From Klebsiella phage EI, in sequence record MN106245.1: a DNA stretch of 64,000 bases. The stretch is one strand, 5' to 3'. This document shows positions 1 to 64,000 of this stretch, piece after piece (the first letter of the stretch is position 1; the number at the start of each line of letters is the position of its first letter). Position numbers and translations under genes: made by a program. Under the pieces are notes generated by a model, which was not told where the DNA came from, ran no database searches, and saw only the letters and a program-made list of their open reading frames with translations.

Positions 1-28
1 TGTTCATAGTATACTTATACCTTATCAA

Positions 29-226
29 TTAATCAATGTAGTCTTCAAGGAACCATGCAGAATGTCTGTTTGACATGATGCGATTATAATCTGTTTCTTT
101 AAAAGCATTTTTAATCATTTGTTCAGTAACGATATGTTCATCGCCACTGAACGCGTTTGTAAGCCTGAAACGTTTCACTTCAGGCCAGGCCAGCAACCAC
201 TGGCCTGTAATTGCATCTTCATTCAT
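29..226 (-). CDS. hypothetical small protein downstream of gene 46
   Basis: 65 aa ORF, same strand, abuts gp46 stop. Confidence 0.4.
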   Translation of the reverse strand: MNEDAITGQWLLAWPEVKRFRLTNAFSGDEHIVTEQMIKNAFKETDYNRIMSNRHSAWFLEDYID

Positions 227-1905
227 TCCATCACCGTAAAACGACCAACTTTCTTCATCTGTAGATGCTGGCCGTAAGCTTGTGGGTCATGGTCTCGGTG
301 ACTGATAATAAACACATTAACATCAGCCATAGTATTCAGTATAGAACCTATAGATTTTATACCTTCAGCATCCGCGGCAGAGTCAAAAATCTCATCGAGG
401 AAAAGACAGTTTATTTTAACACCGGATACCTTTTCGGCAATATCACGCCAGGTAAACAACAAGGCTATATCAATACGTGCTTTTTCACCTTGACTAAATG
501 ACGCATAACTAAATTCTTCTCGACCTCTAGACTTAATAGTCTCAGAGAACTCTTCATTCAGTGTGAATGAGTAATCAGCTTCCATTACTTTCAAATACTG
601 ATTAATATGTTTATTAAACAGTGGGATATATTTCTTGATAATAGCGCCTTTAATGCCAGTATCTTTCAACATGTCAGTGAGAATACCACGGTGATATTTT
701 TCCATCACTAACTTAGTTTTCTCGGCCACCATTTTATCTAGTTCTACTTGGAGCAAAGCAATCTCTGAAGCGTGGTCAATGAATTCTGAAGCCGCTTGGT
801 CTAGAGCCGCTTTAACCTTCTTAGCTTTCTCAACCGTGGATACTAACGCCTGTTTCTTAGAGCGAATATCTTGGGCGAGAGATTGCTGGGTCCTAACATT
901 AGCTTCGTATTCGGCGACTAGCGTCTCCAGTGACTCTCTGTGGGCTTCTAAACTAGCGGCTGATGATTCACATTCATGAACCTTATCCGCTATCTTAGTG
1001 ACAACAGGATCGCCTGGGTGCAGTAAGCTCATACAGCTAGGACATTCGCCACCAGCATGATACATTTTAACAACTTTATTGAAAGAATTTATCTTACTCT
1101 GTAAGGTTGCAGTTTTCTGCTGAATCTCTTGCAGTGCAATTCTAGGGTCTTCATCTAAAACGATATCAGCTAAACGTGTAGCAGATTTTTCGATATCAGA
1201 TTTAATTTGACGAGCTTCAGAAGCAAGGTCATCATACATAGATTGCAAACGAGCCACATTTTCGCCGGATAGTTTCTTTTGGCGTTCTACGTTATCGTTA
1301 TAGATTTTAATCTGTTGAATGATGCCTTCTTGGCGGGCATCTATAACTTGGACTTGTGAGTTAATCTCACGGATTGAACTCTTATTTAGCTTATCCATAT
1401 CTGCTAGTAGAGATACTTCAAGAAGGTCTTCAACTAGTTTTCTTCGAGCTGGAGTTGATAGGCCCATGAATGGAGTATAGCCGGCAGTTCCAAGTACGAC
1501 AATTTGCTTAAAAGATGAATACGTCATTCCAATAAGCTCTTCGAAGTAAGCCTGGAAATCCTTTGAACTTGCGCTTTCGTCAAGTTTATCACCGTCTCGT
1601 ACAATTTCAAAAATATTAGGCTTCTGACCACGCTTGATGTGGAATGTGTGCCCGTCGTACTCCATCCAGAGTTCAACAACCAGATTCTTCTTATTGAAGG
1701 AATTAATTAACTGGCCTTTCTTGATATCACGGAAAGGTTTGCCGAATAAAGCAAATGTGATAGCTTCGAGCATAGTACTCTTACCGCCGCCATTTTTACC
1801 TGTAATTAACGTCTTATGGCATTTATCAAGTTGGATATCGATAGGTGCCTGACCTACCGACATAATGTTTTGGTACTTGACCCTATTTAACTTAAAAACT
1901 TTCAT
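223..1905 (-). CDS. 46: recombination endonuclease subunit gp46 (Rad50/SbcC-like ATPase)
   Basis: 560 aa, Walker A GKNGGGKST, long coiled-coil, near-collinear with remembered T4 gp46 sequence. Confidence 0.95.
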   Translation of the reverse strand: MKVFKLNRVKYQNIMSVGQAPIDIQLDKCHKTLITGKNGGGKSTMLEAITFALFGKPFRDIKKGQLINSFNKKNLVVELWMEYDGHTFHIKRGQKPNIFEIVRDGDKLDESASSKDFQAYFEELIGMTYSSFKQIVVLGTAGYTPFMGLSTPARRKLVEDLLEVSLLADMDKLNKSSIREINSQVQVIDARQEGIIQQIKIYNDNVERQKKLSGENVARLQSMYDDLASEARQIKSDIEKSATRLADIVLDEDPRIALQEIQQKTATLQSKINSFNKVVKMYHAGGECPSCMSLLHPGDPVVTKIADKVHECESSAASLEAHRESLETLVAEYEANVRTQQSLAQDIRSKKQALVSTVEKAKKVKAALDQAASEFIDHASEIALLQVELDKMVAEKTKLVMEKYHRGILTDMLKDTGIKGAIIKKYIPLFNKHINQYLKVMEADYSFTLNEEFSETIKSRGREEFSYASFSQGEKARIDIALLFTWRDIAEKVSGVKINCLFLDEIFDSAADAEGIKSIGSILNTMADVNVFIISHRDHDPQAYGQHLQMKKVGRFTVME

Positions 1906-2924
1906 GCACTGGCCTCGATATACAGTTGAGTAGCTAATGCTTTAAGAGCATCGATGTCATCTTGAGATGTCGCGTCAGGAAGAGCTTCAATATATTCCAT
2001 CATCATATCAAGCAGACCCACTACTTCTTCTTCGTCGGCTTCTTCAGTGTCAACAGAGTTATCTACTTTAGAAACTGTGCGAAGTTCATGAACTACTTTT
2101 TCAAGCTCACTTTCGAAGGCTGGTAGTTTATCGTCTACCTTGGTAATAACTACACGAACTGCTAGATTTTTAAATTCATTTGCATTAAATGGCCCTGTTA
2201 CAGGGTAGAAGATTTTCCTGTGCCATGTTGTTTCGTTAGGGATGAAATCAAATGTTTGTAGCCGAGTGTCTTGAACCCAGAATCCTCGCGGGTCGTTCTC
2301 GTCACCCGCTGTAAGCGTCCAAGGCGTTCCGATGTACTTAACGTTTGCTGCGCTTGATATTGTGTGGAAGTGCCCAGACCATACTTGTTTGTACTTTTTG
2401 AGGAAATCTGGTTCGAGCCCATGAGATTTCATACCTTTATAAAAATAGAAGCCATTTAGCTCCCAGTGACCAATACAGTATTCAGCGCTAGACTGCTTGA
2501 TATGGTCCATGATTTGAGTTGTGTTTTCATCGCACATCCATGGAATCAAATCAATCAGGGTTCCATCGAAGTCTAAAGTCGTAGGCTTTTCAATAACCGT
2601 AACGTTATCGTATTTTCCCATTACTTCTTGAGCCGCGTTAGGAGTTAGAGTATTTTTATAGTGGCAGTCATGGTTCCCAACAATTGTAATAAGCTTAATA
2701 TTAGCATCATCAAGCTCTTTAATAATTTGTCGAGCAAACTCCATACACTTGTGAGTAATTGCTTTACGGACGTCAAAGATATCGCCGTATTGGATGATTG
2801 TGTCAATACCATTATCTTTAGCGTATTGAATATGGTCTCTGATGCCTTTCAATTGTATTTCTTGGACCCATGGGTCGTCAGCTTTAACACCTAAGTGCCA
2901 ATCGCCGCTATGAATTATTTTCAT
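1902..2924 (-). CDS. 47: recombination endonuclease subunit gp47 (Mre11/SbcD-like phosphoesterase)
   Basis: MKIIHSGDWHLG and GNHD phosphoesterase motifs; ORF opens at 3005 but likely start is the MKIIH Met; overlaps gp46 start by 4 nt. Confidence 0.92.
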   Translation of the reverse strand: MKIIHSGDWHLGVKADDPWVQEIQLKGIRDHIQYAKDNGIDTIIQYGDIFDVRKAITHKCMEFARQIIKELDDANIKLITIVGNHDCHYKNTLTPNAAQEVMGKYDNVTVIEKPTTLDFDGTLIDLIPWMCDENTTQIMDHIKQSSAEYCIGHWELNGFYFYKGMKSHGLEPDFLKKYKQVWSGHFHTISSAANVKYIGTPWTLTAGDENDPRGFWVQDTRLQTFDFIPNETTWHRKIFYPVTGPFNANEFKNLAVRVVITKVDDKLPAFESELEKVVHELRTVSKVDNSVDTEEADEEEVVGLLDMMMEYIEALPDATSQDDIDALKALATQLYIEASA

Positions 2925-3525
2925 TTCGAATTCGTTCCCACATTTTAGTAGCTGCTGCAGAAGCAGAGCCTGGAAGTTTACCTTTAACCCACCCATCAGG
3001 AACATTATCAGGATGAATCATCTTATGTTCTATTCCGTTATTATACCACTTCTTACCCTTATTGTGGCAAGATGCTTTATACTTCGGAGAACGGCCTTCT
3101 ATAAATCCTTCTGGGATAAATGGTGCAAACGACTGTTCTAAAGTTTCAGGATGATAAGAATGGATATTACCAGAACCGTTATGGCTTCCATATAGAGGGT
3201 GCTTTTCTTTAGAAACATCTCTCCCAAAACAACCGTTAGGTACAGCAAAAGACATATTCATGAAAAGAGGAGAACGAACTACGTCATGAAGTTTTTGATA
3301 GTGCAACTCATTTGCAATAGCTTCTTGCCTGGTTTCAAATTGCTCTAAAAGAATTGTATCGAATAATTCAGGATGCTCTTCTTTCTCTTTATCATAAATT
3401 TCTTTGTATGCTTTAGAAATAACAGTACCGGTATAGCCTTCCATATGTTTCTTTAAGGAAGAAGAGCCAATGTAGAAAGGAGGGAGTTTATCTCCAGAAT
3501 AAATTGTTAGATAAGTTATATACAT
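2908..3525 (-). CDS. putative GIY-YIG (Seg-like) homing endonuclease
   Basis: N-terminal IYSG...YIGSS motif, C-terminal WYNNGIEHKMI..PDGWVKG NUMOD-like DNA-binding motif; sits where T4 has alpha-gt. Confidence 0.5.
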   Translation of the reverse strand: MYITYLTIYSGDKLPPFYIGSSSLKKHMEGYTGTVISKAYKEIYDKEKEEHPELFDTILLEQFETRQEAIANELHYQKLHDVVRSPLFMNMSFAVPNGCFGRDVSKEKHPLYGSHNGSGNIHSYHPETLEQSFAPFIPEGFIEGRSPKYKASCHNKGKKWYNNGIEHKMIHPDNVPDGWVKGKLPGSASAAATKMWERIRNENNS

Positions 3526-3536
3526 AGTTACCCTAA

Positions 3537-3560
3537 AAGGGCCGAAGCCCTTTAAATTTT
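3537..3560 (-). terminator. rho-independent terminator hairpin (GGGCCGAAGCCC stem)
   Basis: aagggccgaagcccttt followed by T-run on minus strand. Confidence 0.5.
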
Positions 3561-3740
3561 ACGATACGTGATAGTACCTTCAGCTTTAGCTTTATCGTAA
3601 GCGAAATTGAACCGGTTAATCATTTCATTCTTATCGCTACGAATCTTTGCATAATCAATTGCTTTTTCCAAAGCTTCAGGAGAATACATAGCCCCGTTAC
3701 GAGATAATGTATTCGCTTTAGCTATTACAGCTTCCATCAA
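3552..3740 (-). CDS. hypothetical small protein
   Basis: 62 aa ORF followed by hairpin terminator. Confidence 0.4.
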   Translation of the reverse strand: MMEAVIAKANTLSRNGAMYSPEALEKAIDYAKIRSDKNEMINRFNFAYDKAKAEGTITYRKI

Positions 3741-3822
3741 CCTTCACCGAAGCCGACCTTGGTTTCTACAACGCCAAGATCGTCTACATCATGGATAAAG
3801 TATTCAGAAGAATCAGGTTCTC

Positions 3823-4020
3823 TTACCATTTATACCACCTTTTAATTTGTGCAGTGTCAGCCCATACAAGCTCTTTCGGATCAGCTTTAATAATCACCCC
3901 TGTTGAGCCTAGAATGCGATAGTGCGTTTCTGATATTTTAACAGCCATAGTACCATTAGCTATAGACAGAGTGAATCCTGCGTTAACCTGCAAACGTTTA
4001 AATTTTACCTGCTTGATCAT
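3823..4020 (-). CDS. hypothetical small protein
   Basis: 65 aa ORF in minus-strand gene train. Confidence 0.35.
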   Translation of the reverse strand: MIKQVKFKRLQVNAGFTLSIANGTMAVKISETHYRILGSTGVIIKADPKELVWADTAQIKRWYKW

Positions 4021-4366
4021 TGATAATGTCCCAAATGATTTTGCGAGAGGTCTGCCAACCGGTCAGAATAATCTCATCAGTGTATGGTTGGCGTAAGATG
4101 TCACGAGATTTCTCGATAGCATACTTATACGCCGGGAAGTTATTGTCAAGAACAGCTACTTGAGCGTGTTTATACAAACGGTCAAGTTCATGACGGTTCT
4201 TACGGTAAATTTTATTAGCTTTTGCCTGCGCCTGACTTTCAGCAATAGCTTGCTGAGCCAGAATCGCTTCTTCAATTTCGTCCTTCTTGACACCACGTTT
4301 TTCTAGTGCTTCAGTGATGCTATCAATTTCAATCTCAGTCATTTTATACCTTAGGAATGTAATCAA
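3998..4366 (-). CDS. hypothetical protein
   Basis: 122 aa ORF overlapping neighbours by short junctions. Confidence 0.45.
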   Translation of the reverse strand: MITFLRYKMTEIEIDSITEALEKRGVKKDEIEEAILAQQAIAESQAQAKANKIYRKNRHELDRLYKHAQVAVLDNNFPAYKYAIEKSRDILRQPYTDEIILTGWQTSRKIIWDIINDQAGKI

Positions 4367-4601
4367 TTACTACGCTAAATCCGTCATCAGAAACATTATA
4401 CTGATGGTTAATTAAAGCAGTTTCGGATGTGATATCCGTATCGTGTGGGTTCTTAGGGTCAATGTGAATATCAAGGTCAAGTATTTCCCTTAGATACATT
4501 TTAAGCAAATAAGGGATAGCATCTTGGTCTTGCACTTCTTCTAAAAATCCTTCGAGGTTAATCTTGAGCCTCATATAAAAATTCCAATTCATTACCTTCA
4601 A
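4344..4601 (-). CDS. hypothetical protein
   Basis: 85 aa ORF immediately downstream of gene 55. Confidence 0.4.
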
Positions 4602-5127
4602 CTACCGGTTCACTCTTTTTATCAGACCCAGGTGCCTTGTATGCTGAGGTTTCGTATTGCGTCATTTTATCGTAGATGTCCTGAATAAAGGTTTCATCTG
4701 CTAACGCAACCATATCATCGTCACGACTATCATAAACGTTGTGAACGAAGTAGCTATATTTCTTTGCCATTTCTTTGCGTTCTTTTTTGATACGCTGGAC
4801 GAAGGCATTAAAACAAGCCATTGTAATATATGCATGAGGGTTGGTGTATTTGGTTTCGTCGAAGTTATGAAGACCTTTAATTGCGGCTTCAATACCGTCT
4901 GCAATCATTTCTTGCTTCCAAGACTGGGTATATCCTGAGAAGTTGAATCGTTTGCTCAGACCTTCGGCTATTAACATGATGGCAAGGCCAATCGTGTCAT
5001 TTTGTCGCGCTTTAGTCCCTTCGGGAGCATTTCTAACCTGTTCCTTCCAAGCACAAATAGCTTTGTACAACTCCTTATTATTTACGTAATCACTCATAAT
5101 TGGCCTCATCAAATAGTATATATTCAT
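4558..5127 (-). CDS. 55: late-transcription sigma factor gp55
   Basis: 189 aa; [17 protein letters not shown] region matches remembered T4 gp55 N-terminus; correct synteny. Confidence 0.9.
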
Positions 5128-5163
5128 TATATCATCGGATGCGAAGAGGCCGCTTAAAGCATA

Positions 5164-5430
5164 TTACAGCTTACGAAGAATGCAGTACATTTCAAATAAA
5201 CGTTCACAGATACTAAGGAACTGTTCATAGTTTAAAGAAAAAGTTATTCCGTTTTCTTGTTGGTATTGTACCAAGCCTTTATATAAGCGTTGATAATGGC
5301 TGTGGTTCAGTTCAGACACGTGGAAATTATACGAATCATCTGATGCATCACCAAATGGTAAATAATACACACCCATGTAACTATCTACAATAAAATGTTC
5401 ATCGTTAGCAATCAAAGTTAAGCTGTTCAT
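5164..5430 (-). CDS. hypothetical protein
   Basis: 88 aa ORF. Confidence 0.4.
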   Translation of the reverse strand: MNSLTLIANDEHFIVDSYMGVYYLPFGDASDDSYNFHVSELNHSHYQRLYKGLVQYQQENGITFSLNYEQFLSICERLFEMYCILRKL

Positions 5431-5702
5431 AACATACCATAGATTTCAGAGAATTTACGAATCATGAATTTCCAGTCCAGAACAGTTATTGCATATTCAG
5501 TATCAGGGTTTTCTTCATGAAGATAATCTAAAAGTTCTTTTAAAGATTCAGCGAACTCAGCATCTAGCATCTCATAGATGTCCATAACGTTGCGTTGCCA
5601 ATTCCCACACATCAGTTCGCCATCTTCAAATATTGTGAACTTTAATCCAAGGTTCTCAAAATAATAATCAACGTAATCCATCAGCGTAGATTCCTTGCAC
5701 AT
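5427..5702 (-). CDS. hypothetical protein
   Basis: 91 aa acidic ORF, 4-nt overlap with neighbour. Confidence 0.4.
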   Translation of the reverse strand: MCKESTLMDYVDYYFENLGLKFTIFEDGELMCGNWQRNVMDIYEMLDAEFAESLKELLDYLHEENPDTEYAITVLDWKFMIRKFSEIYGML

Positions 5703-5905
5703 TCATGAGCGTGTTCAAATACACCGAAAGCGTCAACAGAAATAAATGTATCTGAAGAAGTGTATTCGTATACCCACCAGGCATCAAAGTCTTCTTCAAT
5801 GAGCCAATCGATACCATTGGATGAACCTTCAATCAAAACACGCCCATCTTCGGTATGACTTATCAGATAACCAAGGTATCCGAGTTCAGCTAGTTGTTCT
5901 TCAGT
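5681..5905 (-). CDS. hypothetical protein (start refined to internal Met)
   Basis: ORF 5681-5989 overlaps next gene; MTEEQLAELGY start more plausible. Confidence 0.35.
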   Translation of the reverse strand, partial: TEEQLAELGYLGYLISHTEDGRVLIEGSSNGIDWLIEEDFDAWWVYEYTSSDTFISVDAFGVFEHAHECARNLR

Positions 5906-6182
5906 CATTAAGATAATCCTCAAGCTCTTTAAGTGTAAGACCTTCGGTCCAGCTTTTACTAAGACCTGAATAATCAGGGTGGTCCGCACTCATCATATAG
6001 AATCGGCACTTAACCGGAAGCCCGTGTTCTTTGTGCGTGAGACCAGATGTATGCAGGTTAACGTATCGTTGAACCATTATGATAGAAGCATAGCTATCAA
6101 CTAAATAAGGTTCACCGTTTCTTAGTTCTAAGATACGGAATCGTACACGTTTCGGGCAGCCTCGTTGATTAAGAACAATCAT
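5901..6182 (-). CDS. hypothetical protein
   Basis: 93 aa ORF. Confidence 0.4.
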   Translation of the reverse strand: MIVLNQRGCPKRVRFRILELRNGEPYLVDSYASIIMVQRYVNLHTSGLTHKEHGLPVKCRFYMMSADHPDYSGLSKSWTEGLTLKELEDYLND

Positions 6183-6511
6183 TTTGCCGCCTTAACGATC
6201 TTCAGATCGTTGAAACCTTTTTTACGCTGATTTTTCATTTTACGAATACAGGTATCAGAAATTTCGCCGGCTTTCTTGACAACTGACTGGACACCAAAAG
6301 CATCAATATCAAATTCGTCAATGATATAGCAGACTAGTAGTTCACGAATACGAGCTTTACCAATTTTCTGCTCATTTTCAACCATAGTTCCGTGAAGGTC
6401 TTTTTCCCACTGATCTAAAATTTCAGGAGTAACAATGCCACCCTTCTTACGGATTTCTTCGACTTTGTCAAAAGCAAAAGAGTGCAGAACATTTTTGATA
6501 GCCTGAGACAT
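6179..6511 (-). CDS. hypothetical protein
   Basis: 110 aa ORF. Confidence 0.4.
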   Translation of the reverse strand: MSQAIKNVLHSFAFDKVEEIRKKGGIVTPEILDQWEKDLHGTMVENEQKIGKARIRELLVCYIIDEFDIDAFGVQSVVKKAGEISDTCIRKMKNQRKKGFNDLKIVKAAK

Positions 6512-6583
6512 AGTATTTTCCTCTGTGGTTTAAATTTTATTATCCAAGGAGGACATTATACTAGGTCCTCACGAGTTCTTAAA

Positions 6584-6868
6584 TTACGAGTGTTGCCAGC
6601 CTTCGTTGGCTTTGCGAGCGTAGTATTTGTCAGTTTTGAGTTCAGTTTCAGAATCGTAGTTCAGTTTCAGACGACGTTTGTCGGCCCGTGCATAGCGATT
6701 CTGATCTTCTTTAACTGCAGAGTCCAGGCCTTTCCACCGCTTAGGCTTATCAGAGTGGAAGATGTTATCTGCCACAGTTTCATCAGAGATGCCTGCTGGA
6801 GCCTGACGGCGCCCTGACCAGTATTCACCTTTCGATTTGATATCTTTACGACGGTATGTTTTACCCAT
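6584..6868 (-). CDS. hypothetical basic protein
   Basis: 94 aa, very Lys/Arg rich. Confidence 0.4.
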   Translation of the reverse strand: MGKTYRRKDIKSKGEYWSGRRQAPAGISDETVADNIFHSDKPKRWKGLDSAVKEDQNRYARADKRRLKLNYDSETELKTDKYYARKANEGWQHS

Positions 6869-7176
6869 TAAAATATTTCCAAATGTTGATTAATTACACT
6901 AGCCATATGCGAAGCTTCATCTTCAGTTATTTTAACGCCGATTTCTTTAAGCTTAGTTTGAAGATGGACGTATTGACCCTTTTTAATAAAGCATACTTTT
7001 GAACCAATAGAGAATTCAATCTGGATTCGGCCTAGTTCAGCAGTGGGCCACATAGTGATGAACATAACTTTGCATTCATCAACGATACAACGAATAATTA
7101 CCTTTGCATCTTCAATTTTAATCATTAGATTAACCCCAATACTAAACGGCCGATCTCGTTTCGCTCGTAATCGCAC
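6868..7176 (-). CDS. hypothetical protein
   Basis: 102 aa ORF. Confidence 0.4.
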   Translation of the reverse strand: MRLRAKRDRPFSIGVNLMIKIEDAKVIIRCIVDECKVMFITMWPTAELGRIQIEFSIGSKVCFIKKGQYVHLQTKLKEIGVKITEDEASHMASVINQHLEIF

Positions 7177-7382
7177 ATCTCAGGAATCAAAGCAACCACG
7201 GCATTAATCGCTTTGCCAACATGAGCTTTAGCAGCCATGGTATTGCACTCAGTACACTTCCCACGACTACGGAAGAAGATTGTAGAACCGCGAACCTCGA
7301 TCATAAGGTCCTGAGTATACCCGTTTGAAACTTCGACTTGCACGTGAGCAATGATGTGGCGTTGGATTTCGACAGTTTTCAC
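7125..7382 (-). CDS. hypothetical protein
   Basis: 85 aa ORF directly downstream of early-promoter module. Confidence 0.4.
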   Translation of the reverse strand: MKTVEIQRHIIAHVQVEVSNGYTQDLMIEVRGSTIFFRSRGKCTECNTMAAKAHVGKAINAVVALIPEMCDYERNEIGRLVLGLI

Positions 7383-7402
7383 ATTGTATCTCCGTTGTTA
7401 GT

Positions 7403-7441
7403 GTAGGAGTATACTAACATGACTAAAGGGCGTTGTAAACA
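7403..7441 (-). promoter_or_regulatory. early-promoter-like module (GTTTAC -35 / TAGTAT -10 on minus strand, dyad flanked)
   Basis: member of recurring intergenic motif ...tgtaggagtatacta...ttgtaaac. Confidence 0.5.
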
Positions 7442-7443
7442 CC

Positions 7444-7749
7444 CTAATCTTCAATTAAATCTCGGTCATAGCCTTTGTCAATAAGGAACTGCTGGAAATC
7501 TTTAAGAGATGGGATGAACTGATTATCTACAAAGATAACAGGATACTTGATAGAGAGTGAAGGGAATTGGCCTAGACGTTTAGCCAGAGATTCGATGAGT
7601 GGTTTATCATAAACAGGCCCGGTGTCACCAGGACTTATTACGTCGATAAAAGTATATTCAACGTTCAAAGAGGCCAAAAGGCCTCTTATCCAATGACATC
7701 CAGGACATCTCCAGACTTGTTCTGGGATGCCGTAGATTTCTATATTCAT
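7444..7749 (-). CDS. nrdH: glutaredoxin-like protein NrdH
   Basis: 101 aa, CPGC redox motif, synteny with T4 nrdH. Confidence 0.75.
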   Translation of the reverse strand: MNIEIYGIPEQVWRCPGCHWIRGLLASLNVEYTFIDVISPGDTGPVYDKPLIESLAKRLGQFPSLSIKYPVIFVDNQFIPSLKDFQQFLIDKGYDRDLIED

Positions 7750-7946
7750 TTGAAAAGCTTTTCAATCTTATTAGTAAGCTCTTCCATTCGACGAGTCATT
7801 TCTTCTTTAGAAACACTCGGTTGCTTAGTACCACGAATAGCTTCAGCAACCATAATCAGTGCAATGGCTGGGACTGCAACCAGTGCAGAGAAGAACAGAA
7901 CGATATAAACGATGATGTTTGCTACGATATCACGGAACTTAGTCAT
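7746..7946 (-). CDS. small membrane protein
   Basis: 66 aa, one hydrophobic helix. Confidence 0.4.
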   Translation of the reverse strand: MTKFRDIVANIIVYIVLFFSALVAVPAIALIMVAEAIRGTKQPSVSKEEMTRRMEELTNKIEKLFK

Positions 7947-8061
7947 TTTAATCCTTAGTAAGAGAAAAAGAACAGGAAGGAAAACATCGCTGGGAATTCA
8001 GAGCCGAAACGTAGAACAGTTTCATTGCCGCAGTCGATAAAGTCGTTCACAAAGTTCATAA

Positions 8062-8535
8062 TCATTTTAACGATTTCCTCAGTTGTTTTTTGAATGAAGC
8101 TTGAAGCTTCGTTTTAGTGTCGGATTCATTATATACAAATCCGGCTTTAAGCATTTCTTGAACCATCTCTTCTTTACTGAGACGTCCAAATTCTTTTGAC
8201 TTATCAGTCACATACTCTGGGTGGATGTTAGCTCCAGAGTAGTCTTTTTCGAGGTACGCCACTAATTCTTTCAACCAAACGAGGTAGTCGATATCTTGAC
8301 CTTTCAGACCTGAACGGTTGAACTTGTGTTTCATCATACCTTCGGTTACGTTACATAGATTGCAGAGCAATGCACGCACCTTACCAGCTTGAGGACCTGA
8401 TAAAGCATGGTCGTGGTCCAAGTGATTGGCTTGTACGTCATTATCTAGAGGGCGTTTACATAAAGGACATACACCGCCCTGCAAATCAAATAGTCTTTGT
8501 TTTTCTTCTTTGTAGAGTTTACCAGCCAATAACAT
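8062..8535 (-). CDS. 49: endonuclease VII (Holliday junction resolvase) gp49
   Basis: 157 aa; MLLAGKLYKEEKQ...CPLCKR...LCNLCN nearly collinear with remembered T4 endo VII. Confidence 0.92.
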   Translation of the reverse strand: MLLAGKLYKEEKQRLFDLQGGVCPLCKRPLDNDVQANHLDHDHALSGPQAGKVRALLCNLCNVTEGMMKHKFNRSGLKGQDIDYLVWLKELVAYLEKDYSGANIHPEYVTDKSKEFGRLSKEEMVQEMLKAGFVYNESDTKTKLQASFKKQLRKSLK

Positions 8536-8570
8536 AGATTCACCTCATAAGTAGATGAATCTATTTATTA

Positions 8571-9011
8571 TTAGAACGGTCTGTCAGAAAATCTCAACTG
8601 AGCTTCAAGCCACTTAATGTGTTCAATAGTAGCTTTAATTACATTTGCATCGTAATAGTTATACTCAGCGTCAAATTCCCTTTCAATACGTTTTAAGCGG
8701 TCAGGCAGATATTGCCCGTCAAAATAACCCGTGCTAGCTATAGAACCAAAAGATTCTGGCGGGATTTCTTTAATTTCGTCCATAGAGGCCGGGGCCCAAA
8801 GACACCAGAAAGATGAATCTACAGAATCGATATCAATAACGGTTCCGTCTTCTAAAATAATACTTTTAATGCCGTGGTGATGGCATGATTCTTCAGCACC
8901 AGTACGCAGAACCTTGAATTTGACGCCTACCTTCAGTTGTGGAAACAACACTGAAGTGCCGTAACCGTCTTCATTATCTTCTTTAACGATTTCAAAACAT
9001 TTACCGATCAT
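8571..9011 (-). CDS. hypothetical protein
   Basis: 146 aa ORF. Confidence 0.45.
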   Translation of the reverse strand: MIGKCFEIVKEDNEDGYGTSVLFPQLKVGVKFKVLRTGAEESCHHHGIKSIILEDGTVIDIDSVDSSFWCLWAPASMDEIKEIPPESFGSIASTGYFDGQYLPDRLKRIEREFDAEYNYYDANVIKATIEHIKWLEAQLRFSDRPF

Positions 9012-9127
9012 AGTAATCCTCTAAATCAAGTAGATCATTTACCGTAGGTTCATCATAACATGATTCAGACTCAGTGTAAACTGGTTCTTCAGGCTCGAGA
9101 GTTTCCCAACGAGCGCTGTACCATGGC

Positions 9128-9445
9128 TTACTCATCACGCCAATAGCTAGAAACTTCGAAGTCAGGACCGCCGTAATCCCATGACCAAGGGCCAACAGGA
9201 TCGTAGTCTACTTCACCTGTTTCTTTATTACGGATTTCTTTATAGTCGGCCGGTTCAAGACCCACGTATTGCCACTGAACTGTGTAAGCTACGCCTTTAA
9301 TAACAACTTCATTTTCGCCGTACGCGTTTTGGACGGCCCAGTCAATACCGAATTCGTTAGCGCGCTTGACCATGAATTCATAAAGCATCCATTCAAGGTC
9401 TTCTTCACCTTTGGCTTCATTTAAAACAATTATTTCATCTTTCAT
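9128..9445 (-). CDS. hypothetical protein
   Basis: 105 aa acidic ORF. Confidence 0.4.
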   Translation of the reverse strand: MKDEIIVLNEAKGEEDLEWMLYEFMVKRANEFGIDWAVQNAYGENEVVIKGVAYTVQWQYVGLEPADYKEIRNKETGEVDYDPVGPWSWDYGGPDFEVSSYWRDE

Positions 9446-9630
9446 AGTGATTCCATAAATTCACAAAGTTCTTCACGAACTACAGTATCAGACCAACCCC
9501 ATTGTTTGGCTTCATCTTTAATAGACTGTGGACAATGGAAGAACACTGTACCGACCTTATGGTCGGTTTCCAGTTCACAGTTAAGAAAATCTACTGTATC
9601 TTTAAATTCGGCAAATTCTAGATCATTCAT
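9442..9630 (-). CDS. hypothetical small protein
   Basis: 62 aa ORF, 4-nt overlap. Confidence 0.35.
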   Translation of the reverse strand: MNDLEFAEFKDTVDFLNCELETDHKVGTVFFHCPQSIKDEAKQWGWSDTVVREELCEFMESL

Positions 9631-9790
9631 TTGAAGTTCCAGAAAGAAGCGATGATTAAAGCAATTGGCCAGAACAAGAAGCCTGCGATGAAAACTGTGC
9701 CTTGAGCAGAGCCGTCATCTAAAGCAACTAGAGTTTTACCGTAGCCAATACCGATAACAAAATAAGCAATAAGAATTAAGAAAGCTATAG

Positions 9791-10054
9791 TCATTTATAA
9801 GTTGCTCGTAATTCGTCAAAACCGCCAATATGGGTGCCATCAGGTGCAAAAATCTGAGGCATCGTTAATCCTACTTTGCTCTCGCGATTAAGGCGTTTAA
9901 GTAGGTCATCAATAACAGCATCGTCAAAAACACCTTTTGAAGGCATGACATTGATGAATTCGAATGGCTCCTTTTTGATTGTAAGGAAGCGTTTCGCATT
10001 GTCGCAATACGGGCAGCGATGGATAGTTGAATCATAACCGAATACTGTGTACAC
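9791..10054 (-). CDS. nrdC: thioredoxin NrdC
   Basis: 87 aa, CPYC motif, MYTVFGYDSTIHRCPYCDNAKRFL matches remembered T4 NrdC. Confidence 0.9.
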   Translation of the reverse strand: MYTVFGYDSTIHRCPYCDNAKRFLTIKKEPFEFINVMPSKGVFDDAVIDDLLKRLNRESKVGLTMPQIFAPDGTHIGGFDELRATYK

Positions 10055-10331
10055 TTTTCTGTTCCTTAACTTGAATCATGAATTCTTTATAAGCGTCTTT
10101 ATACGCAGGACTAGAGATAGCGTCCCAATACGATTGGATCGGGGCCGTTTTAATTTTCAAACTACGACGAATTTCGTCATGGATATCTGAATGAATTTTA
10201 TTATAACTCTTAGTCAATGCAGATTTTAATACGCTGAAATCAGGAATCTGATCGTGCTCTTCAGAATAAGCAATTAATAAGCGAACAATAGCTCGTTCAG
10301 CTTCTTCCAGATATTTTTTACGTTTAGCCAT
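10032..10331 (-). CDS. hypothetical protein
   Basis: 99 aa ORF. Confidence 0.4.
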   Translation of the reverse strand: MAKRKKYLEEAERAIVRLLIAYSEEHDQIPDFSVLKSALTKSYNKIHSDIHDEIRRSLKIKTAPIQSYWDAISSPAYKDAYKEFMIQVKEQKSVHSIRL

Positions 10332-10837
10332 TATAACCCCGGGAAAGCTTTCTTGATTTTCTCTGCTACAGCCTGGTCGATGATTGAAGCAAAGTTCTGA
10401 TTAACACGGTCAACAATGATTTTCTCGATACGACGAGTAGCAGATTCTATTTTGTATTCGATATCTTTCATTGCTTTATCGGTAGCATTCTTAATTACAT
10501 CGCTAATAATAGAGTCAATAGCATTACGTGCTTCGCGGTTAGCAGCTTCGCGAAGACGATCTTTAAGAACACTAGAGGTTTCATAAGGAGCCCCATAACC
10601 ACGACGGCTGAACCATGATTCGACTTCTTTCTGAACAGCTGTCGATACATCAGGAACAACTAAGCCGTAAGCATTGATTTCATCTTGAATCAGTTTACGA
10701 ACTTTGTTGCCTGTATCTTTAACGATAAGGTCTTTAGCAATGTTAGAGATAACAGATTGCTGTAACTGAGAATAAGCTTCAGTGCCTTCTGGGAACATCT
10801 GTCGTACTGCGTGGGTGTCTAATTTAATACTAATCAT
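10331..10837 (-). CDS. hypothetical protein
   Basis: 168 aa ORF. Confidence 0.45.
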   Translation of the reverse strand: MISIKLDTHAVRQMFPEGTEAYSQLQQSVISNIAKDLIVKDTGNKVRKLIQDEINAYGLVVPDVSTAVQKEVESWFSRRGYGAPYETSSVLKDRLREAANREARNAIDSIISDVIKNATDKAMKDIEYKIESATRRIEKIIVDRVNQNFASIIDQAVAEKIKKAFPGL

Positions 10838-11058
10838 TTTAATGTTCTCTCAAACTTGTGTTTGCAGGTCCGACATTTCATTTTCAGAATATCAGAGCTC
10901 CAGTCAACTAATTGTACTTGCATACTACTACATTTTTCACAAGGGACAACTTGTTTTGCTGCAGCTTCGCGTCTATCAACCATTTCTAAGGCTGCTTTCC
11001 AGTCAATTTCAAAATCCTCGTCATCCGTGACAAGGTCGGCTTTCAGTTGGTTTCTCAT
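10834..11058 (-). CDS. zinc-ribbon protein
   Basis: 74 aa, CxxC...CxxC (CEKC...CRTC). Confidence 0.4.
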   Translation of the reverse strand: MRNQLKADLVTDDEDFEIDWKAALEMVDRREAAAKQVVPCEKCSSMQVQLVDWSSDILKMKCRTCKHKFERTLK

Positions 11059-12002
11059 TTCAGTGCCTGAATTGCGCGCAACAGCTTGCCGCGCTGGGTT
11101 GTAATGTTGGTAAGATGCTTACGGGCATCTTCCACCTTCTGTTCTGCTTCTTTAACCATATCATCGAGCTTAGACACTACTTCAAGCATCTGGGAAGCAA
11201 AGTGGCGTTCAGCTGGAACTAACTCAGGCTGAGCAACAGTAGCAATAAAGGATTTATCTACTGTATATTTTGATGAAGAGACTTTACCATTTAGAATTTC
11301 TTCGTCAAACTCTTTAACCGGTTTTGTATCTTTCAAGAACACCATATAAGTACCGCTATGGCCATTAGCCGGTTTCCATTCATAAGAAGCTACGTTAGGA
11401 ATAATGCACAGTGCCTGTGCAACCTGCTCTTTAATGACCTGTAGAGCACGAAAATCTTTGTATGCTTTGTCTTTGTTGATGCGAATATCAATACAAACCG
11501 AATCATTCAGACCTAACATAGAAGGTCGACGAGCAATTACTTCAACAGTTTTCTGGTGATCGAACAGTTGATGGCGGTTAGTATCACGCATCGTTTTAGA
11601 AGCAAGCTTCAGAATCAGATCACGATCATAGTTGAATTGGCCGATGAAGTACTCAACATGGTTAGTAATAACTGCTTCAGCGCCACGATATTCTGCTGCT
11701 CGCAGGTCATAACGTTGGCGAGTGCTTGAAATAGTTCCAAAATTGCTGAGACGTTTACGAGCCATGATGTTAGACAGAATACGAGAGTGCTTGAAGAACT
11801 CTTTGAAGTCGTAATGATGAGTAAATCCTACGCGCCACTTCCGACTCTGGGTCGAGTTAAACAGATGGGCAAAGTCGCCGAACTCGTTCTTCAGACGATT
11901 AGACAGAACATCAATACGTTTTGCCTTAGGGAACCCTACCGTTTCAGCCTGAACGTTGATAAAAATTTCGTGTGCTTTTTCAATAACTTCGTTACGGGTC
12001 AT
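11055..12002 (-). CDS. hypothetical protein
   Basis: 315 aa ORF, no recognisable motif. Confidence 0.5.
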   Translation of the reverse strand: MTRNEVIEKAHEIFINVQAETVGFPKAKRIDVLSNRLKNEFGDFAHLFNSTQSRKWRVGFTHHYDFKEFFKHSRILSNIMARKRLSNFGTISSTRQRYDLRAAEYRGAEAVITNHVEYFIGQFNYDRDLILKLASKTMRDTNRHQLFDHQKTVEVIARRPSMLGLNDSVCIDIRINKDKAYKDFRALQVIKEQVAQALCIIPNVASYEWKPANGHSGTYMVFLKDTKPVKEFDEEILNGKVSSSKYTVDKSFIATVAQPELVPAERHFASQMLEVVSKLDDMVKEAEQKVEDARKHLTNITTQRGKLLRAIQALK

Positions 12003-12012
12003 GCTATTTTCC

Positions 12013-12285
12013 TCAGAATATTTTACGAATTAAAGCTAACAGTGGCAGTCCTGCAATAGCTACTACCCAGAACACAGCAAAGATAGGCCAGAAAGTTACA
12101 ATCCATGCTATCTCAGTGTCTTCAGTGACGTCATCATAGATACCAGTCCAACCTGATGTAGCGATGAACAACTTCGTCATCAGGATTCCTATCATAACAT
12201 AGCAGAATACACAAAGTAAACCAAATAAAATTTCCATTCTTTTTTCACCGAGTATAGAGTGTAATGGAATCATCCATGAAACCAT
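12013..12285 (-). CDS. membrane protein
   Basis: 90 aa, two to three TM helices. Confidence 0.4.
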   Translation of the reverse strand: MVSWMIPLHSILGEKRMEILFGLLCVFCYVMIGILMTKLFIATSGWTGIYDDVTEDTEIAWIVTFWPIFAVFWVVAIAGLPLLALIRKIF

Positions 12286-12296
12286 TATACCGACAT

Positions 12297-12731
12297 TTAT
12301 TTTAAAGCAAAACGACTGTTGTCAATGATACGAAGTTGGGCCTGTTTGTAGGTGTAAATGCCTTCTTTAATCTGAGCATTAGACACTTTAAGATGGTCAT
12401 TGTACCACTTGTTCAGGTCTTGGTGCTTTTTGAACACGGTCTGAAGCTTGTTATTGGCTTCAATGAGGGCTGCTTGTAAATCATCGAAATATTTTTCGAT
12501 TACTTCACGTTTAACCGAACCGTCGTAATTAGTAGAACATAAAACACTGGTATGGCGCCAGAGCTCCCTGAGGTCGCCTAGGACGTTTTTGTCTTTACCC
12601 CAATTAAACTTATACAGTTCTTCACAAATGGCCTCAGCCTGCTTCTCTTGCTTTCCTTTAGGCATTCCGGCGTAGATATATGCCGGAGGGTATAAAGCAG
12701 TGTTTTCGATCCAATTAGATAAAATAATCAT
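12297..12731 (-). CDS. hypothetical protein
   Basis: 144 aa ORF. Confidence 0.45.
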   Translation of the reverse strand: MIILSNWIENTALYPPAYIYAGMPKGKQEKQAEAICEELYKFNWGKDKNVLGDLRELWRHTSVLCSTNYDGSVKREVIEKYFDDLQAALIEANNKLQTVFKKHQDLNKWYNDHLKVSNAQIKEGIYTYKQAQLRIIDNSRFALK

Positions 12732-12961
12732 TTGCGCTTGTCCATGAAACGATAGATGCCGCCGAACGGAAATGTTACGATTTTAATGAGTGATTCCAAA
12801 ATACCCAAAATAACAGGAGCAGGCCAAAGGGCTATTACTATCTTGAAATCATGCTCTGTATCAGTCATTATGTGACCACGTAACTTCATGCAGCAGGCAA
12901 CAATATTACCGATAACAAGGTAGCCAATGAAGGCTACCAGAACCCATACTACTATTTCCAT
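12728..12961 (-). CDS. membrane protein
   Basis: 77 aa, hydrophobic. Confidence 0.4.
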   Translation of the reverse strand: MEIVVWVLVAFIGYLVIGNIVACCMKLRGHIMTDTEHDFKIVIALWPAPVILGILESLIKIVTFPFGGIYRFMDKRK

Positions 12962-13734
12962 CAGATTTTAACCTTAGTTGGTCGTTTGAAGAATGCGTGA
13001 GTTTTATCATCACGAGCCTGTTCGAATGTAGCACTGAATTCGATTTCACCACGATGGTCCAGTGGTACACATTTCGGCAATGTTCCGTAGACAGTAGATT
13101 TGTTTTCTAACACTACAGTCATCTTAGAAACAATACCATAGTAATCTTCGAAGGTCTTAACAGATACAACACGTCCTTTTACTACCTGTTTGCCCACAGG
13201 AGCTTCGCCTTTGTCCTGTTTCATACTCTCGAATAGGTTATTAAACCATTCATTAGAGTATTCCTGGATCGCTTTCAGGATGTCCTGGTGAGCTCGTACT
13301 TTAACCATTAGAACTTCGGTATTCGTCTGTTCCATAGTCCAACGCTTATAAGGAATTTGGAACTGGATACCGTAGATATCGAAGATCTCGTCGTACATTT
13401 CTTGTGTTAAACGAAGCTTCCACCATCCGTGGTCACCTGTATACTCAGGTTTATCCATGTTATCAAGTTCAGTAACATATGGGAGATAACTCCCGGCATG
13501 ATAAGCTTCTACTTCACCCAGTTCGTTTTCCCACAGATATCCGTCAAATGGAGCATGCGGACGGTCATCGACTCCCCAGGTAGGTGCAACTACTTTATCG
13601 AATCCGTCACGTCCGAAACGGGACTTGCACCATCCAGCATTCAACTCCTCGGCGCGTTTTTCAACTTTCGCTCGGTGTGCTTGGCGGGCTTTACGATTTT
13701 CTTCAATAATTTTCATTACGATTTCGTTTAACAT
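12961..13734 (-). CDS. hypothetical protein
   Basis: 257 aa ORF. Confidence 0.5.
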   Translation of the reverse strand: MLNEIVMKIIEENRKARQAHRAKVEKRAEELNAGWCKSRFGRDGFDKVVAPTWGVDDRPHAPFDGYLWENELGEVEAYHAGSYLPYVTELDNMDKPEYTGDHGWWKLRLTQEMYDEIFDIYGIQFQIPYKRWTMEQTNTEVLMVKVRAHQDILKAIQEYSNEWFNNLFESMKQDKGEAPVGKQVVKGRVVSVKTFEDYYGIVSKMTVVLENKSTVYGTLPKCVPLDHRGEIEFSATFEQARDDKTHAFFKRPTKVKI

Positions 13735-13747
13735 TTTTGCATCTCCG

Positions 13748-13795
13748 TGTTGGTGTAAGATGATAGTATCACCATCCTACACCGTTGTAAACTAC
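13748..13795 (-). promoter_or_regulatory. early-promoter-like module
   Basis: ggtgtaagatgatagtatcaccatcctacacc...gtaaac. Confidence 0.45.
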
Positions 13796-13977
13796 TTTGT
13801 TAGGCACTTTAAGAAAATTAGTGGCCAACCTAAGACAATACTGATAAAGGTTAAAATTGACTTAAGCTGGCTTTGTTTGCCATAGGCCCACCAGATTTTA
13901 GTGTATAAATTAAACCCATACCATAAGTACACCGAACACAGTACAACAGCTGCAAACAAACTTAAAATGAGTTCCAT
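13792..13977 (-). CDS. small membrane protein
   Basis: 61 aa hydrophobic. Confidence 0.35.
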   Translation of the reverse strand: MELILSLFAAVVLCSVYLWYGFNLYTKIWWAYGKQSQLKSILTFISIVLGWPLIFLKCLTK

Positions 13978-13980
13978 AAT

Positions 13981-14190
13981 TTACATCACCGTTAAGATAT
14001 ACCAGCACCAAAGGGGCCAAAACAGGATAATCAAAATGTTCTTCGGTAGACGCTCTACCGCAGTCCGACCTTTGACCCAGCCGGACGTCATTATTGCTAT
14101 TACACAACCGGCGGCCATCCACACAATCAAGAGCAAACTTGCCAAAGCTAAACCTAGAGCAGTAAACATTACCGGTCTCCTGTGAACCAA
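13981..14190 (-). CDS. small membrane protein
   Basis: 69 aa hydrophobic. Confidence 0.35.
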   Translation of the reverse strand: MVHRRPVMFTALGLALASLLLIVWMAAGCVIAIMTSGWVKGRTAVERLPKNILIILFWPLWCWYILTVM

Positions 14191-14522
14191 ACGGATTTAT
14201 GAGCCTTAAGTTGTGCTTCATTCATTTTAGCTTCAATCTCTAAATCCAGCTCATCTAAAGCTTCTTTGAAGTCTTTTGCTGCTTGGATCTGGTCGTGATC
14301 CATAATAATAAGATGAATTGCTTTAGACTTCAAGATATGTCTTTTTCTAAACTCGATCATACCATGTGGATACATTCTCACATAGTGATAGGCTAGATTA
14401 ACAGCCTGCGCATACTTGATTGCAGCTGCAATCATATCAGATGCAAAGACATCTCGGATTTTAAGGTATTTTCTTACACAGCTCATTAGTAGAACTCCAC
14501 TGCTAAGTACCAGATAAGCCAT
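14169..14522 (-). CDS. hypothetical protein
   Basis: 117 aa ORF. Confidence 0.4.
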   Translation of the reverse strand: MAYLVLSSGVLLMSCVRKYLKIRDVFASDMIAAAIKYAQAVNLAYHYVRMYPHGMIEFRKRHILKSKAIHLIIMDHDQIQAAKDFKEALDELDLEIEAKMNEAQLKAHKSVWFTGDR

Positions 14523-14689
14523 AAAGGCCAGGTGAACATGTTTAACGCCAAAAAGAAATTTCTTACTTTCTGGTCGTTACGCCCTGGCATAGCCCAATCG
14601 GTCTTATGGTTGATACAAAAACCTACAGACATCCAAAGCATCAAAAACAGTAAAGCACCCATTATGATTTCCTTTCCATGATGTAGCAA
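14486..14689 (-). CDS. small membrane protein
   Basis: 67 aa hydrophobic. Confidence 0.35.
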   Translation of the reverse strand: MLHHGKEIIMGALLFLMLWMSVGFCINHKTDWAMPGRNDQKVRNFFLALNMFTWPLWLIWYLAVEFY

Positions 14690-15120
14690 TAAGGGTCGTC
14701 AATGTCCATACGGAGCCAGAATACACCGAGCTGAATATTTCCAGGATCCGAAGTCTTAGAGCCGGTGCAACGACCACGATCTCGACGAGAGTAGCGGTGG
14801 TGGCCATTTTCGTCCATCACGGTTTCATAGCCAGTACGCTTTTCTTTAACGTTAAGGTCTTTGAACTCGACGATTTTAACTTTCTTGCCTTCTAGAGTTT
14901 CGTAGGTATGGCCTACTTCAAAGTAAGAATGCTGACCGCCTGAGACCATCACGATAACATCTTCAACATTCTGCTCTGGGAAAGATACCCCATTTGTCTG
15001 GCCGTGTTGGAACACCGCTTGGTATTCGTTTTCGGCGCTGATAGAAACTTTACGGAACTTGCCGTCCCATATACCGTCAACAAAACGTTTGAATTTGATT
15101 TCATATACATATAATTTCAT
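14662..15120 (-). CDS. hypothetical protein (start refined to ATG for MKLYVYEIK)
   Basis: track ORF begins with TTG at 15186; ATG at 15120 has GAGGAA SD. Confidence 0.45.
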   Translation of the reverse strand: MKLYVYEIKFKRFVDGIWDGKFRKVSISAENEYQAVFQHGQTNGVSFPEQNVEDVIVMVSGGQHSYFEVGHTYETLEGKKVKIVEFKDLNVKEKRTGYETVMDENGHHRYSRRDRGRCTGSKTSDPGNIQLGVFWLRMDIDDPYCYIMERKS

Positions 15121-15344
15121 AAGTTCCTCACATAAATGTAAAGTCTGATTCCTGGAGTGTGTAGCAACGCCCTGTGGCTTTTTCAAGAAAAGTGTAATAC
15201 ATTACACCTTCTACCTCACGTTGTTCCTGGAGCACACCTATAATCTTATTAGGGCCAAAGCACCACATAATAGCTTTCATATTTACCTCTTTAGTTGTGT
15301 AGGTCTATAATATCATGACATACGAGGATGTAAACACCTAAACG

Positions 15345-15372
15345 AAAAAAGGCTCCCGAAGGAGCCTTACTT
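15345..15372 (-). terminator. rho-independent terminator (AAGGCTCC-CGAA-GGAGCCTT)
   Basis: hairpin followed by T-run on minus strand. Confidence 0.5.
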
Positions 15373-15633
15373 TTATTTGAAAGGACGAGGACCTTTCGGC
15401 AGATGCTTTTTGATTTGGCTCTCAGCTAAATTAGCCGGAATAGAAATTAGCCAACCGATAGCGTGGTAGAAGCCAGACCAGATAACAATAGGAAGCCAGA
15501 ACAGAACGTACGTCCACCACCCTAAAGAAGATTCGATGTAGTCAGTAGCAACCATCTTGTTAGCAATGATGAACCCAACTACAAAGTACGCAATAGCAAT
15601 CACGATAGGCATAGCAATCCAAAATAAGCTCAT
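15373..15633 (-). CDS. membrane protein
   Basis: 86 aa, two TM helices. Confidence 0.4.
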   Translation of the reverse strand: MSLFWIAMPIVIAIAYFVVGFIIANKMVATDYIESSLGWWTYVLFWLPIVIWSGFYHAIGWLISIPANLAESQIKKHLPKGPRPFK

Positions 15634-15644
15634 AATATTTCCTC

Positions 15645-15685
15645 TTGTGTGGTAGAAGATTATACTACCACACGTTAAAAGCTTT
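15645..15685 (-). promoter_or_regulatory. early-promoter-like module
   Basis: tgtgtggtagaagattatactaccacacg...ttgtaaac. Confidence 0.45.
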
Positions 15686-15690
15686 GTAAA

Positions 15691-16716
15691 CTACCGATAA
15701 TAAGACCGGTGGTTCTCAAGATAAACTTTCTCGACGAAGTCGTTCCAGAAAGTCATGTCGACTTTATCGCGCATTCCGTTCTTATGAGCAAGTGCTGCTA
15801 AGCGTTCAACCTGGTCAACAGTGTCTTCTAGAAGTTCTTGAACATATTTGAACGGTAACTTACCAGCTTTGATTTCTTTAATCAAATCTGCTGATGATAG
15901 AGGGAATACTAAATCACCGGTGTGGTAAATTTCACGTAACTGGATGCCAGCACGATATGCGTGGCTCAAAGCTTTCCAGTCAACACCTTCGTTAGCTTCT
16001 GCTTTGCGAGCACGTTCACCGTATTCGGATTCAAGCTTAGTCAGACTGTACTTAATTTCAGCAACAGTGATTGTATCTTGGAACTTACGGCCTAGAACGT
16101 TATAGAAACGCTGAACACCCATTTTAGAGTCAACGTCGTCTTTCCAGAACAAGAATTCTGACGTAGGCAGAAGGTGTTCAATTTCGCCTAATTTCCAGCG
16201 TTGGTTGTGAGCCTTATCTTTAGGCCGATCAGCATATTTCCATTCTGGATATTGGTTCAGAACTTCTAATACGCGTTTCAGTTCAGCTAATCGAGAACCC
16301 TTTACACCATACTTAGCGGCTTGCTTACGGACATACCCTAAATATGACTTCATGTCTGTAGTATAGAACCGAGAACGGTTGTCTTGGATGAATTTCCAGA
16401 CATCAGGCAAATCAGATTTAACAACCAGGTCTGATGGAGTATGCAGCATATCAAGTGCTACGGTTTCACCAGACTGAGCCAGTTCAAAGAAGTATTTCAG
16501 ACTATAAAGCTCATGGTCAACATCATCATGAGTGTTCTTAGTAGCCGTGTTGTTGGTGTTCATGTTAAAGTGATTCGGTGCTCGTCCCATTAGAATATCA
16601 CGAGGGTGCGGAACGAAGATTTCTTTGAAATCTACATCACTTTCCGGAGTAGAGGTCCCATAAAGATGAGACCCGAAGTAAGCTTTTACAATTGTTTTCA
16701 ATCTGGTGTACCCCAA
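15691..16716 (-). CDS. Pol-beta superfamily nucleotidyltransferase
   Basis: 341 aa; GSHLYGTSTPESDVD (GS-x10-DxD) plus downstream acidic ALDML. Confidence 0.55.
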   Translation of the reverse strand: MGYTRLKTIVKAYFGSHLYGTSTPESDVDFKEIFVPHPRDILMGRAPNHFNMNTNNTATKNTHDDVDHELYSLKYFFELAQSGETVALDMLHTPSDLVVKSDLPDVWKFIQDNRSRFYTTDMKSYLGYVRKQAAKYGVKGSRLAELKRVLEVLNQYPEWKYADRPKDKAHNQRWKLGEIEHLLPTSEFLFWKDDVDSKMGVQRFYNVLGRKFQDTITVAEIKYSLTKLESEYGERARKAEANEGVDWKALSHAYRAGIQLREIYHTGDLVFPLSSADLIKEIKAGKLPFKYVQELLEDTVDQVERLAALAHKNGMRDKVDMTFWNDFVEKVYLENHRSYYR

Positions 16717-17255
16717 CGAAGACCATGGAATTTTTCAATCATACACTTGTCAGTAAAGTTAATCTGCAGACCGCCGCCATCCGGGGTGCTTGCAAACATC
16801 ATCTGACCATTAGAACTAATCGCCAAGATTTCAAACGTGTTGCCGGATTTAACGAATGAATCACCTACTTCAACTGGGGCCCAGACATACTGTTCACCTG
16901 CACGATTGTAGCTAAGGTCTTTAGGACTTACCTCTTCACGGAAGTTACGAGCCGTCCGATGCATGCATTTTACACGGTGGCAAGATACTTTATATTCTGT
17001 AAAGATAGCAATTTCACAGTACCCAGTATTACTTCCTTTAACTAAATACCGGGCACCAGATTCAGCCAAGAAAATATTATAAGTACCGTGGTTGTTAAAA
17101 GAGATAAAGTCGACGTTACATTCGATTTTATATCCGTCTTCAGTAAGAATCTCAAGAGAATCCTGTCGAGCCAAAGTATCTTTCAGCTGGACTTTAGATT
17201 TGACCTGTTTAATAAACATGTTAACCTCGTTTACCTGAGTGCCATTGGCCGTCAA
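16698..17255 (-). CDS. hypothetical protein
   Basis: 185 aa ORF. Confidence 0.45.
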   Translation of the reverse strand: MTANGTQVNEVNMFIKQVKSKVQLKDTLARQDSLEILTEDGYKIECNVDFISFNNHGTYNIFLAESGARYLVKGSNTGYCEIAIFTEYKVSCHRVKCMHRTARNFREEVSPKDLSYNRAGEQYVWAPVEVGDSFVKSGNTFEILAISSNGQMMFASTPDGGGLQINFTDKCMIEKFHGLRWGTPD

Positions 17256-17454
17256 AATAAATGTCTAAATCAAATGGCTTATTGTCTTCAACATACTGTT
17301 TAGAAGAAATAGTATTATGAATTACCTTAAGCACTTCACCGTTGTCTTTAAAGACAAATACAGCAACAGGGAAATAGAACATGCCACTTTTAATCACTGT
17401 TGCATTAAAAACGGCCTCTCGGCCGTTTACTACATAAGTTTGATCGTTTTTCAT
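17221..17454 (-). CDS. hypothetical protein
   Basis: 77 aa ORF. Confidence 0.35.
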   Translation of the reverse strand: MKNDQTYVVNGREAVFNATVIKSGMFYFPVAVFVFKDNGEVLKVIHNTISSKQYVEDNKPFDLDIYFDGQWHSGKRG

Positions 17455-17885
17455 TTGAACTCGATAAAATGACAGGTTTTGTCTTTGAATGATTTATACG
17501 CTGACTTAATGAAGCCTGGCTCAGGTTTAACATACGTACCATTTGCACGAGCTTCGTATTCTTCAGCTTCTTTACGAGATCTACGTTTTTCGTAAAGATA
17601 CCAAATACAGTAGATAGGACTGGCGATAAGTCCAAGAATTAACACAATCGCCATCAGACCGGTTAATGTTGCTGGCAGAAGCATAAAACCTGCCGAGCTA
17701 ATACCAAGTGCAGTAAAAATACTTACACCCGTGGATCCGAACCACAGAAGTAAACATACTGCTAAAGCAATAAACACCATCAGAAGCCAGAGCACTTGAC
17801 GAATGTATCCGCAGAGATCTCTCTTAGGAGAATCTAGCAGATAAGTGACCATTTTGCAGTGCCAAGAATCACGTTTGATAATCAT
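17451..17885 (-). CDS. membrane protein
   Basis: 144 aa, multiple TM helices. Confidence 0.45.
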   Translation of the reverse strand: MIIKRDSWHCKMVTYLLDSPKRDLCGYIRQVLWLLMVFIALAVCLLLWFGSTGVSIFTALGISSAGFMLLPATLTGLMAIVLILGLIASPIYCIWYLYEKRRSRKEAEEYEARANGTYVKPEPGFIKSAYKSFKDKTCHFIEFK

Positions 17886-17887
17886 TT

Positions 17888-18211
17888 TTATTTGTCCATA
17901 GTTGGAATAACAGAATTCAGATAAGCAACAAGTGCCTGAGCTTCAGCTTTAGTAAAGGTGACCCAGTTAAGTTCATCTTCCTTTTCATCAAACTGCTTTA
18001 CATGAATGACGTCGCAGTTAAGTTCTGCAAAATTAGAAGTAGGAAATACCGACAGATCTGTGTCGGATTCACCGGGAAAGTCTGATTCAATTTTAGCCGC
18101 AGAAGATGATGTTGGGTACTGCCACTTTAGTAAACTCATTTTGTTTTCCTCGTTTGTTTGTGTAGGAATACTATACCACAACATTACCAGCTTGTAAACT
18201 CTCTGCTGCAC
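17888..18211 (-). CDS. hypothetical protein (true start probably internal Met near 18142)
   Basis: 107 aa ORF; 5' end overlaps promoter module. Confidence 0.35.
   Translation of the reverse strand: MQQRVYKLVMLWYSIPTQTNEENKMSLLKWQYPTSSSAAKIESDFPGESDTDLSVFPTSNFAELNCDVIHVKQFDEKEDELNWVTFTKAEAQALVAYLNSVIPTMDK
18155..18200 (-). promoter_or_regulatory. early-promoter-like module
   Basis: tgtgtaggaatactataccacaac...ttgtaaac. Confidence 0.45.
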
Positions 18212-18452
18212 GAGTCATTACTTCAGCCCAAGCATCAGCATTGCTTATACGAACGATACGGACGCTAGCCGGTTGGCTATCAATATCTTTAACAAACCTT
18301 TCTTGGTTATATTTCAAGATAGCTTCAGGGTGATATACCATATACATTAAACTTCCTGTAGCGCCGCGGTACTGGCAGATTTCTACAGATTCATCGCCTG
18401 TGTAAGTACGGGTTAAAATCAAATCACCAACTTCAAGTTTACCAATGCTCAT
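18171..18452 (-). CDS. hypothetical protein
   Basis: 93 aa ORF. Confidence 0.4.
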   Translation of the reverse strand: MSIGKLEVGDLILTRTYTGDESVEICQYRGATGSLMYMVYHPEAILKYNQERFVKDIDSQPASVRIVRISNADAWAEVMTRAAESLQAGNVVV

Positions 18453-18706
18453 CTCATGCTCCTATGCCAGCAGTTACGTGGCTCACGTTTAAAAATTTCA
18501 TCGTTCATCTCCTGACAACTGATGCAGTATATCACACCTTTAATTGCCTGGCGTCTTGCTTCAGGAATAGGTTCTTCACACTCAAAGCAACGATAAAGCG
18601 ATTCACGTTCGGTATTGAACTGGGAGCGAGCGTGAACTACTGCAGCCTGTACAACTGCAGCGATTTCATCTTGCTCAGCTCCGTCTTTAGCAAACCCAAC
18701 AGCCAT
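18449..18706 (-). CDS. DksA/TraR-like C4 zinc-finger protein
   Basis: 85 aa; CFECEEPIPEARR...CISCQ. Confidence 0.45.
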   Translation of the reverse strand: MAVGFAKDGAEQDEIAAVVQAAVVHARSQFNTERESLYRCFECEEPIPEARRQAIKGVIYCISCQEMNDEIFKREPRNCWHRSMR

Positions 18707-18919
18707 TACAGCTCCTTAAGATAATCGAAAGGTTTTTGATCTGTGGTCATAGCCGTTCCACAATTTCGTTAACGCGTTTCTGGAGTTTTTCCATACGAGC
18801 TTTATGCTCTAAAGCTGGGAACGTAGGAGTAACTGCGGCGCCAAACAGAACGGAAGCTTCTTTAAGCTCGAAAATAGCTTTAATCAATTCTGCTTTTACA
18901 GAGGAATTTACCATATTCA

Positions 18920-19186
18920 TTAGAGCACCCACTCAGCGATTTCTTTAGCAACACGTTCAGCTTCACCATCGGCTAGCCAACTGAACTCATCTTCAATAAG
19001 AGTAGTTTTCTCTTCTACCGAAGCAGAAGTTTCTACCCAGAATCCGAACGACGCATTAACTGAAAAATCTTCAGTGCAGATGCCGACTTCATCGATAGCT
19101 GGGATGAACTTAAAGTTAAGAGTCAACGGTCTGCCGTCTTTGTGAAGCACTTTCATTTCGCCATACTTACGGAATGTGTTAATCAT
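18920..19186 (-). CDS. hypothetical protein
   Basis: 88 aa ORF, GAGGAG SD, directly downstream of promoter module. Confidence 0.45.
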   Translation of the reverse strand: MINTFRKYGEMKVLHKDGRPLTLNFKFIPAIDEVGICTEDFSVNASFGFWVETSASVEEKTTLIEDEFSWLADGEAERVAKEIAEWVL

Positions 19187-19205
19187 AATATTCTCCTCAT
19201 GTTTG

Positions 19206-19244
19206 TGTAAGGATATACTAACATGTCCTACTACCGTTGTAAAC
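19206..19244 (-). promoter_or_regulatory. early-promoter-like module
   Basis: GTTTAC-18nt-TAGTAT on minus strand. Confidence 0.5.
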
Positions 19245-19276
19245 CCCTAAAGGGACCAAAAAGGTCCCCTTAAGAT

Positions 19277-19663
19277 TTAATCTAATGAAAGCAAGTACTT
19301 AGTTTGATAGCAAAGAGCATTAATCTCATCAATGATGTTTTTAATGGCCCCAGGCATAGTTTCATAGATGCGTTCTGACTCACTTATGATGTGATCAAGC
19401 ATCTTTATTGCATCAGGCGGGAGATCTTTTTGAGCAGGAATAGCAGGAGAGTATTTCTTTCCAGAAAATCCTAACCAAGTTTCTCCAAAAGAATCTGTTA
19501 ACGCCGGAATGTTGCTAAAAAAGTTATCGTATGCTTTGTGTCGCGAGTAACTTTTGGTTTCAAAATGCGCCGAGTGAAAATATGACGCAGAAGCCATTAA
19601 AAGACCTAAGTAATTATCTGCCTCATTAGGTTTACCAGATGTTACAAACTCATTGAACTTCAT
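19277..19663 (-). CDS. hypothetical protein
   Basis: 128 aa ORF. Confidence 0.45.
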   Translation of the reverse strand: MKFNEFVTSGKPNEADNYLGLLMASASYFHSAHFETKSYSRHKAYDNFFSNIPALTDSFGETWLGFSGKKYSPAIPAQKDLPPDAIKMLDHIISESERIYETMPGAIKNIIDEINALCYQTKYLLSLD

Positions 19664-19931
19664 GGTCTAATGGTATCCTCATTTGGGATGCATACTGTAG
19701 TCCGGCGTTGATGCCGGTAACAGAGCATTCACTAGTACAATTTACAGTTGACCATTTGTTTTTAATAAAGCTATAGAACTGCTCTGACTCTTGTTTACTT
19801 GGTTTTTGGAACTGGGCGTAAACCTTTAAAGCGCCTTCGACGTATTGATTAAATCCTTCTGTTTCTGTTGCTACAACAGGAAGACTAATACAAACACCTA
19901 CGGCGAGACAAAGTGAGTGTTTAAAGGCCAT
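19650..19931 (-). CDS. rI: lysis-inhibition regulator rI-like membrane protein
   Basis: 93 aa, N-terminal signal-anchor, SEQFYSF motif and periplasmic Cys pair as in remembered T4 RI; synteny next to tk. Confidence 0.7.
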   Translation of the reverse strand: MAFKHSLCLAVGVCISLPVVATETEGFNQYVEGALKVYAQFQKPSKQESEQFYSFIKNKWSTVNCTSECSVTGINAGLQYASQMRIPLDHEVQ

Positions 19932-19939
19932 AAGGCCTC

Positions 19940-20158
19940 CTATTTTTGACCAGTATTACGTTTATGCTGTAAAACAGCCTTAACTGCATCGAGGTATCTT
20001 TCGTGAGAACGCATACGCTTATAGTCCGCTTCAGAATCAGTTTCTTTATAAGAAATACGAAGTGCTGAAATAATGTGCCCAACCTCAAGTCGAATTTCGT
20101 CTAATTGAGAAATGGTCAAATTACGGAGTTGCTTATGTGACAAATGCTTCATATACAC
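19940..20158 (-). CDS. hypothetical protein (rI.-1 position)
   Basis: 72 aa ORF. Confidence 0.4.
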
Positions 20159-20310
20159 CTCTTGAGTTAGTTTACAAACGTATTTATCAGCTAAAAATTA
20201 ATTTGCATTTACATTTAGGTTCTTTATTTTTAAGACGCTTGGTAGCAGTCCTAGGCGCCTTATTATAATCATAGACGTGTAGACAACGATAGCACATCAC
20301 CCATTTCATA

Positions 20311-20892
20311 TTATTTTCCAGTCACTAATTCGAACCAATGTTTACGGCAAAGAGAAACATATCTGTCTTCACCACCTAATTCAATTTTATCACCTTCTAG
20401 TACAGCATTACCTTCTTCATCAATACGCGCTACCATTGTTGCTTTACGACCGCAATGACAAACACCTTTAAGTTCTACCAACTTATCGGCAACTGCTAAT
20501 AAAGTTTCTGATCCTTCAAATAGATTACCTTGGAAATCTGTACGAAGGCCGTAGGCCATCACAGGAACGTTGTATTGGTCTACAATTTTACACAGTTCTA
20601 TCACGTGGTGCCGAGTTAAGAACTGGGCTTCATCGACAAATACACAGTGGATGTCACGCTGCGTTTGGGCCCATTTAAAGAATTCGAATATATCCATATC
20701 AGGAGTAATGATATTCGCTTCCTGTCTAAGCCCGAGTCTAGATACAACTTCAGTAGATGAATCACGGCCATCAACGCCAGGCTTAAGAATCAATGTACCC
20801 ATACCACGTTCTTTGTAGTTATGAGCGGCCGTCAACAGGTTGGCGGACTTACCAGCGTTCATTGCTGCGTAGTTAAAGTACAATTGAGCCAT
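20311..20892 (-). CDS. tk: thymidine kinase
   Basis: 193 aa; MAQLYFNYAAMNAGKS P-loop, C-terminal zinc ligands CHCG..C..H. Confidence 0.92.
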   Translation of the reverse strand: MAQLYFNYAAMNAGKSANLLTAAHNYKERGMGTLILKPGVDGRDSSTEVVSRLGLRQEANIITPDMDIFEFFKWAQTQRDIHCVFVDEAQFLTRHHVIELCKIVDQYNVPVMAYGLRTDFQGNLFEGSETLLAVADKLVELKGVCHCGRKATMVARIDEEGNAVLEGDKIELGGEDRYVSLCRKHWFELVTGK

Positions 20893-21065
20893 TAGTTACC
20901 TCGAAGTTCTTCGATTTTATTTTCTATTTGCTGCCAAAGAGTTTCGTATTCTTCTTGAAGTTCTTTAATGTACCGACGGGATTTATTCCACTTATTTTCT
21001 TCAAAAGCGATATCAGACGCCAAAGAAGAATAAGATTGAATCATTTCTTTTAATTCACAGCCCAT
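20892..21065 (-). CDS. small ORF translationally coupled to tk
   Basis: 57 aa, below track threshold; TAATG overlap with tk start. Confidence 0.3.
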   Translation of the reverse strand: MGCELKEMIQSYSSLASDIAFEENKWNKSRRYIKELQEEYETLWQQIENKIEELRGN

Positions 21066-21231
21066 TAATAAAATCCTTCAAAGCGTTCCAGGCATTAGCG
21101 TGGTCAAGACCTTCATCGTCGCAGTCCCAACCACCATCTGCTAGCCAGGTATAAGCATAATGAGCACCAACGTACTCATCGATTAAACGAAACATCTCGG
21201 CCTTTTGTTCAGTAGTCACCTTCGATGCCAT
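21055..21231 (-). CDS. small acidic ORF
   Basis: 58 aa, below track threshold, ATG start. Confidence 0.25.
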   Translation of the reverse strand: MASKVTTEQKAEMFRLIDEYVGAHYAYTWLADGGWDCDDEGLDHANAWNALKDFINGL

Positions 21232-21409
21232 CCATACTTAAAACTTGTAGACGTTGTTTATCTAAAGCTATAATAGATTGGATATATGCATCATCTGTAC
21301 CGATGATAGAAGCAGTACCAACCTTTTTAGCTAAACGGATTAGTTCATCGATGTTTTCGATGATATACTCTTTTTCTTCTTCAGACATATTCATTATGAA
21401 CCGTCCCAA
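21209..21409 (-). CDS. hypothetical small protein
   Basis: 66 aa ORF. Confidence 0.35.
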   Translation of the reverse strand: MGRFIMNMSEEEKEYIIENIDELIRLAKKVGTASIIGTDDAYIQSIIALDKQRLQVLSMDGIEGDY

Positions 21410-21858
21410 TCTACTACAATAATGTTAGTATGGTCGGTGAACATATTAATGATTGTTTCGATTTTAGCCCAATCACCACCAGCTATACCGGCTCCAATCC
21501 GAGGAATATAAACTGTTAGAGGAGTGATTTGATTTTCAGATATCATATCAAGACGTCTGAAGGCGTTCAACAAGGCCCCGTAATCTAGATTCCGACCAGG
21601 ATTATATTGGGTATATAAATTGAAGCAATACGCCTTTCCTTCAGGCTGGCTATTTGCTGCTATAGTAATAAGGCCGAGTTTTTCTCGGTCGCCAAGCTCA
21701 GTTTCACGGATATCTGCTTCTAATACTTGTGGAAAGGCTTTAGCAAGCTGACCAGCTATACCAGCGCCCATTTGGTGATGGCAATTACAGCCATGCGCGA
21801 TATGATGCCCGGTTTTAAACAGTTCTACGATATTGCCGGAGATGTATTGGGTTATCAT
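21394..21858 (-). CDS. macro-domain protein (ADP-ribose binding/processing)
   Basis: 154 aa; AHGCNCHHQMGAGIAGQL and IGAGIAGGDW glycine-rich motifs typical of macro domains. Confidence 0.55.
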   Translation of the reverse strand: MITQYISGNIVELFKTGHHIAHGCNCHHQMGAGIAGQLAKAFPQVLEADIRETELGDREKLGLITIAANSQPEGKAYCFNLYTQYNPGRNLDYGALLNAFRRLDMISENQITPLTVYIPRIGAGIAGGDWAKIETIINMFTDHTNIIVVDWDGS

Positions 21859-22205
21859 TTAGAGTTTAAACCTCTATTGTATGAGTCGACTAAACGGTCG
21901 ACCATAGATTCGCATATTTCTTTATACTTGACATCAGATGGAATACATTCTGTTGTAAGCAGCCTATTTTCATAACGATCCGAAAGTGAATTTTCACGGA
22001 ATCGAGATCTCGAGTCCATCTGACCGTCTTTAAAAGCCATAATAACTTGGTTAGAGAACTCTGTTATGCATTGAACGTTTTTTGGCGAACAGTAGTCTTT
22101 AGCGGTCCTGTGTGCGTATTCGAGGATGCTGGATTTATCGGTACTCTGTGCCGCATTAACTCCCAAACATAAAAATAATCCAAGGGCTAAAGATAATTTT
22201 TTCAT
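21855..22205 (-). CDS. secreted or lipoprotein-like small protein
   Basis: 116 aa with N-terminal signal peptide. Confidence 0.4.
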   Translation of the reverse strand: MKKLSLALGLFLCLGVNAAQSTDKSSILEYAHRTAKDYCSPKNVQCITEFSNQVIMAFKDGQMDSRSRFRENSLSDRYENRLLTTECIPSDVKYKEICESMVDRLVDSYNRGLNSK

Positions 22206-22207
22206 AT

Positions 22208-22747
22208 CTATCCACTAATTAAAATTTCATGCGATTTAAGATAATTCGCCTTTTCTATAACTTGGGAGGCGTATTTATTACCTGCCTTTACGTTCCACCC
22301 CGCATTATAACTAGAGATAGCTTTACGAATATCTCCGTTATGTATATTTAACCAATAACTCAGTTCAATATACGCCCAGCGGGCCGAATGCTTACGATCT
22401 GATAGCATTCTTTTGATTTCTGTATCAGAAAGATTCCAGTTATTTTGTGCAGCCCTATTGCGAACTGTAGGCAAGTAATTTTGAAACACTCCATAAGCGT
22501 GGTGTTTCTTTTTATTCTTACTGGTGTTAATGCCTGCACTTGACTCTTGCCAAGCTATCGCGGCCATAATGTAGCCAAGTCCTTTCTTATCACGAGTCTC
22601 GTGAGTTTTATACTTACCGTCCTTAGTGAATTGTTCCCCGAATTGATATGCGTATTGCAAATTATCGAGTTGGACACTACTGAAGTGGTGCTCAGCACTA
22701 AAAACAGATGCAGAAAGCATCGTAAGTGCCAGGATCGCTTTTTTCAT
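22208..22747 (-). CDS. lytic transglycosylase (SLT-domain) protein with signal peptide
   Basis: 179 aa; AWQESS catalytic-Glu motif, GVFQ, SYNAGW motif. Confidence 0.55.
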   Translation of the reverse strand: MKKAILALTMLSASVFSAEHHFSSVQLDNLQYAYQFGEQFTKDGKYKTHETRDKKGLGYIMAAIAWQESSAGINTSKNKKKHHAYGVFQNYLPTVRNRAAQNNWNLSDTEIKRMLSDRKHSARWAYIELSYWLNIHNGDIRKAISSYNAGWNVKAGNKYASQVIEKANYLKSHEILISG

Positions 22748-22756
22748 GTTTTCCTC

Positions 22757-23215
22757 TTAGAGATTAATAACGTATGTGCTGATCTTACCTTTTAAACGTT
22801 TATTGTTAACAAAAGCCATTCGGCATTTCAATGAATACCAACGACCTGGAATATGGTTATCCACAGTCATACCCAGCCATAAGGTGCCATCAGTGACTTC
22901 AAGTCTCTGAGGACGATACACCACATCAGGATCGATATCAGCAGTATCTATAGGCAGAGGTGGTAATTTCAAGAATTCTGAGATCTCTTCGACATGAAGA
23001 TGAATCTTTTTGAAGAGGGCGAATACATACTCTTCATCGATATCGCGTTGGATAGCACGGTCCAACAGATGATTAGAGTATTTAATAAAGAAAGGTTGAA
23101 TTCCAGCCTTGATAGCGGCAGACTTCACAGAAGAATTGATATCTCTGAAAGTAGTTTCAAAGACACGACGGAGCTTATTGCGGCGGATGAAAACGCTTGG
23201 ATCGATGTTAGTCAT
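22757..23215 (-). CDS. regB: RegB endoribonuclease
   Basis: 152 aa; FIRRNKLRR...HLLDRAIQR.IDE.YVF collinear with remembered T4 RegB. Confidence 0.88.
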   Translation of the reverse strand: MTNIDPSVFIRRNKLRRVFETTFRDINSSVKSAAIKAGIQPFFIKYSNHLLDRAIQRDIDEEYVFALFKKIHLHVEEISEFLKLPPLPIDTADIDPDVVYRPQRLEVTDGTLWLGMTVDNHIPGRWYSLKCRMAFVNNKRLKGKISTYVINL

Positions 23216-23237
23216 TTTAATTTCCTCTCATTTTGGT

Positions 23238-23275
23238 GTAGAAGTACTATACCATACTCCTACACACTTGTAAAC
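23238..23275 (-). promoter_or_regulatory. early-promoter-like module
   Basis: ggtgtagaagtactataccatactcctacacacttgtaaac. Confidence 0.45.
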
Positions 23276-23571
23276 TAGTACTTTTCTTCAGGCCGGAACA
23301 CTGCTCGGCAGGCCCACATAGAAGCTTCTTTAAGACGGTCTTTAGCGAGCACTATAGCACTTAATGCCTGAACATCAGAATTAAAATCTTCATCGCTTTG
23401 ACCTGGGACATGTTCACGCAGTTCGTCTTCGATGGCTGAGAAGATCAGTCCAAGACGGACTTCAGCATCTTTGATGGCATTAACACGGTTAATCTTTTCG
23501 GCGGTGTGCGGTTTGTAACCTTTGATATCTTCAACGGCCATAAGGAATTTCCTCATCTGTTTCTTTGTCAT
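23275..23571 (-). CDS. hypothetical protein
   Basis: 98 aa ORF. Confidence 0.4.
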   Translation of the reverse strand: MTKKQMRKFLMAVEDIKGYKPHTAEKINRVNAIKDAEVRLGLIFSAIEDELREHVPGQSDEDFNSDVQALSAIVLAKDRLKEASMWACRAVFRPEEKY

Positions 23572-23848
23572 ATTCGACTAGCTCGATTTCTGACGAGTAG
23601 CCACGAGTGCCAAGGTATGAAGTTGCTTCTTCATACTTCATGGTTTCTGGGTTCCAGTCGTCGGCCCAGGCTTCCATCAGCCCTTGCTCACCACTGTTAC
23701 TGAACCAATCACAAAAGGCTTTAATAGCCTTATCTGAACCTTTAATAATAACCTGGGCCATGTTAACCACCGGTTGTGTAGCGGATAGAAATGTCCAACT
23801 TGATAGGCTTTTTAAACAATTCGATAGCTCGAATAAGTTTACGATCAT
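23531..23848 (-). CDS. hypothetical protein
   Basis: 105 aa ORF. Confidence 0.4.
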   Translation of the reverse strand: MIVNLFELSNCLKSLSSWTFLSATQPVVNMAQVIIKGSDKAIKAFCDWFSNSGEQGLMEAWADDWNPETMKYEEATSYLGTRGYSSEIELVEYDKETDEEIPYGR

Positions 23849-23999
23849 AACAAATCAGACTACGAGATACTAGACCACAAAGTGGCCCAGTAACAAATAT
23901 GATTTCAATATCTGGCTTAGAATTCAGCTCTTCAATAGTCGCTTCTGTCTGAATAACAGACCGTTCAAAAGGACCATCCATAAACATATAACGCGTCAT
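23763..23999 (-). CDS. hypothetical protein
   Basis: 78 aa ORF, partially overlaps previous in another frame. Confidence 0.3.
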   Translation of the reverse strand: MTRYMFMDGPFERSVIQTEATIEELNSKPDIEIIFVTGPLCGLVSRSLICYDRKLIRAIELFKKPIKLDISIRYTTGG

Positions 24000-24514
24000 T
24001 ACTGAATCCCCAAAACGAAAAATAAAGGTAACTTAGGCTTATTTACAGAGTAGCAAACAGAAAGGTCGTCCCAAGCTTCGTAGAACTTATACATCTCTGG
24101 AATACGAATAGGTTCTTCAATTATAAAGAGTGTCCTCTTAAGCGAAATGCCTCGGAATTTATCTTTTCCACTGAGGAAACTGCGCACAGTATCATGCATC
24201 AGTACGCCATTTTCTTTATCAATATTTTCTAAAACTTTCCAGCGGCGTTTAATACGGTCGCAAGTATCTCGAGCGTATTCGCTTTTGTTTGCAATGACTA
24301 CAACAGAATTGCCTTCTGAAAGCCAGTCTGCAGCGAATTGAGAGACTGCTTCAGTTTTGCCGGTTTGACGGCCGCCATCAAGACGTAGTGTTCCATATTC
24401 TTGAAGCATAGCAATAGGGTATTGCCACGAATTTTCTGGGTTATCTAAACGACTGATTGCGTGGTCTGTGAAAGCATGCATCAGAGATAGATATTGAGCT
24501 GTTAAGTATTTCAT
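23999..24514 (-). CDS. small P-loop protein
   Basis: 171 aa; Walker A-like GGRQTGKT. Confidence 0.45.
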   Translation of the reverse strand: MKYLTAQYLSLMHAFTDHAISRLDNPENSWQYPIAMLQEYGTLRLDGGRQTGKTEAVSQFAADWLSEGNSVVVIANKSEYARDTCDRIKRRWKVLENIDKENGVLMHDTVRSFLSGKDKFRGISLKRTLFIIEEPIRIPEMYKFYEAWDDLSVCYSVNKPKLPLFFVLGIQ

Positions 24515-24587
24515 GATAGTTCTCAGTTAGTAGGGCCGTTCCTTGGCACGTGGTAGTCCTTGGCAAAGGGAATTCTCTACACTAAAC

Positions 24588-24941
24588 TTATAGAGAACCG
24601 CGACCTTTAATTGTATTCATTCGACCTTTAGCTTGAAGTTCAGCATCATCTAATTCGAATGCACCCATAACACCCCAAGCCTTTTTAATTTTAGCCAAAG
24701 AGCCTTTAGATACAACGATATTAAAAGTGTTGCCTTTAGTAAAATCAACGAAATCTACTTCTACACCCTGTTTAGTGATGCTTGACACAATAGCATCGAC
24801 GTAGTCTTTGTCTAAATTTCCTTGAGCAGCAATTTGAAAAACCTTTGGGGCTTTTGCTTCAGTGATAAATTCTTTATAAGTTTTCATTTTATATCCTAGG
24901 ATGGTAAGATTTAAATTAAATGGGGCCATTCCTTGGCACAT
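24588..24941 (-). CDS. internal head protein (capsid-targeting leader [11 protein letters not shown])
   Basis: 117 aa; conserved T4-type CTS at N-terminus. Confidence 0.7.
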   Translation of the reverse strand: MCQGMAPFNLNLTILGYKMKTYKEFITEAKAPKVFQIAAQGNLDKDYVDAIVSSITKQGVEVDFVDFTKGNTFNIVVSKGSLAKIKKAWGVMGAFELDDAELQAKGRMNTIKGRGSL

Positions 24942-25078
24942 GTTTAATCCATCGACACACTATGTAAACCCCTTACCGCACTTGCGCTCGACCTTATTAC
25001 AGGTAGGGAAAGCTACTTCACTCAGAGGACTCGACGTTCATGAGGAGAGGTCGTGTTCAGCTTTATTAGGAATTAGTT

Positions 25079-25651
25079 TTAATTACGGGCTGCATTAGCA
25101 ACGGCGTAAGCGTACTGAATATTAGCGTCTTTAAACGTACCTTTAGTGGTATCTAGATCTGCCTTAAACCCGCCTTTAGCCATAACCTCGGCGAATTCTT
25201 TACGGAAAGCCATTGCATCAAGACCTTTCCATGCTGATTTGTGTTTGGCGAATTCAAGACCGGCAAAGTTGACGGCCTTAGCCAATTTATTGTCAATAAC
25301 CCATTTACCAGCTTTAGGCACAAACACCGGGCCTTTCTGTTTGGAGAACAATTTTAAATTCCAGCGGCGAAGGTCTGCATCGGCTTTAACAAAAGCTGAG
25401 TCCAAGTTACTAGCAACAACATCTTGAATATGGGCAAATTTAAGTCCGCCAGCTTCAATATTTAGATCGTTACGCCAGCGAAGTCCTTCCCAAGCGAAGC
25501 TTTTAAAGTCAGAAGCCTTTGTAGCTAAATATCGTTCAATAGGAGCTGTTTTAGGGTCAAAGCCGTTTCCTCGGTAGGTCCACTCATCTTTATTAATGCC
25601 ATTGACCTTTCCTGCAGAAGCTTCAGTGATAAATTCTTTATATGTTTTCAT
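25079..25651 (-). CDS. internal head protein (CTS paralog, about 190 aa)
   Basis: [12 protein letters not shown] leader; ORF extends to 25687 but Met of leader is likely start. Confidence 0.7.
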   Translation of the reverse strand: MKTYKEFITEASAGKVNGINKDEWTYRGNGFDPKTAPIERYLATKASDFKSFAWEGLRWRNDLNIEAGGLKFAHIQDVVASNLDSAFVKADADLRRWNLKLFSKQKGPVFVPKAGKWVIDNKLAKAVNFAGLEFAKHKSAWKGLDAMAFRKEFAEVMAKGGFKADLDTTKGTFKDANIQYAYAVANAARN

Positions 25652-25695
25652 TTTATATCCTTTAAGTTGATAGAAGCATTCTATCAAAGCTTATC

Positions 25696-26103
25696 TTAGT
25701 TGTAAATAGCCTTACCATAATGTTTATACCACTGAGGCCTTTGTGCAATTTTTTCATCCAAACGAGCCTGACTTAAAGCGATGTCAGCTTCAGATGGAGT
25801 AAAATCATTCATTAAACATAGCGGGATATCCGATACGTCAACATGGGTATTTTGAATCTGGAACCCGCGCTTTAAAAGTTCCTCAATAATAGCATTTTGC
25901 CGCAAGAACAAAAAGCCAATTTTATCGTAGAAGAACTTAACATGACCTGCGCCGAGGCGGAAGTCTTTAGGAATATCGCTGAAGCCTTGTCCTTTAGCCA
26001 AACGATCACGAACAGCACCGAAAATGCGTGGCAGTTCACGATACTCAGCCATCAGGTGTTGATCAGCGAGTTCAGAAACAAGAGTTAAGTTAATACGTGT
26101 CAT
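25696..26103 (-). CDS. denV: endonuclease V, pyrimidine-dimer DNA glycosylase
   Basis: [26 protein letters not shown]... collinear with remembered T4 endo V. Confidence 0.93.
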
Positions 26104-26161
26104 AGTAGCCTCCATTAAGTTTGTAAGGCTACTATATCACAGCTATCGTAAAAGTAAATTG

Positions 26162-26464
26162 TTATTTACCTTTAATTGCTTTAGCTGCTTCGATAGCCGC
26201 TTGCTGAAGGTCATCCATAGACATACCGAACTTAGAAGCAAAGTTATCAATTTTCTTTTCGACAGAATTCAAAGGCTTGGCCTGTTTACCTTCATTAGCG
26301 CCAGGGAGAGCGAGAATACGCTCTTTGTCAATATAAAGGCTTACAAGTTTCTTACGGTCTTTATCGGGCAAATCATTAAATGAATGGGCCTTTTTATTTA
26401 CGGCGGCTTCTAATTTACCCGCACTTACTCGCGCTTCGGCGATAAATTCTTTATAGGTTTTCAT
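26162..26464 (-). CDS. internal head protein (CTS paralog, IPIII-like leader [13 protein letters not shown])
   Basis: 100 aa, CTS. Confidence 0.7.
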
Positions 26465-26945
26465 ATGCTTTCCAAGTTCCTGTTTTAAATGTCGAAATAA
26501 CCCGTTTAGCTCTGTTAGGAGTCTGATTATACCACCTAGATTTGGCTAAATTAATTGCTGCATCGTCCCAACGTTTCTCTTTAAGCATACGCAAAGAATT
26601 GGTGAACCCTGCGACGCCAGTAACGCCCATTTGGAAGACCATATTAATTAATGCCGCTTTACGTACAGCATCAAGAGATTCATATACAGGCTTCAGAACT
26701 GGGTTGCCTAAGATACCACGGGTGGCTTTGTCTACTGAATTCAAGAACAATTTCTCTGCTTCAGCACGAGTGATAACGCCATTACACTTACGGCCAATTA
26801 GTTTATCAAGCTCAGCTTTAGCAACATTAATATCAGGGCTCTTGGTTAAGAGCTGGCCAATACCGATTGTGTAATAACCTTCAGTGTCTTTATAAATTTT
26901 GTTGTCGTATCCTTCATCGATACGAAGCATGTCAAAAATGTCCAT
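26451..26945 (-). CDS. e: lysozyme (endolysin) e
   Basis: 164 aa; about 75 percent collinear with remembered T4 lysozyme ([25 protein letters not shown]). Confidence 0.95.
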
Positions 26946-26977
26946 ATGGACCTCCTATCTATTGATAGGAGTATTTA

Positions 26978-27424
26978 TCATGCTACATTAGGATACAACT
27001 TCTGCATAATACGGTAAAGAGACAGCCCCATTACATGTTTCCACATCTCAGGTTTAATGCATGCGAATGCATCCATTTCAGGAATAGAAGACCCATCTTC
27101 AAACGTGTGATAAGCGGTGCATTTGCAATTCCTGAAGCTCTCGATGTCCACGAAGCGCATATAACTAAACAGATGAATATTCTTATTCCGAGCGTACTCG
27201 TGCTCGCCTAGGTCATACAGGGCTTCAGGATTAAAGTCTGTGAATCCAGTTTCTTCTTGGCATTCACGGATTGCTGCTTCTTTAGGAGATTCGCCCGGTT
27301 CTACGTGACCTTTAGGAATGTCCCATCGAGAACTTCCGTCTTTACGCTTAATGCCGGTCATACGAGCCATGAACAGACGATGGTCTTTAGTAAAGAACAT
27401 AATCCCGGCGCTTAATTCTTTCAT
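26978..27424 (-). CDS. nudE: Nudix hydrolase
   Basis: 148 aa; Nudix box GHVEPGESPKEAAIRECQEETG. Confidence 0.85.
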   Translation of the reverse strand: MKELSAGIMFFTKDHRLFMARMTGIKRKDGSSRWDIPKGHVEPGESPKEAAIRECQEETGFTDFNPEALYDLGEHEYARNKNIHLFSYMRFVDIESFRNCKCTAYHTFEDGSSIPEMDAFACIKPEMWKHVMGLSLYRIMQKLYPNVA

Positions 27425-27723
27425 TCAAAATAATCCTTCACGTTAAATTCGCCATCATAAAGGCCGTAGTGAATAGCCTTCAGCACATCATACATATCAT
27501 AGTACTTTTCACGTTTCAGAGTACCATAATACTTTTCTTTAATGGTATCCCATTCACCGAGTTTACCACTTGCTAATTGGCCAGGTTGAATGCCGAGTTC
27601 AATGAACTTCAGAATTTTAATCCCGACTTCCTGGTGAGAAGGAGGAACCCATCCCCAGTTAAAGTAGATTCGACCTGTTTCCTGGCCATCTTTAAATGAA
27701 ATCAAATAAGTTGGAGCACTCAT
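27421..27723 (-). CDS. hypothetical protein
   Basis: 100 aa ORF. Confidence 0.4.
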   Translation of the reverse strand: MSAPTYLISFKDGQETGRIYFNWGWVPPSHQEVGIKILKFIELGIQPGQLASGKLGEWDTIKEKYYGTLKREKYYDMYDVLKAIHYGLYDGEFNVKDYFE

Positions 27724-28019
27724 TTTCTACACCCTTTGACCCAGTTCATAAAGTTACGTTCTTCAATATATTTCTTGTATTTTTTCGAGTACAACTTATC
27801 AAGAACAACCGTGAAAATGTATGCAAGAATAGCAGCGGCTAACGGGAACCCTAAGATACTTACCGCTGTAACAAATACCCATACAAGAGGAATCGGACTA
27901 AACAGGCCGTATATGCCTAAGGCTCCTAAGTTAATAAAAATAAGAGCAAAGCCAATCTTAAATCCTGCCTCGTCATCATCAATCCAAGTACGTGGACGGC
28001 GACTACTCATAGTATTCAT
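27720..28019 (-). CDS. membrane protein
   Basis: 99 aa, two TM helices. Confidence 0.4.
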   Translation of the reverse strand: MNTMSSRRPRTWIDDDEAGFKIGFALIFINLGALGIYGLFSPIPLVWVFVTAVSILGFPLAAAILAYIFTVVLDKLYSKKYKKYIEERNFMNWVKGCRK

Positions 28020-28432
28020 TTTCTACATCCTTTAATCCAGTTAGCAAACTCGGCTTCTTTAGCTTGTTCAAGCTTAAGTTTGTCGTGCTTGGTTTTTCTG
28101 AACCCAGCGATGGTTCCAGCAATACCACATCCTATAGCGCCACCAATCAACAACCCACTAAGAGTACCCATAACACTCACTAAAACAGAAAGCAAAACCA
28201 GTTCCAGTGCTGTAAAAACAGTCCAATTACAATAGAGAAATAAAGATACACTTAAAAACGGTCCGATAAAACTACCTACTTTAGAGCAATTATCTACAAA
28301 GGTATGAGGATATTCTACGCTGTATTCTTTATATTCGGCCATTTCTTTCAAGACTCCAGTCATTCTCGGGTCAATATGACGGACGCCAATAGCGTCCTTA
28401 TCATACTCGTTACGATAGATTGTCATTACCAA
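28016..28432 (-). CDS. membrane protein
   Basis: 138 aa, several TM helices. Confidence 0.4.
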   Translation of the reverse strand: MVMTIYRNEYDKDAIGVRHIDPRMTGVLKEMAEYKEYSVEYPHTFVDNCSKVGSFIGPFLSVSLFLYCNWTVFTALELVLLSVLVSVMGTLSGLLIGGAIGCGIAGTIAGFRKTKHDKLKLEQAKEAEFANWIKGCRK

Positions 28433-29118
28433 CCTTCCATAGGGAACTCAAGATAAACCTGAGCATTCACTCGGATTTCGTTCGTAATTTTCTTAACGCG
28501 GTCAGTATTGCGGGAGACTCGTCCGAACCAGCGCCAGCCGTTAAGAACCGCTTTAGAACCAGTGTGCCAGGTATCATGGTTGAATTGAAGAAGTGTACGG
28601 TCCGGAGCTTCCCATTGCTTAAGTGTACCTTCTTCGATGTGACGTAAGACTTCTGGATGCAAGTGTTTGTAGACCGTAGCACCTTCAGGAACTTCAGAAA
28701 ACTCAGCCACACCAGTAGCAAAATGAGTGGGACAAATATAGGCATTAGCAAGACCAATAATATGCTCGGCACGATAGCGAGGGTTGTCATAATCAGGTTG
28801 ACCCGCAGTTAAGAAATGTTGACCGGCCGGAATATCAGGACGCGGTACGTCATCGTGGTGATAACCTGGAATAGCAGGATACCAGCCAGGCATCAGCATG
28901 TGGATACGAGTGTCAATTACTAAATCAGGTCCGCACTGCCAATCTTCTGGAAGGTTTTCAATAAAGCTACGAGTGATAGGACCGCCATGTTTCCAGGCAA
29001 AATACACATCACAGTTAAAGAACATTGTTTCATTTTTGATCACTTCGTTGGAAATACCCATAGCGAAACGACCTACATCTTTGGCTTGGCTGTTAAAAGT
29101 TTTTGGACCGTTCATAAT
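28426..29118 (-). CDS. putative 2OG-Fe(II) oxygenase-like (cupin) protein
   Basis: about 230 aa from MNGPKTF; HHDD...H...RWFGRVS resembles HxD...H...RxS triad; weak. Confidence 0.3.
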   Translation of the reverse strand: MMNGPKTFNSQAKDVGRFAMGISNEVIKNETMFFNCDVYFAWKHGGPITRSFIENLPEDWQCGPDLVIDTRIHMLMPGWYPAIPGYHHDDVPRPDIPAGQHFLTAGQPDYDNPRYRAEHIIGLANAYICPTHFATGVAEFSEVPEGATVYKHLHPEVLRHIEEGTLKQWEAPDRTLLQFNHDTWHTGSKAVLNGWRWFGRVSRNTDRVKKITNEIRVNAQVYLEFPMEGW

Positions 29119-29138
29119 ATTTTTCTCTCTAGTGTGGG

Positions 29139-29177
29139 TGTAGGAGTATAGTAACACGTTCCTACAGCTGTGTAAAC
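29139..29177 (-). promoter_or_regulatory. early-promoter-like module
   Basis: gtgtaggagtatagtaacacgttcctacagctgtgtaaac with dyad. Confidence 0.45.
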
Positions 29178-29179
29178 AC

Positions 29180-29584
29180 TTATCGCAAATCTTTTGCAAA
29201 GCCTAACGCAAGTTCACGTTCGCGGAGAGCTAATTCACGCTCTTTGAGTTCCAGTTCTTTCTTGCGGACCTTATATTCTTCTTTGTCAAGCCGTTTACCT
29301 TTGGCATCCATCTTATTAGTTGCTTCTAGCTTCAGATGATAACACCAACGCAGTATCCAGTAAACTACCGTACATGCTACTACGCAAAGACTAATAAACC
29401 AGACTTGTGGTAGCAATAAAGTTGAAACAAAAATTAAAAGCCCGTTAAACGTTAAAACACCAAATCCTACTGAAGTAATCGCCATAACTAAAAGATATAA
29501 AAAGAACTTCTCCTGTTTATAAAGATTCCCGCTATTGGTCCAGTACAAATATAATGCTTTAGTAATCATCTTGGGTTCTGCCAT
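29180..29584 (-). CDS. membrane protein with C-terminal coiled-coil
   Basis: 134 aa, TM helices then ELELKERELALRERELAL repeat. Confidence 0.4.
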   Translation of the reverse strand: MAEPKMITKALYLYWTNSGNLYKQEKFFLYLLVMAITSVGFGVLTFNGLLIFVSTLLLPQVWFISLCVVACTVVYWILRWCYHLKLEATNKMDAKGKRLDKEEYKVRKKELELKERELALRERELALGFAKDLR

Positions 29585-29702
29585 GTAATTTTATCGGCTT
29601 GACAATAGCGAACATGCTCTACAAAGTAATTGTTGCTATTGTACCTGATTCTAATGACCTGCCCACACTTGGGGCAGGTTTTTTCTGTAAACGGCTTAGG
29701 CA

Positions 29703-30665
29703 TCATTTCTGAAACGGCAGAATCAAATGCTCATTTTTGTGAAAGCGATCAATATAATCGTTCACACCCAGAGTTTTGTACATATGAACTACCTTATGGT
29801 AGTTCTCCCAAGCGTATTCACGGAACCAGCCTGAAGTAATCGACGTACACACTTTCTCAAGAGCCATCATGAAGGAATGCTCAGAACTTACATTCTGGAA
29901 GTTATTAGGGACCTGAGAACGCTCCAAGGCCAAGACACAGGTTTCTTCGTAAACGCCGGCCAGTTTAATAGCCTCTGGTAGCGACTCGAACTTCTCGCGA
30001 GAAGTCATGACTTCAGAGCCATCTTTCATGTAGAAAGTATAAGCGGGACGGTCTGCCAGAGCTACAGCCCGGTGGATGCTGTCATGGTCAAGCGTATAAA
30101 TGGTATCATTAAAGAACGTACTTTTGTTCACATCCAGCTTAGGATGGTTGTAGTTCAGAGTTTCTTTCTGACGAAGGAGCATAATCTCTTCCATAGCCAA
30201 AGAGAGTTTAACCCCTTTGTTACGCAAGAAGCGAATATGATGCATTGTTTTACGGAAGAATGGGTTATTCTTTTTGAAACGATGGCTCATTTTGATAGCC
30301 AAGCACATTTCTGGAGTAGCCCAGTAAAATCCAGAAATATTGTCCTTAGTGAGGAACTCTTCAGAATAACGTAAGAGTTCAAAGCTCGAAGTGAAATCCT
30401 CTGGTAGCATCTTATTAACTTCCTGGCGGATTCGAGTAATAGAAGGAACGATATATGCTTCAAAGTGAGTTTCACGGCCATTATGCATGCATTTGAATGC
30501 ACGTACATCAGGATTATTGACTGCTACTTCAATACCTAACATTTGGGCCTTAAAGGCATTCCAAGAACCTTGATCTGCGATGAAGTCCCAATCGCTGTTT
30601 TTGATGTCATCGTAACCGATAAGACCGTGGTGTTCAAGAGCGCGAGAACCGATAACTAGCATCAT
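29703..30665 (-). CDS. hypothetical protein
   Basis: 320 aa ORF, no motif recognised. Confidence 0.5.
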   Translation of the reverse strand: MMLVIGSRALEHHGLIGYDDIKNSDWDFIADQGSWNAFKAQMLGIEVAVNNPDVRAFKCMHNGRETHFEAYIVPSITRIRQEVNKMLPEDFTSSFELLRYSEEFLTKDNISGFYWATPEMCLAIKMSHRFKKNNPFFRKTMHHIRFLRNKGVKLSLAMEEIMLLRQKETLNYNHPKLDVNKSTFFNDTIYTLDHDSIHRAVALADRPAYTFYMKDGSEVMTSREKFESLPEAIKLAGVYEETCVLALERSQVPNNFQNVSSEHSFMMALEKVCTSITSGWFREYAWENYHKVVHMYKTLGVNDYIDRFHKNEHLILPFQK

Positions 30666-31042
30666 AATATTTTCCTCAGTTGGTTTGTAGGAGCATTATA
30701 CTGATTTTTAAGGCGGTTGTAAACTCTTTTACGGCATAAAGCTAAAAACATTTCATGCTCTGAAGGAGGCTCTTTCCAACGCTGTTCTTCAAAGTCGTAG
30801 ATTAGAACGGGAAGAGATGTACCACGCAGAACAGGATACTGGTCATGCATATCGTATAGTAGTTTACGACCTATAGACATATGTTCTAAGGCTCTTGAAA
30901 TCTCTCCAGCCCAATTGAACAGATTCAGACATAGGTTGTGGTGCTTATCTCTTTCCCACCAATGGATATACCCGTTCTTATGGAACGGGGTTTGAGTTTC
31001 GATACAGTAATCAACAGTCAAGTGAGCTACTCTGCCAGCCAA
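30662..31042 (-). CDS. hypothetical protein
   Basis: 126 aa ORF. Confidence 0.4.
   Translation of the reverse strand: MAGRVAHLTVDYCIETQTPFHKNGYIHWWERDKHHNLCLNLFNWAGEISRALEHMSIGRKLLYDMHDQYPVLRGTSLPVLIYDFEEQRWKEPPSEHEMFLALCRKRVYNRLKNQYNAPTNQLRKIL
30668..30725 (-). promoter_or_regulatory. early-promoter-like module
   Basis: tttgtaggagcattatact...gttgtaaac. Confidence 0.4.
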
Positions 31043-31197
31043 GGATTGAAATATTATTGTAGCCTACTTGAACAGCGCTATGAATATTCAGGCCACTTCG
31101 GTCGTCGAAGTAAATATCGACATTTTCATTTTCTTCTGCACAAAGCTGGAACAGATTTTCCAGAGCAGCTTTGGCAATGCGTACAGCACAATCTAAT

Positions 31198-31482
31198 TCA
31201 CGAGACATGTTTACCTCTGCAATATTTGATGAAGCGGTTAATTTCAGCTTCAGTGATTTGTTGGTTTTCTACTATGATCCATTCACCGTCAATGAATTTA
31301 GCATCAGGATAAGTGAATCCATCTAATTCTTGGATAAGCTTTTCATAAAGATATGCGGCCGCTTTTACCTTTTCACGAACAGTGTACTGGGTGTACAGCA
31401 TATGCAAATACGCTACAGAACAAGTGCTTTCGAAGCCATGTTCATTTTGGTAATGCAAATAGCAATTTTTAACGAAAATCAT
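31198..31482 (-). CDS. hypothetical protein (start refined to MIFVKN)
   Basis: ORF to 31503 overlaps promoter module. Confidence 0.35.
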   Translation of the reverse strand: MIFVKNCYLHYQNEHGFESTCSVAYLHMLYTQYTVREKVKAAAYLYEKLIQELDGFTYPDAKFIDGEWIIVENQQITEAEINRFIKYCRGKHVS

Positions 31483-31530
31483 TGTTCCTCCTGTAAGGGT
31501 CACTATAACATGACCCTTAGTGAATGTAAA

Positions 31531-31767
31531 CTAGCAGTTCTGCATAGAGCTGGAATACCAGAAGCCTTGGTCGTGAGGCAGATAGTTATCATCACGAATC
31601 CATTTGTAGCTTTCCCACTCATCAGAGGTTACAGGGATATACTCTTCATTGCCAGCGCAGAAATGCTCGCCCGTTGCTTCTGCCATAGCTTCACCTTCAG
31701 AGATCAGTTTAGAAATGGCTTGTTCGACATCGCGGATTGTTCCAAGCTTAAATTCTGCTTTAATCAT
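31531..31767 (-). CDS. SSxC-tail small protein family member A
   Basis: 78 aa, C-terminal FWYSSSMQNC. Confidence 0.45.
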   Translation of the reverse strand: MIKAEFKLGTIRDVEQAISKLISEGEAMAEATGEHFCAGNEEYIPVTSDEWESYKWIRDDNYLPHDQGFWYSSSMQNC

Positions 31768-31776
31768 TTTATTTCC

Positions 31777-32031
31777 TTAACAAGAGCTAGGATGCCAAAT
31801 ACGACCATCTGCTTCTACATTAAATTCACGTCCAGCTTCTTCGCCATAACAAGAACTGTTCAGCCAATCTTCGAAACGAATAGAACCGTCGTAGGTGTCA
31901 AATTCAATACCGAAGTTCTGTTCACTAGCCATTTTAGAAACTTTGTTAAACAGGATAGCCAGTTCTTTTGCAGCTGCTTCTAATTCGGTTACATTACTCA
32001 TTTTTAACATTCCATAGATGAAGAGACCCAA
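31777..32031 (-). CDS. SSxC-tail small protein family member B
   Basis: 84 aa, C-terminal RIWHPSSC. Confidence 0.45.
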   Translation of the reverse strand: MGLFIYGMLKMSNVTELEAAAKELAILFNKVSKMASEQNFGIEFDTYDGSIRFEDWLNSSCYGEEAGREFNVEADGRIWHPSSC

Positions 32032-32285
32032 CCACCTGTTTCAAGGCTCGTGTAGTACTCGTGTTGATTAACGGTAGCCCATGAAGGATTACCTTGTTCA
32101 GTGTACTGCTCAAGTTCTTTCTTTAAGAAACCTGGCGAATAATAAGTACCGCCCATACCGTAAGCAGGACTAATAGTGAATTCAGTATTATAGCGATCTG
32201 CTACAACTTTAGCATGACGAATCGCATCATTAATAGCTTCAACCGCTTTAGCCATTTCTTCCTTAGGATTTCGTTTCATTAGCAC
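32004..32285 (-). CDS. SSxC-tail small protein family member C
   Basis: 93 aa, C-terminal GGWVSSSMEC; overlaps B start. Confidence 0.45.
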   Translation of the reverse strand: MLMKRNPKEEMAKAVEAINDAIRHAKVVADRYNTEFTISPAYGMGGTYYSPGFLKKELEQYTEQGNPSWATVNQHEYYTSLETGGWVSSSMEC

Positions 32286-32530
32286 ATCTCACTAGATGAA
32301 ACCCATGCGCCTTCAACCGTTTTACCGTTTTCGTCAAGGTCTACATCATAGCACTGGCAATAGTATTCAAGACCGTAGTCTTCAGCACTAGTACCTTTAG
32401 GGTAATATGTGCGGCCGTTACCATATTCACCTGTACTAAATGATACACCCATTTCGTCAGCGATAGCTTCTGCTTCAGCTTCGATCTGTTCAGTCAGGCC
32501 CATGACAGCCTTAATAGCTTCTCGTAAAGA

Positions 32531-33294
32531 GCACACGTCTGAACTCCAGTCACGAGTGGATATCTCGTATGCCGTCTTCTGCTTGAAAAAAAAAAGAATT
32601 TAAATATTTCGAGGATATTTGCATATCCATAGAGGACATATATAAAACAAGAGAAACATATACACCGTTCTATGATGATAGAGCTGATTATAATACTAAT
32701 TCAAAATCGTATTATGATTATGTTTCAAATCTATCAAAACTGATTGAAGTATTGGCACGTCGTATTTGGGAATATGACGGTGAATTAAAAAAACGTTTCA
32801 AAAATTGGGACGATTTAATGAAAAAATTTCCAGATGACGCTAAAGAATTATTTAGAGGATGGTTAAACGACGGTACGATTGATAAAATCATTCATGACGA
32901 GTTTACAAAATATTCTGCTGGACTAACTTCAGCTTTTGCTGTATTTAAAATTGCTGAAATGAAACAAATGAATGATTTTAAAGCAGAAGTTAAAGACTTA
33001 ATTAAAGATATTGACCGTTTCGTTAATGGGTTTGAATTAAATGAGCTTGAACCAAAGTTTGTGATGGGCTTTGGTGGTATTCGCAACGCAGTTAACCAAT
33101 CTATTAATATTGATAAAGAAACAAATCATATTTATACAACACAATCAGACTCACAATCTCCAGAGGGTTTTTGGATAAATAAATTAACCCCTAGCGGTGA
33201 CTTACTTTCAAGTATGCGTATAGTACAAGGTGGCCACGGTACAACAGTAGGTTTAGAAAGACAATCAAACGGTGAAATGAAAATACCATTTGTT
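32531..33294 (+). other. AT-rich inserted segment bounded by 51-bp direct repeats
   Basis: repeat copies at 32479-32529 and 33296-33346; composition visibly lower GC; only plus-strand coding in a minus-strand region. Confidence 0.5.
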
Positions 33295-33357
33295 TCAGCT
33301 TCGATCTGTTCAGTCAGGCCCATGACAGCCTTAATAGCTTCTCGTGCTGATTTATAA
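32752..33357 (+). CDS. hypothetical ORF carried on the insertion (TTG start, no in-frame ATG)
   Basis: about 200 aa open frame in AT-rich DNA; runs into the repeat; may be a 5'-truncated fragment. Confidence 0.3.
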   Translation: MARRIWEYDGELKKRFKNWDDLMKKFPDDAKELFRGWLNDGTIDKIIHDEFTKYSAGLTSAFAVFKIAEMKQMNDFKAEVKDLIKDIDRFVNGFELNELEPKFVMGFGGIRNAVNQSINIDKETNHIYTTQSDSQSPEGFWINKLTPSGDLLSSMRIVQGGHGTTVGLERQSNGEMKIPFVSASICSVRPMTALIASRADL

Positions 33358-33397
33358 TCATTGTATTCAGGAACTTCTACTTCAAAAGTATATTTGC

Positions 33398-33763
33398 TCA
33401 TTTTCTCATCTCTTTTAAGAAAGCTAAGGTTTCATCTCTGGAATCAAGAAGGCGCTGTTCTGCATTTTCTTTTTCCCACTCTTTTACTTCTTTTCGGTAA
33501 TTATACATATGTTTTAATTTAGCACAGCCATTAATGACATACGGTATAGCCATAATAGGGAATCCAAAAGAAAACCCAGTTACTATCATGATCAAAATTG
33601 ATAGTACAGACATCTCAGCATCCATTTCATTAATCATGAATGCCGGATAAAATATCATAGCACACAGACCTATAGTAAGTCCTGCCAGTATAAACAAGAA
33701 CTTGTCTGTAATTACCTTTGCATAACCCCAGTCAATAGGTTTATTGCGATAGTATCTAGCCAT
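33398..33763 (-). CDS. membrane protein
   Basis: 121 aa, two TM helices. Confidence 0.4.
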   Translation of the reverse strand: MARYYRNKPIDWGYAKVITDKFLFILAGLTIGLCAMIFYPAFMINEMDAEMSVLSILIMIVTGFSFGFPIMAIPYVINGCAKLKHMYNYRKEVKEWEKENAEQRLLDSRDETLAFLKEMRK

Positions 33764-34325
33764 TTACTGCCTCACGACAATGTTTGATGAACTCTTCTAC
33801 AACGATCTGCTTTGCTAATTCAGGGTTCTGGCTGAACTCATAGATCTCTGGCGACAGTACAGTTCTAAGATAAGTGCGCCGTTCACTATAGTACCCTTGT
33901 CCAGGCATATTAGTATAGTTAGGGTTGCAAAGTAAAGAAACCGTGTAAATTTTACCTTCAATCATAAATTCTAAGACAAAAGCAAAATGGTCCTCGTTTT
34001 TAGATAAAAACTTTGCCTTATCTCTCGCGTAAGAGAACCAATGCTCATTATCATCATTGTACGCGTAGATGCTGTATTCAAGTTGATAGATTCCTTCGAT
34101 ACGAGCACCATTATAACGACGGCTGAATTCCAGCACGATTTCTTTTATAAACTTAGTATTGGCCAGCATAATGGCAGGTGGGTATTTTTTGTTGTTATGG
34201 CTTCCACGGGTCTGCAAAAAATTATTTTCAGAGCAACGGTCTTGCATATATGGCATCAAAAGCTCAATAGCTTTTTCAGGGATACCTTTTTCACGCAGTG
34301 CTTCAACTTGTAATCTTTTAGACAT
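33756..34325 (-). CDS. hypothetical protein
   Basis: 189 aa ORF. Confidence 0.45.
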   Translation of the reverse strand: MSKRLQVEALREKGIPEKAIELLMPYMQDRCSENNFLQTRGSHNNKKYPPAIMLANTKFIKEIVLEFSRRYNGARIEGIYQLEYSIYAYNDDNEHWFSYARDKAKFLSKNEDHFAFVLEFMIEGKIYTVSLLCNPNYTNMPGQGYYSERRTYLRTVLSPEIYEFSQNPELAKQIVVEEFIKHCREAVNG

Positions 34326-34342
34326 AGTATTATCCTCTATTA

Positions 34343-34366
34343 TCCCAATAAGAGGGCCGAAGCCCT
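34343..34366 (-). terminator. terminator-like hairpin (AGAGGGCCGAAGCCCTCT)
   Basis: GC hairpin after the 34374 stop. Confidence 0.35.
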
Positions 34367-34373
34367 CTTCGCA

Positions 34374-34967
34374 TTACTTCAGAGAAGCCAGGTATTCCTG
34401 AACATCTGCAGTTGTGGTGGTAGTACCAGGTTCAGCACCGTTAAAGGTTTCAACCTTCATAGTGATGTCGTCGACAGATACTTTAGCCAGAGAAGCCAGT
34501 TCGATCACATCGTCGGCAGAGCTAATACCAAGATCAGCAGCAGAGCGAGTTTCACGGATGTATTCGAGCTTAACAGCCAGGTCCAGACGAGCATCGTCCA
34601 ACTCAACTACTTTACGTTCGATTTCTTCACGCATACCTGCATAACCAGCAGCTTTTTCACGCAGGGCCGCGGCAGTTCGACGATACAGAAGACCAAGCTT
34701 AGCGTGTGTTTCCACGTTCATGTTTTCAGCGATCAGACGACGAATTTCTTTTTCTTTCGATTCAGCCAGTTTATCTTTTTCGATGGCCAGAGCCAAGATA
34801 CGTTTCTCTTCATTGACAGACTTAACATGAGAAACACGAAGCTGCGTGATTTTGTCAATCAGGATGTTCGCCGCTTCAGTATACTGGTCTTCAACAGTAG
34901 TATTTTTAGCAACAAAGGTACCCAGTTTAGCACGGATGAATGCAACCAGTTTTTTCAGAATAGCCAT
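34374..34967 (-). CDS. PspA/IM30 (Vipp1)-like coiled-coil protein
   Basis: 197 aa; [19 protein letters not shown] start resembles PspA [19 protein letters not shown]; all-helical. Confidence 0.5.
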
Positions 34968-35010
34968 TGTATTTTCCTTTCAGTGTGTAAAAAATTAAAT
35001 TATCCCGTTT

Positions 35011-35049
35011 GTGTAGGAGATCATAACACGTCTCCTACACACTGTAAAC
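35011..35049 (-). promoter_or_regulatory. early-promoter-like module
   Basis: gtgtaggagatcataacacgtctcctacacactgtaaac (perfect dyad). Confidence 0.5.
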
Positions 35050-35285
35050 TACTTATAAGTTTCGATAACTTCTTCCATAAAATCTATAGCAGCTGTTTCA
35101 ATAATACGAGACAACGCCGGATCGCCGCCATAAGTCTGCATGTTAGACAAAATGATATTTTCTAATGAACGTAAAGCTGACAAACGCTCTTCACCTGACG
35201 GGAAATTAGGTGTTTTGCCAAACAGACCACCGAAAGATTTAAAATACTTTTGCGCTATTACTTTAGCTTTATCAGGATAATGCAT
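35049..35285 (-). CDS. hypothetical protein
   Basis: 78 aa ORF. Confidence 0.4.
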   Translation of the reverse strand: MHYPDKAKVIAQKYFKSFGGLFGKTPNFPSGEERLSALRSLENIILSNMQTYGGDPALSRIIETAAIDFMEEVIETYK

Positions 35286-35346
35286 TATGTTTTCCTCAAT
35301 TGTGTGATGTGTCTATAGTAACACACCCTCTAGAAAAGTAAACACC

Positions 35347-35649
35347 TTATTTCATATTTTTGTAGATGAATTCTTCAAGAGCTTCTGTAATTGCTTCACC
35401 GACGTAAACGTCGAACAGAGAATCGCTGTATCCATCTTCATCTTCCCAGGAAGCAGCGCCAGCACGGAAGCCTTCCATACATGCTTTCCAGGCGCTTTGG
35501 TATAATGGTTCTGAACAGTTTCTTACAATCAGGTCAGCGTATTGCAGGACCCAAGAAGCTGGTAGAAATTCAGTAACTTCGTTGAAGTCAATAAAATCTT
35601 GACTCTCGAAGAGAGATGCCGGGTATCCGGCAGTAATATTACGTCTCAT
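35347..35649 (-). CDS. hypothetical acidic protein
   Basis: 100 aa ORF. Confidence 0.4.
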   Translation of the reverse strand: MRRNITAGYPASLFESQDFIDFNEVTEFLPASWVLQYADLIVRNCSEPLYQSAWKACMEGFRAGAASWEDEDGYSDSLFDVYVGEAITEALEEFIYKNMK

Positions 35650-35888
35650 GATTTCACCTTGATAAATTCAATTCGTTCAATTTTGTCTGAATTGTACTTA
35701 ATAAGACCTATCAATTCGTGACGAGTTTCATGTTGTGCAGTCCAGTTTGCACAAGCAAAGTATCTAGAACCATCTTCTAATTGACCGATCACCGCCTCAG
35801 AATGACCGCCTTCTTTCCAGTGAATCAGACAGCAACCCAGCGGGATTTCGCGATCAGAATTAGTTTCAAACGTTTTGGTAATTTTCAT
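35646..35888 (-). CDS. hypothetical protein
   Basis: 80 aa ORF. Confidence 0.4.
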   Translation of the reverse strand: MKITKTFETNSDREIPLGCCLIHWKEGGHSEAVIGQLEDGSRYFACANWTAQHETRHELIGLIKYNSDKIERIEFIKVKS

Positions 35889-36078
35889 TCTACTTCCTCA
35901 ACATCAGCCCAGAATTCGTCAACAGTATACGTCTCATCGTCATCAGCAATAAAGAAGCCTTTAGATGAATCAATAGTATCTACAGCGTTATACTCGCTTG
36001 ATTCGGAAACACGAATCAGTTGTTGGCCGTTAGGCAGGACAAATTTCTCACCATCTTCAACATCTTTAAAAAATTTCA
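35885..36078 (-). CDS. hypothetical small protein (start refined to MKFFKDVEDG)
   Basis: ORF to 36208 overlaps promoter module. Confidence 0.35.
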
Positions 36079-36095
36079 TAATCACCTCATGTTTG

Positions 36096-36134
36096 TGTAG
36101 GAGTACTATACCACGTTCTTTTGAGTGTGTAAAC
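36096..36134 (-). promoter_or_regulatory. early-promoter-like module
   Basis: gtgtaggagtactatacc...gtgtgtaaac. Confidence 0.45.
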
Positions 36135-36453
36135 TGGTAATCTAAATGCCCGAAAGGGTTCCCATTTCTGAGAACCCTTTCTTCTCGGCTCTGATGACTT
36201 GGATGCACCCAGAGGTCATTCGCCAGCCTTACGTCTTCGAGTGCAATTCTAGGACGTCATTCTTTATTCTACGATGTAATCTTCAACAACATAAGTGCTG
36301 TAAGAATTCATCTTGGACATTTCGTCAGCGTATTCGTTTGCAGCTTCTTCAGATGCAAAGATTTTCCTAGGCAGAGAATACTCATTATACCCGTACTCGA
36401 CGTTCCAATTTTCTTCTACTACGACGTAAACTTTCATATTTTCCTCATAAATT

Positions 36454-36530
36454 TGGTGCCGGTTGACGGAATCGAACCGCCGACCTTCTCATTACAAGTG
36501 AGTTGCTCTACCTACTGAGCTAAACCGGCA
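36454..36530 (-). tRNA. tRNA-Thr (anticodon UGU), CCA encoded
   Basis: cloverleaf by hand, T-loop TTCGATT, anticodon loop cuUGUaa. Confidence 0.7.
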
Positions 36531-36534
36531 TAAG

Positions 36535-36610
36535 ACGGAAATAAGGATTCGAACCTTATGTAGTTGCACAGACGTATCTGCCGTTGAATTCCTCACTAAG
36601 TTTAAGCAAC
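36535..36610 (-). tRNA. tRNA-like gene, isotype unresolved
   Basis: canonical T-arm (TAAGG-TTCGAAT-CCTTA) but acceptor/anticodon pairing not resolved by hand. Confidence 0.35.
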
Positions 36611-36628
36611 TATTCCCAGGTCTTAATT

Positions 36629-36713
36629 TGGTGCACCGAGAGGGATTCGAACCCTCAATCCTTGCGGCGTAGCATTTTAAGTGCTATGTGTATACCAGTT
36701 CCACCATCGATGC
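36629..36713 (-). tRNA. tRNA-Leu (anticodon UAA), class II
   Basis: 85 nt, CCA encoded, long variable arm, loop cuUAAaa. Confidence 0.7.
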
Positions 36714-36717
36714 GAAT

Positions 36718-36794
36718 TGGTCGAGACAGAAGGATTCGAACCTTCGACCTGCGGATTAGAAGTCCGCTGCTCTATCCAGCTGAGCTATGTCCCG
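36718..36794 (-). tRNA. tRNA-Arg (anticodon UCU)
   Basis: 77 nt, D-arm GCTCAGCTGGATAGAGC, loop cuUCUaa, CCA encoded. Confidence 0.75.
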
Positions 36795-36802
36795 AGAATG
36801 TT

Positions 36803-36925
36803 CAGACAGGACTTGAACCTGTACGCTTAGGTCTGTTGCACCGGTTTCCGCCTTACTCACCTGGGTACCAACCAGGGTTTCAAACAAGCTATTCCGGTCG
36901 TGTCTACCGATTTCACCACTGAACA
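36803..36925 (-). ncRNA. 123-nt tRNA-like small stable RNA
   Basis: class-II-like 5' D-arm and 3' T-arm/acceptor that pair as a 7-bp acceptor stem but are 123 nt apart; adjacent to tRNA-Arg. Confidence 0.45.
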
Positions 36926-36935
36926 TTTAATAAGT

Positions 36936-37172
36936 TTATTTAGTATACTCTATAAAAGCTAAAGCAAAATGTGGATCTACCTTAACAATTTTATGAGATA
37001 CCTTGAATCGATACGAATAAGAATCTACACCAATCCCATGACCTGTTTTGCCAGTTACTTTACCAACACGCATTTCACCATCTTGGCCCATACCAGAGGT
37101 TTTTACACCAAATAAGATATAATCGCCTTCAAAAACTGGAACACCATGTCGGTCTTTCATTAATTCTATCAT
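36936..37172 (-). CDS. hypothetical protein
   Basis: 78 aa ORF. Confidence 0.4.
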   Translation of the reverse strand: MIELMKDRHGVPVFEGDYILFGVKTSGMGQDGEMRVGKVTGKTGHGIGVDSYSYRFKVSHKIVKVDPHFALAFIEYTK

Positions 37173-37621
37173 TTCGAAGCCTTAAGCATTTCACGTACTC
37201 GATAAAGATTGCTGCAGAACTCTTGTTCGGTCAGAACAGTTTCGTTCTTTTTAGACCGTCCCATAGAGTGAGTTAACGTAGCGTTCTGTGTGGCCAGGAT
37301 AGCTCTCTTGAATCCTTCATTAGTGGCCAATTGATTATATGCCCTTTCAATAAGAAGCGTATAGGCGTCACTCTGGCGTTGCATAGGGACGCCTTTCCAG
37401 TACAGAGTTTGCGTACGGAACCATTTCTTCTTTTTACCTTTGAACTTAGCTGCTTTACCAACTAAAGTGCAAACGTGTGCAGCCATTTCAGGAGAGCTGA
37501 ACTTCAACGACTGTAAGAAGCCTTCCATTGAAGCACATTTAACGCCGTCTATTTCAAAAGCATGCGGAGCAAAGTTGCTTAAAGCGCAACTAGGGTAACT
37601 TGACCCTGAGCCAATGTCCAT
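37169..37621 (-). CDS. NADAR (YbiA/DUF1768)-family protein
   Basis: SNFAPHAFEIDGVKCASMEGFLQSLKF aligns to YbiA SNFAAWPIKVDGKTWPTSEHYFQAQKF core. Confidence 0.6.
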   Translation of the reverse strand: MDIGSGSSYPSCALSNFAPHAFEIDGVKCASMEGFLQSLKFSSPEMAAHVCTLVGKAAKFKGKKKKWFRTQTLYWKGVPMQRQSDAYTLLIERAYNQLATNEGFKRAILATQNATLTHSMGRSKKNETVLTEQEFCSNLYRVREMLKASK

Positions 37622-37884
37622 TAGATATCCTCTACGTGAATCATGATTGAGCGTCGACGAACAACGCATCCTTTAAGTTCTTCAGCAGCTTCAATTAGTA
37701 CACGGCCCGACGGAAGAATAAGCCCGTCAATTCGCTGTTGGGCCCGTGCTATATCCGTAAAACCATCTGCTTCAAGGAGCCCTGTGAATTCCCATCCTTC
37801 CCAGCATTCGTTATTAACGAATGAAGCATATGAGCCGAATTCTGGATTAAAAATTACGTAATCTTGTTGCATCTGTTGTTCCAA
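37621..37884 (-). CDS. hypothetical protein
   Basis: 87 aa ORF. Confidence 0.35.
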   Translation of the reverse strand: MEQQMQQDYVIFNPEFGSYASFVNNECWEGWEFTGLLEADGFTDIARAQQRIDGLILPSGRVLIEAAEELKGCVVRRRSIMIHVEDI

Positions 37885-38189
37885 ATTTTAGTTAGACCAG
37901 CATGCTCGAAGGCACGCATACAAGAAAGACCGACTTTACCGTGTTCTTCCCACTCGATGATTCTATCATTATCTCTGAAAGCAAGACCTTTGGCTGGTTC
38001 AGCGTAAGGCTTCAATTCTTCAGGAACTTCATCCATAGAATCATAGACCACAGTAACGCCACCTTTACAACCTGCGATACCTACACCGCATTTGCATTCT
38101 AACACACAACAACTATAACTGATATACGTAAAAGGGAATCTTTCGCCACAGAAAGGGCAGGGGAGTAAATCTTCATTTAGAATGGTCAT
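37854..38189 (-). CDS. Lar-like restriction-alleviation zinc-finger protein
   Basis: 111 aa; N-terminal LLPCPFCG motif plus Cys-rich core. Confidence 0.35.
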   Translation of the reverse strand: MTILNEDLLPCPFCGERFPFTYISYSCCVLECKCGVGIAGCKGGVTVVYDSMDEVPEELKPYAEPAKGLAFRDNDRIIEWEEHGKVGLSCMRAFEHAGLTKIWNNRCNKIT

Positions 38190-38211
38190 AATATTTTTCT
38201 CAGTAGTTGAT

Positions 38212-38300
38212 TGGACGGAACGCCTGGACTCGAACCAGGTTATAGAACAATTGGCGTTGCACTACATTTTTATGAGGCCAACAAATCGTTTCCTCAACAG
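38212..38300 (-). tRNA. tRNA-like element with aberrant anticodon arm (possible pseudo-tRNA), CAU-type loop
   Basis: encoded CCA, T-arm CCTGG-TTCGAGT-CCAGG; stem TTGGC...GCCAA encloses CTCATAA plus 14 extra nt; no acceptor partner found. Confidence 0.3.
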
Positions 38301-38359
38301 GCACGTCGCCAAACGTGTCATCCTGGAGAAAAGTCAATGTGTCCTCGAACCGATTAATT

Positions 38360-38436
38360 TGGTGACCCCATCTGGACTTGAACCAGAAACCTACCAGTTA
38401 TGAGCCGGGTGCTCTAACCAATTGAGCTATAGGGCC
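38360..38436 (-). tRNA. tRNA with CAU anticodon (Met or lysidine-Ile)
   Basis: 77 nt, CCA encoded, D-arm GCTCAATTGGTTAGAGC, loop cuCAUaa. Confidence 0.65.
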
Positions 38437-38623
38437 AAAAGCTCTGTGCGATATTCTGCCAGAGCGTCATTATCCGGGTCTAAAGAGTACAAACAAGTAG
38501 GTTATTGTAGAACACAGCGTACTGTGGGAACAGCGCCTTCGGTCCCGGCATTTACTTACGGACCTCTAACTCATCTCTTTAGACTGCCATGTAATTATCT
38601 TTCGTAGGGATACGAATCTCTCA

Positions 38624-38639
38624 AGCTTTCCGGAAAGCT
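38624..38639. repeat. perfect 16-nt palindrome AGCTTTCCGGAAAGCT inside non-coding gap
   Basis: read directly. Confidence 0.6.
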
Positions 38640-38879
38640 GAATAAGAGTTAATGGCTCTCATATACCCGTGCACAGATATAATCTTTGTTAACACATTAA
38701 CTGAATCGCTATACCTCGAAAGATAACTAGTACCTTCCTGCGCCGATTCAAGCTGTGATATACCTGGTTTCAATGAGGGACCTGTATAACAGGGAACGTC
38801 AGTTCGACGACTTGCGAGTGCGCATCCATCTGGGCTAGGCCTCAACAAGGTCATTACCAGTTTGGTCTCGCTTCTTATT

Positions 38880-38962
38880 TGGCGGTTAGTGCAGGTATCG
38901 AACCTGCCTTGTCCTAAGACACGGATTAACAGTCCGTCGCTTCCCCTCTCAGCCAACTAACC
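38880..38962 (-). tRNA. tRNA with GUU anticodon (Asn-type) but class-II-like long variable region
   Basis: 83 nt, CCA encoded, stem ACGGA-cuGUUaa-TCCGT. Confidence 0.5.
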
Positions 38963-38970
38963 TAAATTAC

Positions 38971-39041
38971 TGGGATAACAGGACTCGAACCTGTGCATAC
39001 CGGAATCAAAATCCGGGGCCTTACCAACTTGGCTATATCCC
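38971..39041 (-). tRNA. tRNA-Gln (anticodon UUG), no encoded CCA
   Basis: stem CCGGA-uuUUGau-TCCGG, T-loop TTCGAGT. Confidence 0.65.
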
Positions 39042-39047
39042 ATTTAA

Positions 39048-39125
39048 TGGAGGCGGAGGCAGGACTCGAACCTGCGCGTGTCGGGATATGAGCCCAACAT
39101 TCTGACCATCTGAAGTTACTCCGCA
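39048..39125 (-). tRNA. second tRNA with CAU anticodon (Met or Ile2)
   Basis: CCA encoded, stem TTGGG-cuCAUau-CCCGA. Confidence 0.55.
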
Positions 39126-39332
39126 TCTATTTCAAAAGCTCTCCACCCATCATGAGGGCTTCACTCGAATAATCCAGGAAGGCTGTACACTTCCCACCAA
39201 ATTATCGTGTCAAGAACTTTCTGAATAGAGACCTCACCATGTTTTTAGAGCTTAAGCCACAGGCTTCTCTTGAGGTCATTTTGAGACTGCTGTCTCCATG
39301 TAGTAATAATATCACTTAAAACTTAAAGCATA

Positions 39333-39629
39333 TTACCGGCTGATCATAATATAATCATGTTCAATGCAACCAGCCATCTGTTCATTCTTGAAAATATCAT
39401 ACTCAACTGGAGCATTATCTTCCATAACATAGAAAGTTAAGTTCACACTGTTATAATGATATTTATCATCAACCAGCTGGACCTTTGTGCTCGAACGGCC
39501 GATAGAAATCTTTTTGACTTCATGAAACGATTCAGCACCAAATGGAGCCACAGCAATCAGATTATGAGCCAGTTCAGAATCGTGACTATAGCCGTTATCA
39601 GGATGAGTTACTTTAGCGAATACTTTCAT
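39333..39629 (-). CDS. hypothetical protein
   Basis: 98 aa ORF. Confidence 0.4.
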   Translation of the reverse strand: MKVFAKVTHPDNGYSHDSELAHNLIAVAPFGAESFHEVKKISIGRSSTKVQLVDDKYHYNSVNLTFYVMEDNAPVEYDIFKNEQMAGCIEHDYIMISR

Positions 39630-40006
39630 TAACGATAACCACTCTCTACAATTGTATGAGTATTAAGGTTGGCAATATGCCACCAGTCAAAACGACCATT
39701 AAACTGCTTTTTCATAAGGTCTCGCAGTTCATCGATGTTCTGAGATTTAGCTCGCAGGTCATGGTAACCGCCTGATGGGTAGTAATCAGACCCAGCAAAC
39801 AGGGCAAAGTTATTACCAGTGTTCATAGAACAGCCAGAAGCATCTACCAAGTTACCATACTGGTCTGTGATTTCGATAAACGAATAACTCACATCACGAG
39901 CATATTCTACAGCATCTTGGTATGTTTCAAAAGAACCACACATGATACGACAATTCTGACGAGTATGAGGGTTCGCTTCAAAATCACCGTACAGCTTATA
40001 AGTCAT
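39629..40006 (-). CDS. hypothetical protein with YYPSGG motif
   Basis: 125 aa ORF. Confidence 0.4.
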   Translation of the reverse strand: MTYKLYGDFEANPHTRQNCRIMCGSFETYQDAVEYARDVSYSFIEITDQYGNLVDASGCSMNTGNNFALFAGSDYYPSGGYHDLRAKSQNIDELRDLMKKQFNGRFDWWHIANLNTHTIVESGYR

Positions 40007-40181
40007 TGGTGTACCCGCTTGTTATAGAACAAAATGAAGAACTAATGACTTCATACTTGTCGTTAAAGTCTTTACGTTCACGAGCGGCTTCAATAGCTTC
40101 TTCAATAGAGCCGTAACAATCTACAAAATCACCTGTCCCGCCACAAGGGTAGTACCGAGACCACATGAATAATCCGTACAT
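39996..40181 (-). CDS. hypothetical small protein with YYPCGG motif (paralog of neighbour)
   Basis: 61 aa ORF. Confidence 0.35.
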   Translation of the reverse strand: MYGLFMWSRYYPCGGTGDFVDCYGSIEEAIEAARERKDFNDKYEVISSSFCSITSGYTNDL

Positions 40182-40187
40182 ATTTCC

Positions 40188-40382
40188 TCACTTAGAGATT
40201 TCGTTCATTAGGAAAGCTACAATAATCATTGATAATGCCAGTCCTGCAGATACGGCGTTTTCGGTAGTAGTTAACAGACCCGCCATAAAACCGGCAAACA
40301 TAGAAACCGAAGTGGCTCCAAGAGCTACTGTTACTGCCACATTACGAATGATTTCTGCGCGTTTCATTTTAATCTCCTTCAC
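40188..40382 (-). CDS. small membrane protein
   Basis: 64 aa, two hydrophobic helices. Confidence 0.4.
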   Translation of the reverse strand: MKEIKMKRAEIIRNVAVTVALGATSVSMFAGFMAGLLTTTENAVSAGLALSMIIVAFLMNEISK

Positions 40383-40432
40383 TTTTGTTTTGATAGGGTC
40401 ATCTTATCACGACCCATTACCATTGTAAACAC

Positions 40433-40696
40433 TTACTTTAAATGTTTTTTGATTTCGCTCATTTTAACAGGTTTACCGTTGATACGGAACTCTTTAGCAT
40501 CCCATGATTTAACGTGACTCAACAGAGTTTCTAGGTCTTTTGCTTCACCGAGGTCAACCATAGCGTTTTCATGAGAACCTTTAATATGGACTGCTCGGAA
40601 CAGTTTATGAGTGCCATACTGTGAATCAGTAATGCTCAGTTCTACATGGTTGAAAGCATCTTTAGATTCATTTAAAAATTCTTTGTAAGTTTTCAT
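40433..40696 (-). CDS. internal head protein (ipI position; leader MKTYKEFLNES)
   Basis: 87 aa with CTS; located between tRNAs and 57B as ipI in T4. Confidence 0.65.
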   Translation of the reverse strand: MKTYKEFLNESKDAFNHVELSITDSQYGTHKLFRAVHIKGSHENAMVDLGEAKDLETLLSHVKSWDAKEFRINGKPVKMSEIKKHLK

Positions 40697-40770
40697 TTTG
40701 GTTTCCTGAGTAAGTTGGTATAAGGGTATAGTACCATAACTATTTAATGTTGTAAACTACAAATGCAAAA

Positions 40771-41244
<474 letters not shown>

Positions 41245-41472
41245 TTAGCCTTCTACTTCAGCTTCGACATCAGCAGCCAGAACAACCGACTTAGCTGCTT
41301 CTACGATAGCGGCCAGTTCAAAAGAACCGTCTTCTTTAGCTTTTACAGGCAGAATCTGAACCAGTTCACCCAGAACAGCTTCCAGTTCTTTAATGCGGTC
41401 TTGGGAAGCCTGAGCAACTTCAGACAGGTCGAATACGCGTACTTTCAGTGTGTTAATAATATCTTGACTCAT
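41245..41472 (-). CDS. 57A: tail-fibre assembly chaperone gp57A
   Basis: 75 aa coiled-coil protein upstream of gene 1. Confidence 0.6.
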   Translation of the reverse strand: MSQDIINTLKVRVFDLSEVAQASQDRIKELEAVLGELVQILPVKAKEDGSFELAAIVEAAKSVVLAADVEAEVEG

Positions 41473-42173
41473 TTTAATACCTTATCAATTTTTTTGTAAA
41501 GTTCTTCAATAGAACCGTCGTTTGTTATTACAATATCACCAGGCATAACCGGAAGGCCACGCTCGGTGATGTGAGAATCCGTTTTAGTTTCTTTAGAAGG
41601 GCGAACTACATGGATAATTGTAGCACCCATCGCCCTGGCAAAAGAAATTTCATGTTCTTGACGAACATCTGGAACTATGAAGTAATTATACTTCTCAAAG
41701 TTATCAGCATATTCATCCATACACCATTTAACCCAATACATCTTATCAAAGCAATTGACCACGATATCCGTTCCAAGGGTCTGCATCAGACGTCTAACGG
41801 ACCAATCATCTTCAATAGTATTTATGACGCGTTCAACTTCTCTTTCTACCGAGTTCATAGGTAAGCCGTTGTAGGTAGCGCACAAATACTTCTGTTCAGA
41901 TAACCAACCCATTGCGGCGAGCATAATAGCTAACACACGCTTCTTATCAAGGAACAAATTCTGTTCACGGTCGTAATCAATACCTTCGAGCTGGTCTCGA
42001 GTTAATTTCTGAATGTCTGAATACTGGTATTGTACAACAGAAAACGCGTGATGCAAAGCCTCTTTGATTGGCCAAGCCAATTGGGCCTTAATGGCGTTGT
42101 AGTTATCCATAATATAGTCAGCGGTGGTATCCTTACCACTGCGTTTTTTACCTAAAAGATAAACTTGTTTCAT
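41469..42173 (-). CDS. 1: deoxynucleoside monophosphate kinase gp1
   Basis: 234 aa; LGKKRSGKDTTADYIM P-loop as in T4 gp1. Confidence 0.85.
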   Translation of the reverse strand: MKQVYLLGKKRSGKDTTADYIMDNYNAIKAQLAWPIKEALHHAFSVVQYQYSDIQKLTRDQLEGIDYDREQNLFLDKKRVLAIMLAAMGWLSEQKYLCATYNGLPMNSVEREVERVINTIEDDWSVRRLMQTLGTDIVVNCFDKMYWVKWCMDEYADNFEKYNYFIVPDVRQEHEISFARAMGATIIHVVRPSKETKTDSHITERGLPVMPGDIVITNDGSIEELYKKIDKVLK

Positions 42174-42790
42174 TGCATACTCGGATGACGACCCCTGATT
42201 TGGGCCTGTAATTGAACTTCACGTGCCTCATTAATAGGAGCACGTCCCTCTATAATTACGCCTTTTTGTTCAACTTCGATGTACTTATAGTTCAATGTAG
42301 CAGTGCAATACATGGGAACGTCAGAATCTTCGGCCAGTGAGTATTCGATTTCACTGAGGTCGGAGATCCAAGCTCCTACATATCTGATAGTCAATACTAT
42401 ATCACGTTTATCGTTATCGAGAATATGCATTAAAACCGCATCCGGGAAACCATCTTTGCGGTTCCACCCAGACTTATCTCTATTCAAATAGTTATTGCAG
42501 GCCAGCATCCACTGATAGCACTGAAGCCATGATTCAAGTTTCTCGTCGACTAAAAACCGACATGGAACGGCTTCGAACTCTATTGTGGCAGAACTTAAAG
42601 AAGCCCGATGCATGCCTTGAGGCTGACCAGCAACTTCAGTAACAGGGATGTGAATCCCTGGAACAGCAGCTACTTGAAGATTCAGTTTAAATGCTTTAGT
42701 GAGGTTCCCATCAGGAACCTCTAATAGAAAGTTTGTTGTGTTAGTTTGGTTAAATAACCCACCATTTGAATCGTGCATTATGATTTCCAT
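42170..42790 (-). CDS. 3: tail completion / sheath stabiliser gp3
   Basis: 206 aa, position between gene 1 and gene 2. Confidence 0.6.
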
Positions 42791-43620
42791 ACTGAAGTAG
42801 CAGAATAACGTTTGCCTTTCGACATAAACTGCTGAAGTGGCAACATTACTACATTAGCCCAATCTGCAGGCTTAATCTCTATCATCGGACCTTTTATATG
42901 CCCAGGCAAATAGGATTTAATCATCTGGTCAGCGCCTTTAAAGCCCTTCACTTGACTCCAGTTGATTTTAAGTTTAGTCTTATTGGATATTACAGGAGTG
43001 TTCGCGTATTGCTTCAGGAGTTCTTCTAGGAAAGCCTGGCGAGCTTTAGGAGGTATGTAGTGAAGATTAAGACCGTACATAACCCTAGAACTTCCGTTTT
43101 GACCGAATCCAAGATTAATAATCAATGGATATTTGTCCCAATACGGTAATGTATCTTTATGCTTAGCATCATAGATGTATGCGTATAATTTGCCTGGTTC
43201 AGGCTTAGATACTTGGTGCCCACGAACATTTTTCTTAATGGTATCATTGAACCATCGAGCCGATTTGTTGTTAACAGCGGCTCCTTCATTCTTTATTTTT
43301 TCACGAAGAGAACTACGGAAACTGTTAATCATAATTAACTGACGTTCAGCTTTAGTCAGTTTATTTTGTGGTTTCTTTTCTAACTTTTCGACCTTTACGG
43401 CCGTTTTGATACGTGATTGGTATCGTGACATGGCTTTAGTGAACGAAGCATAGTTGAATCCACGTTCTTCAGCGAATTCTTTAGCTGTGATTCCTTTGGC
43501 CTTTGCTTTAGCGTATTCAACACCAATCTTAACCCATTGCTGCTCTGATTTACTTGGTGCACGATTAAGCGCCGGAGCAGCTTCACCCAAGAATTCGATT
43601 ATAGCCATTAGCCTTTCCAT
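42778..43620 (-). CDS. 2: DNA end protector gp2
   Basis: 280 aa, basic, synteny. Confidence 0.65.
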
Positions 43621-44057
43621 CCAAGTTTCTTGAGGGAATGCTCAGTAATTAGTCTAAATTGTATACCCATTTTGTCAGCAGTTGCTTGAGCTGCTTTCCA
43701 TTTATCCTGATTCACCGAATAAGTATACACTTCATTTATGTAGCGTTTCTTAGCCGCTGTAGTAAGCTTGACAGGTTTAGGCGGAGGAACAGTTTCTTTG
43801 GCAGGTTTCACTTCAAAAAAGAACTGTTGCCCATCTTTAAATCTAACCCAAAAGTCCATGAAGTAGCGTCGTTTCTTTCCTTCAGCATTGCAAAAATACG
43901 GAATTACAACTTCTTCACTATTCCACTGAACAACCTCAGGATGACGGTCAAGCCATCTCATTAGATACTGCTCCCATGAGGAACGGTACGTAATTTTTCT
44001 TACGTCTCCTTTGTACTTAGAGATATTCTCTGGCATAAATTTGCCGCTGTAGGCCAT
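43608..44057 (-). CDS. 4: head completion protein gp4
   Basis: 149 aa, synteny (T4 gp4 150 aa). Confidence 0.65.
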
Positions 44058-44070
44058 AATGAAGCCTCCT

Positions 44071-44078
44071 TATAAATA
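44071..44078 (+). promoter_or_regulatory. late promoter TATAAATA for gene 53
   Basis: exact T4 late consensus 31 nt upstream of ATG. Confidence 0.7.
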
Positions 44079-44088
44079 CATATATCAA

Positions 44089-44096
44089 TATTTATA
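44089..44096 (-). promoter_or_regulatory. divergent late promoter (TATAAATA on minus strand) for gene 4
   Basis: plus-strand TATTTATA, about 32 nt upstream of gp4 start. Confidence 0.6.
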
Positions 44097-44108
44097 AAAG
44101 GATACACT

Positions 44109-44696
44109 ATGCTCTTTTCGTTTTTCAACCCAATTGAGTACCAAGCTAAAACGACTGGCAGCAAGAAGATAATCCCGACAGCTAATATCTATCGTGATTA
44201 CCAAGAATATTTTGACCGTGTAGCGGTTAACTACTTGCTTCAGAACTATTACATTCAAGGTGCTCCACGTCCAGAAGAACTGTCTTATGAACTGTACGGT
44301 AACACGCAGTTCTATTGGATTCTCTTAATGTGTAACGGAATCTATGACCCTTATCATGGATGGATTAAATCACAGGATGCTTGTTACCAAGCAGCTGAGC
44401 AGAAATACTCTAAAGTTGGTGGGAACCAGATCTTGTATCATGTTGATGCCGGCGGGAACAGATATTATAACGTAGAGCAGGTTCCTCCTAATTCAGGCAT
44501 CTGGTGGGCTAAAGGCGAGAACGATTATACTAAAGATTCTCACATCCAATACCGCGGCGCGTTAGCTCCAGTCGATGTCTATGAAGATGCTATACTAGAA
44601 AATGAAAAACTTCGGCAGATCAAAATCGTTAACCCTGTTGATATCGAATCTTTTTTATCTGATATAGTTCGTGAAATGGAAAAGGCCCCAGAATGA
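44109..44696 (+). CDS. 53: baseplate wedge protein gp53
   Basis: 195 aa, synteny. Confidence 0.75.
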   Translation: MLFSFFNPIEYQAKTTGSKKIIPTANIYRDYQEYFDRVAVNYLLQNYYIQGAPRPEELSYELYGNTQFYWILLMCNGIYDPYHGWIKSQDACYQAAEQKYSKVGGNQILYHVDAGGNRYYNVEQVPPNSGIWWAKGENDYTKDSHIQYRGALAPVDVYEDAILENEKLRQIKIVNPVDIESFLSDIVREMEKAPE

Positions 44697-46432
44697 TTGA
44701 AATGAATGATGAAGTACGCTGGTTCACCGGCGTCGTAGAAGATAGAATGGACCCATTAAAGCAAGGTCGTGTAAGAGTACGCGTTGTAGGCCTTCACCCA
44801 TTCCAAAAAACTCAAGGGCCTATTTCAGGTATTTCTACTGCTGATTTACCATGGATGACTGTAGGGCAGCCTACTAACTCTGCCGGTATCAGCGGTGTGG
44901 GCCACTCAATTACAGGTATTGTTGAAGGTAGTACAGTTTTTGGACAATGGCTCGACAAATATAAAACATCAGGCATTGTTACTCATGTTTTATCGGCGCA
45001 TAGTACAAAGAAGCCTAACTACACAGAAGGGTTCAGTGACCCCACAGGGCAGTTCCCTAGATACTTAGGTTCGGATACGAACCCGCTGACTCAAGGGTCT
45101 GAAATAGGCTATAATAGTAATACTAATGTTATTCAAGATGCTAACCTTGATGTAGGTATTAATCCTGATTCAACAGATATCAATGATGCTAAACCAGATG
45201 ACAATCCTAATTTCACTATTGAAAACATGCTTCGTCGCGATGAAGGCCTTCGTTTAAAAGTATACTGGGATTCTGAAGGGTACCCTACCGTAGGTATTGG
45301 CCACTTGATTGTAATGCAGAAAATACGAGATATGGCTCAGATTAATAAAATTCTGAGCAATCAAGTAGGGCGCCAAGTAACTGGGAACCCAGGCATCATC
45401 GAAATGGAAGAAGCTTCTAAATTATTCCAGAAAGATTTAGCGAATGTCCAGAGAGATGTTAAAAGCCACCCTAGGGTTGGCCCTGTTTATGCTAAAGTAA
45501 ACAGGTCAAGGCAGATGGCTTTAGAGAACATGGCCTTCCAAATGGGTATCTATGGATTAGCAAAATTCAAAGGTATGTTAGATGCAATGCTTGCTGAAGA
45601 CTGGCAAACAGCATTTAAAGAAGCCCGCAACTCTGTTTGGTTTAATCAGACTAAAGGTCGTGCTTCACGTGTATCTATGATTATCTTAACAGGCAATTTA
45701 GAATCATACGGTATTCCTGTTCCGCCGGAACAGGCCAAAGGAAGAATGATTCAATTATTTGCCGCCCCCAGTTCAGATGATTCTGATGACCCAAGTGCTC
45801 CATGGACTCCTACGGATTCAAGGATTCTGTTCAAAGAACCTGAAAGTTCTTATAAAGGCGAATATCCTTACGTTCACACGTATGAATCTGAATCAGGCCA
45901 TATTCAAGAATTTGACGATACCCCAGGTTACGAACGATATAGACTGGTCCACCCAACAGGTTGTTATGAAGAAGTTGCTCCTGACGGGCGCCGTACTCGT
46001 AAAACAGTTGCCGATCTTTATGATATGACCCAAGGTGATGGTAATATCATGATTTCTGGTGATAAGAAAGTTAACGTAGGCGGAAACGAAGTTTATTATA
46101 ATATGTACAATCGGCGTCATCAAATTGATGGTGACAATACCCTCTACATCCGTGGAAACGAAACTAAAACTGTAGAAGGTGACGGGACTATCATCGTCAA
46201 AGGTAACGTAAAAATTGTCGTTGAAGGAAATGCAGATATCCAAGTAAATGGCGATGCTACCACTAAAGTGGATGGGAACCATGAAATGAATATTGGTGGG
46301 AATATGTCTTATGTTGTTGCTGGAACTGTTTCTTGGAATGTAGGTGGGTCATGGACTGAGACAATGGCTTCGATGAGTTCTATTGCTCAAGGTCAATATA
46401 CTATTGATGGTAGCAGAATTGATGTAGGTTAA
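44693..46432 (+). CDS. 5: baseplate hub / tail lysozyme gp5
   Basis: 579 aa; embedded lysozyme domain RRDEGLRLKVYWDSEGYPTVGIGHLI and C-terminal beta-helix VxGxxxxx repeats. Confidence 0.92.
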   Translation: MIEMNDEVRWFTGVVEDRMDPLKQGRVRVRVVGLHPFQKTQGPISGISTADLPWMTVGQPTNSAGISGVGHSITGIVEGSTVFGQWLDKYKTSGIVTHVLSAHSTKKPNYTEGFSDPTGQFPRYLGSDTNPLTQGSEIGYNSNTNVIQDANLDVGINPDSTDINDAKPDDNPNFTIENMLRRDEGLRLKVYWDSEGYPTVGIGHLIVMQKIRDMAQINKILSNQVGRQVTGNPGIIEMEEASKLFQKDLANVQRDVKSHPRVGPVYAKVNRSRQMALENMAFQMGIYGLAKFKGMLDAMLAEDWQTAFKEARNSVWFNQTKGRASRVSMIILTGNLESYGIPVPPEQAKGRMIQLFAAPSSDDSDDPSAPWTPTDSRILFKEPESSYKGEYPYVHTYESESGHIQEFDDTPGYERYRLVHPTGCYEEVAPDGRRTRKTVADLYDMTQGDGNIMISGDKKVNVGGNEVYYNMYNRRHQIDGDNTLYIRGNETKTVEGDGTIIVKGNVKIVVEGNADIQVNGDATTKVDGNHEMNIGGNMSYVVAGTVSWNVGGSWTETMASMSSIAQGQYTIDGSRIDVG

Positions 46433-46434
46433 TT

Positions 46435-46929
46435 ATGGCCCAGATAATTCCAATAAATACAACATTAGAAGAACTTATAGAAGGTGACTTTGTAGACCAA
46501 TATTTCACTGCCTCTTTAGAGGCAGATGAAACTCTTAAGTCAATTACTATTACTAACTACCAACCAGTAACCGGTATCACTGTAGCTCAAAACCATTATA
46601 CAGGTAACTATAACTCAATTTTCACTTTTGGTGCTAATGCGCTTTTATACCGAGAAGGCGACAATCTGAAATCAGCTTCAGCATGGGAGGAGTTGCCTCC
46701 TCCAAAAGAAGCTGATCTATACTTATTCAGAGCCCCTACGGCGCTTTATAAGACATTTACGTATACTGTTGAGTTAATCTATACTGTAACTACTCCGGTA
46801 GTCCCTGGCGAACCAGGAAGTGGCTCTGTTGAAGAGAAAAAGCTAACAAAGGTCTACTCACAAACAGTTAAAGGTAACTGGAGTATTTGGGCTAAAAAGC
46901 TGCGTGATTACGTATACGTGGGGAACTAA
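46435..46929 (+). CDS. 5.1: gp5.1-like protein
   Basis: 164 aa, synteny. Confidence 0.5.
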   Translation: MAQIIPINTTLEELIEGDFVDQYFTASLEADETLKSITITNYQPVTGITVAQNHYTGNYNSIFTFGANALLYREGDNLKSASAWEELPPPKEADLYLFRAPTALYKTFTYTVELIYTVTTPVVPGEPGSGSVEEKKLTKVYSQTVKGNWSIWAKKLRDYVYVGN

Positions 46930-47223
46930 ATGGCAGGCTTAGCACACAATCATTGCATTACGACAGGTCATGATGCTTATCCTCCGACCGATGTAAATGC
47001 TACACAATCTAAAGTATTCACCGGTGGTATAGCTGTCGTTCGCGACGGCGATCCTATTACTCCACACACAAAAACAACGAAGCCTCATGATACACATGGA
47101 GGCGTCGTAGAGGCTAGAACGAGTAAAGTATTCGTTAACGGGAAGAAAGCAGCCCAAATGGCCGATCCAATTTCATGCGGTGACACCATCGCTCAATCTT
47201 CACATAAGGTGTTTATTCACTAA
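46930..47223 (+). CDS. 5.4: PAAR-repeat spike-tip protein gp5.4
   Basis: 97 aa, His/Cys metal site pattern, synteny. Confidence 0.75.
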
Positions 47224-49172
47224 TGGCTACTACAGAACCAGTAAATTACCAGTTGACGCGTACTGCAAACGCTATCCCAGAAGCATTCGTTGGTGCAACC
47301 TTTGATGAAATTAAAAACAATCTTATTGATTGGCTTTCAAGTCAATCAGAATTCCAAGATTACGATTTCTCCGGTTCTCGAATCAACGTACTGCTAGATC
47401 TTTTAGCTTATAACACTCTTTATATTCAACAATTTGCTAACACAGCAATATACGAAAGTTTTATCGGAACTGCTAATCTTCGTAGCTCTGTAGTCCAGGC
47501 AGCCCAAGAAAACGGGTATCTTCCTGCTTCTAAATCTGCGGCTAAAACTTCTATTATGCTAGATGTTACCCACGACTTAAATCCGGTATCGATTAGTATT
47601 CCGCGTGGGACTAAGTTCTTGGCATATGCCCGTGATACATCAGCGGACCCGTATTCTTTTGTCACTACCAAAGATGTGGTTGTAACTCGTGATAGCGATA
47701 AACATTATTGGCCCGTTGTTGAACTCGCTCAAGGTCGAATTATTCGTCAGATAATTCAATATGACCCTAAAGTTCCTATTTTAGTCCGTGACCCTAATAT
47801 TGACAGATCAGAAGTTCGCTTAATGGTTAACGGTTCTGAATGGACCAACTGGACTGATCGGTCTATGGTTCACACCGGAAGTACTTCGCACATTTACTAT
47901 ATGCGTGAAACTGTTGATGGTGATACGGAGTTCTTTTTTGGTGAAGGTGTAGAAACTACTTCTGTAGCCGGCGGTGTTTTGGAAGCTAACTTTATTGGTG
48001 GTCTAAAACCTACTCGTAATGACACAATAACCATAGAATACCTCCGTACCGAAGGCGATGCTGCTAATGGTGCCGTAGATTTTAGTTATGCAGACACACT
48101 TCAGTATGTTACAGTTAATAAAATCATTGAAAACTGGACTAATTCTCCTGATTATGTTGGTGCTGATGGTGGTGGCGACCCTGAAGGAATTGAGCGTATT
48201 CGAGAACTTGCTATCCTGAAACGCGAATCTCAGATGCGCTGTGTTTCTAAGTCGGATTATGAAAGTTTTGTTAGTTCTCGTTTTGGTAATATCGTCCAGG
48301 CTGTCCAATGCTTTACAGATCCAGATAAACCAGGGTACGCATTTATTGCAATTAAACCAAAATCGGGTCTACAACTGACAGCTGTCCAACGTGAAGACAT
48401 TAAAGCTTATTTAGAGCCGTTTACATTAGCTCCTATTACTCCTGCTATTATGTCTCCGGATTATTTGTTCATCAAGCAAAATGTTAAAGTTTCTTATGCT
48501 ATGAACAAGTTACAAGAATCTGAGCAGTGGCTTGAAAATAAAATTTTAGATCAGATAGATACCTATTATCGTGATGAAGTAGAAATCTTCAATAGCTCAT
48601 TTAGTAAGTCTAAAATGTTGACTTATGTAGATGATGCAAATATTAGTATTCTAGGTTCGTCTGCCACGATTCAACTGGTTCGCGAAGTTGTTAATTATTT
48701 TGTTCTGCCTGAAAGTGGTATTAAATACTATAATCAAATTAATAAGCGGACTTTAGAGTCAAGCGACATTTCTTTTGTGGCTAATTCCGAGTTGAGTTAT
48801 CCTGTTAGAATTTATGGAACAGACCCTGACGAATTAGGAAACGGGAATATTGTTATAGGGCCTTTCCGAGACGGTGATATTGTTGAGAACGCACATATTA
48901 AGCCGTACACAGGATCTGATTTTAACAAGCCTATTATAGAAGGTCGTACTAAATTTTATAAAGTCGGCGAAATCTCTTATCCGGGTGATAACATCTATTG
49001 GAACCTTGGGGCTCTTGGTGTAACTTCAGATCGTTTTGAAGACCAAAGCATCGAGCTTTATTCTACACCAAGTCAAGATATTATCTTCTCAAGAGATGGA
49101 ACACTTATCGTATTTGAGAACGATTTACGCCCTCAATACACAACTATCACATTGGAGCCAATTACTCAATGA
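47223..49172 (+). CDS. 6: baseplate wedge protein gp6
   Basis: 649 aa, synteny and size. Confidence 0.85.
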   Translation: MATTEPVNYQLTRTANAIPEAFVGATFDEIKNNLIDWLSSQSEFQDYDFSGSRINVLLDLLAYNTLYIQQFANTAIYESFIGTANLRSSVVQAAQENGYLPASKSAAKTSIMLDVTHDLNPVSISIPRGTKFLAYARDTSADPYSFVTTKDVVVTRDSDKHYWPVVELAQGRIIRQIIQYDPKVPILVRDPNIDRSEVRLMVNGSEWTNWTDRSMVHTGSTSHIYYMRETVDGDTEFFFGEGVETTSVAGGVLEANFIGGLKPTRNDTITIEYLRTEGDAANGAVDFSYADTLQYVTVNKIIENWTNSPDYVGADGGGDPEGIERIRELAILKRESQMRCVSKSDYESFVSSRFGNIVQAVQCFTDPDKPGYAFIAIKPKSGLQLTAVQREDIKAYLEPFTLAPITPAIMSPDYLFIKQNVKVSYAMNKLQESEQWLENKILDQIDTYYRDEVEIFNSSFSKSKMLTYVDDANISILGSSATIQLVREVVNYFVLPESGIKYYNQINKRTLESSDISFVANSELSYPVRIYGTDPDELGNGNIVIGPFRDGDIVENAHIKPYTGSDFNKPIIEGRTKFYKVGEISYPGDNIYWNLGALGVTSDRFEDQSIELYSTPSQDIIFSRDGTLIVFENDLRPQYTTITLEPITQ

Positions 49173-52100
49173 CAATTGCACCTTTCGTCACCAGCTTACG
49201 TATTCACAAGCTATCAGCGAACCAGGTCAATATTCGTTGGGATGACGTTGGTGCAAACTTCTACTATTTTGTAGAAATAGCCGAGATCGAAGATGAAACC
49301 GGTCGAGAAGTCGACCGTTCTTCTTTAAGTTGGCGTGCACTAGGTTATACCACTGAAAACGAATGGTTCGCAAATAACTTGCGTCCTATGACCACGTACA
49401 GAATGCGTGTACAATCGACAGCAGCCGGATTCGAACCTTCGGAATGGGTAGAAACTGAAGACTTTGAAACATTTGAAGTTAACGCCTACACATTTGAACA
49501 GATGAGCCAATTCATGCTTATGAAGCCGTTCATTGAAGAAAAGTTCGTTAAGAACCGTATGAACTATGTTAATTTCAATACGGCTGCATTACAGGCATCG
49601 TTGATGGCTGAAAACTTTCCTATCTCTACTGAATATAAAGATCTTTCCCAAGTTAGACAGTATGTTTTAGGCGAAGATGAATTCCATGAAATTCAAGGGC
49701 CTATAGAAGCGGTCTGTGTAGATAAAGACAGAACCATGCTTGCTGAAATAGATGGCAACCTCTATCTGTTTGAACGTTTCCAGCACATGGTCAAAGTATC
49801 GAACGATAAAGGCCAGAACTGGCATTACATACGCCTCTTTAGTGATCGCGTAGGCAATCCTGTTTCAAGGACATGTGTTTATCAATCCAACACTACTACA
49901 TACGTCCTGGGCTATAATAAAGTGTTCTATGGGCGTAAATCTAGCGATGTTCGTTGGTCGTCAGATGAAGTTCGTTTTAGCGATAACGAAGTAACATTTA
50001 CTAAGTTAGGTGACCAGCTTAATTTAGGGTTCGAAGTAGAAATCTTTGGTGTATATGCTTCATGGCCTGGTATTCTTAATACTAGAGTAGAAGCTATGAC
50101 CGTTAACAATACACACTTATATGGTGTAGCCAGAGACACAGTTCGCAGAATTAAATTAAAACAAGCTCCAGTTGATACCGTTATTGGGTCCCCTACATTC
50201 GGTGAAAAGTTATTTGAGCCCGAAATAATCAGAATAACCGGCGATGACCTAGCTGTTTGTTATAAAATGGATTCTATCGGTGGCAAAATCTTTGCTCTTA
50301 TTACAGGCCGTTTAAAATCAGCAGGGCTTGATGCATCTGACCCTAAAAATGTTGAATGCGTATCTAAAGAAGCTGAAGCAATTAAAGGCGTTTACGTATT
50401 TGACGAAGATACTTTAAGCTTTAGAAGAGTTTTTGGTACTACAGCAGAAGAACGCAGGAGAATTGAGCACGGATGGTCTAGTATGTCCACTGATGGCCAA
50501 GAATTGTTCTTTAGCTCAGGCGACTTTCGGTATAACGAATATGTTCCTGATAATGAACTTCCTTTAGAAAATCCTGCTACGGTTACAGAAGCTATTTCAT
50601 ATTATGCTCCTTATCAGTATCATCATGATAAACATTGGCATATGATGAGCTTCCGATCTAACGAAAATAGCGGTTGGGAAGAGTTTAAACCTGGCCGTAT
50701 GAAATTTTATGCCGAGCCTTGGTTTAACTGGATGGCCCGTTCTGGAAATAGAAACTTGGTTACTACTACGGACCATGCTTTAGTAGTTTATAACAACACT
50801 ACTTATACCAAGTATGTTGATACTCTGTCTTTAACAGATCCTAACCGTATTTTGCATGAAATTTGGAACAAAGGCGATGGTGTATTCTATTGTCCTAACG
50901 TAGAGTTCGATAGCTTCTTAAAATATGCCTCTGGTATCATGTTTCATGAGCCTGATGGTACTTTAGTAGGGTTCTATGAATTTGAATACAGAGTCAGAGA
51001 TTATGTTAAGATTACTTGGAAACCTAAAAATGTGATGTTCAAAGCATTTTTACAAAACCAAGAACACGAAGTTCCTTGGACGCCAACAGAAGATACAGGT
51101 CTCCAAGACCCGGATTTAGTTCCTTTAGTTCGTAAAATGATGCCGGACAGTTATTTGCTTCAAGATACTAACTTTGAAGCTTTCAGTAATTATTATTTAC
51201 AATTCATTTCTAAAGGATATGGAACCCATTATAATAAGCTTCTGAATCTGGTTCGTGATAAGTACCCTAGAGAAGAACATGCCTGGGAATACTTATGGTC
51301 TGAAGTTTATAAGCGTAATATCTACCTGTCAAAGGAGCGGAGAGATGCTGTAGTACGTTTCTTCGAAGCCCGTAAAAATGACTTCTACGCCACAAAAGGT
51401 ATTGAAGAAAGCTACAAGTTCCTGTTCAAGCTTTTATATAATGAGGATGTTGAAATTGACATCGAATCTAAAAACAGCACCGAATATGATATAGTTGTTG
51501 ACTCTGATAATATCAATGACGATATTGTGGGTCGTACGATTTACACAGCTTCAGGTCGTTGTAATGTGACATATATTGAGCGTGAATACGTTGACGGTAA
51601 GCTTCTATGGCGTATGACTATTCATAATATGATAGGTCGATTTGTCGCTGGTCAAGAAGTTAAATCTGAAAAGAGCTCTTTTGAAGGTATGATTGTTGTG
51701 GGTGTTCGTGGTAAAGAACTTATTTCTAATACCATAGAATATATTAACCGTTCTCGTTCTTATTATGTGATGAAAATTCGTTCTTCTCTTCCTACTTCTA
51801 GATACAGAGATGACGTACTGAGATTTGTTCATCCAGTAGGTTTCGGCTTCGTTGGCATTACTTTGATCACGATGTTTATTAATGCTGGTCTTAGTATGAA
51901 ACACGTTGAAACCACCATAAATAAGCTCAAGAACTATAAGTGGGACTCAGGCATTCCTTCGTATTATCCTGACAGAAATGCCGCAATTTCTCCTAGTGGA
52001 ACTATAGAACGAGACGCATGGGGTGACCCTATTTACTACGATAATGTAAACAAAGGTGTTCCTTACCCGTGTACTCAAGAATATATCACAGAGAATAATA

Positions 52101-52273
52101 GCCAATTCCAAGGTCAAGGTCCTTGTGAAAGACGTAAGCGGCACAGTCCTTTATTTGACCAGTCTGCAGTAACATTCTCTTGTTATAGAGAGCTGGTAGA
52201 TGAACGGCTTAAAGATAACGTAGGAAATCCTCGTGATCCTGAGAATCCAACCCAGGTCAATATAGGTGAATAA
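49169..52273 (+). CDS. 7: baseplate wedge protein gp7
   Basis: 1034 aa (T4 1032). Confidence 0.85.
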   Translation: MTIAPFVTSLRIHKLSANQVNIRWDDVGANFYYFVEIAEIEDETGREVDRSSLSWRALGYTTENEWFANNLRPMTTYRMRVQSTAAGFEPSEWVETEDFETFEVNAYTFEQMSQFMLMKPFIEEKFVKNRMNYVNFNTAALQASLMAENFPISTEYKDLSQVRQYVLGEDEFHEIQGPIEAVCVDKDRTMLAEIDGNLYLFERFQHMVKVSNDKGQNWHYIRLFSDRVGNPVSRTCVYQSNTTTYVLGYNKVFYGRKSSDVRWSSDEVRFSDNEVTFTKLGDQLNLGFEVEIFGVYASWPGILNTRVEAMTVNNTHLYGVARDTVRRIKLKQAPVDTVIGSPTFGEKLFEPEIIRITGDDLAVCYKMDSIGGKIFALITGRLKSAGLDASDPKNVECVSKEAEAIKGVYVFDEDTLSFRRVFGTTAEERRRIEHGWSSMSTDGQELFFSSGDFRYNEYVPDNELPLENPATVTEAISYYAPYQYHHDKHWHMMSFRSNENSGWEEFKPGRMKFYAEPWFNWMARSGNRNLVTTTDHALVVYNNTTYTKYVDTLSLTDPNRILHEIWNKGDGVFYCPNVEFDSFLKYASGIMFHEPDGTLVGFYEFEYRVRDYVKITWKPKNVMFKAFLQNQEHEVPWTPTEDTGLQDPDLVPLVRKMMPDSYLLQDTNFEAFSNYYLQFISKGYGTHYNKLLNLVRDKYPREEHAWEYLWSEVYKRNIYLSKERRDAVVRFFEARKNDFYATKGIEESYKFLFKLLYNEDVEIDIESKNSTEYDIVVDSDNINDDIVGRTIYTASGRCNVTYIEREYVDGKLLWRMTIHNMIGRFVAGQEVKSEKSSFEGMIVVGVRGKELISNTIEYINRSRSYYVMKIRSSLPTSRYRDDVLRFVHPVGFGFVGITLITMFINAGLSMKHVETTINKLKNYKWDSGIPSYYPDRNAAISPSGTIERDAWGDPIYYDNVNKGVPYPCTQEYITENNSQFQGQGPCERRKRHSPLFDQSAVTFSCYRELVDERLKDNVGNPRDPENPTQVNIGE

Positions 52274-53305
52274 ATGTCTACATCTGCGTTAGCATCAGTG
52301 AACAGCGCGATTTATCGCGCTGTTATTACTTCTAAATTTCGTACTGAAAAAATGTACACGTTCTATAAATCCGTAGGAGATGGACCAGAACAAAATACAT
52401 TGTATATAAGCTTCGGCAAATCTACTCCATGGTCTGCTAATGAAAACGAGCCAGGATTTGCCCCGCCATATCCTTCAGATAGTACTGACGGGGTTGTTGA
52501 TGTCTGGACTAATATGATGGGCGCTGTTAAAGTTGACCCAAGCATGCTAGACTGCGTTATTCCAAGGCGTGATTGGGGTGATTCGCGTTATGATAACTCA
52601 ACATTTTTAATTGGTGATATTGTAGTTACTAATAACGCCCCGTATAATAAAACTGAAGTTGGGGCTGGCTGGCTAATTTATAAATGCGTTGATGTTCCAA
52701 AAGAAGGTATGTGTTCTATAGGCCAGTTGTCTAATAAAGATGAATGCCTTGCGCTAGGTGGTAAGTGGTCTCCTTCAAGAACTTCTACTATTGTTCCTAG
52801 CGGCCGAGCAGATACTAGTGGTGGTACTAATGGTATTATAGATACCGGCGACGGATATTACTGGGAATACCTTTATGAGATTCCGCCTGATGTTTCTATT
52901 AACCGTTGTACCAATGAGTACATCGTTGTTCCCTGGCCTGAAGAAGTAGCAGCAGACCCGCAAAGATGGGGTTACCATAATAATATCAGTTGGCAACAAT
53001 ATGATTATGACATCATTTATCGCCTTAAAGCCAACTGTGTGCGGTTTAAAGCTTTCTTGGACTCAGTCTATTTCCCAGAGTTTAGTTTGCCCGGTAATAC
53101 TGGGTTCAGACAACTTTCTGTGATTAGTAATCCGTTAGAAGCTAAAAAGAATCCTAATGACCCTAATGTTAAGGCTACTAAAGGATCTTATCCGGCGGTA
53201 AGTTTGTTTAGACAGTCCGGTGAAATCATTTATATGGAAAATAGACAACCGATCATTAGATCAATGGACCAAACTGAAGAAGTTAGTATTATCTTTGAAT
53301 TTTAA
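52274..53305 (+). CDS. 8: baseplate wedge protein gp8
   Basis: 343 aa. Confidence 0.8.
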   Translation: MSTSALASVNSAIYRAVITSKFRTEKMYTFYKSVGDGPEQNTLYISFGKSTPWSANENEPGFAPPYPSDSTDGVVDVWTNMMGAVKVDPSMLDCVIPRRDWGDSRYDNSTFLIGDIVVTNNAPYNKTEVGAGWLIYKCVDVPKEGMCSIGQLSNKDECLALGGKWSPSRTSTIVPSGRADTSGGTNGIIDTGDGYYWEYLYEIPPDVSINRCTNEYIVVPWPEEVAADPQRWGYHNNISWQQYDYDIIYRLKANCVRFKAFLDSVYFPEFSLPGNTGFRQLSVISNPLEAKKNPNDPNVKATKGSYPAVSLFRQSGEIIYMENRQPIIRSMDQTEEVSIIFEF

Positions 53306-53308
53306 CCA

Positions 53309-53333
53309 GGGAGCCTCACGGCTCCCATTTTTG
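53309..53333 (+). terminator. rho-independent terminator after gene 8
   Basis: GGGAGCC-TCAC-GGCTCCC then ATTTTTG. Confidence 0.7.
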
Positions 53334-53335
53334 TT

Positions 53336-53343
53336 TATAAATA
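53336..53343 (+). promoter_or_regulatory. late promoter TATAAATA for gene 9
   Basis: exact consensus 27 nt upstream of gp9 ATG. Confidence 0.7.
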
Positions 53344-53369
53344 TCTCTATAAACATATTGAGGTACACT

Positions 53370-54254
53370 ATGGCATTCACACAAATTCCAAAAGAAGTCG
53401 TAAACGTAGGTGAGATTGGTAACGCCTCAACAGGCGATATCTTATACGATGGCGGCGTTAAAATAAACAACAACTTCTCAGATATTTTTAATGCTTTCGG
53501 CGACCAACGGCTTTTTGCGGCTGCTGATGGCGAGAACACCCAGATAATCCATGCGACCGGATATTACCAAAAACTGTCATTTGTCGATTATAGCAGTAGT
53601 GAAATAGCTTTAGGAACTTGCCACGACATTTCTACCAACGGTCAAAAGCTCAATGTTACTATAGCTAAAGGCAAAGTTGGTGAAGCTATTTACTTTGTAA
53701 ATGCTGACGGTTCTATTTCGGCAGAAACCAGTCTTACAATAACAACTAGTGCTAATGACGGATTCGCTTCAGGCGGTAATAAAATTGAAATAGTTTCTCC
53801 GTATACTAGGGTTGAAGTCTGGTGTATTTCTAAAGATACCTCAGGTAATTGTATTTGGGATTACTCTATTACAAGTATGTTTGGCCAGCAGCACGTTCCT
53901 TTAGAAAGAACGTTTACAATTAACCAAACAGGAACTGACATTGTTATCGCTGGGGTTAAAGAATTTAACTCTATTAAGCTTTTGATGAGTTATGTAGCAA
54001 CACCACCTGGTAAAAATATCAGACAGTCTTCTGAAACCCTTTTATTGATTGATTCTAGTATGAATAAAGTCTACTCTACTGAATATGCTGTTATCAGAAT
54101 GGGTGGGGAAAAAGGTGAAGATGAATTCTTTTACAACGCTACTTATTCAGTAAATTCTGCGGGTAAAGTAGTTCTTAATGTGAAATCAAATTACTCTAAC
54201 GCTAGACTGGCAATTAAATCTATCGGTACTCAGACCGTCGGTACAGGAATCTAA
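53370..54254 (+). CDS. 9: baseplate wedge / long-tail-fibre socket gp9
   Basis: 294 aa from MAFTQIPKEV; track ORF 53220 start is upstream of the late promoter. Confidence 0.8.
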   Translation: MAFTQIPKEVVNVGEIGNASTGDILYDGGVKINNNFSDIFNAFGDQRLFAAADGENTQIIHATGYYQKLSFVDYSSSEIALGTCHDISTNGQKLNVTIAKGKVGEAIYFVNADGSISAETSLTITTSANDGFASGGNKIEIVSPYTRVEVWCISKDTSGNCIWDYSITSMFGQQHVPLERTFTINQTGTDIVIAGVKEFNSIKLLMSYVATPPGKNIRQSSETLLLIDSSMNKVYSTEYAVIRMGGEKGEDEFFYNATYSVNSAGKVVLNVKSNYSNARLAIKSIGTQTVGTGI

Positions 54255-54256
54255 TA

Positions 54257-56068
54257 ATGAAACAAAATTTAAATATTGGCCAAGTAGTCGACGACGGCAG
54301 CGGAGATTATCTCCGCCTTGGTGGCCAAAAGATTAATAACAACTTTGACGAACTGTACTATCAATTAGGCGATGGTACTTATCCTCACGCCGCTGGTGCT
54401 TGGAAAACCCACTCAGCAGCTAATTCTATTCGACTTGACCCTAAAATGGGTGATAGTTTCGCGATTAATACCCAGGCGGCTCGTGTAACAGTTTATCTTC
54501 CTAAAGGTAAACCTTCGGACTACAACAGTGTTATTCGTCTACGTGATGTATGGTCTACCTGGCGGTTGTCCCCTGTGACTGTGGTTCCTGCCTCAGGCGA
54601 TACTATTAAAGGTTCTGCATCTCCTAAGACCTTTAATACTAACTATCAAGATCTTGAGCTAGTTTATTGCTCTCCAGGTAGATGGGAATACATCAACGGC
54701 AAAACCATTGAAAAATTCACTAACGGCGATTTAGCTACAGTTTCTAAGAAATCAATTATTGCCACTGAAGGCCAAACTGACTTCTTAGACATTTTTGATG
54801 GCGAAGAATATAATCCAGAATCTCTGAACGTCTATCGCCGTGGTAATATGTTGTTTTACGGTGAGAATGGATTTGACCCGGTTAATGCTGATTACGGTTC
54901 TCCTGGCCCAAACAATACTATTGTGGCTTTGAATAAAAAAGATGTTCGGTTAGTTAAGCCTTGTTCTGCAGGCGATGTAATTATTTTCGAAACCTTTTTA
55001 GATGGTATTGGTGTATGGCGTAGCTCATATAACAAAGTTACTGTTATGGTTCGCAGTAACAAACTTACCTCCGAGAAAACAGTCCAAGGCTCTAAAATTG
55101 TAGCCGACCTGAGTACCCTGCGTGAACTTAGCACCGCAGATTTAGGTGTTCTTCCTGGTATAGACATGAACCCAAATTCTATCGAGGTAGAAATAAACGG
55201 TAAAAGCCAGGTTGAAGCTGGGACAGGCGGTCTTCCGGAGTTTATTTGTGAAGGCGCCCCTGGTGAATCTTTACAAGATTGTATAGCTAACGGCGGGACT
55301 TGGGTCCAATCGGACTCCGATTATCGTTTGATATTTGATAGTGACGGGATTAAAGTTTCTGGTATCAGATTCGGTCAACCGTTTGAAGACCAGGATATCA
55401 TTACTGTCCGTTGGTACAATAACAACATCGGGACTACGATGTCCATGGATGATATTGTTTCTGAGACAGATCTGATTTATATGAATGCCGAAGAAACAGT
55501 AGACCTTAAAAACAGAATCGAATACACTGATTATCAGAACCCGAGCCAAAAAACTAAAGTTGACGTGCCTAATGAGTACGATGTTCGGTTATCTAACATC
55601 TCAGCATTTTTTGATTCGATTTATCCTATAGGAACAATTTATGAAAATGCTCATAACCATGCTAATCCTCGAGATTACATGGGTATGGGTGTGTGGAAGA
55701 TGTACGGTGAAGGCTATGCATCTGTAGGGTGGGCTTCTGATATAAGTAATCCTTACTTTGCATTAAATAATAATGACCTAGACAGTTCAGGTAGGCCGTC
55801 TCATAGCGCTGGAGGCACGGTCGGCGAAGTTGAATTCCAGATTTCAGCAAATAACATCCCCGAACTTAAATCTGATGATACGGTTCTTATTGCTGATGAT
55901 AATGGTACCGTAGTTATCGGCGGGTGCCAATTAGACCCAGATGCAGCTGGTCCTGGGTATTCCAAATATAGAGAAGGTTCTATCACCGTAAACAAAGGCG
56001 CCGGTGGCTTACCTATTTCTAACGTTCAACCTTCTATAACTGTCTATCGCTGGATAAGGGTGGCATAA
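54257..56068 (+). CDS. 10: baseplate wedge protein gp10
   Basis: 603 aa. Confidence 0.85.
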   Translation: MKQNLNIGQVVDDGSGDYLRLGGQKINNNFDELYYQLGDGTYPHAAGAWKTHSAANSIRLDPKMGDSFAINTQAARVTVYLPKGKPSDYNSVIRLRDVWSTWRLSPVTVVPASGDTIKGSASPKTFNTNYQDLELVYCSPGRWEYINGKTIEKFTNGDLATVSKKSIIATEGQTDFLDIFDGEEYNPESLNVYRRGNMLFYGENGFDPVNADYGSPGPNNTIVALNKKDVRLVKPCSAGDVIIFETFLDGIGVWRSSYNKVTVMVRSNKLTSEKTVQGSKIVADLSTLRELSTADLGVLPGIDMNPNSIEVEINGKSQVEAGTGGLPEFICEGAPGESLQDCIANGGTWVQSDSDYRLIFDSDGIKVSGIRFGQPFEDQDIITVRWYNNNIGTTMSMDDIVSETDLIYMNAEETVDLKNRIEYTDYQNPSQKTKVDVPNEYDVRLSNISAFFDSIYPIGTIYENAHNHANPRDYMGMGVWKMYGEGYASVGWASDISNPYFALNNNDLDSSGRPSHSAGGTVGEVEFQISANNIPELKSDDTVLIADDNGTVVIGGCQLDPDAAGPGYSKYREGSITVNKGAGGLPISNVQPSITVYRWIRVA

Positions 56069-56721
56069 TGATTTTTACTAAAACACGTGAAGGGGCTAAG
56101 GTCCCTTCAAGAGAAGCTAACTATCTTCAGTTTGAATTAGACCCTGAAGATATTTCTGTAGGTGATCAAGTTCCTTATGGGTCGGTCACACTAAAACAAA
56201 CACAACACGGTGTTTGGTATCCTAATATCCAGGCAGCAATAGATGATGTCCGTGCGATGATCCCTAGTGATGTCGGAGAAGTTGTTACTAATGTAACAGG
56301 TATTAGCCCAGGGAAAACGCAACAAATTACTCGGGCTGTTTTTTCTGGTGTTGTCAAATTAGAAGACGAAACCTCTGAAGAAATAGTTGAGATTCTAGGT
56401 GTTGCCGTTAAACTTAAAAACGGCGATACCGCCGAGATAGCTGCTGCTAAATGGCTCAACATCCTTGAGTCTATGGTTGCTGATAAGATTGCTATTGCAG
56501 CAGTTTTTAGCTCTGCTTCTACCCAGAATATCGTAGATATTACTCATCTGGATTACCAGAACCATACTTTCGAAACTTTTAAATGGAACGGTATTACAGT
56601 TAACTTTAGTGTTTTGTCTCCTGCTAAACAAGGTTACGGAAGTTGGAACTTTTTAGGTAGCGAAGATAAAGTATTTGCTAGTAATACTGTTCGCTTCCAT
56701 TATTTCCAGAGGATCTCGTAA
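56068..56721 (+). CDS. 11: baseplate wedge protein gp11 (short-fibre attachment)
   Basis: 217 aa. Confidence 0.8.
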   Translation: MIFTKTREGAKVPSREANYLQFELDPEDISVGDQVPYGSVTLKQTQHGVWYPNIQAAIDDVRAMIPSDVGEVVTNVTGISPGKTQQITRAVFSGVVKLEDETSEEIVEILGVAVKLKNGDTAEIAAAKWLNILESMVADKIAIAAVFSSASTQNIVDITHLDYQNHTFETFKWNGITVNFSVLSPAKQGYGSWNFLGSEDKVFASNTVRFHYFQRIS

Positions 56722-58076
56722 TGGCTCAAAATAACTTTCAGCACTATAGTGACTTAGCTGAATACACAATTTTTAAGCCGGCTAATACAGATTGGCCGGC
56801 TTCTGTAGATAATGTCCAAAAAGCATTATCAATGATCGGCGACTGGTCTCGTACTGATGTAGGTTTACCTGTAGCAACACCTACAACTCCGGGTATTGTG
56901 GCTATAGCTACTCAAACTGAAGTAGATGCCGGCAAAGTAACAAATAAATTTGTTAGCCCGGCCACATTAAAATCTGTTATCACCAGACCAGACGCAACGA
57001 CCGCAGTAAAAGGCTTGACCAGATATGCTACTAATGCCGAAGCTGCTGGATTAGCTATCGGTAATGCCGCTATAGTTCCTTCTGCATTAGGTCATGTTTT
57101 TACTAATGTAACGGCTACTGAAACTAGATTTGGTACTATTAAGCTGGCCACTTATGATATGGGACAAGCTGGTACCGATGATACTACAGCTGTGACTCCG
57201 AAGCGAGTTGTAGAAATGATTGCGGCCCATTCAGCCAATCCTCCTTCATATACGATGGCGACAGAAACTAATTTAGGATTAGTTAAATTAGCTACTAGCG
57301 CTCAAATTCAGCAAGGGACTTTAGGAGATGGATACGCTATATCACCTAAAGGGTTGCTTGGCGCTAAAGCATCTGAATCTAAATTTGGTGTTATTCGTTT
57401 ATCTACTGCATCTGAAACAGCCGCCGGGACTTTAGATTCTGTAGCGGTTTCTCCTAAGCAATTGATGGCCCTTCGCGGTTCTACATCCCAATACGGATTA
57501 GTCCAGCTATCAGGTGTTCCTCAGTCAGGCCAAACTGCTGCGAGAGCTGATGCCGTCGTGTTTAAAACAACTACCGTAAATGGTAAGCCTTTATCCGGAA
57601 ATATTACTTTAAGTGCCGGGGACGTAAATGCTTGGTCTAAAGGTGAAGCTGATAACCGCTTTATGCCTAAAGACAGGATGGTCGGTAATATTACTCGCAT
57701 TGAAGGAGCCACATATCTTAACTACAGAGGAAATAATGGTAGTCCGGATACTTGGTATTGTCAAAGTCCATGGGAAGGCTTTTCTACTGTAGGTATGAAC
57801 GTTGTTTGTAAATTTGAAAGAAACTACGACGGCGATGATAACCGTATTTTCCAGTTCTATGTTCGTGTTAATGGGCAAAGACAAGGCGGAATACTTACAT
57901 TAAATATAGAAAATACTAAAGGCGGAAGAAACGGTCATTCCTGGAGATTCGAGGCGTATGCATCTGGTAATTTCCGGTTCGGCAATATTCCTCCAGGAGC
58001 TAGAGTTGACCTTGAACCTGTTCAATGGCACCGGGTTTTACATGTAGACGTATTGGCCACATTCTGCACAAATTAA
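56721..58076 (+). CDS. 12: short tail fibre gp12
   Basis: 451 aa; multiple G-x-V-x-LAT...GT...A-x-SP repeats typical of gp12. Confidence 0.85.
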   Translation: MAQNNFQHYSDLAEYTIFKPANTDWPASVDNVQKALSMIGDWSRTDVGLPVATPTTPGIVAIATQTEVDAGKVTNKFVSPATLKSVITRPDATTAVKGLTRYATNAEAAGLAIGNAAIVPSALGHVFTNVTATETRFGTIKLATYDMGQAGTDDTTAVTPKRVVEMIAAHSANPPSYTMATETNLGLVKLATSAQIQQGTLGDGYAISPKGLLGAKASESKFGVIRLSTASETAAGTLDSVAVSPKQLMALRGSTSQYGLVQLSGVPQSGQTAARADAVVFKTTTVNGKPLSGNITLSAGDVNAWSKGEADNRFMPKDRMVGNITRIEGATYLNYRGNNGSPDTWYCQSPWEGFSTVGMNVVCKFERNYDGDDNRIFQFYVRVNGQRQGGILTLNIENTKGGRNGHSWRFEAYASGNFRFGNIPPGARVDLEPVQWHRVLHVDVLATFCTN

Positions 58077-58085
58077 GGATTCTTA

Positions 58086-59852
58086 ATGATTATTAAGCTT
58101 GAAACTTTACCCAATGTAACTAAAGACCCAGGCGAGTCTCAAAAACGAATTGCCTGGATTAAAAATGGAGAGCCGCTTAATGCAGCTTCTACTCGTTACG
58201 GCCACGAAGGCGAACTTAACCGAGTCGGCGTTCAACTCCAAGAGAACATAGAATTCGTTCACCATGAAGTAGAACGAACTGTAGAACAATTAAACAAGAA
58301 CAGTACTGAAATCGAATCTATTAAAGAATCTTTAGAAATTACCACTGATGTTGATGCAGTAACTCAGGTTTATAAAAACCGTGATGACATTGTACTGGTT
58401 AATTCTGAATTAGATCTTCATGAACAAGAAATAGCTTCTTTAAAAGAATCTTCAACAAAGTTAACTGCTGAAGTAGGCGTATATAACCCGAACTTAGATC
58501 CTAAACACCGTACCGTCCGTGGGGATATTGTATTCATCAAAGATGAAATGGGTTCTTATCCCGGACAGAATAAAAACGGTGAAGTTGATTTAAATTCTCC
58601 TGGTTCCGGCATGAAACTCCGTATCATTTCTAACAGTGACGCCATTTCTAAAGTTACTGCTAGGGTCCAAGATCTTGAAGACAATTTTATCGATTCTGAT
58701 GTAGGTGCTTTATCAGGCAGAATTGATGAAATTCGTACTGAAATAGGACCTAAAACCTTAGCAAATGGGACTTCCATTTACAGCAGAATAATTAAGGCTG
58801 ACAACGATATTGGTCTTCTTAAAACCACTCAAGAAAACATTTCTGCTGCCATTAATTTGACAGGCCCTGAAACAATTTCGTCTAGAGTATCTAATTTAGA
58901 ATCACGTACTCTATCTATTGATGCTACCGTTAATTCGGCTGGAACCGGTCTTGTTGATAAAGTAGGTGTCATTGAAGTAAAAATCGGATCAGCTTCAGAA
59001 CCGTACAGCATTTTAGGTAGATTAGATGCGATTCAAACTACCCAAGATGAAATTAAGACTGTTGTTGGAGCCGATGCATCTTCTGGTATACGCGGCCAGA
59101 TAGCTTGGATTCAGCAGAAAACAGGTATTGTTGGTCCTGGCGAAACTCCTGATCCTAGTTCTATTGAAGGTCGTTTGACTGAAGTTATCGGTGTTCAATC
59201 CCAACAACAGTCATCTATTCAGGATATCCAGGCTGAACTGGGTAATGGTACTAATGGTATCACAGGCCAATTAAATGAAGTTCGTAAAACTGTTTACGGT
59301 AATTCTAGCTCTGCAGACCCTATTGAAAAGAGTGGTCTTTTAGAGTCTGTTAAAAAGATAAATTCAGACTATGTGCAGGATGTAACTGACCTGAATGCTT
59401 ACCTCCGTACAAAAGGCCAATGGATTAAAAAATCTATGGCTATGGGTTCATTTAAAGGTAAAGACCTTCAGGCAGATTTAACCGGCAGTGATTTTGAATA
59501 TTCGTTCGGTCCTGGTCTTGTAGCTGCCGATTTTAATAATCAGATTCGCGTTATTAATAGTGAAATCGTTATCAACAACTCGGCAATTTATGAGGTGTCA
59601 GCTTCTGTTATTATCGAAAAAGCCCACGCAGATAAAGTTCTTGATTTGGTGTTTTATGTTGACGACGTTTCTGTAGATGTTAATTCTATAGGTATTAAAA
59701 CCGTAGCAGGCTATCAAGTTGTTAGCTTTGATTGGCTTGGACAGTTAGAAGAAACAGATCGTTTACGCCTAGCCATTAAAGCTGTTGAACCGGCTTCTCA
59801 AGTTGTTTTAAATGTAGAAGCTGTTGATATTACTGTAGTTCCAGCGCGCTAA
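58086..59852 (+). CDS. wac: fibritin (whisker) wac
   Basis: 588 aa segmented coiled-coil, synteny. Confidence 0.8.
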   Translation: MIIKLETLPNVTKDPGESQKRIAWIKNGEPLNAASTRYGHEGELNRVGVQLQENIEFVHHEVERTVEQLNKNSTEIESIKESLEITTDVDAVTQVYKNRDDIVLVNSELDLHEQEIASLKESSTKLTAEVGVYNPNLDPKHRTVRGDIVFIKDEMGSYPGQNKNGEVDLNSPGSGMKLRIISNSDAISKVTARVQDLEDNFIDSDVGALSGRIDEIRTEIGPKTLANGTSIYSRIIKADNDIGLLKTTQENISAAINLTGPETISSRVSNLESRTLSIDATVNSAGTGLVDKVGVIEVKIGSASEPYSILGRLDAIQTTQDEIKTVVGADASSGIRGQIAWIQQKTGIVGPGETPDPSSIEGRLTEVIGVQSQQQSSIQDIQAELGNGTNGITGQLNEVRKTVYGNSSSADPIEKSGLLESVKKINSDYVQDVTDLNAYLRTKGQWIKKSMAMGSFKGKDLQADLTGSDFEYSFGPGLVAADFNNQIRVINSEIVINNSAIYEVSASVIIEKAHADKVLDLVFYVDDVSVDVNSIGIKTVAGYQVVSFDWLGQLEETDRLRLAIKAVEPASQVVLNVEAVDITVVPAR

Positions 59853-59857
59853 AATTA

Positions 59858-59882
59858 GGGAGACCGAAGTCTCCCATTTTTG
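59858..59882 (+). terminator. rho-independent terminator after wac
   Basis: GGGAGACCGAAGTCTCCC then ATTTTTG. Confidence 0.7.
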
Positions 59883-59890
59883 TATAAATA
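59883..59890 (+). promoter_or_regulatory. late promoter TATAAATA for gene 13
   Basis: exact consensus. Confidence 0.7.
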
Positions 59891-59913
59891 TAGTTATTAT
59901 ATGAGGACTTTTT

Positions 59914-60852
59914 ATGGCCGGACAAGTTGCTAATAATCCTTCTGAATTGAAGGACCTTATCTTGCGTCGCATGGGCGCACCAATCGTAAATGTTGAATTA
60001 ACTACTGACCAAATATATGATTGTATCCAGCGAGCTCTAGAGCTCTACGGCGAATACCATTTTAACGGTCTGAACAAAGGATACCAGGTTTTCTACATTG
60101 GCACGGAAGAATCGGATAACGCCCAGTTCTTGAATGGGGTGTTTAATCTCCGAGGCCGTAATATATTTGCTATTTCCCAGATAGTACGTACTAATGTCGG
60201 CTCGATTACTTCAATGGACGGAAATGCCGCTTATCCTTGGTTTACAGACTTTCTTATGGGTATGGCTGGCATCAATGGTGGTATGGGTTCATCTTGTCAA
60301 AAAGGATATGGACCGAATGCATTCGGAGCTGACCTCGGGTATTTTACACAGCTGATGACTTACTGGTCGATGATGCAGGACCTTTTATCTCCTCTTCCGG
60401 ACTACTGGTATAACTCTGATACAGAGTTGCTCAAAATAATGGGTAACTTTATGAAGGGTGATATAATCGTTTGTGAGGTATGGACTAAATCTTATAATAA
60501 CGTAGATTGGGCCGTAGGTAATACTGCTGGGTATGGTTACGCTGGTTCTAATAATGCTAATCAATGGGGGCTTGGTGAAGTATATGACAATCCTAATAAA
60601 GGAATCACAGGCCAATTTGCCGGTGAACAGAACCGTGAAGGGGCTTATAATAATCGCTGGGTTAAAGATTACGCCCATTGTTTAGCTAAAGAACTTAATG
60701 GTCAGATTTTAGCCAAACACCAAGGTATGATGCTTCCGGGCGGTGTAACTGTTGACGGAACCCGTTTAATCGAAGAAGCCCGTATAGAAAAAGAAGCCTT
60801 ACGTGCCGAGCTTGATTTACTCGATCCTGGATGTCCTATTCTGTTGGGGTAA
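59914..60852 (+). CDS. 13: neck protein gp13
   Basis: 312 aa. Confidence 0.8.
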
Positions 60853-60855
60853 ATA

Positions 60856-61635
60856 ATGAGCACTTATAATTCGAATTTATTTGCTAAGCTCGAAGACCGT
60901 TCGGGCTACGCTAAGACCAACGAAACTGAAATTCTAAACCCGTTTGTTAACTTCAACAAGTATACTAATACCCAAACTCTAGCTGATGTGTTGGTAGCCG
61001 AAAGTATTCAGATGCGTGGAATAGAGCTTTATTATCTACCGCGCCAGTTTAACAATCCAGATCTTCTGTTTGGCGAAGACCCTCAATCAAGCTTTAATAA
61101 GGCTTGGATGTTTGCTGCTTATTTGAATAGCTTTGACGGGTATTCAGGTGACAATACGTTCTTTAGTAAGTTCGGTATGTCTGTTAATGACGAAGTAACA
61201 TTCACTATTAATCCTCGCTTGTTTAAGCACCAAGCAGATGGTAAAGAGCCTATTGCCGGTGATCTGGTTTATTTTCCGATGGATAATAGCCTATTTGAAA
61301 TAACTTGGGTAGAACCTTACGACCCGTTTTATCAAGTAGGTCAAAATGCCATGCGTAAAATAACTGCTCAGAAATATGTCTATTCTGGTGAAGAAATGCA
61401 GCCTGAACTACAGCGTAATGAAGGTATCAATATTCCTGAATTCAGTGAACTCGATCTTCAGCCTATTAAAAATATTGATGGGTTGGCTGATATCAACAAC
61501 GATCAGTACGCCGAAACAGAAGAGATTAATGCTGAAGCGGCCCAATATGTAGAACCTTTCTATGTCAATAATGGTCGAGGGAATTATGTTCCGCCAAAAT
61601 CTTCTCCTTTTGACAATGGGTTCTTAGATGATTAA
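60856..61635 (+). CDS. 14: neck protein gp14
   Basis: 259 aa. Confidence 0.8.
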
Positions 61636-61675
61636 ATAGTCTATATGCCCGGAAACCCCGGGCTCTGGAGATAAA

Positions 61676-62495
61676 ATGTTTGGTTTTTGGTACAATTCGT
61701 CCTTGCGTAGATATATCGTGTTGATGGGTGATTTGTTTTCCCATGTCCAAGTAGCACGTCTACGTAATGACCAAGGCCTTAAATATATTAAAGTCCCTAT
61801 TTCGTATGCATCTAAAGAAAAATTTATGTTGCAACTTAATAAGTGGACTGCTGTTCAATCTACTGAAGATAAAGCAAAAATAGAAACTATTCTTCCAAGA
61901 ATGAATCTTCATTTAGTAGATATGCAATACAACGCAGCTTTTAAAACTTCCCAGCTTAATAGGACTAAGTCTCAGACTCAAGATGGCAAAACTCCTGTCT
62001 CGCAGTATAACCCTACTCCTATTAAGATGATTTTTGAGCTTGGAATCTATACTCGTCATCAAGATGATATGTATCAGATTGTCGAGCAAATTTTACCGTA
62101 TTTTCAGCCACACTTTAACACAACTATCCACGAGCTTTATCCTAACAATATTCAATTCAAGCGTGATATAAAAATAGTTCTTCAAAGTATTGCGCCGGAT
62201 GAACAGGTTGATGGTGGCGCTAATTCGAGGCGTCGCCTTGAGTGGTCTATTATGTTTGAAGTAAACGGCTGGCTTTATCCACCTGTTGCTGAACTTGAAG
62301 GTGAGATCAAAACAGTTTATTTGGACTTCTTTGCAAACAGTAAAGAACTTTCCCATAATGATAATTTTGAATCTGTTGATACAGAAGTAGTCCCTAGGCA
62401 TATAGAATCTGCTGAATGGGATGGTTCGTATGAACAAAGCTATTCTCAAAATATTCCTATTCCGTCAGGAGATGTTCCTCCTGGAGTGAGGCGAA

Positions 62496-62503
<8 letters not shown>
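61676..62503 (+). CDS. 15: tail sheath stabiliser / tail terminator gp15
   Basis: 275 aa. Confidence 0.8.

Positions 62504-64000
<1,497 letters not shown>

Follow-up and report, generated by a model that had tools for sequence, protein, structure and literature searches.

An array of Cys-tailed small proteins in Klebsiella phage EI and its linkage to a MenT-like nucleotidyltransferase gene

Klebsiella phage EI, a T4-like Marfavirus, carries five minus-strand genes of small proteins with a common C-terminal tail, and the linkage of such genes to the gene of a MenT-like nucleotidyltransferase is near-obligate. This linkage, which was absent from the preliminary description of the locus, is the strongest functional clue for the small proteins and is seen among distant phage lineages whichever of the two genes is taken as the anchor. 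The small-protein family is genuine and subject to purifying selection. To judge from gene neighbourhood alone, these proteins are very probably a functional partner of the nucleotidyltransferase. The term "window" is used below for the whole stretch of DNA analysed (64,000 nucleotides, record MN106245.1).

Organization of the array

Four minus-strand ORFs with distinctive C-termini had been described, and all four are confirmed. Member A (31531–31767, minus, 78 aa, terminating in GFWYSSSMQNC) is preceded by an AAGGA ribosome-binding site. Member B (31777–32001 from ATG, minus, 74 aa, or 84 aa if begun at an upstream TTG) terminates in RIWHPSSC, that is, with a shorter spacing (W-x-x-S-S-C), and contains an internal DWLNSSC motif. 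Member C (32004–32279, minus, 91 aa) ends in GGWVSSSMEC, while member D, rejoined from two parts as discussed in the next section, comprises 100 aa ending in GAWVSSSEMC. The preliminary description counted these four and overlooked a fifth, member E (31011–31208, minus, 65 aa, terminating in GWQSSSLDC). The tail pattern is not a product of chance, because a six-frame scan of the whole 64 kb for W-x(1-2)-SS-x(0-4)-C-stop returned only A, B, C and D and one further ORF. Members A–E are real genes, since dN/dS values calculated against phage Potts1 lie between 0.03 and 0.26 for all five (0.03 for B, 0.08 for E).

The overlapping junctions noticed earlier are found at two points: the ATG of D overlaps the stop codon of an upstream e.4-like gene (ATGA), and the start of C overlaps the stop codon of D (TAATG). 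C and B, however, are separated by a 2-nt gap, and B and A by a 9-nt gap. Similarly, the central YY(S/P)xG segment, which was ascribed to all four members, is present in C and D and in the window is limited to these two; the sequence YGxGGTYY is common among distant members of the family.

Between A and E the array is broken by a non-family ORF (31198–31482, minus, 94 aa, phrog_20096; dN/dS 0.07) without the tail motif. The intergenic segment between A and the next gene (31485–31530, minus) contains a stem-loop with a 10-bp stem (fold −17.7 kcal/mol, z −3.7) and, according to a promoter scan, a T4-early-like match, TTTACA-17-TATAGT. One more ORF (30662–30880, minus, 72 aa) is located between E and the nucleotidyltransferase gene; family matches of its product were looked for and none was found. 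This ORF holds a strong promoter-like site, TTTACA-17-TATAAT (30723–30695).

Interruption of member D

In the window, member D is split into an N-terminal part (33294–33401, minus, MSKYTFEVEVPEYNDYKSAREAIKAVMGLTEQIEAE..., its DNA being 99% identical to vB_Kpn_F48 gp004) and a C-terminal part (32279–32525, minus, ...AEAIADEMGVSFSTGEYGNGRTYYPKG...EGAWVSSSEMC followed by a stop codon). The break is an assembly artefact, and the intervening sequence (32526–33293, not assigned to a strand) is a chimeric insert foreign to the phage. On the plus strand it reads AAGAGCACACGTCTGAACTCCAGTCAC-GAGTGGAT-ATCTCGTATGCCGTCTTCTGCTTG, a read-through of an indexed Illumina adapter, then A10 and then a Staphylococcus phage fragment: approximately 32591–33286 represents a part of the minor tail protein gene of a Staphylococcus Rosenblumvirus (96.8% identity to MK922546). 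On either side of the insert lies one copy of an exact 52-bp duplication (32474–32525 is the same as 33294–33345). None of the 23 related Klebsiella phages contains the insert, and their matches account for only 73% of the query. Intact member D of 100 aa is found in related Marfaviruses.

The indexed adapter, the A10 run and the Staphylococcus phage gene rule out a natural pseudogene as well as disruption of the gene by a mobile element. The preliminary description treated D as a broken gene to be reconstructed; it does rejoin to 100 aa, but the adapter/contaminant chimera had gone unrecognised. As this chimera shows, the assembly of Klebsiella phage EI needs correcting before annotation or deposition.

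Conservation and predicted structure of the small proteins

The window proteins are clear members of groups in the PHROGs collection (E 1e-7 to 4.4e-31 for the small proteins). Members A (E 2.1e-11), B (1e-7), C (4.5e-18) and rejoined D (7.5e-21) match the HMM of phrog_899, and member E matches that of phrog_4882 (4.4e-31). The paralogs can thus be aligned beyond the tail, in agreement with the earlier view of them as one family, and hhalign aligns B over its full length (95.7%); the exception is E, which has only the tail region in common with A–D.

The family formed by phrog_899 and phrog_4882 comprises 263 representative clusters at 50% identity (E ≤ 1e-3), and nearly all of them end in G-x-W-x-[S/A/P]-S-S-x-x-C-COOH. 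Of the 222 motif-bearing family sequences gathered, 198 have W(−7), S(−4) and C(0), constant by selection, and 195 of these 198 also have S(−3). Family sequences have a median length of 92 aa and are strongly acidic (median net charge −9). The paralogue types D, C, B, A and E are anciently diverged, each being conserved across genera. The number of tail-bearing genes varies between phages from 0 to 5, as had been predicted.

Scans of the five small proteins against Pfam, NCBIfam and PADLOC gave no significant match; the only weak hit, DUF5448 for member E (E 0.0085), fails the cut-off. PHROGs annotates phrog_899 and phrog_4882, as well as the nucleotidyltransferase group phrog_2141, as "unknown function". 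Literature searches on the small-protein family, its tail peptides, DUF7275/DUF7277 and phage MenT/AbiEii-like nucleotidyltransferases returned no description of the family, and a link among the three PHROGs groups and the tail motif is unrecorded in the sources searched. The earlier characterization of an unrecognised, tandemly diversified Cys-tailed family is borne out by the absence of Pfam and NCBIfam matches, by the PHROGs annotation and by the literature searches.

The AlphaFold2 model of member C (pLDDT 94.8, pTM 0.83) predicts a compact alpha/beta domain, in which the W-x-S strand is part of the sheet and S-S-x-x-C makes up the terminal turn. Part of the motif conservation may be structural, since the W-V-S residues are modelled in a well-ordered beta-strand (pLDDT ~90). 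No PDB match to the predicted fold was found, a search of PDB sequences with the small-protein profile gave nothing, and Foldseek against BFVD returned only uncharacterised members of the same family. The small proteins show no PII features and no R-x4-6-H motif of a HEPN partner, nor do they have a Pfam match or a HEPN-like fold match.

Homologues of the small proteins were undetected in phiR1-RT virions, and a role as internal or other virion proteins is rejected (PMC6893735). The role of toxins is rejected as well, the phiR1-RT homologues being non-toxic (PMC6893735).

The nucleotidyltransferase and its linkage to the tail-bearing genes

The nucleotidyltransferase gene (29703–30665, minus, 320 aa) begins approximately 350 bp downstream of member E, and its product clearly belongs to phrog_2141 (E 4.1e-145). 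The N-terminal domain, DUF7277, is a Pol-beta-type nucleotidyltransferase core with G6-S7 and D25-x-D27, all four of these residues being invariant across 51 diverse homologues, and DUF7275 is a helical domain. The structural model of the enzyme is MenT/AbiEii-like, and the Pol-beta fold with G-[GS] and D-x-[DE] motifs that defines MenAT/AbiE enzymes is present. Only DUF7277 and DUF7275 match in Pfam (E ≤ 0.1), DUF1814/AbiEii being absent, and comparison of the enzyme profile with PDB sequences gave nothing, MenT included.

In a protein-cluster database at 90% identity 2,769 homologues of the enzyme are found (E ≤ 1e-5). Sequenced phages that encode it number more than 700 (732 phage records) and include T4-like phages of Escherichia, Klebsiella, Acinetobacter, Aeromonas and Pseudomonas and jumbo phages. 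The module is found almost exclusively in virulent phages: the 732 phage records compare with 6 MAG contigs among 185,579 species genomes. Genes of RNA ligase, PNKP and RlaP and tRNA genes are recurrent neighbours of the enzyme, which points to an RNA substrate. The occurrence of an invariant cysteine of the enzyme, Cys273 (KVCTSITSGW), was compared with that of tail ORFs: the cysteine is found in 89 enzymes with tail ORFs and in 9 without them; the motif was not located in 3 enzymes with tails and in 2 without (the two actinophage enzymes).

The linkage was counted around the enzyme gene in 80 IMG/VR loci, an ORF being included if it ended no more than 2.6 kb upstream on the same strand. Within this distance 194 of 1086 ORFs bear the tail, compared with 10 of 9629 elsewhere. 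At least one tail ORF (1–5 copies) is present in 72 of the 80 loci by regular expression and in 76 by regular expression or HMM. In the reverse direction, five individual look-ups from distant small-protein anchors all revealed the enzyme 0.1–2.5 kb downstream (5/5). Tail ORFs are also located upstream of the enzyme in five of six additional MAG loci, and the pairing was found in isolates of Phapecoctavirus and Otagovirus.

Neighbourhood clustering identified tail-bearing ORFs as the only gene family travelling with the enzyme outside T4-like synteny. The pairing persists where all other neighbours are different, namely in jumbo phages of 355–395 kb, Phapecoctavirus, Otagovirus and uncultured contigs, with enzymes 38–45% identical. 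Fusions of the enzyme with a small protein were absent among 120 enzyme homologues. The actinophages Faust and Bachita encode homologues of the enzyme without tail-bearing neighbours, which means that the enzyme can work without the small proteins.

Proposed module and its alternatives

The arrangement probably represents a conserved, phage-specific two-gene module, in which 1–5 diverged small acidic proteins, each terminating in G-x-W-x-S-S-S-x-x-Cys-COOH, are followed on the same strand by the MenT/AbiEii-like nucleotidyltransferase (DUF7277+DUF7275). The enzyme would recognise the conserved tail, and the tail would enter the active site, where NMP could be accepted by one invariant nucleophile, Ser-4, Ser-3 or the terminal Cys. 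By analogy with the uridylylation of PII by GlnD or the AMPylation of HEPN by MNT, one enzyme could mature or switch several different small effector proteins. A two-component module with the tail as nucleotidylation acceptor is the best overall explanation, although it is proposed here tentatively and at somewhat less than an even chance.

Pol-beta-fold nucleotidyltransferases are known to nucleotidylate proteins (GlnD/PII, GlnE/GS and MNT/HEPN). The invariant residues of the tail are hydroxyl and thiol nucleophiles, the catalytic G-S...D-x-D signature is retained in the enzyme, and the tail is the only element that E-type members have in common with the others. Several ancient paralogue types maintained in parallel and conserved across genera fit several distinct clients of one enzyme. 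On the other side, the MenT enzymes so far characterised target tRNA 3′ ends and not proteins (PMC10435456), modification of Ser would not obviously require a strictly terminal Cys, and in B-type members W and C are closer together and the motif recurs internally. Taken by itself, the covalent attachment of a nucleotide to the tail by this enzyme, proposed by analogy, could well be wrong, its likelihood being a little over one third in our estimate. The acidity of the small proteins is suggestive of mimicry of nucleic acids or tRNA ends, and they may take part in an RNA/tRNA-centred conflict with the host. An extended version, in which the MenT-like enzyme nucleotidylates S-S-x-x-Cys tails and the conjugates mimic RNA or tRNA 3′ ends as decoys or inhibitors in host–phage RNA conflicts, is conceivable and on balance unlikely; it would amount to a new class of enzyme-matured viral effectors marked by the C-terminal W-x-S-S-S-x-x-C tag.

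The small proteins could alternatively be antitoxin-like or pseudo-substrate inhibitors, which bind the nucleotidyltransferase to suppress its activity or set its timing, the tail plugging the active site or the terminal Cys ligating a metal ("cysteine switch"). A near-invariant tail suits insertion into a highly conserved active site, the position of a small protein upstream of a MenT-like nucleotidyltransferase repeats the menA1–menT1 gene order (PMC10435456), and phiR1-RT g126, g127 and g128 alone were non-toxic in E. coli (relative CFU 0.94, 0.69 and 1.08; PMC6893735). For g125, the enzyme homologue of that phage, no entry was found in the searched main text and supplementary tables of PMC6893735. 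Such inhibition is rather improbable: up to five ancient, separately conserved paralogues per enzyme are hard to fit to a single inhibitor, addiction or immunity is not obviously needed by virulent phages, actinophage homologues of the enzyme exist without such a partner, and the small proteins have no sequence relation or significant fold relation to MenA1 or any antitoxin. Another alternative is that the small proteins are specificity adaptors, whose tail docks onto the enzyme and whose variable acidic body picks the target (tRNAs, other RNAs or host proteins), so that an enzyme of RNA-end modification or RNA repair would draw on the array for exchangeable targeting subunits. The variable body with an invariant tail, the parallel retention of several paralogue types, the occurrence of the enzyme alone, the recurrent proximity of the enzyme to RNA ligase, PNKP, RlaP and tRNA genes, and its MenT-like fold, characterised MenT enzymes being modifiers of tRNA acceptor ends, speak for such adaptors. 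However, an invariant Ser-Ser and a terminal Cys are not usually demanded of a docking peptide, no nucleic-acid-binding fold was detected, and proteins with a median net charge of −9 are poor RNA binders; targeting by adaptors is considered an outside chance, on a par with inhibition.

The small proteins could also be independent accessory effectors, e.g., anti-defence proteins or DNA/RNA mimics, and their proximity to the enzyme would then be inherited synteny. This corresponds to the preliminary description, which took the array, from its profile, for anti-defence or superinfection-exclusion effectors. Their location in the hypervariable early e.x region, their small size, acidity and variable copy number, as well as the lack of detected homologues in phiR1-RT virions (PMC6893735), are consistent with this. 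Nevertheless, independence is distinctly improbable: the linkage is bidirectional, the pairing outlasts the loss of every other shared neighbour in jumbo phages, Phapecoctavirus, Otagovirus and uncultured contigs, and known families of anti-defence or defence proteins were matched neither with PADLOC nor in structural searches, Foldseek against BFVD among them. The anti-defence proteins considered (Ocr/Arn-type DNA mimics and Tad/Acb nucleotide sponges) likewise showed no similarity in sequence or fold. The formation of AviCys uses S-x-x-C spacing at the extreme C-terminus. The same spacing in the tail, together with multiple tandem "precursors" beside one enzyme, could indicate RiPP-like precursors, in which S-x-x-C-COOH would be dehydrated and cyclised (AviCys/lanthionine, as in epidermin-type lanthipeptides) and the nucleotidyltransferase would activate Ser. 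This is very improbable, as no LanB/LanM/LanKC/LanC/LanD-type or other RiPP enzyme is encoded by neighbouring ORFs and the B-type S-S-C lacks the spacer. Lanthipeptide systems have dedicated modifying enzymes and a disordered leader with a variable core, whereas here conservation is inverted, the tail being invariant while the "leader" varies, and the whole protein, tail strand included, is predicted as a confidently folded domain (pLDDT 94.8).

If the tails are nucleotidylated as in the favoured two-component module, MenT-type enzymes would acquire protein substrates, and effector maturation of a new type would be established in phages. If the small proteins instead regulate or target an RNA-end-modifying enzyme, they would open a new front in the tRNA-centred arms race of phages and their bacterial hosts. 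An invariant eight-residue C-terminal tag tied to one enzyme gives a sharply defined and readily tested hypothesis, and the enzyme, which like its small partners is unnamed, occurs in T4-like phages used as therapeutic candidates.

Comparison with known systems

The array occupies the same genomic position as the e.x cluster of T4 (e.2–e.8, between nudE and the tRNA genes), a hypervariable accessory region. Homologues of e.6 (34374–34967) and e.5 (33756–34325) are located upstream of the array, the e.4-like membrane protein gene (33398–33763) immediately precedes member D, and the nudE homologue (26978–27424) lies downstream. T4 itself has e.6–e.5–e.4, but both the small proteins and the enzyme are absent at this position, e.3 and e.2 being in place of the five tail-bearing genes and the nucleotidyltransferase gene of Klebsiella phage EI. 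The tail motif was not found at the end of any T4 e.x protein.

In the MenAT/AbiE group, MenA1–MenT1 of Mycobacterium tuberculosis (Rv0078B/Rv0078A) likewise consists of a small protein (~70 aa) encoded immediately upstream of a Pol-beta-fold nucleotidyltransferase, and MenA1 (68 aa) blocks MenT1 (PMC10435456). The G-S and D-x-D catalytic motifs of this group are also kept in the phage enzyme, which differs in having no DUF1814/AbiEii match and in possessing an extra large, highly conserved helical domain. Unlike MenA1, to which they have no sequence relation and no significant fold match, the phage partners are 1–5 diverged paralogues with an invariant C-terminal W-x-S-S-S-x-x-C, and the phage module is essentially limited to virulent phages.

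GlnD–PII and MNT–HEPN (type VII toxin–antitoxin) likewise combine an enzyme of nucleotidyltransferase fold with a small protein partner. In these systems UMP or AMP is attached covalently to a conserved Tyr side chain of the partner, whereas in the phage proteins the invariant candidates for the putative modification are two Ser residues and the Cys at the very C-terminus.

Array of Tail-Bearing Small Proteins

The window comes from a Marfavirus, a T4-like phage of Klebsiella, and its 31000–33800 segment is 97–99% identical to vB_Kpn_F48, PhiKpNIH-6, Marfa and ~20 other Klebsiella phages. The usual T4 order is kept for the baseplate and tail genes, seven tRNA genes (36454–39125) and nudE (26978–27424). 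The small-protein array is located in the 'e.x' accessory region of early genes on the minus strand, downstream of homologues of T4 e.6 (34374–34967) and e.5 (33756–34325) and directly downstream of an e.4-like membrane protein (33398–33763); nudE follows it.

Four minus-strand ORFs, A (31531–31767), B (31777–32001), C (32004–32279) and D (32279–32525 and 33294–33401), end in the Cys-terminated tails exactly as given in the preliminary description, to which a fifth member, E (31011–31208, minus strand; ...GWQSSSLDC), should be added. The tail, as W-x(1-2)-SS-x(0-4)-C-stop, occurs only in these five ORFs (six-frame regular-expression scan of the whole window). An unrelated 94-aa ORF (31198–31482, minus strand; phrog_20096) lies between A and E. 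Members A, B, C and D match phrog_899, and phrog_4882 is the match of E; models for them are absent from both Pfam and NCBIfam.

Five residues are invariant across the five-way alignment: one Phe, then W, two S and, at the end, C. The supposed likeness of the paralogues beyond the last eight residues holds for B, a full-length homologue by profile-profile comparison, but in E it is confined to the last ~17 residues. The dN/dS values of all five members (0.03–0.26, versus phage Potts1, 83% identical) indicate real, constrained genes. The overlapping junctions ascribed to the array are present between the e.4-like gene and D (ATGA) and between D and C (TAATG), whereas C and B are separated by 2 nt and B and A by 9 nt. 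A good AAGGA site precedes A.

The stretch between A and the 94-aa ORF contains a 10-bp stem-loop (31485–31530, minus strand; -17.7 kcal/mol, z -3.7) that overlaps a T4-early-like promoter match, TTTACA-17-TATAGT. Another promoter-like site, stronger than the first (TTTACA-17-TATAAT, 11/12), is found at 30695–30723 (minus strand), inside a 72-aa ORF just upstream of the enzyme gene considered below. Taken together, the two sites point to possibly separate early promoters for the array and the enzyme.

B-type proteins carry a shorter form of the motif twice, internally as D-W-x-x-S-S-C-Y-G-E and at the end as W-x-x-S-S-C. This double motif is retained from Marfavirus to Tegunavirus and Phapecoctavirus (window, 31777–32001; loci L104, 2413–2631, and L102, 7690–7911). 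The motif can thus work, or at any rate persist, at a distance from the C-terminus.

Profile searching across 1.84 billion representatives yielded 263 family clusters at E ≤ 1e-3, and a word-indexed search yielded 87 family proteins, all annotated 'hypothetical'. Of the 222 motif-bearing family sequences collected, 198 have C in last position and W exactly eight residues from the C-terminus. Among these 198, S(-4) is present in all, S(-3) in 195 and G(-9) in 150, and S, A or P occupies position -5. The median length is 92 aa and the median net charge -9. Many members share further motifs, 'A-[ED]-x-I-A-D-x-x-G-h-x-F' and 'Y-G-x-G-G-T-Y-Y'. The AlphaFold2 model of member C (90-sequence alignment; pLDDT 94.8, pTM 0.83) consists of a long N-terminal helix (residues 5–30), a beta-hairpin with the YY segment and a second helix, then a third strand formed by G-W-V-S and a final turn formed by S-S-x-x-C.

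Split of Member D

Member D is split by non-phage DNA (32526–33293). On the plus strand this insert starts with AAGAGCACACGTCTGAACTCCAGTCAC-GAGTGGAT-ATCTCGTATGCCGTCTTCTGCTTG followed by A10, a classic untrimmed Illumina read-through into an indexed adapter; GAGTGGAT corresponds to TruSeq index 23. Over its remaining ~700 bp the insert shares 96.8% identity with a Staphylococcus phage gene, that for the minor tail protein of Rosenblumvirus. Phage sequence of 52 bp is exactly duplicated on its two sides (32474–32525 = 33294–33345). The insert is absent from all related Klebsiella phages compared. The insert is a chimeric misassembly or a cross-library contaminant, and it creates two artefact ORFs, a 201-aa one on the plus strand (32752–33357) and a frameshifted 89-aa one (33132–33401). 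Relatives encode an intact 100-aa D, in agreement with the full-length reconstruction proposed earlier. Biological disruption of D is ruled out by the adapter and Staphylococcus phage insert, the duplication and the intact gene in relatives.

Linkage to the Enzyme Gene

A ~300-aa DUF7277+DUF7275 protein follows each of two distant members, which come from a 395-kb jumbo phage and from an unrelated contig. In the window such a protein of 320 aa (29703–30665, minus strand; DUF7277 E 5.5e-26, DUF7275 E 1.6e-77) is encoded 350 bp downstream of E. Eighty IMG/VR loci were anchored on this enzyme (identity to the window enzyme down to 38%; contigs of 8 kb–371 kb), and 76 of them contain at least one tail-bearing ORF (HMM or regular expression), almost always on the same strand and no more than ~2.3 kb upstream. 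Under a fixed rule (ORF end within 2.6 kb upstream of the enzyme, same strand) the tail is carried by 194 of 1086 ORFs, versus 10 of 9629 elsewhere. Copy number at the locus, for which variation in other phages had been thought worth checking, does vary across the 80 loci: 0 copies in 8, 1 in 17, 2 in 23, 3 in 12, 4 in 5 and 5 in 15. Several of the eight zero-copy loci have degenerate tails.

The reverse test gave the same pairing: all five distant small proteins with enough flank have the enzyme 0.1–2.5 kb downstream. According to all-against-all neighbour clustering, tail-bearing ORFs are the only family that stays with the enzyme where T4-like synteny ends; no other family of neighbours occurs in more than 27 enzyme loci. 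Among isolates outside the T4-like phages, the pairing is present in a Pseudomonas Otagovirus and an E. coli Phapecoctavirus, the latter with three members, among them a B-type protein with the same internal DW-x-SSSCYGE repeat. No tail-bearing neighbours are found beside the shorter enzyme homologues of actinophages Faust and Bachita, so the enzyme can exist without the small proteins. In one human-skin metagenome contig (L093, 2919–4891) the enzyme looks split: downstream of the small proteins an ORF has DUF7277 only, and an ORF with DUF7275 only lies upstream on the opposite strand; this could reflect inversion, misassembly or a genuinely split enzyme.

Properties of the Enzyme

The catalytic signature h-G-S...D-x-D (G6, S7, D25, D27) is invariant in a 51-sequence alignment. 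The DUF7275 helical domain has many invariant residues: K125, H128, R129, H174, H194, D195, H198, E240, E241, E248, R249, K271, C273, S275, S278, G279 and R282. The enzyme gives no Pfam match to DUF1814/AbiEii at E ≤ 0.1; in structure prediction it models as a MenT/AbiEii-like nucleotidyltransferase. The most conserved segment, K-V-C-T-S-I-T-S-G-W (residues 271–280; ~29826–29855, minus strand), resembles the small proteins' tail, W-x-S-S-S-x-x-C, read backwards. Its Cys273 is invariant in the 51-sequence alignment, but the motif was not located in the two actinophage homologues without tail neighbours; this may be coincidence, in a sample too small for interpretation.

Homologues number 2,769 at E ≤ 1e-5, all unnamed. 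The enzyme is present in 732 phage records versus six contigs, all from MAGs, among 185,579 species genomes, and is thus essentially virus-only. It is annotated as hypothetical in all but two of the 40 phage records listed; the VAC36 record has 'prohead assembly scaffold protein', an apparent mis-annotation. No name for the small-protein family, the tail motif or its link with DUF7275/DUF7277 was found in the literature and databases searched.

In other phages the enzyme has T4-type RNA ligase 1, PNKP, RlaP, other RNA ligases and tRNA genes among its neighbours. In distant phages the joint locus of enzyme and small proteins adjoins such RNA-repair genes, with a metallophosphatase among them, or tRNA gene clusters (L090, 1204–4240; L005, 1–6614; L092, 4530–7371; L105, 1857–3636; L106, 2809–6111), and the window locus lies ~5 kb from the tRNA cluster (36454–39125). 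Characterised MenT toxins extend tRNA acceptor ends (PMC10435456). By analogy, these neighbours hint at a MenT-like RNA-end function.

Yersinia phage phiR1-RT encodes the enzyme as g125 and three members of the small-protein family as g126, g127 and g128. The latter three were expression-cloned in a toxicity screen (Mohanraj et al. 2019 supplement, PMC6893735); their relative CFU of 0.94, 0.69 and 1.08 (toxicity threshold 0.4) show that they are not toxic. They were also undetected in the virion proteome (PMC6893735). No g125 entry was found in the main text or supplementary tables searched.

Possible Role of the Tail

The small proteins and the enzyme constitute a phage-specific two-component module, in which one to five diverged, small, acidic proteins with an invariant tag at the C-terminus accompany one MenT-like nucleotidyltransferase. 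As to their mode of interaction, we infer that the enzyme could recognise the tail, which would then accept nucleotidyl transfer from it. This reading is favoured since the invariant residues are nucleophiles, E-type proteins have only the tail in common with the rest, and several ancient paralogue types are maintained side by side, in the manner of multiple clients of a single maturation enzyme. Nucleotidylation of small proteins by Pol-beta-fold enzymes is, moreover, well established (GlnD/PII, MNT/HEPN).

Against the tail as acceptor stand the use of tRNA by known MenT enzymes, the apparently partly structural character of the motif in the model, the strict terminal Cys, for which transfer does not account, and the occurrence of the enzyme alone. 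Alternatively, the small proteins could be antitoxin-like pseudo-substrate inhibitors similar to MenA1, or they could serve, as a set, as specificity adaptors for an RNA-end enzyme. They could also be independent effectors whose synteny with the enzyme is inherited, or RiPP-like precursors. The possible anti-defence role put forward in the preliminary description would be compatible with several of these readings.

The module is both widespread and sharply defined. There is a genuine chance, though well below even, that it represents a categorically new effector-maturation system. In its architecture it comes closest to the pairing of a small protein with a MenT-type nucleotidyltransferase or, more broadly, of a nucleotidyltransferase with a small-protein partner. 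By sequence the module does not belong to MenAT/AbiE, from which it also differs in multiplicity, tail motif and viral nature.

Follow-up and report, generated by a model that had tools for sequence, protein, structure and literature searches.

Illumina adapter contamination in genome assemblies is screened for by NCBI VecScreen and FCS-adaptor. For Nanopore data, a counterpart survey found embedded adapter or barcode fragments in 5,782 GenBank accessions (PMC13182109). We analyzed a locus of this kind in a 64-kb window, the whole stretch of 64,000 nucleotides from the record of Klebsiella phage EI (MN106245.1), in which a small gene is interrupted by extra DNA between two perfect direct repeats. 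Like untrimmed-adapter contamination in deposited assemblies, the locus has a synthetic library oligonucleotide inside a genuine genome, incomplete trimming, and false features. It differs from the usual form in the position of the adapter, which lies inside the contig instead of at its end, and in what accompanies it, namely approximately 690 bp from another organism and a 52-bp duplication of the host sequence. It also resembles the cross-sample chimeric contigs of multiplexed phage sequencing, as a high-identity piece of an unrelated Rosenblumvirus is present in a Marfavirus contig and absent from its relatives, although here only one short fragment is involved and the rest of the window is Marfavirus-colinear save for natural indels.

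Homing-endonuclease genes, morons, and transposons with target-site duplications share several features with this locus, being compositionally foreign, flanked by direct repeats, and gene-interrupting. Unlike genuine phage insertions, however, the insert has no complete gene and no mobility function, contains a synthetic adapter, and is absent from relatives. A duplication of 52 bp also far exceeds typical target-site duplications. The insert belongs with the adapter and contaminant artefacts of deposited assemblies and is a member of no biological insertion class.

The extra 820 bp in the record (32526-33345) are almost certainly a sequencing or assembly artefact in the genome of a T4-like Klebsiella Marfavirus. 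They comprise 768 bp between the two repeat copies, made up of a single A, 59 nt of adapter, ten A's, 690 bp of Staphylococcus-phage-like sequence, and 8 nt, plus the second copy of the repeat (Table 1). The exact direct repeat is 52 nt long with a start-to-start spacing of 820, and none of 100 shuffles of the window contained two occurrences of the repeat string. An earlier sequence-only reading had described a 51-bp string at 32479-32529 and 33296-33346; the string is indeed present twice, but those coordinates deviate by 4 nt for the first copy and by 1 nt for the second, and the exact repeat is one nucleotide longer.

Table 1. Positions in the window of the features at the interrupted gene, of the open reading frames to be disregarded, and of the segments that lack a counterpart in PWKp18.
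Feature	Position	Strand	Remarks
3' part of split 100-aa gene	32279-32525	-	PWKp18_00275 homologue; phrog_899, function unknown
52-bp repeat copy 1	32474-32525	none	genuine Klebsiella phage sequence, part of the split minus-strand gene; contiguous with left flank in PWKp18
Single A	32526	+	between phage sequence and adapter; not assignable
Illumina TruSeq indexed adapter, index 23 (GAGTGGAT)	32527-32585	+	last 59 of 65 nt, exact
A10 homopolymer	32586-32595	+	directly 3' of adapter end
Internal fragment of Staphylococcus Rosenblumvirus minor tail protein (receptor-binding protein) gene	32596-33285	+	approximately codons 5-236 of 646; without start or stop codon
8-nt filler CCATTTGT	33286-33293	none	matches neither Staphylococcus nor Klebsiella phage in the junction alignments
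52-bp repeat copy 2	33294-33345	none	contiguous with right flank; redundant copy from false join; 52-mer single-copy in relatives
5' part of split 100-aa gene	33346-33401	-	start codon 33401-33399; continues through one 52-mer copy
False ORF to disregard	33132-33401	-	89 aa, chimera-specific
False ORF to disregard	32279-32536	-	
False ORF to disregard	32752-33357	+	
Segment without PWKp18 counterpart	2925-3534		
Segment without PWKp18 counterpart	5431-5680		
Segment without PWKp18 counterpart	26169-26432		
Segment without PWKp18 counterpart	36135-36145		
Segment without PWKp18 counterpart	36280-36620		
Segment without PWKp18 counterpart	38353-38471		

The composition of the interval sets it apart from the rest of the window. 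The Staphylococcus-like fragment had a GC content of 0.317, whereas the window as a whole had 0.405; all 1237 other windows of 690 bp were higher (minimum 0.352, mean 0.406), in agreement with the earlier description of the interval as more AT-rich than its flanks. In 150-nt windows between 32550 and 33150, GC content ranged from 0.29 to 0.33, while the flanks ranged from 0.39 to 0.47; the statement that 32590-32740 is almost devoid of G and C was therefore an overstatement.

Copy 1 of the repeat is followed by the single A, then by AAGAGCACACGTCTGAACTCCAGTCAC-GAGTGGAT-ATCTCGTATGCCGTCTTCTGCTTG, and then by the ten A's. As a query against the window, the 59-nt adapter sequence matched without mismatches, with 0 matches expected by chance (100 shuffles). 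The sequence of TruSeq Adapter Index 23, including its index GAGTGGAT, is printed in PMC10000876, and the 8 nt at 32554-32561 are this catalogue index. Upstream of the index, 27 of the 33 nt of the adapter constant segment GATCGGAAGAGCACACGTCTGAACTCCAGTCAC (AAGAGC...GTCAC) are present exactly at 32527-32553, while downstream the constant 3' segment ATCTCGTATGCCGTCTTCTGCTTG is matched exactly at 32562-32585. Compared to the full sequence in PMC10000876, the first six adapter bases, GATCGG, are absent from the left junction. The sequence-only reading had overlooked the adapter altogether. Poly-A directly after an adapter end is what Illumina reads show on running off a short library molecule, and the A10 homopolymer looks like such a read-through tail. 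Elsewhere in the window, a second adapter-like 10-mer, AGATCGGAAG, which is the start of Illumina adapters, occurs once (50650-50659, minus strand); it continues with CTCATC rather than AGCACA and was rejected as a chance match.

All 74 matches of 32596-33293 among phage records were to Staphylococcus phages, the best reaching 97.0% identity over 690 nt, and each fell within a gene that carries the annotation 'minor tail protein'. This bears out the earlier view that the insert is foreign. The interval 32591-33285 aligned without gaps to Staphylococcus phage SA1-CTA1 (MK922546; Rosenblumvirus, S. aureus host, 17.5 kb) at 96.8% identity (673/695), corresponding to nt 14-708 of a 1941-nt gene, and the whole SA1-CTA1 genome had no other match in the 64-kb window. 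The translated fragment matched the phrog_287 'minor tail protein' profile (E 4e-65) over positions 7-210 of 628 only, and PF21311, the phage 5-bladed beta-propeller receptor-binding platform, over positions 1-62 of 255 only. From this truncated coverage it follows that the fragment is cut at both ends, with its right end inside a domain. No complete gene, promoter, or mobility gene was found in the insert.

Mismatches to SA1-CTA1 were unevenly distributed. Ten of the 22 fall in the leftmost ~43 nt (32595-32637) and are mostly non-synonymous (7 in non-synonymous codons); the other 12 are spread across 650 nt and are mostly synonymous, leaving the rest of the fragment at ~98% identity. Since no Staphylococcus phage in the collection exceeded 89% identity over 32596-32670, the left edge looks error-rich or hybrid, which suggests a low-quality or hybrid consensus of the kind expected beside a false join. 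At the right junction, only 4 of the 8 positions of the filler CCATTTGT agree with Klebsiella sequence lying upstream of the repeat. An imperfect inverted repeat of 16 nt, paired with 33118-33133, was also noted; repeats of this kind are common by chance in AT-rich DNA.

On the plus strand, the reading frame through the insert is open from 32587 to 33357, and the ORF listing starts it at a TTG at 32752. The sequence-only reading suggested that this ORF was a truncated foreign gene, and it is indeed an internal piece of a Staphylococcus phage gene. Contrary to what had been claimed, another plus-strand frame is open in the region, as 31330-31983 encodes 217 aa. The 217-aa ORF was called mechanically, overlaps minus-strand genes, and is probably spurious.

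The gene interrupted by the insert could be restored from the record. When 32526-33345 was deleted, the restored protein was identical to PWKp18_00275 at 100 of 100 residues, and it was exactly the 100-aa protein that the sequence-only reading had written out on removing the insert and one repeat copy. It matched phrog_899, a family of unknown function that corresponds to the 'SSxC family' of that reading, with an E-value of 7.5e-21. Three small paralogues lie in tandem here, all on the minus strand: 31777-32031 (84 aa), 32004-32285 (93 aa), and the split gene (32279-32525 and 33346-33401, 100 aa). All three end in W-x-SS-x(0-2)-C and match phrog_899, with E-values of 1.6e-08, 2.2e-18, and 7.5e-21, respectively, and none has a Pfam match. 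These tandem paralogues are a real family, independent of the artefact.

Related phages carry the gene uninterrupted. The flanks of the insert are those of a T4-like Klebsiella phage of the genus Marfavirus (~170 kb), with ~98.6% identity to PWKp18 and F48. The interval 31500-34500 matched 23 Klebsiella Marfavirus records and, among the matches listed, did so in two pieces spanning ~2181 bp, compared to 3001 bp in the window. After removal of 32526-33345 from the window, a 2181-bp ungapped alignment to PWKp18 was obtained at 98.6% identity, with the 110 nt around the junction identical. Four independent Logan assemblies, which stem from different sequencing runs and share an identical neighbouring 121-aa protein, all had the 100-aa gene intact and the 52-mer in a single copy. 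The insert was absent from the Klebsiella relatives among the matches listed for the 23 records and from 4 of 4 Logan assemblies, and a search of IMG/VR viral contigs with the 32-nt phage-adapter junction returned 0 hits. The chimera-specific 89-aa ORF likewise had no entry in the public gene-position index. The question of whether related phages have the uninterrupted gene, raised by the sequence-only reading, is thereby answered: those compared lack the insert and have the 52-mer in single copy. These alignments show that the true phage sequence runs straight from 32525 to 33346.

We propose that in a library with index 23, reads from short inserts would have continued past the insert end into the adapter and on into poly-A, and been left untrimmed. 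Reads from an S. aureus podophage may have been in the same read set, through cross-contamination or bleed-through at the bench or on the flow cell. The assembler could then have connected the read-through tail with the start of the Staphylococcus gene (GAAAATGATTTTAAATA), both being rich in A, and followed ~690 bp of Staphylococcus reads, before re-entering the Klebsiella path, via a chimeric or an error-rich, low-quality read, at the same 52-nt stretch that it had left. Because such a false path leaves the true path and rejoins it at a single place, the 52-nt stretch would be written twice and appear as a direct repeat. Speculatively, its length would fit a de Bruijn k of ~51-53. Some details count against an artefact: the adapter lacks GATCGG, and neither the single A in front of the adapter nor the 8-nt filler ahead of copy 2 is accounted for by this route. 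At 768 bp, the insert is also beyond the reach of one Illumina read; its assembly must have drawn on several Staphylococcus reads, and hence on more than trace contamination.

Other origins were weighed against these data. The sequence-only reading favored a recent horizontally acquired cassette, that is, a Staphylococcus phage tail-gene fragment captured by short-homology recombination or duplication-capture with a 52-bp target duplication. Perfect repeats at its boundaries, a foreign composition, and the open reading frame kept within it all speak for such a cassette, but at the left end of the insert lies a synthetic Illumina adapter complete with library index and trailed by poly-A, a combination that cannot arise in a phage. 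Its cargo, cut inside a domain, has no start codon, stop codon, promoter, or mobility gene, and neither the listed matches to the 23 Marfavirus records nor the four independent assemblies contain it. To our knowledge, the two phages, one infecting a Gram-positive coccus and the other an enterobacterium, share no host in which they could recombine. Because of the multiplex-indexed adapter, the non-functional fragment, its absence from relatives, and the lack of a shared host, horizontal transfer is excluded for practical purposes, and we consider a genuine acquisition exceedingly improbable. The same minute likelihood applies to a version in which the Staphylococcus fragment is physically in the Klebsiella phage DNA through cross-phylum phage-to-phage transfer, with only the adapter and poly-A locally misassembled. 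That synthetic sequence is present could also point to deliberate engineering, with the insert as a cloning scar or construct remnant of a modified phage. Engineering is nonetheless implausible: what is synthetic here is a multiplex-indexed sequencing adapter with its read-through tail, as opposed to a vector, marker, or recombineering scar. The accompanying gene fragment, moreover, is non-functional, and we give this origin next to no probability at all.

The fallback offered by the sequence-only reading, an assembly chimera, is the one that the index-23 adapter, the A10, the Staphylococcus phage fragment, and its absence from relatives bear out. Within this artefact explanation, the false join may instead have been physical, with Klebsiella and Staphylococcus phage fragments, and possibly the adapter, ligated during library preparation and faithfully assembled. 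The right junction, where Staphylococcus sequence meets Klebsiella sequence through 8 untemplated nt, resembles ligation or template switching rather than an overlap. However, one chimeric molecule alone would lose out to the normal coverage of a phage genome, except if the assembler resolved it into a loop. A full-length adapter 3' end that is internal and continues into A10 is, moreover, generally the mark of a read running off its molecule, not of ligation within a molecule. We therefore regard an in vitro chimera as a possible but rather unlikely variant.

An artefact produced by either route has no function in the phage; all it does is interrupt one small gene in the record and generate false ORFs. 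The insert is not a real phage feature and its biological interest is very low; its importance is for quality control only. As deposited, the record shows two false truncated ORFs in place of a real 100-aa gene, along with a false plus-strand ORF of ~200 aa that gives a Klebsiella phage the look of encoding a Staphylococcus receptor-binding protein. This could be misread as cross-phylum horizontal transfer or as the product of a recombination mechanism. The record needs correcting by deletion of 32526-33345, and the rest of the sequencing project warrants screening for adapter and Staphylococcus podophage reads.

Apart from the insert, the 64-kb window was colinear with PWKp18 except for the six short uncovered stretches in Table 1. 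We considered these as candidates for further chimeras and rejected that idea, since those compared are covered by other Klebsiella Marfaviruses and look like natural indels. The segment at 26169-26432 is present in F48. No adapter or Staphylococcus match was found in 36280-36620 or 38353-38471; these two segments lie in a region where relatives annotate a tRNA cluster, R3_1 covers 94% of 35900-38700, and both look like natural indel variation. The 250 bp at 5431-5680 (GC 0.35) are absent from PWKp18 and most relatives and have ~96% identity in pzk-kv8 and phi1_146055; judged from these sequences, this is a natural variable small-gene region. The ~610-bp segment at 2925-3534 is absent from PWKp18 and most Marfaviruses. 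HMGUkp2 covers 93% of a 2500-6000 query, with an annotated HNH endonuclease among the features under the match, and the segment is probably a homing-endonuclease presence/absence polymorphism that matches the HNH endonuclease of HMGUkp2.
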